In this document: piece after piece, positions 1-11,490 of the stretch
Layout of the letters: every line of letters begins with the position of its first letter
Position numbering within the stretch: the stretch's first letter is position 1
Origin: a virus
Taxonomy: Duplodnaviria > Heunggongvirae > Uroviricota > Caudoviricetes
Strand: one strand, 5' to 3'
IMG/VR virus record: IMGVR_UViG_3300031993_000051
Length of the DNA stretch: 11,490 nucleotides
Program-made: the position numbers and the translations under genes
Notes under the pieces: generated by a model
Told to the model about the DNA's origin: nothing
What the model saw: the letters and a program-made list of their open reading frames with translations, nothing else
The model's database searches: none

Positions 1-21
1 TTTTACATCATCTAAATTCAT
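1..21 (-). CDS. 5' end of a gene running off the window edge (MNLDDVK...)
   Basis: ATG at 21..19 preceded by GAGGT, which overlaps the TGA stop of the PARG gene; the frame stays open to the window edge. Confidence 0.5.
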
Positions 22-32
22 GTATAGATACC

Positions 33-845
33 TCATTCTAGTATTTCTTTAAATACTTTGTAATTAGTATCATCCTTTCCACAATAGACAGCAAATTCAA
101 TATTCTTGAAGAAGTATTTTCCGAGTTCCAAAGCTTTTTTATAAGCCTTAGCTACGATTTCAGGTGGGTTTTTGAATGCTCCACAACCGAATGCGCCAAG
201 AATAATTGTTTCATCACCATGAGATGCAGCTAAGTTAAAAATATGAACTGCTCTGCGGAAATGAATATTAAACAATTCTTCATCAGTAACGTTTGGTTTT
301 TCACCACGTTCATGGTTGTAAGCGTTTGCAGGTGTTTCACGAAGATTAGGTGCTGCACAAGTAATTACATCTACAGAGAATGGACGATACAATAAGTTAT
401 AATTGTCCGATTTGATAATTTGAATATTGGGTGTGTAAATTGCATCATTGTTATGAAGTGCATTCCCATATTCTTTATGTGGTTTATAAAAGATTTCGTC
501 AAACTTCGGGTCAGACAAAACATTATAAAGTGTAGAACAACGACAAAGACATTCTTCTTGTGCATTAGAACCCTTTGTTACACCGCCACCAGGATTTGTA
601 GCAGAAGCAAAATTGAGAACTGCTACCTTACCAGTATATTTTCTTGCCGCATCAAAAGAACTACTCTTAGTAACCTTGACAGTTCCTGGAGTTTTGTTCT
701 CACAGAAAAAGTCAATCGTCATATCATCGGCAAGAAACTCCGAATTTTCAATCGAATACTTAATAGAATTCTGTAAGGTTTTATCCTTACTGATTAATTC
801 TTGAGTATGATTAAAAATTTTAATATTTTCTTCTTTACTAGCCAT
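33..845 (-). CDS. Bacterial-type poly(ADP-ribose) glycohydrolase / macrodomain protein (TIGR02452 / DUF2263-like)
   Basis: 270 aa with VAVLNFASATNPGGGVTKGSNAQEECLCRCSTLY (GGG-X6-8-QEE PARG signature), DVITCAAPN and ILGAFGCGAFKNPP. Confidence 0.9.
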   Translation of the reverse strand: MASKEENIKIFNHTQELISKDKTLQNSIKYSIENSEFLADDMTIDFFCENKTPGTVKVTKSSSFDAARKYTGKVAVLNFASATNPGGGVTKGSNAQEECLCRCSTLYNVLSDPKFDEIFYKPHKEYGNALHNNDAIYTPNIQIIKSDNYNLLYRPFSVDVITCAAPNLRETPANAYNHERGEKPNVTDEELFNIHFRRAVHIFNLAASHGDETIILGAFGCGAFKNPPEIVAKAYKKALELGKYFFKNIEFAVYCGKDDTNYKVFKEILE

Positions 846-847
846 GA

Positions 848-1129
848 TTAAGCCTTAAACATATCATCACACTTCAAGAGCAAACGATCAATCTTGGGCT
901 GGATCATCTTTTGGTTATATGGATCATCGCCAACGATGTCATTCTTGGTCCAGTGGCAGAGTCTACCGATAATAAGGAACCAGAAGACATTTGCAAGTGG
1001 TGACATAAAAATATCAAGCACACTTGGATGAAATGGTACATGGTCCATTTTATGGCCAACATAGAGTGCGATAATGCCAGCTGCATACATTGCAATGACA
1101 GTGAGAATGATAGTAGTGATTGTAGTCAT
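848..1129 (-). CDS. Small membrane protein, 2 predicted TM segments; probable distant paralog of the N-terminus of 5639..6268
   Basis: 93 aa with two hydrophobic stretches, AAGGA RBS, biased codon usage; first gene after the promoter at 1163..1191. Confidence 0.75.
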   Translation of the reverse strand: MTTITTIILTVIAMYAAGIIALYVGHKMDHVPFHPSVLDIFMSPLANVFWFLIIGRLCHWTKNDIVGDDPYNQKMIQPKIDRLLLKCDDMFKA

Positions 1130-1162
1130 GTTTATTTTTCCTTTGGTTATAGTTTTTTATAA

Positions 1163-1191
1163 AATATAACAAAAAGCAGGGCTGTTGTCAA
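1163..1191 (-). promoter_or_regulatory. Sigma70/early-type promoter TTGACA-17-TATATT with extended TG
   Basis: -35 TTGACA at 1191..1186, 17-nt spacer, TGT-TATATT with -10 at 1168..1163; same consensus as five other intergenic sites. Confidence 0.8.
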
Positions 1192-1199
1192 CCCTGCTT
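1171..1199 (-). terminator. Intrinsic terminator of the PspA-like gene, overlapping the next promoter
   Basis: GCAGGGTTG-ACAA-CAGCCCTGC stem-loop (1197..1176) followed by TTTTTGTT, about 30 nt after the stop at 1230. Confidence 0.85.
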
Positions 1200-1229
1200 A
1201 GTGATTTTATTTAGGAGAAATCCTTTTTA

Positions 1230-1880
1230 TTAGACACCCTTGTAAGCTTTGACGACTTCTTCGAATTCAGTGTCGAGAGCGACAGTTTCGATAGTCTGAG
1301 TGCCCTTACCACCCTTACCGGTGATTTCGGCAATTTCCTGCTTAGCTTCGATGTGGAACTGAGTGGTCTTGACTTCGCTTTCGATTTCAGCAATCATAGC
1401 GTTGCAATCGATACCGAAATCGCCAATCTTGTTGCGATCGCACATCTTGAGTGTATCGATCTGGACCTGGAGAGCAGTGAGCTTAGCTTCGATGAGAGCC
1501 TTGTTGGTGTCGATGTTCTTGAGAGTGTCGCGAACCTGGACACACTGCTTTTCTGTGTTCTGCCAAGCAGTTTCGATAGTGTCACGAGCAGTCTTCATGC
1601 CCTTGTAAACAATATACTTAATCTTAGCTTCATCGAGCTTGTCAGCAGCGATGAGAGATTCGTAGACACGCTTGCTAGTAGCGGTCTTTTCGTCGAGTTC
1701 CTCGAACTTGGCCTTGAGTTCCTTAGCGTTGACCAGCATATCTTCAGCCGACTTGATATACTGAGCGGCATTCTTATTATACTGATAACGGATTTCCTCA
1801 ATCTTATCCTTGGTGGAGATGAGGCCTTCGAGACCACGCTGAGCCTTGTGAGCGAAGATTTTGAAGATATTGAAAGACAT
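1230..1880 (-). CDS. PspA/IM30(Vipp1)-like coiled-coil protein
   Basis: 216 aa; N-terminal amphipathic segment (MSFNIFKIF), long heptad-rich helices and a C-terminal LDTEFEE match PspA size and layout; AAGGA RBS; strongly biased codons. The family call rests on pattern resemblance only. Confidence 0.55.
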   Translation of the reverse strand: MSFNIFKIFAHKAQRGLEGLISTKDKIEEIRYQYNKNAAQYIKSAEDMLVNAKELKAKFEELDEKTATSKRVYESLIAADKLDEAKIKYIVYKGMKTARDTIETAWQNTEKQCVQVRDTLKNIDTNKALIEAKLTALQVQIDTLKMCDRNKIGDFGIDCNAMIAEIESEVKTTQFHIEAKQEIAEITGKGGKGTQTIETVALDTEFEEVVKAYKGV

Positions 1881-1938
1881 AGTTTTGTTTCCTTATGTTA
1901 ATTGTTGAATTGTTTTATTGTTTTTTGTTTATGTGCAT

Positions 1939-1967
1939 AATATAGTAATTATTATCGCACTTGTAAA
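1939..1967 (-). promoter_or_regulatory. Early-type promoter (G)TTTACA-17-TATATT driving the PspA-like gene
   Basis: -35 TTTACA at 1967..1962, 17-nt spacer, -10 TATATT at 1944..1939; no hairpin at this copy. Confidence 0.8.
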
Positions 1968-1975
1968 CCCCCTGA

Positions 1976-2419
1976 TTATAAAAATTTTATGCAGGCAACC
2001 TTAGTGGGATCTACTTTATATTTAAGGTGCTTGTTGAGACGCTTAATCTCATCATTTTTTATATCAGTTAATGCATTATATACTTCTGGAATGCAACATC
2101 CGCGAGTACTATGGCAATATTCAACTATCGGTGCGGTTCGAGCATCAAATCGTTCCGAAAACTCTTTAATATATTCTAGTTCTTCTTCAGATGAATATTG
2201 AATTGTATTACCGTAGAAATCTATGGTTCCAATAACCGGATGTTCACGTTCCTTTAAATAATCATTAAAGTCTTCAATAGTATTTTCTAATACTGTACTA
2301 AAAAGAGTTTCATCTACCGGCTTTTCTTTTGTACTATATTTAATAATATTGCACAAGCAAGCAGCCCTTACTGGATGATCTTCTCTAGGTATTGGTGGTA
2401 ATGCTGTTCCTGGACCCAT
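1976..2419 (-). CDS. Hypothetical protein, paralog of 2432..2935
   Basis: 147 aa, GGAG RBS; shares FNDYLK..HPVIG..DF and EIKRLNKHLKYKVD motifs with its neighbour. Confidence 0.8.
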   Translation of the reverse strand: MGPGTALPPIPREDHPVRAACLCNIIKYSTKEKPVDETLFSTVLENTIEDFNDYLKEREHPVIGTIDFYGNTIQYSSEEELEYIKEFSERFDARTAPIVEYCHSTRGCCIPEVYNALTDIKNDEIKRLNKHLKYKVDPTKVACIKFL

Positions 2420-2431
2420 ATATTCTCCAAA

Positions 2432-2935
2432 TTACGAATAAAAATAACCGTCTATATTAAGACATGTATTTTCATTATCTAACTTATAGACAATATGTTT
2501 ATTTAACCATTCGATTTCTGATGCTTTTAATTTATGAATAGTATTAACAACTGAGCTTATATACGTTCCAACTTTATATTCTGGAAGTCGATTGATATGC
2601 CACATAAGACTTTCAGCTGCGGTTTTAATAAATGATTTTTCTATTTCAGTTGTTACTGGAATTTTAACATCAAAAAAATTAGCATAACCGATAATTGGAT
2701 AATCATGTGGTTTCAATAGTTCATTATACTCATTAAGCAATAAAGGCAAAAGATTTTTAAAAATACTTTCACCTTCATCACGTCTGGTTACTTTGAAATA
2801 ACCTTTTCCAGTATGAACTAAACCTTTATAAGTATAATATTTTTCGCCATTAATACATTCCACCTGCGGATAACCTTTATATTTTGGTTTTTTAGGTTGT
2901 GGCGGAGGTGGAACTGGACAAGGTGGATAACCCAT
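2432..2935 (-). CDS. Hypothetical protein with a proline-rich N-terminus, paralog of 1976..2419
   Basis: Start moved from 2965 to ATG 2935 because AGGAG (2945..2941) lies 5 nt upstream; 167 aa beginning MGYPPCPVPPPPQP; motifs YNELLK..YPIIG..NF and EIEWLNKHIVYKLD. Confidence 0.8.
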   Translation of the reverse strand: MGYPPCPVPPPPQPKKPKYKGYPQVECINGEKYYTYKGLVHTGKGYFKVTRRDEGESIFKNLLPLLLNEYNELLKPHDYPIIGYANFFDVKIPVTTEIEKSFIKTAAESLMWHINRLPEYKVGTYISSVVNTIHKLKASEIEWLNKHIVYKLDNENTCLNIDGYFYS

Positions 2936-2957
2936 ACTAACTCCTAATATTTCTCTA

Positions 2958-3539
2958 TCAATCATCTAGTAATTTATTAAATTCATTAATCATTCCTCGT
3001 TCAGGAGTTTTTGGTTTATAAATTGTCTTACTTGCAAGGTAATCAATAAAATGACCACAAAGATGGAATATACCAATAATAGAAGAAACTACTCCCAAAA
3101 CGATTAAGCCCGGAATAATGGCAAATGATAAAATTAAAAAACTCCAGTAACAAATTCTAAGTTTAATAGATGCTGCAGTTCCATCTTTAATAGTTTGCCA
3201 ATCATCGACTGGTCTATAATCTGTATCATCTCTTAATAATTTCTGTTTTTCTTTATATTCCCAACTCCAATCATTATAATTATCAGCAGTAATAGCCATC
3301 ATAAGAAAAGAAAATGCACAAGAACATAATATTGTTACATATGGCCATATCATTCCGTTTCTTTTGAAATAAAACCAAAAATTATTTTGAATAATATTTG
3401 TATTTGATTCCAAAATACCGGCGATTGACATGACTACCATGAAACAACAAAATATTATTGCAACGCTTTGAAGCAAACACATATACCATTCGCCCCAAGC
3501 ATCTCCATTTAAAAGTGCCTTATTAATTTTTCTTACCAT
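2958..3539 (-). CDS. Multi-pass membrane protein (about 3 TM), member of a local paralog family
   Basis: 193 aa, three hydrophobic segments, C-terminal MINEFNKLL motif; start overlaps the upstream stop. Confidence 0.8.
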   Translation of the reverse strand: MVRKINKALLNGDAWGEWYMCLLQSVAIIFCCFMVVMSIAGILESNTNIIQNNFWFYFKRNGMIWPYVTILCSCAFSFLMMAITADNYNDWSWEYKEKQKLLRDDTDYRPVDDWQTIKDGTAASIKLRICYWSFLILSFAIIPGLIVLGVVSSIIGIFHLCGHFIDYLASKTIYKPKTPERGMINEFNKLLDD

Positions 3540-4078
3540 GGTTCTGTCCCCACTAGTTTATTATATTCGTCAATAATAGTTTTCTTGTATTTTTCTGGAG
3601 ATTTCTTCCTATAACTGTTAAGCATATTACTAACAGATAGTTTATTATGGAATGCTATAGCACATTCACACAAGAAAGCGAAGAATCTTGCAGAATTCGT
3701 AACAATAACTAATATAATTGCAATAGGTGCAAATAAAATACTTCCACCAAACAAGATATTACAACCAAGATAGAAAATACTTTCAAAATATGATTTTTCA
3801 TCGTGATTATAATAATAATCTCTATGTTTGTCTATTGCAAACATTAAACAGATATCACCAACAATAAACAGAATAATAGGTAATACAATAGCCCACCAAT
3901 GTTCATGCAAAAAATTGTGCATAACGATAGTGCTTTGCCATGCATTTCGTTGTAAATTACCAAAACCATTAACAAGGAGGTAAATTGCTGCAACGACTTG
4001 GAAAATTACTTCAATCGAAATAACTCCAACCCACCATTCTTGACCTTTAAAAAAGTAATCAGATAAAAACTTCTTCAT
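3533..4078 (-). CDS. Multi-pass membrane protein (about 3 TM), member of a local paralog family
   Basis: 181 aa, AAGGAG RBS, three hydrophobic segments, C-terminal IIDEYNKLV motif. Confidence 0.8.
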   Translation of the reverse strand: MKKFLSDYFFKGQEWWVGVISIEVIFQVVAAIYLLVNGFGNLQRNAWQSTIVMHNFLHEHWWAIVLPIILFIVGDICLMFAIDKHRDYYYNHDEKSYFESIFYLGCNILFGGSILFAPIAIILVIVTNSARFFAFLCECAIAFHNKLSVSNMLNSYRKKSPEKYKKTIIDEYNKLVGTEPW

Positions 4079-4087
4079 ATATTCTCC

Positions 4088-4393
4088 TTATTTAAATACC
4101 ATTGGAACGGCAGACATTGGAAGCGGTTTATTAGGAATTGCTTTACAACATTGCTTTGATCGTGGCGTATATGATGAACGAGTGTTTTCTGCAGCTAAAT
4201 GACCTTTGTATTCCAGAATACTTTGTTCATATAACTTAGCACGTTTTTCAACCATGATATTATGATTTGCTTTATTAAATTTGACATCCATAGCAAAGTA
4301 AGTTATTAATAATGCAACGAAAAGAACTGCTCCGACAATCGATGTTACTGCATAGCAATCATCATAATTTAATCTATGATTTTTTGTTCTCAT
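4088..4393 (-). CDS. Single-pass membrane hypothetical protein
   Basis: 101 aa, one TM (AVTSIVGAVLFVALLITYFAM), AAGGAG upstream. Confidence 0.7.
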   Translation of the reverse strand: MRTKNHRLNYDDCYAVTSIVGAVLFVALLITYFAMDVKFNKANHNIMVEKRAKLYEQSILEYKGHLAAENTRSSYTPRSKQCCKAIPNKPLPMSAVPMVFK

Positions 4394-4396
4394 GGT

Positions 4397-4909
4397 TTAG
4401 TTTCTCCTTAAATGGTCGTTAAGATTACTGATAACGTTAGGAAGTATTCTACTAACTCTATCATTAATGTTAGTCATTGCTTCAATCTTTTTCTCTTTAT
4501 GGTTTTTTGGGAACATGAAAATAAAAGTTAATGTATCTATTATCGGTAAAATATAATACCAATAACTACTAGAATTTGACGATACAATAGCACTTATAAT
4601 TCCGACCAAAAACAGATAAGCAGCAACGATTAAAAGTCTATTAATCCACTGTAAAATAGTTGGATTAGTATCTTGATATTCAATCATTTTTGGTGCATAG
4701 TATTTAGTATCAATCTGTTCAATATCATATGTACTCAAATGATATTTAGCATTAAGATACTTGTGTGTTTCTGGAATTCCTCCACACCAACAATGTGTTT
4801 CTTTTACTGGTTCTTTTACTGTTTTTGTTATAGTTTGTGATGGTATTCCCATGATTGCTAATACAATACAGAATACTATCACTAGTTCAGAGATGACTTT
4901 TATAAGCAT
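4397..4909 (-). CDS. Membrane hypothetical protein (about 3 hydrophobic segments, CWCG loop)
   Basis: 170 aa, AGGAG RBS, N-terminal signal/TM plus two C-terminal TM segments. Confidence 0.75.
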   Translation of the reverse strand: MLIKVISELVIVFCIVLAIMGIPSQTITKTVKEPVKETHCWCGGIPETHKYLNAKYHLSTYDIEQIDTKYYAPKMIEYQDTNPTILQWINRLLIVAAYLFLVGIISAIVSSNSSSYWYYILPIIDTLTFIFMFPKNHKEKKIEAMTNINDRVSRILPNVISNLNDHLRRN

Positions 4910-4926
4910 TGATATGCTCCTATGGT

Positions 4927-5448
4927 TTAGTTTTTAAGAAAGTTGTTATAAGTACTTATCATTTCTTTTTCTGTTTTTTCCCAAACAATCATTTTTTCTT
5001 TTGTTTTTCTTGGTGCGAATAACATAAAAAAATGTTCAAGACAGAAATTAACTGCATAGAATAAATACCTAGTGAAATCATAAAGAAGAATAAACGGTGC
5101 TACCATAAGCAATGCACCACTGCAAGTAGCAAATACCCAAAAATATCCAGCAACTAAGAATCTTCGGTCGTCATTACTTGTATACTGTGAATCAGCAAAT
5201 AATGTGAAAACGCCGAAAATAATAGAAATTATTACCATGATAAGTCCGATTAACCAAACTTTAGCACCTGGTGGAGCAACAAGTGAAAGATTACCCATTT
5301 CTTCTGGAGTTGTAGCAAAATAACCAACGCCAGTAATAACGCTAAAAATAACAATACACAGGACAGATAAAACTGTTAAAGCATATGAAAATTCATTATA
5401 ACTAGCGTCAATAATTGATTTACCAGTATCTTTGAGTAATTTAAACAT
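4927..5448 (-). CDS. Multi-pass membrane protein (about 3 TM), member of a local paralog family
   Basis: 173 aa, TAATG coupling to the upstream gene, C-terminal MISTYNNFL motif. Confidence 0.8.
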   Translation of the reverse strand: MFKLLKDTGKSIIDASYNEFSYALTVLSVLCIVIFSVITGVGYFATTPEEMGNLSLVAPPGAKVWLIGLIMVIISIIFGVFTLFADSQYTSNDDRRFLVAGYFWVFATCSGALLMVAPFILLYDFTRYLFYAVNFCLEHFFMLFAPRKTKEKMIVWEKTEKEMISTYNNFLKN

Positions 5449-5639
5449 TATGGATTTTCTCCTTTGACAAATTTGTCAAGAAGTTCTAAGAATTTATCTT
5501 CTTCTAAAAAGAATGGATCTTGCCCATACCAACCGAAGAAATTGAACATAAACTGTCCAAAACGCCAATCAGGGAAATGGGTTATATGGACAGTTTGAAG
5601 TTTTTGATAAAAATCGTAAAGACGATTTGGATCTCGCAT
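5448..5639 (-). CDS. Small soluble protein of the MRDPxR...PDWRFGQ type (recalled from phage hypothetical proteins; loosely YihD/DUF1040-like)
   Basis: Start reassigned to ATG 5639 (TAATG overlap with the upstream stop, AGAGG RBS); 63 aa, MRDPNRLYDFYQKL...FPDWRFGQF. Confidence 0.7.
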   Translation of the reverse strand: MRDPNRLYDFYQKLQTVHITHFPDWRFGQFMFNFFGWYGQDPFFLEEDKFLELLDKFVKGENP

Positions 5640-6268
5640 TAGTAACCTCTGCACTTTTCTTTCATGAGAGAAATGAATACTTCATTAATAGGATCATTTG
5701 TTTTTCTGATAGTATCAGTTCTTCTTGGAGTTAAACGATATCGAGAACCTGTTGGTCTTTGAGTAGCAGTAATAATAGGTTGCTGTGTCTGTCTAGCAAT
5801 CTGACTAACAAGATCCATAGCTTCATGATAGCTTGTCAGAACATCTTTAGGACCATTATCAGTAGCTACAGTTTTAACAACCTTTACCTTATCATAAGCA
5901 GGTCTGAAATCACTAAATAAATCCTGTTCATCGATATACTTATCATATTCTTTATCAAATGTAGAAGCATTATCAAGAATAGATGGCTTACCAGTTCCAA
6001 GGAACCGATTGAGCTTATACCATACTTCTGGCAATTTCTTGTTATACTTGTTTACAAATTCGTCTTCCCTTTTCTTTCTGGTAGACCATTTACAAATATA
6101 AGCAAAGATTGTATTGACAATTAAACCGACAAACATCAGCGGAGCGATAAGAACGCAGGCAACCTTAGGGTCATCCTTAACATCAATCATTTTCTGGCTT
6201 TTTAAGAACCGAATGAGTAAACGACAGCCGATGTATGAGGCAATGTAGATTAGAAGTAATTTGAGCAT
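5639..6268 (-). CDS. Membrane-anchored hypothetical protein (2 N-terminal TM plus a soluble tail)
   Basis: 209 aa, AGGA RBS, first gene after the promoter at 6300..6328; N-terminus aligns with 848..1129. Confidence 0.8.
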   Translation of the reverse strand: MLKLLLIYIASYIGCRLLIRFLKSQKMIDVKDDPKVACVLIAPLMFVGLIVNTIFAYICKWSTRKKREDEFVNKYNKKLPEVWYKLNRFLGTGKPSILDNASTFDKEYDKYIDEQDLFSDFRPAYDKVKVVKTVATDNGPKDVLTSYHEAMDLVSQIARQTQQPIITATQRPTGSRYRLTPRRTDTIRKTNDPINEVFISLMKEKCRGY

Positions 6269-6299
6269 TTTTTATCCTTTTTTATGTTTTACTGAATAT

Positions 6300-6328
6300 A
6301 ATATAGAAAAAAGAACCACTTTTGTAAA
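6300..6328 (-). promoter_or_regulatory. Early-type promoter TTTACA-17-TATATT
   Basis: -35 at 6328..6323, 17-nt spacer, -10 at 6305..6300. Confidence 0.8.
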
Positions 6329-6339
6329 TGGTTCTTTTT
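6307..6339 (-). terminator. Intrinsic terminator of pncB, overlapping the next promoter
   Basis: GAACCATTT-ACAA-AAGTGGTTC (6334..6313) followed by T6; the A5 on the other side could allow bidirectional function. Confidence 0.85.
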
Positions 6340-6368
6340 AATTTTTATCTGATGAATATTTTTGCAGA

Positions 6369-7652
6369 CTACGGTGTTTTAATCACGACCATTCCACCCT
6401 TCCACTGGTCAAGCGGAATATACTCAAATACGCTCTTAACGTATTCAACGTATGCCGGAGATTCGCACATATTCTTTTCAGGGCAATCGCTAAGCTTAAC
6501 GACATCTCTACCATTAACCTTAACAACCTTCATGACCATGGAAAGCGGCTTAATACCAGCAGTCTCAGTTACAAGATTTGCCATGAAATAAGTACCGATA
6601 CCGAAGCTGATCTTGATACGACCATTGAAATGCTGTGCAATCTTGATAGCCTTATCAACATCGAGAGAGTCAGACCAGCAACCAGTCTTAGTAGTCGGGT
6701 CAATACCGAGTGCCTTATAATGGGCAATCAACATTTCACCCCAGACAATCGGGTCACCAGAGTCATGACGACATCCGTCGAACAACTTTGCATAGAACTT
6801 ATCAAAGTCACGAAGGAACGGGATGAAACCAAAGTTATCAGACAATGCAATACCAAGATCGCCACGATATTCCTGGGTCCATGCATCAAATACAGCCTTC
6901 TGAGACTGACGAATAGGAACATCATCAAGACCCTGGAACAATGCATACATTTCATGTGCAAACGTTCCAATTGCCTTTACACCATATTTAATGGCGAAAT
7001 AAAGGTTAGAAGTTCCGACAAAGCACTTACAGTTCTTAGCCATATAACCAACTGCATAGTCCTGCCAAGCGAAAGAATGTCTACGGCGAGCACCAAAGTC
7101 AGCAAAACCGAACTTCAAGCCAGAATCGATTGCAGCATTAAACTTATCAACTGCTTCCTTAAGATTTTGCTTTGCCTTTTCAAAATCAAATTCAAACTGA
7201 CGGAGATAAAGTTCCTGGATGATTTCCATCACATAGATTTCAAACCAAGTAACCTTGAGCTGAGGACCTTCTGCTTCAATTTCAAGATCGTCACCACGAC
7301 GAGTAATCTTGATATACTTTCTCTTTAAACGGAAGTCTTCTAGCCAGTCAACATAGTCAGGCTTAATGTAATAAATCTTGGACAATGCATCAAGTTCAAA
7401 CGGTTGCCATCTAAGAGTACAAAGATGATCAACTTCACGGTTAACTGCATCAACCAAATAACCCAAATGAACATCCTTAGAGCGAAGCTTCCACTTCCAC
7501 TTAGCCCATTCATTTGGACGCTTATGAAGTAAACATTGTGTCATACTGACCTTATAAATGTCAGTATCACTCAAATAATTGATGATATACTTTTCTTCAT
7601 CAATCGGTTTATAATTCTTAATTTCGTCAATTTCTTTTTGAGAAAGTTCCAT
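6369..7652 (-). CDS. pncB: Nicotinate phosphoribosyltransferase (E. coli PncB-type NAPRT)
   Basis: 427 aa with DTDIYK, ADFGARRR, GTSN, GTFAHE (phospho-His motif), RHDSGDP, SDSLD, SFGIGT and VKLSD motifs; AAGGA RBS. Confidence 0.93.
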   Translation of the reverse strand: MELSQKEIDEIKNYKPIDEEKYIINYLSDTDIYKVSMTQCLLHKRPNEWAKWKWKLRSKDVHLGYLVDAVNREVDHLCTLRWQPFELDALSKIYYIKPDYVDWLEDFRLKRKYIKITRRGDDLEIEAEGPQLKVTWFEIYVMEIIQELYLRQFEFDFEKAKQNLKEAVDKFNAAIDSGLKFGFADFGARRRHSFAWQDYAVGYMAKNCKCFVGTSNLYFAIKYGVKAIGTFAHEMYALFQGLDDVPIRQSQKAVFDAWTQEYRGDLGIALSDNFGFIPFLRDFDKFYAKLFDGCRHDSGDPIVWGEMLIAHYKALGIDPTTKTGCWSDSLDVDKAIKIAQHFNGRIKISFGIGTYFMANLVTETAGIKPLSMVMKVVKVNGRDVVKLSDCPEKNMCESPAYVEYVKSVFEYIPLDQWKGGMVVIKTP

Positions 7653-7680
7653 TTTAATATCCTTTTTTAAATTTGACTAA

Positions 7681-7709
7681 AATATAGCAAAATAAAATGT
7701 ATTTGTAAA
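7681..7709 (-). promoter_or_regulatory. Early-type promoter of pncB, TTTACA-17-TATATT with extended TG
   Basis: -35 at 7709..7704, -10 at 7686..7681 preceded by TGC. Confidence 0.8.
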
Positions 7710-7718
7710 TGCTTTTAA

Positions 7719-7726
7719 TATAAATA
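7719..7726 (+). promoter_or_regulatory. T4-type late promoter box TATAAATA
   Basis: Exact T4 late consensus about 70 nt upstream of the only plus-strand gene. The region is AT-rich, so a chance match is possible. Confidence 0.6.
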
Positions 7727-7737
7727 ATATAAATTAC

Positions 7738-7761
7738 GGTTTCTTAGAGTTCCGAGAAACC
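7738..7761 (+). promoter_or_regulatory. 5' UTR stem-loop of the plus-strand gene
   Basis: GGTTTCT(T)-AGAGTTCC-(G)AGAAACC: 7 Watson-Crick pairs plus one G-U pair, no U-tract; lies between the late box and the RBS. Confidence 0.5.
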
Positions 7762-7794
7762 AAAGAAAATACAGAATTTAATAGAGGATTAGGT

Positions 7795-8346
7795 ATGAAT
7801 CTTAATGAAGCAAAGCAATTTCTTAAAAGACATGGCTTTATCGTAGAAAGAAAGGGTGATTTCGTTGATCCGTCAACAAGACCTGAATTTTATGACCCGG
7901 ATTACTATGCAGAAGATGGTTATGATGCTAGTAGTGAAGAAAGTGATTGTTCAAATTATGCTACCGAGGTTGAAAAATATTTAAAAACAAATTATCCTGA
8001 TAAAAAGGTCGAAGTTAATTATGATATTTCTGACGATGGAGAATATATTAAATATGAATGCGCTGTTGCTTTTATATTTGATCATCTTCCAACATTTGAT
8101 GAAGTAACTGACTGTGAAGATATTTCTTATGACATTGCAAATGATGTAGATGATTGTGGATGTCCATGGGATGATGGCGAAACTTTAATATATGCTGTTG
8201 TCAATGGAAAGAAACAAGATATATCTGATACTTATAATAAAAATCCAGAAGGCATAGAAAACGCTGAATATTTTGAAGTTGTTGAAATGTCTTATGGTAC
8301 AAAACGAATTCCTGAACCAGAAGATCCTCGTGAACCTGAATGGTAA
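7795..8346 (+). CDS. Highly acidic hypothetical protein; candidate late/virion-internal protein
   Basis: 183 aa, GAGG RBS, about 47 D/E versus about 17 K/R by hand count; own promoter and terminator. Confidence 0.85.
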   Translation: MNLNEAKQFLKRHGFIVERKGDFVDPSTRPEFYDPDYYAEDGYDASSEESDCSNYATEVEKYLKTNYPDKKVEVNYDISDDGEYIKYECAVAFIFDHLPTFDEVTDCEDISYDIANDVDDCGCPWDDGETLIYAVVNGKKQDISDTYNKNPEGIENAEYFEVVEMSYGTKRIPEPEDPREPEW

Positions 8347-8363
8347 TTTATTAACATGAAAAT

Positions 8364-8394
8364 AAAAAAGGATTGGATAAAACCAATCCTTTTT
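8364..8394. terminator. Bidirectional intrinsic terminator between convergent genes
   Basis: A6-GGATTGG-ATAAAA-CCAATCC-T5 between the stops at 8346 (+) and 8403 (-). Confidence 0.9.
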
Positions 8395-8402
8395 AAATAT
8401 TA

Positions 8403-8744
8403 TTAAAAACCATATTTAAGTTTTTGAACATAATAGTTCAGTGGTTTGTCATCTTCATTTGCTGCATTAACACATTTGTTATAACGAGTTTGATTGAAGT
8501 ATTTTGATCTTTCCTTGAAAATCATTTCGTGCATATCGTTCATCATTTTGTAACGGTGCATCATGAATTCATTAACAAGTTTTTCTGATGTAACAATATA
8601 ATAATTAAGTGACTTTTTTAAATTATTTTGGTCTACTGCTTTAATATAAGTAATGCATTCATCATAACGGCCAGAAGCAAGAAACTTGCTAATATCTGCC
8701 ATAACTTTTAAATCAGGTGGGAAAAGTTTTAGAAAGAATTTCAT
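8403..8744 (-). CDS. Hypothetical helical protein
   Basis: Start reassigned to ATG 8744 (GGAG at 8754..8751); 113 aa, MKFFLKLFPP... Confidence 0.7.
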   Translation of the reverse strand: MKFFLKLFPPDLKVMADISKFLASGRYDECITYIKAVDQNNLKKSLNYYIVTSEKLVNEFMMHRYKMMNDMHEMIFKERSKYFNQTRYNKCVNAANEDDKPLNYYVQKLKYGF

Positions 8745-8763
8745 TTTAATCTCCAAAAAATGG

Positions 8764-8982
8764 TTATTCCTTAATATTGATTTTGATTTGAGAACCTAAT
8801 GTTCTGATCACAATATCTACGTTTTCTTTTGTAACAGGTTTATGTAATTTTCTCACTACATCTTCAGCCAGTGCATAAATCTGCTTTTCTGTCGCGCCAT
8901 CGGCAACAGCAAGCAGATCTTGCCATACATCTGCAAGGTCATTAAGACCTTCTATATTATATCTGTCTGGAATATTAGGCAT
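8764..8982 (-). CDS. Small hypothetical protein coupled to pncA
   Basis: 72 aa; start overlaps the 3' end of pncA by 8 nt. Confidence 0.7.
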   Translation of the reverse strand: MPNIPDRYNIEGLNDLADVWQDLLAVADGATEKQIYALAEDVVRKLHKPVTKENVDIVIRTLGSQIKINIKE

Positions 8983-9562
8983 TGATTACATCAATCTGTT
9001 GACGCTGGAGACAGAGAATTGCAGCCTTCTGACCTTCTTCATCCAAATCAGCAATGCAGCTTGCATCGACCGTAATCTTCATATTCGGGAATGCAGCTCT
9101 GAGAATAACTGCGTTCGCAAGAACACAAATCGTGCTTACGAAACCCCAAATTTCAATTTCGTCGAATTCAATACCGAGATTTCTGATATATTCAGGAAGA
9201 TCGAGCTTACCGAATGTATACTTATCGACAGAATAGAAATTGTGCTTACCATCTTGGTTCTTCTTCTGAAGTTCATCAAGAATAGTCTTTTCAATTTCCC
9301 AACCATCGGTCAGCTTAATGCAGTGCGGAACTGGAAGCTTCTGACCTTCCAATGTTTCCTCATACGGCTTGCCTTCCATTGGAGGCCAACCAGTAGTAAC
9401 CTGCATCTTGTTAAAGTGAGTATCATGTGTTGCAATGATAGCACCATCCCAGTGCTTAATCTTGTTAACAATATTAGGAACCTTCGCCTGTGCGAATGGG
9501 TTTGCGAGAGCACCAGTAATAAAGTCTACCTGTGCATCAACTAATAAGCCGAGTTTTGCCAT
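8975..9562 (-). CDS. pncA: Nicotinamidase (isochorismatase/cysteine hydrolase family)
   Basis: 195 aa; catalytic Asp (LVDAQVDFITGAL), Lys (DKYTFG) and Cys (GFVSTICV); metal ligands THDTH and PHC with downstream GW; GAGG RBS. Proximity to pncB supports the substrate call. Confidence 0.85.
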   Translation of the reverse strand: MAKLGLLVDAQVDFITGALANPFAQAKVPNIVNKIKHWDGAIIATHDTHFNKMQVTTGWPPMEGKPYEETLEGQKLPVPHCIKLTDGWEIEKTILDELQKKNQDGKHNFYSVDKYTFGKLDLPEYIRNLGIEFDEIEIWGFVSTICVLANAVILRAAFPNMKITVDASCIADLDEEGQKAAILCLQRQQIDVINA

Positions 9563-9588
9563 TGTTATATCCTCTCTTTTTATTTTTA

Positions 9589-9617
9589 AATTTAGTAAAT
9601 TTTTTTGTGTTTGTAAA
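9589..9617 (-). promoter_or_regulatory. Internal early-type promoter for pncA, TTTACA-17-TAAATT
   Basis: -35 at 9617..9612 (TTTACAA, as in the other copies), variant -10 at 9594..9589. Confidence 0.55.
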
Positions 9618-9622
9618 TATGT

Positions 9623-10267
9623 TTATTTATTTTCAGCTTCCTTATAAAGCTTTAAAAATTCTCTTGAAATAAAATTCGTATGAATTCGTTTTTCTTCAAA
9701 AGGTTTGTCAGGTCCATGAACTGCGACATGCATGTTATATGCCAATCTTCGCATACATTGTAAACCTTCTTTGTCATGTTCGAGTTCTTCCGGGAAATCT
9801 CCATGCACTTCATTCCAATACTGACTTCCTACGACAGTCATGGAATGCATAAGAAAATAAGAATTAAGATGAGCAAATGCTAGTTCATTACCTGCACGTC
9901 TCGAAACTGTTATTCCTGCTGCATACTTATTACGCATAACATTTGCGGCAGAATAAAATACACGAGACATAAAATTGGCAAGTTGACCAGTAATTCCAGC
10001 ATAATAAACTGGCGATGCAAAGATAAAACCATCGGCATTCTGTGCTTTTTCAATAAAGCGATTAACTAAATCGTTATCAAAAACGCAATGACCAAGCTTT
10101 TTATCTTTACAGACATTGCAACAAATGCAACCATTCATCTGTGGACCTAACCACATATTATCGATTACATTATCGCCGAGAATTTTAAATTCTTCTTCGA
10201 CTTCATGCAATGCCCTGGCAGTACAACCATCTCGGTGTGGACTACCATTTACCATCAAAATATTCAT
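9623..10267 (-). CDS. Iron-sulfur flavoprotein (Isf-like) / flavodoxin-family NAD(P)H-dependent FMN reductase
   Basis: 214 aa; NGSPHRDGCT FMN-binding loop, compact CxxCxxC...C motif (CICCNVCKDKKLGHC), ADGFIFASPVY, SRRAG, YWNEVHG. Confidence 0.85.
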   Translation of the reverse strand: MNILMVNGSPHRDGCTARALHEVEEEFKILGDNVIDNMWLGPQMNGCICCNVCKDKKLGHCVFDNDLVNRFIEKAQNADGFIFASPVYYAGITGQLANFMSRVFYSAANVMRNKYAAGITVSRRAGNELAFAHLNSYFLMHSMTVVGSQYWNEVHGDFPEELEHDKEGLQCMRRLAYNMHVAVHGPDKPFEEKRIHTNFISREFLKLYKEAENK

Positions 10268-11220
10268 TACTTTTCTGCCTCAAGTGCAATCAACGAGTTA
10301 CCACAAGTAATACGGTCTGCGTCTTCTTCATGCGACGGAATGAAAACGATAACCTGCCAACCTGCATCAACGAGCGGCTTTTCGAACTTTTCGTAAACGT
10401 CAAAATCAAATTCAGTAGTGAAGTTATTTACTGCTGCAGCTTCTGTTGCATGGATAGGAGTAATCTTGACAATGAAACGATCCTTGTCGAAATACTTGTC
10501 CATGAGAGCAGGGTCAAGATTGCACTTGCCAGTTGCTGCAAAGTTCAGAGTATACTTTCTACCAGCAGGAGGCGGAAGACGCTTTGCCAAATCCGAGATT
10601 TCCTGCAAGCTTAACGACTGGTTATTAAACATGTCGTTTCTATCAGCTTCATCAAGGGTATTGATAGAGAACTGAAGACCAATACCACCATTCCACTTTG
10701 CATCGTAACCAAGAGCACACCAGTCTTGGAGGAATGCTTCAAGCTTCTTATTGTTATTCGGAAGCATGGTAGAAACGACAGGATGATATTCCTTGAACCA
10801 GTTATTGGAAATATTACCAATATCACGAGCGACCTTAATTACGTTTGGATTCCAAGTAGGTTCGCCCATTCTTGCAAAGTGGACATTGAGTCTTTCACCT
10901 TGAGTGATCTTAGAGAATGCGATACCATTAACAATTTCGGACATCAATTCAAAGTAGGGGACATTTCCCTTGAAGCCGAACTTAGGACAGTCACAGAACT
11001 TACAGGATTCAAGACAACCCTTCTGGGTAGAAACCGTAACGACAAGCTTATCCGCTACATCGACGGGTTTGTGAACGACCTTTTCGATTCTTTTGGTATA
11101 GCCTAAGAAATCTGCCTTAATGTTATTTTCTTTACCATAATCGCCTACGTAAAGATACTCCAAGTTGAGGTCTGTGTCCGAGACAATCATGCCAGTGTGT
11201 GTTTGAGTTATAGTTCTCAT
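10267..11220 (-). CDS. RlmN/Cfr-like radical SAM enzyme, atypical
   Basis: 317 aa; STQKGCLESCKFC (CxxxCxxC at C69/C73/C76), RMGEP, VST, LQFSIN and C-terminal ITCG align with RlmN; lacks the RlmN N-terminal domain and the C118 equivalent; GGAG RBS. Confidence 0.8.
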   Translation of the reverse strand: MRTITQTHTGMIVSDTDLNLEYLYVGDYGKENNIKADFLGYTKRIEKVVHKPVDVADKLVVTVSTQKGCLESCKFCDCPKFGFKGNVPYFELMSEIVNGIAFSKITQGERLNVHFARMGEPTWNPNVIKVARDIGNISNNWFKEYHPVVSTMLPNNNKKLEAFLQDWCALGYDAKWNGGIGLQFSINTLDEADRNDMFNNQSLSLQEISDLAKRLPPPAGRKYTLNFAATGKCNLDPALMDKYFDKDRFIVKITPIHATEAAAVNNFTTEFDFDVYEKFEKPLVDAGWQVIVFIPSHEEDADRITCGNSLIALEAEK

Positions 11221-11233
11221 TTGTTATTCTCCA

Positions 11234-11305
11234 TTAAAATACTAATGTTAAAAATTTAAAAATTTCTTCCCATGTGAGGGTTACTAATTCTTCGTCTGTA
11301 AACAT
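11234..11305 (-). CDS. 23-aa small ORF MFTDEELVTLTWEEIFKFLTLVF (absent from the ORF track)
   Basis: AAGGAG at 11319..11314, 8 nt before the ATG; the stop TAA is followed immediately by the GGAG RBS of the radical SAM gene. Confidence 0.55.
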   Translation of the reverse strand: MFTDEELVTLTWEEIFKFLTLVF

Positions 11306-11321
11306 GGTAAAATCTCCTTCA

Positions 11322-11350
11322 AATATAAAAAAACAGACCACTTTTGTAAG
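11322..11350 (-). promoter_or_regulatory. Early-type promoter CTTACA-17-TATATT
   Basis: -35 at 11350..11345, -10 at 11327..11322; shares the 13-bp ACCACTTTTGTAA (plus strand) with the copy at 6315..6327. Confidence 0.65.
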
Positions 11351-11356
11351 CGGTCC
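11327..11356 (-). terminator. Intrinsic terminator (candidate attenuator terminator)
   Basis: GGACCGCTT-ACAA-AAGTGGTCT (11356..11335) followed by GT7. Confidence 0.75.
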
Positions 11357-11384
11357 TTAATTGTTAAATGTGGTAAAAAATTAT

Positions 11385-11462
11385 TTACAATATACTAACA
11401 ACCACAAACCGCGGTGACGATTTGCTGTATGATGAATAGTTGTAAGTATTATTAATAAACAT
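11385..11462 (-). CDS. 25-aa candidate leader peptide MFINNTYNYSSYSKSSPRFVVVSIL (absent from the ORF track)
   Basis: GAGG RBS upstream of ATG 11462; TAA at 11387..11385; codons 17-23 overlap a predicted antiterminator strand. Confidence 0.55.
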   Translation of the reverse strand: MFINNTYNYSSYSKSSPRFVVVSIL

Positions 11463-11490
11463 TTGTTTCCTCTGTCTTATATATAATTTT

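What the first reader, a model, noticed from the sequence alone, without database searches (positions are those of the whole stretch)
6369..9562. Phage-encoded PncA + PncB: candidate deamidating NAD+ reconstitution pathway distinct from NARP1/NARP2
Seen: intact pncA (8975..9562) and pncB (6369..7652) lie 1.3 kb apart on the same strand, each behind its own early-type promoter. They are separated by two small ORFs and an oppositely oriented gene. Established: anti-phage NADases (Thoeris SIR2, DSR, SEFIR, TIR effectors, pAgo-associated SIR2/TIR) cleave NAD+ to nicotinamide + ADP-ribose. The described phage counter-pathways use Adps+Namat (NARP1) or Nampt+Nmnat (NARP2). PncA+PncB instead run nicotinamide -> nicotinate -> NaMN (Preiss-Handler route), which needs a NaMN adenylyltransferase and NadE. 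PncA would also remove nicotinamide, a feedback inhibitor of sirtuin-type enzymes. Inference: this may be a third route to rebuild NAD+ during infection. The adenylyltransferase and NadE steps are not in this window and must come from elsewhere in the genome or from the host.
Basis: partly seen in the sequence, partly recalled or inferred. Interest (0 to 1): 0.8.

Follow-up and report, generated by a model that had tools for sequence, protein, structure and literature searches.

The report
Rumen jumbo-phage nicotinamide-to-NAD salvage genes
A giant rumen phage carries enzymes that turn nicotinamide back into the coenzyme NAD+ by way of nicotinic acid, two steps its probable host (Fibrobacter) appears to lack; such phage gene sets are already catalogued, and their proposed use against NAD-destroying bacterial defences is still untested.

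Summary
Observation confirmed. pncB (6369-7652, -) passes NAPRTase cut-offs. pncA (8975-9562, -) keeps the nicotinamidase triad, metal ligands and fold. Both are under purifying selection. The contig is a 59-kb piece of a T4-like jumbo phage (about 420 kb).

The pathway is larger than the window. An ammonia-type nadE lies 651 bp past the window edge, and a PARG gene lies inside it. Close relatives add a NadD-Nudix fusion 8-18 kb upstream, beyond this contig's end. Other jumbo phages pack all four genes into one operon.

The kind is known: Li et al. 2024 (PMC11662467) reported phage Preiss-Handler clusters and proposed the counter-defence role, untested. The name NARP3 is already taken. This scan has noted such sets on much other DNA (362 findings).

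Two points go further. (1) Near-identical phages fill the same pncB slot with a 36%-identical allele from another lineage. (2) The probable host genus, Fibrobacter (no CRISPR proof), has NadC/NadD/NadE but no PncB/NAMPT in 100 genomes and rarely PncA; about 10% carry SIR2-type NADases.

Most likely: phage-supplied deamidating NAD+ salvage, plausibly counter-defence.

The parts
8975..9562 (-). pncA, nicotinamidase, 195 aa (nicotinamide to nicotinate plus ammonia)
   Evidence: PF00857; triad D9/K114/C146 and metal ligands D47/H49/E72/H80 conserved; nicotinamidases are the top PDB sequence and fold hits; dN/dS 0.01-0.07 in close pairs
9589..9617 (-). weak sigma-70-like promoter site before pncA (TTTACA-17-TAAATT)
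   Evidence: kept in L040, L012, L013, absent in L015
6369..7652 (-). pncB, nicotinate phosphoribosyltransferase, 427 aa ('allele 1')
   Evidence: PRK05321 and TIGR01514 above cut-off; full-length match to solved NAPRTases, E 1e-87; motifs at D29-K34, D185-R191, G229-E234 (H233), R295-P301 and dN/dS 0.03-0.07
7681..7709 (-). phage-consensus sigma-70-type promoter before pncB (TTTACA-17-TATATT, TG extension)
7795..8346 (+). 183-aa acidic ORF, an unrelated insert behind a T4-late-type TATAAATA (7719-7726); not part of the pathway
   Evidence: absent in near-identical phage L040, where the 117-aa gene runs straight into pncB; an RNA-library contig joins 7658 to 8386; 87% identical copy near pncB in L005
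8403..8982 (-). 72-aa (8764-8982) and 117-aa (8403-8756) ORFs of unknown function, followed by a bidirectional terminator at 8365-8394
   Evidence: no family hits; kept in L012, L013, L040; the 72-aa ORF is missing in L014/L015; terminator
33..845 (-). microbial-type PARG (TIGR02452), 270 aa; releases ADP-ribose; loosely linked. nadE (248 aa, no glutaminase domain) follows on the same strand at contig 12791-13537, 651-1397 bp before window base 1
   Evidence: PF10021, TIGR02452; nadE PF02540 and TIGR00552 above cut-off; PARG sits between pncA and pncB in L026 and near pncB in L019 and L186

Best explanation
pncA and pncB are the first two steps of a phage-encoded deamidating NAD+ salvage pathway spread over about 20 kb of a T4-like rumen jumbo phage. 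PncA hydrolyses nicotinamide to nicotinate. PncB joins nicotinate to PRPP to give NaMN. A NadD-type adenylyltransferase fused to an ADP-ribose-type Nudix domain (seen in relatives, inferred for this phage beyond the contig end) makes NaAD. The phage's ammonia-dependent NadE makes NAD+. The Nudix domain (with PARG upstream of it for bound ADP-ribose) would turn ADP-ribose into AMP and ribose-5-phosphate, which host PRPP synthetase can return as PRPP, so both products of NAD+ cleavage would be recovered. The probable host, Fibrobacter, makes NAD+ only de novo and has NadD and NadE, so PncA+PncB are the steps it lacks. Shown: gene identities, catalytic residues, purifying selection, co-occurrence, absence of PncB in the genus sample. 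Inferred: activities, flux, the host, early timing, and that the benefit is mainly survival of NADase-type immunity (my split: about 55% counter-defence, 45% general supply).
For: Family and residue tests. dN/dS far below 1 for pncA, pncB and nadE. nadE on the same contig and in 5 of 5 related records searched. NadD-Nudix in G001, G002, G008 and L186, and 3 bp upstream of a 94%-identical pncB in L006; its HxGH-like, SSSxVR and Nudix-box motifs are intact in 8 copies. Compact operons of all four steps in other large contigs: pncA-PARG-HNH-pncB-nadD-nadE, pncB-NadD/Nudix-pncA-nadE, the same set with one small extra gene, and pncA-nadE-x-nadD...pncB in a complete 254-kb phage. The pncB slot keeps a PncB even when the gene is replaced by a 36%-identical lineage. 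Genus of a Fibrobacter MAG: NAPRTase family 0 of 80 and 0 of 100 apart from one phage-like contig, though found in 17 other genomes of the phylum; PF00857 4 of 80; NadC 5 of 5, NadD-like 40 of 41; NadE-family hits in 61 of 61, mostly long glutamine-type frames. ThsA-, Dsr2- and Sir2-HerA-like SIR2 domains in about 10 of 101. NADAR or gp30.3 genes near the pathway in relatives. The PRPP-using NARP2 route does rescue phages (10.1101/2024.02.11.579819).
Against: No activity or rescue data. NadD is not on this contig. The host is not proven: 655 Fibrobacter spacers gave no match above controls; support is a cadherin-like protein with homologues in 61 of 61 genus genomes (other genera not searched the same way) and a shared TATATTT -10 motif (small controls). 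In this phage the genes are scattered among unrelated genes and terminators, not an operon. Strong SIR2 NADase hits occur in only about a tenth of the presumed host genomes (TIR and other effectors not surveyed), while the pathway seems fixed in the phage lineage. The NadD domain is below the TIGR00482 cut-off, so NaMN specificity is unproven.
Confidence: 0.8

Rival explanations
1. General metabolic supply, not counter-defence. The genes let a 400-kb phage enlarge the NAD pool of a de-novo-only host from nicotinamide or nicotinate in rumen fluid, or recycle nicotinamide released by ordinary NAD-consuming enzymes.
For: The host sample lacks salvage. Strong SIR2 NADases are in a minority of host genomes. 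The route uses PRPP and, like NARP2, would run whether or not a defence fires. Li et al. describe host-phage complementarity.
Against: No NAD-dependent ligase or ART domain was found in the fragments (fragments are 8-40% complete and the ART search had no positive control). Coupling to an ADP-ribose Nudix domain, PARG and NADAR suggests handling of NAD+ cleavage products. All three tested phage NAD routes turned out to be anti-defence.
Confidence: 0.4
2. pncB mosaicism is driven by homing endonucleases rather than by selection between alleles. Free-standing GIY-YIG/HNH genes cut near pncB and drag their own allele along.
For: Endonuclease genes flank pncB in L005, L007, L012, L013, L026 and L185. 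Allele 1 is 94-97% identical among phages whose PncA is only 48-58% identical.
Against: No endonuclease lies next to pncB in the window, L040, L015, L019, L006 or L186. This explains spread only, not retention: dN/dS stays at 0.03-0.07.
Confidence: 0.45
3. The 'PncB' is a NAMPT or Namat (NARP2/NARP1 type) and PncA is an unrelated amidase.
For: Weak hit to phrog_448, named nicotinamide phosphoribosyltransferase. PncA hits no NCBIfam nicotinamidase model and is only 20-26% identical to solved ones.
Against: 451 versus 61 bits in favour of NAPRTase. All PDB sequence hits are NAPRTases. NadE, needed only for the deamidated route, recurs with it.
Confidence: 0.05
4. Bacterial chromosome with ordinary salvage genes.
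For: A 99%-identical pncB lies on a contig filed in a Methanobrevibacter MAG.
Against: The record is viral with T4-type genes. The MAG contig is the same phage (92-97% nucleotide identity), and related contigs are binned into five unrelated taxa.
Confidence: 0.01

Closest known systems
Preiss-Handler clusters of 'NAD-jumbo phages' (Li et al. 2024, PMC11662467; e.g. Kuafu_71 pncB-nadD-nadE)
   Same: Gut/rumen jumbo phage; pncB and nadE (nadD in relatives); complementarity with a de-novo-only host and a counter-defence role were both proposed there, from sequence only.
   Different: Here the genes are dispersed, the nicotinamidase is part of the set, and the adenylyltransferase of relatives is a NadD-Nudix fusion (the words Nudix, PARG and Fibrobacter do not occur in that paper's main text). 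Two distant pncB lineages alternate in one slot.
NARP2 (Nampt + Nmnat; Vibrio phage KVP40; 10.1101/2024.02.11.579819)
   Same: Starts from nicotinamide and PRPP; KVP40 NatV is also an adenylyltransferase-Nudix fusion.
   Different: Amidated two-step route through NMN. Here it is four steps through nicotinate, NaMN and NaAD, and the transferase domain scores best as NadD. NARP2 is experimentally shown; this is not.
NARP1 (Adps + Namat) and NARP3 (PnuC + NadR; PMC13464706)
   Same: Phage routes that restore NAD+.
   Different: NARP1 joins ADPR-PP to nicotinamide; NARP3 imports nicotinamide riboside. No Prs/Adps-like gene in the fragments; no PnuC or NadR among the contig proteins scanned.
Bacterial PncA-PncB-NadD-NadE salvage (own knowledge)
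   Same: Same enzyme families and order of steps.
   Different: Phage-borne. Allele 2 lies in one large clade with Lachnospiraceae-labelled PncBs; allele 1 groups with other large-contig phage copies.

Membership tests
Nicotinamidase PncA | Asp-Lys-Cys catalytic triad | tested here: met
   D9, K114, C146 conserved in at least 90% of 75 homologues
Nicotinamidase PncA | Asp-His-(Glu/His)-His metal site and nicotinamidase fold | tested here: met
   D47, H49, E72, H80 invariant; top 9 Foldseek hits are nicotinamidases, TM up to 0.76; site geometry not inspected directly
Nicotinamidase PncA | hydrolyses nicotinamide | not testable with these tools
   needs an assay; other isochorismatase-family amidases score only slightly lower
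NAPRTase PncB | passes the NAPRTase equivalog rather than NAMPT | tested here: met
   TIGR01514 381 bits against cut-off 269.55; phrog_448 61 bits
NAPRTase PncB | phospho-acceptor His and substrate-binding motifs | tested here: met
   H233 in the AHE motif, DFGxRRR and RHDSGDP align with P. aeruginosa 1yir; motif roles from own knowledge
NAD-jumbo phage, Preiss-Handler type | phage genome over 200 kb | tested here: inconclusive
   59 kb at 14% CheckV completeness implies about 420 kb; relatives lie on 165-367 kb contigs; this genome is not complete
NAD-jumbo phage, Preiss-Handler type | pncB and nadE | tested here: met
NAD-jumbo phage, Preiss-Handler type | nadD | tested here: inconclusive
   not on this fragment; present in G008 (pncA 93% identical), G001, G002, L186, L006; both G000 and the near-identical L040 contig end before the syntenic place
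NARP1 | Namat (NAMPT-like) enzyme | tested here: not met
   the PRTase is an NAPRTase
NARP1 | Adps (Prs-like) partner gene | tested here: inconclusive
   none in five fragmentary records
NARP2 | Nampt | tested here: not met
NARP2 | NMN adenylyltransferase of NadM type | tested here: not met
   N-terminal domain of the relatives' fusion matches NadD models; NadM-Nudix models match only the Nudix half
NARP3 | PnuC + NadR two-gene cassette | tested here: not met
   no such Pfam hits among contig proteins; the genome is a fragment
NARP-type anti-defence (any) | restores NAD+ and rescues phage against NADase defences | not testable with these tools
   needs plaque and NAD+ assays; no paper testing this route found

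The most novel reading that the evidence does not exclude
A fourth, deamidating NAD+-reconstitution route (PncA, PncB, NadD-Nudix, NadE) recovers both nicotinamide and ADP-ribose and lets rumen jumbo phages overcome Thoeris, DSR2 or Sir2-HerA in Fibrobacter, a host that cannot recycle nicotinamide itself. Selection is strong enough that pncB has been replaced in place by a distant lineage and swept between phage lineages.
Probability: 0.35. Interest if true: 0.68.

Novelty: new member of a known kind. Interest (0 to 1): 0.42.

Why it matters
The three phage NAD+ routes tested so far (NARP1-3) all counter bacterial immunity. The deamidating route is catalogued but untested, so any clean example is a ready experiment. 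This one is useful because, if the host is Fibrobacter, PncA+PncB are exactly the missing steps, which predicts that these two genes alone create a nicotinamide cycle in the infected cell. Two natural pncB alleles at 36% identity in one genomic slot give a built-in comparison. Fibrobacter is a main cellulose degrader of the rumen (own knowledge), and my search found no paper holding the terms Fibrobacter, rumen and jumbo phage together. The concept itself is not new, and the scan has met it many times.

Tried and rejected
CRISPR host test: 655 spacers from 44 loci of the Fibrobacter-labelled genus against 747 kb of phage DNA gave a best of 4 mismatches in AT-rich 25-26-mers, in line with shuffled controls. 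A DNA search of 101 genus genomes gave only PARG, GIY-YIG and terminator-like matches, no spacers. No Fibrobacter major-domain (PF09603) gene in the phage fragments.

NadD on this contig: none. NAD-dependent ligase, Prs and ART: none in five records. These are fragments, the ART search rang in no control, and Prs was missed even in the archaeal MAG, so absence is not shown.

Expression: contigs from four rumen RNA libraries (four studies) cover parts of pncA and pncB of related strains. Contigs cannot show strand or level and DNA may be present, so I do not count this as evidence of transcription.

Cultured or annotated phages: only 13 tblastn hits, all under 43% identity. Supplements of Li et al. 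are not held, so I could not check whether this phage family is in their tables.

The SIR2_2 count of 54 of 101 was rejected as a defence count: most are weak hits in one frame of about 330-370 aa per genome; only about 10 genomes have E below 1e-11. MAG labels (Methanobrevibacter, Prevotella, Clostridia, Rickettsiales) were rejected as host evidence because related phage contigs are binned into all of them. No complex prediction was run, since no binding is claimed.
Full report
What the DNA is. The window is bases 651-12140 (reverse) of a 59,078-bp linear virus record that CheckV% complete, implying about 420 kb. The contig carries gp23-like, gp32, anaerobic ribonucleotide reductase, RNA ligase and Hsp20 genes, so it is a T4-like jumbo phage. 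Related contigs occur in ruminant MAGs and rumen RNA libraries.

The observation. Both ORFs and the three genes between them are as described. PncB passes two curated NAPRTase models and only weakly hits the phage NAMPT family; its PDB relatives are all NAPRTases. PncA is a divergent isochorismatase-family protein with the full nicotinamidase triad and metal ligands and nicotinamidases as best profile and fold matches. Pairwise dN/dS is 0.01-0.07 for pncA in close pairs, 0.03-0.07 for pncB and 0.09-0.17 for nadE. A phage promoter motif (TTTACA or TTGACA, 17 bases, TATATT) is strongly over-represented and precedes pncB; a variant precedes pncA. It is host-sigma type rather than the T4-late TATAAATA enriched elsewhere in this phage family, so 'early' is a fair inference. 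Relatives often lack one or the other site and would read through from upstream.

The rest of the pathway. A 248-aa NadE without a glutaminase domain starts 651 bp beyond the window on the same strand, after a PARG gene at 33-845. No NadD is on the contig, which begins only 2.6 kb upstream of pncA. In G008 (pncA 93% identical, syntenic from the radical-SAM gene to nadE) a NadD-Nudix fusion ends 8.9 kb upstream of pncA. It is 8.2 kb upstream in L186, 13 and 18 kb in G002 and G001, and abuts pncB in L006. A near-identical phage contig (L040, 92-97% nucleotide identity) stops just short of the expected place. The N-terminal half scores best on NadD models (below cut-off) and the C-terminal half on the ADP-ribose pyrophosphatase half of NadM-Nudix; both motif sets are intact. 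More distant large contigs hold the same enzymes as operons or within about 10 kb, and a complete 254-kb phage has pncA-nadE-x-nadD...pncB. NADAR or gp30.3 genes are often near.

Mosaicism of pncB. L012, L013, L014 and L015 have 93-98% identical PncA and the same flanking genes, yet their pncB product is 36% identical to the window's. In L012 and L013 nucleotide similarity stops near contig 3750 and resumes at 5801. This second allele also passes NAPRTase cut-offs and falls in one large clade with Lachnospiraceae-labelled proteins; an AU test rejects a single clade for the two alleles (p 9e-6; quick tree, 49 selected rows, midpoint root). Conversely the window's allele is 94-97% identical in phages whose PncA is 48-58% identical, with dS 0.55-0.77 against 1.7-2.7 for pncA. 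So pncB has been both replaced in place and moved between lineages, while the function was kept. Free-standing endonuclease genes next to pncB in about half of the loci may drive this. The direction of replacement is not established.

Host. I found homologues of the phage's cadherin-like protein in 61 of 61 genomes of the genus of a Fibrobacter MAG (the tool does not name the genus, and I did not run the same search in other genera). TATATTT is the most strand-biased 7-mer upstream of genes in a complete genome of that genus (22 against 7), matching the phage's -10 box (small controls). CRISPR gave nothing. I put Fibrobacter at about 70%. In that genus the NAPRTase/NAMPT family was not found in 80 or 100 genomes, apart from one phage-like contig, although the same search finds it elsewhere in the phylum. 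Isochorismatase-family genes are in 4 of 80. NadC, NadD-like and NadE-family genes are near universal. About ten of 101 genomes have strong SIR2 domains resembling ThsA, Dsr2 or Sir2-HerA (domain only, system context not checked). Many of these genomes are incomplete MAGs.

Mechanism. Nicotinamide goes to nicotinate (PncA), NaMN (PncB, PRPP), NaAD (phage or host NadD) and NAD+ (phage NadE with ammonia, or host NadE). The fused Nudix domain would split ADP-ribose to AMP and ribose-5-phosphate for host Prs. This follows from family knowledge, not from assays. In a de-novo-only host, nicotinamide released by an NADase would be a dead end, which fits counter-defence. The same genes would equally let the phage draw on niacin in rumen fluid. 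I rate the pathway assignment 0.8 and, within it, counter-defence as the main benefit about 55%.

Comparison and novelty. Li et al. 2024 reported 174 NAD-jumbo phages, including pncB-nadD-nadE clusters, host complementarity, phage pncA, and the counter-defence hypothesis as needing verification. Iyer et al. 2022 predicted NAD salvage against NADases for NadV/NadM/NadR. NARP1 and NARP2 and NARP3 are chemically different and tested. I found no test of the deamidating route. The scan holds 362 notes with these words, and several describe the same set in other genomes. The finding is a new member of a known, untested kind; the allele exchange and the match to what Fibrobacter lacks are modest additions. 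Interest 0.42.

Noticed in passing
window 6369-7652 versus L012:2389-3627, L013:2618-3805, L015:11224-12447: In-place replacement of pncB by a 36%-identical allele among near-identical phages; GIY-YIG/HNH genes flank pncB in many relatives, and nadE in this contig (C1 13686-14519) and L005.
   Followed up: yes
L006:3746-4864, L043:6358-7464 (-), L027:11450-12577, L239:9241-10383: Recurrent NadD-type adenylyltransferase fused to an ADP-ribose-type Nudix domain, distinct from the known NadM-Nudix; substrate specificity unknown.
   Followed up: partly
window 7719-8346 (+): 183-aa acidic ORF behind a T4-late-type TATAAATA, with the N-terminal tag seen on many small proteins of this phage; a variable insert absent in L040.
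   Followed up: partly
window 6308-6339, 1174-1199, 11335-11356: Terminator hairpins whose loop holds the -35 box of the next promoter.
   Followed up: partly
L198-L215 (complete genome G064): TATATTT, often after TTTTGC, is the most strand-biased upstream 7-mer, and TATAAT is below shuffled expectation; possibly the Fibrobacter housekeeping -10 box, shared with the phage promoters.
   Followed up: partly
window 9623-10267 (-): Flavodoxin-like FMN reductase between the radical-SAM gene and pncA; cleanly absent in L040, so not part of the NAD set.
   Followed up: partly
window 10267-11220 (-): RlmN/Cfr-like radical-SAM protein, phrog_24834, far below RlmN cut-offs.
   Followed up: no
window 2958-5448 (-): Run of small hydrophobic, membrane-protein-like ORFs that diverge quickly between relatives (40-60% identity in L015) and have no Pfam hit.
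   Followed up: no
window 1230-1880 (-): 216-aa coiled-coil-like protein, 99-100% conserved in L014, L015 and L040, with the highest GC3 of the contig (0.58) and the deepest RNA-library contigs in runs X1, X2 and X8 (not a measure of expression); PspA-like by appearance only.
   Followed up: no
L030/L040 (G010), L031, L032/L042, L033, L034: Contigs of this phage family are binned into GTDB MAGs of five unrelated taxa, which creates false 'Methanobrevibacter pncB' records.
   Followed up: partly
L019:3174-3989, L029:6678-7508, L186:2439-3257: Stand-alone HhH/BRCT proteins resembling the C-terminal part of NAD-dependent ligase lie near the NAD genes; no adenylation domain was found in the fragments searched.
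   Followed up: partly
L004:8808-9932, L184:12633-13793, L185:12807-13907: Adenylosuccinate-synthetase-like gene directly upstream of pncB in several relatives.
   Followed up: no

Follow-up and report, generated by a model that had tools for sequence, protein, structure and literature searches.

Upstream of a phage operon encoding a radical SAM protein, a flavoprotein and the nicotinamidase PncA, a short open reading frame is followed by an intrinsic terminator, and the question raised by this locus is whether ribosomes on the short frame could decide if transcription continues into the operon. Leader-peptide attenuation is a textbook form of bacterial control, and the initial annotation had proposed a device of this kind. 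The window, by which we mean the whole stretch of 11,490 nt that was analysed, corresponds to positions 651–12140 (reverse) of a 59-kb viral contig. Most of its close relatives were recovered from bovine or sheep guts, and their contigs reach about 418 kb; the source is thus a rumen jumbo phage, T4-like as far as promoter boxes and gene content indicate. All features described below lie on the minus strand of the window.

The leader and its conservation

The leader begins with a T4-type late-promoter-like box, TATATATA (11478..11485), located 16 nt before the start codon and overlooked in the initial annotation. Boxes of the form TATA[A/T]ATA, which are similar to the T4 late-promoter consensus, TATAAATA (PMC1524935), stand before many of the contig's genes. 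Judging from this motif, the box is the probable leader promoter, with late activity and a predicted start at about 11473. Behind it, in agreement with the initial annotation, a ribosome binding site (GAGG, 11469..11472) precedes an ORF of 25 codons (11385..11462), and the stop codon lies 29 nt, as against the estimated 30 nt or so, from an intrinsic terminator (11327..11356) with a 9-bp stem (11356..11335), an ACAA loop and a T7 tail. The codon counts given earlier for this ORF were also correct. Compared with Rfam, the leader matches no family at the gathering score (the best overlap is Trp_leader with 20.7 bits vs 41, E 2.3), and a T-box identity was rejected by eye, as the UGGNACC core is missing.

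The leader is intact in about 30 loci of the same clade, in which the radical SAM DNA is 89–98% identical; this count refers to readable loci, one further assembly having a gap at the leader. A first peptide-based pattern for metagenomes matched only this clade and chance hits. Four further lineages were found (L091/L092/L173, L135, L195 and L214), which score 66–93 bits with a model built from the window clade alone; PncA identity between lineages is 47–61%, except for the sisters L195 and L214 at 93%. The elements common to all lineages are the late box (its ATATATA core is present in 5 of 5), the RBS (AAGG outside the window clade), the start codon, TCATCAT, AAATCG, GCGGTTT, GACCGCTTACA and a U-tract with TATATT. 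We found no leader homologue in GenBank phages and none when the covariance model was run on 61 genomes from the genus to which a Fibrobacter locus belongs, and a pattern scan of GTDB returned chance matches and the same phage binned into one MAG. That MAG belongs to Methanobrevibacter (L171 / G007:C83), and its phage content is probably due to faulty binning and would not indicate the host.

Ribosome binding site, start codon, frame and in-frame stop are kept in all five lineages; these rumen jumbo phages, though divergent, are related to each other and hence not independent. The ORF has 23–25 codons in relatives, the start-to-motif distance is 24 or 27 nt, and the distance from start to stop is 69, 72 or 75 nt; L091 has one additional base downstream of the serine motif, and a compensating change ahead of the stop restores the frame. 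About four length changes have thus occurred, all of them frame-preserving, for which chance alone gives odds of roughly 1 in 80; under the substitution load seen here, the probability that a frame stays open is 28–43% per lineage. From these odds and the preserved frame, we suggest that the leader ORF is probably translated. The selection on it is of another kind than that on a protein. Among 21 haplotypes of the clade, none of the 10 four-fold sites of the leader varies, compared with 62 of 129 such sites of the radical SAM gene; leader pN, on the other hand, is three times higher (0.107 vs 0.035), with amino-acid changes at codons 12, 13 and 17, within or bordering loops. Judged by this combination of invariant four-fold sites and raised pN, the constraint is on the RNA and not on the peptide.

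Three folds and a modelled switch

The RNA element is real and is larger than first reported. In computed folds the leader RNA can adopt three structures: a long protector hairpin, an antiterminator and the terminator. The protector consists of a helix P1 (11461..11438 with 11403..11380, spanning 11380..11461), which is part of the minimum free energy fold in all lineages, a 12-nt bulge, and an inner hairpin P2 (11425..11417 with 11412..11404, spanning 11404..11425) that hides the core of the antiterminator. The antiterminator (11350..11412) encloses a small hairpin (11388..11373) and pairs 11412..11395 with 11367..11350 at 17 of 18 positions, including 5 G-U pairs, just as had been described; its mutual exclusion with the terminator also holds in the computed folds, with the protector added as a third helix. 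What had been overlooked is that free leader RNA adopts protector plus terminator, to which the antiterminator loses by about 9.6 kcal/mol.

The antiterminator duplex (-18.4 kcal/mol) is far more stable than expected from shuffled leaders (-8.4 ± 2.3; p about 0.0008, that is, 0.08% of shuffles, a single-locus value uncorrected for the scan of the genome), and the contig's other hairpin-forming promoter cassettes reach only -5.5 to -8.9 in the same respect. A full switch, in which free RNA forms the terminator and loses it at some ribosome position, arises in 1.6% of 254 shuffles. In each lineage P1, bulge, P2 and terminator fold, with an antiterminator of -15 to -20 kcal/mol available.

P1 co-varies strongly. 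Its cognate strands pair with a mean of -15.6 kcal/mol compared with -7.2 for strands swapped between lineages (rank 1 of 24 permutations), and 17 of its pairs show double changes in a fitted alignment; P2 shows one C-G to U-A double change in an unfitted alignment. In the antiterminator, the 6-bp core never varies across lineages and covariation can thus not appear there, and the lower helix is kept without significant covariation, with 89% of cells paired and no double-sided change in the tool alignment and with rank 4 of 24 in the strand swap. Compensatory changes read by hand in this lower helix failed both the swap test and the pair counter and were not counted.

In our opinion the strongest argument for the antiterminator is a different one. 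The 5′ arm of the terminator (GACCGC) is invariant and complementary in all lineages to an equally invariant upstream strand (GCGGUU), while the 3′ arm varies and is mismatched in two lineages (G-G in L135, A-C in L091); the 5′ arm would appear to be fixed by its upstream partner while its terminator partner drifts. That the upstream strand is a duplicated terminator-promoter cassette was considered and rejected, as the distance to TATATT does not fit the register and no -35 box is present.

To model co-transcriptional folding, transcripts of the five lineages were cut before the 3′ arm of the terminator. Without a ribosome, the antiterminator core then has a probability of 0.00–0.10. When the P-site lies anywhere from codon 2 to about codon 13, which directly precedes a conserved Lys, the probability rises to 0.90–1.0, and from one codon past this Lys onward it is 0. 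At full equilibrium the terminator is favored for nearly every position of the ribosome, and in most alleles for every one, so the mechanism requires kinetic trapping during folding. The proposal that the fold depends on the ribosome is thus borne out co-transcriptionally in the model but not at full equilibrium. Three alleles of the window clade would be leaky, since their free RNA is already 0.65–0.80 antiterminator before the 3′ arm emerges.

From the sequence, its conservation, the modelled folds and the gene linkage, we infer that the leader is likely to be a trp-type ribosome-mediated transcription attenuator gating late and read-through transcription into a pncA-led NAD-salvage operon, a reading that the initial annotation had reached in outline and that gains from an ORF, a frame and a three-state fold kept by all five lineages. 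Late RNA polymerase would start at the TATATATA box and a ribosome would load on the leader. If no ribosome loads, P1 and P2 would form, followed by the terminator. A fast ribosome would pass codon 14 and cover the GCGGUUU strand, and the terminator would form again. If instead a ribosome is slowed between codons 2 and 13, most likely at the tandem UCA codons described below, it would break the protector and free the GCGGUUU strand, which could then capture the 5′ arm of the terminator and let transcription read through. Late in infection, the probable counter-defence genes of the operon are in this model likely to be on only when ribosomes slow.

Probable control codons and the possible signal

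The unpaired TCATCAT (11429..11435) encodes tandem UCA serine codons 10–11, which are invariant in all lineages and are the probable control codons. They lie four and three codons before the conserved Lys, in the permissive part of the modelled leader and in its unpaired bulge. Serine is the only conserved residue outside the part fixed by pairing, with 2–5 Ser per control region, UCA UCA always included. The initial annotation had placed the sensing stretch on Asn, Tyr and Ser codons, of which the serine codons are conserved and the Asn/Tyr codons are not: Asn (2–4 per control region) and Tyr (1–3) shift in position between lineages, which leaves sensing through queuosine-family codons weak.

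It is known that the choice of isoacceptor sets the sensitivity of an attenuator (PMC1183508). In pncA, pncB and nadE, UCA is used at 0 of 110 serine codons as against 20% contig-wide, an avoidance that is partly general, as high-GC3 genes use it at 6 of 101. We tentatively suggest serine/UCA decoding as the signal, a choice that we hold with slightly less than even confidence; a general slow-down of translation, which would trip the switch as well, is the main alternative signal for the attenuator. Serine synthesis via SerA, together with upstream glycolysis, needs NAD+, and because of this need a loss of NAD would, we reason, starve Ser-tRNA. Slow UCA decoding could then be a proxy for depletion of NAD+ by host defence enzymes, answered by late transcription of NAD salvage as a translation-coupled counter-defence; as an account of why the switch exists we regard this as rather unlikely. 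A point against the attenuator is the mismatch between its serine codons and what the operon produces. In contrast to classical amino-acid biosynthesis attenuators, no serine gene and no tRNA gene stands behind the leader.

Several of these observations could also be read as a ligand- or protein-controlled RNA switch, in which P1, the UCAUCAU bulge and P2 would bind an NAD-related metabolite or a protein, binding would hold the terminator state and the ORF would be incidental or auxiliary. Such a switch would account for the strong covariation of P1 and for an unpaired UCAUCAU that is fixed at every position, third codon positions included, and pncA would be a natural target of metabolite feedback. 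It would not be expected to conserve an RBS, a start codon, a frame and a stop through indels, nor to share its late-box, short-ORF and terminator layout with codon-matched leaders at five tRNA blocks (see below), and no Rfam riboswitch matches the leader; we therefore consider it improbable.

The early promoter and the downstream genes

The initial annotation had cautioned that a promoter overlapping the terminator could bypass the control, and this was well founded. A putative early sigma70-type promoter (11322..11350; -35 CTTACA, 17 nt, -10 TATATT) lies within the terminator in every lineage. It is one of 11 intergenic copies of a promoter motif in the 59-kb contig, a family that had been missed, with copies in the window at 1163–1199, 1939–1967, 6300–6339, 7681–7709, 9589–9617 and 11322–11356, several of which carry the -35 box inside a terminator hairpin. 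As repeated intergenic hairpins fused to an early promoter, they are PeSL-like: in the PeSL elements of T4-like phages (PMC2839356, PMC4122927), terminator hairpins are likewise fused to early promoters and repeated through a variable region. Unlike these, the copy at the leader alone has an upstream ORF and an antiterminator, and its stem sequence is fixed by a partner, whereas the sister cassettes have other stem sequences and no comparable upstream partner. The full leader has no second copy in the contig or in related contigs, where weaker matches to the model are such terminator-promoter cassettes. Given the overlap between the terminator and this conserved promoter, control by the switch is probably confined to late or read-through expression: the promoter would supply unconditional early expression, to which the switch would add conditional expression later. 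The same promoter makes read-through dispensable for early expression, which counts against the attenuator.

It could thus be asked whether the leader is an independent late unit for a small RNA or micro-peptide that always terminates, the cassette insulating the operon and the antiterminator being a by-product of similar stems. The membership of the terminator in the 11-copy promoter family, the free fold of protector plus terminator and the lower antiterminator helix that lacks significant covariation all agree with this, as do radical SAM orthologues of 78–80% identity in other phages, which have no leader and in two cases have an early promoter directly upstream. RNA contigs give weak hints in both directions: in one run, one contig stops just before the terminator and the next starts just after it, and in another run a contig, which may be DNA, bridges it. 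Against permanent termination stand the peptide, which is not under protein-type selection, the 5′ arm, which is more conserved than its terminator partner, and the position of the leader, which stays before pncA while upstream and intervening genes change. We give this reading as little credence as the ligand switch, and continue to favor the attenuator.

The gene behind the leader in all lineages is informative as to what is controlled. In the window clade, a small ORF, the radical SAM gene (10267..11220) and a gene for a flavodoxin-fold FMN reductase-like protein (9623..10267) lie between the leader and pncA (8975..9562), which encodes a nicotinamidase of the isochorismatase family. The small ORF, which had also been overlooked, has 23 codons (11234..11305) and a strong RBS (11320..11314); it behaves as an ordinary small gene (pN 0.043 vs pS 0.455 in 21 haplotypes) and is specific to the clade, without a homologue in the loci outside it. 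Only pncA recurs behind the leader in all lineages: it comes first in L091 and L135 and after one small ORF in L195 and L214, while the genes upstream of the leader differ between lineages. The intervening ORF of L195 (L195:2736) and L214 (L214:590) has 50–63 codons, the L214 copy being shortened by a stop codon. The pncA of the window has an additional, weak promoter-like site, which is absent from L001-type strains. A phage-encoded tmRNA is found immediately after nadE in L195 (L195:10040-10389).

The radical SAM protein is a remote relative of RlmN/Cfr. An RlmN-like gene is present in the operon of three lineages, L135 has a different one, L195 has none, and outside the window clade it is never first behind the leader. 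As pncA is constant and the RlmN-like gene is inconstant and lacks Cys118, the leader, on this comparison of operons, is tracking NAD salvage rather than a Cfr-like gene. The protein belongs to a large phage-associated RlmN-like family in which the C-terminal Cys is kept and the resolving Cys118 is replaced by Thr (134 of 134 family proteins with the motif readable).

The initial annotation had instead drawn an analogy to erm/cfr leaders, and serine at the penultimate position of a nascent chain does favor stalling by phenicols. Yet, even with an RlmN-like gene in three operons and 2–4 Asn per control region, induction of a Cfr-like RNA methyltransferase by an antibiotic or ribosome-stress leader or by a queuosine-tRNA sensor is highly improbable given the absence or replacement of that gene in relatives, the Thr at Cys118, a score of 35 bits against an RlmN cut-off of 290 bits and Asn/Tyr positions that are not conserved.

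Leaders of tRNA blocks and known systems

The attenuator at pncA may not be alone in its phage family. The 165-kb contig with L214 carries about 40 tRNA genes in five blocks, each of which is preceded by a TATATATA box, an RBS, an ORF of 20–35 codons and a terminator that lies at least about 30 nt past the stop. These five leader ORFs (L274:17, 6509, 9598, 14853 and 17830) abound in the amino acids carried by the tRNAs that follow, respectively Thr/Met/Pro/Val/Asn, Ala/Glu/Ile/Phe/Val, Asp/Arg/Gly/His/Lys, Leu/Ser/Trp and Tyr/Cys/Ser/Gln/Met, and the 5′ arms of their terminators would be captured by upstream sequence until a ribosome nears the end of the ORF. The leader of pncA shares with them the late box, the short ORF, the distance of about 30 nt and the terminator, but precedes enzyme genes, whose product its codons cannot match. 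By the layout of these loci, late leader-peptide attenuators thus appear to serve this phage family as a system, and this makes it more likely that the pncA unit is one.

Among bacterial systems, the attenuators of amino-acid operons (trpL, hisL, leuL, thrL and pheL; PMC1183508, PMC3082878) have a similar short leader ORF with tandem candidate control codons, and trpL-type devices share the protector, antiterminator and terminator helices and the logic of stall-dependent read-through. The leader described here differs from them in being phage-encoded, in its late-promoter-like box, in the second promoter inside its terminator and in control codons that are not cognate to a NAD-salvage operon. 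In this last respect it would be closer to the uORF attenuators of bmrCD, vmlR and tlrB in Bacillus subtilis (PMC13689557), in which an anti-antiterminator and a terminator are likewise the default, stalling leads to the antiterminator, and the sensor reports translation stress rather than the operon product, as proposed here; the target in our case is phage pncA and NAD salvage rather than a resistance gene, and drug sensing is unsupported.

Preiss-Handler clusters with pncA, pncB and nadE have been described in gut NAD-jumbo phages (PMC11662467), a work in which leaders, promoters and attenuation are not mentioned, and there, as for NARP1-3 (10.1101/2024.02.11.579819, PMC13464706), restoration of NAD is a probable counter-defence, as we propose here. 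Phage pathways of NAD restoration are an active topic whose regulation is not addressed in the literature that we checked, and compared with these pathways the new part appears to be the regulation. In the literature searched, we found no phage-encoded leader-peptide attenuation that gates enzyme genes, and an attenuator gating phage NAD-salvage enzymes appears to be new. If the attenuator is real, a lytic phage would read the translational state of the infected cell and tune a probable counter-defence pathway accordingly, and the inducer of this 150-nt unit would reveal the kind of host stress that the phage takes to signal a loss of NAD.

Two further elements were noted outside the window. 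An atypical tRNA-like gene with a UGA anticodon (L275:974-1057), probably for Ser, scores 29 bits with the Rfam tRNA model and was missed by ARAGORN. At G000:C1:13558-13686, a late box and, behind it, overlapping inverted repeats that may form a pseudoknot or a switch precede a gene for a GIY-YIG-like endonuclease.
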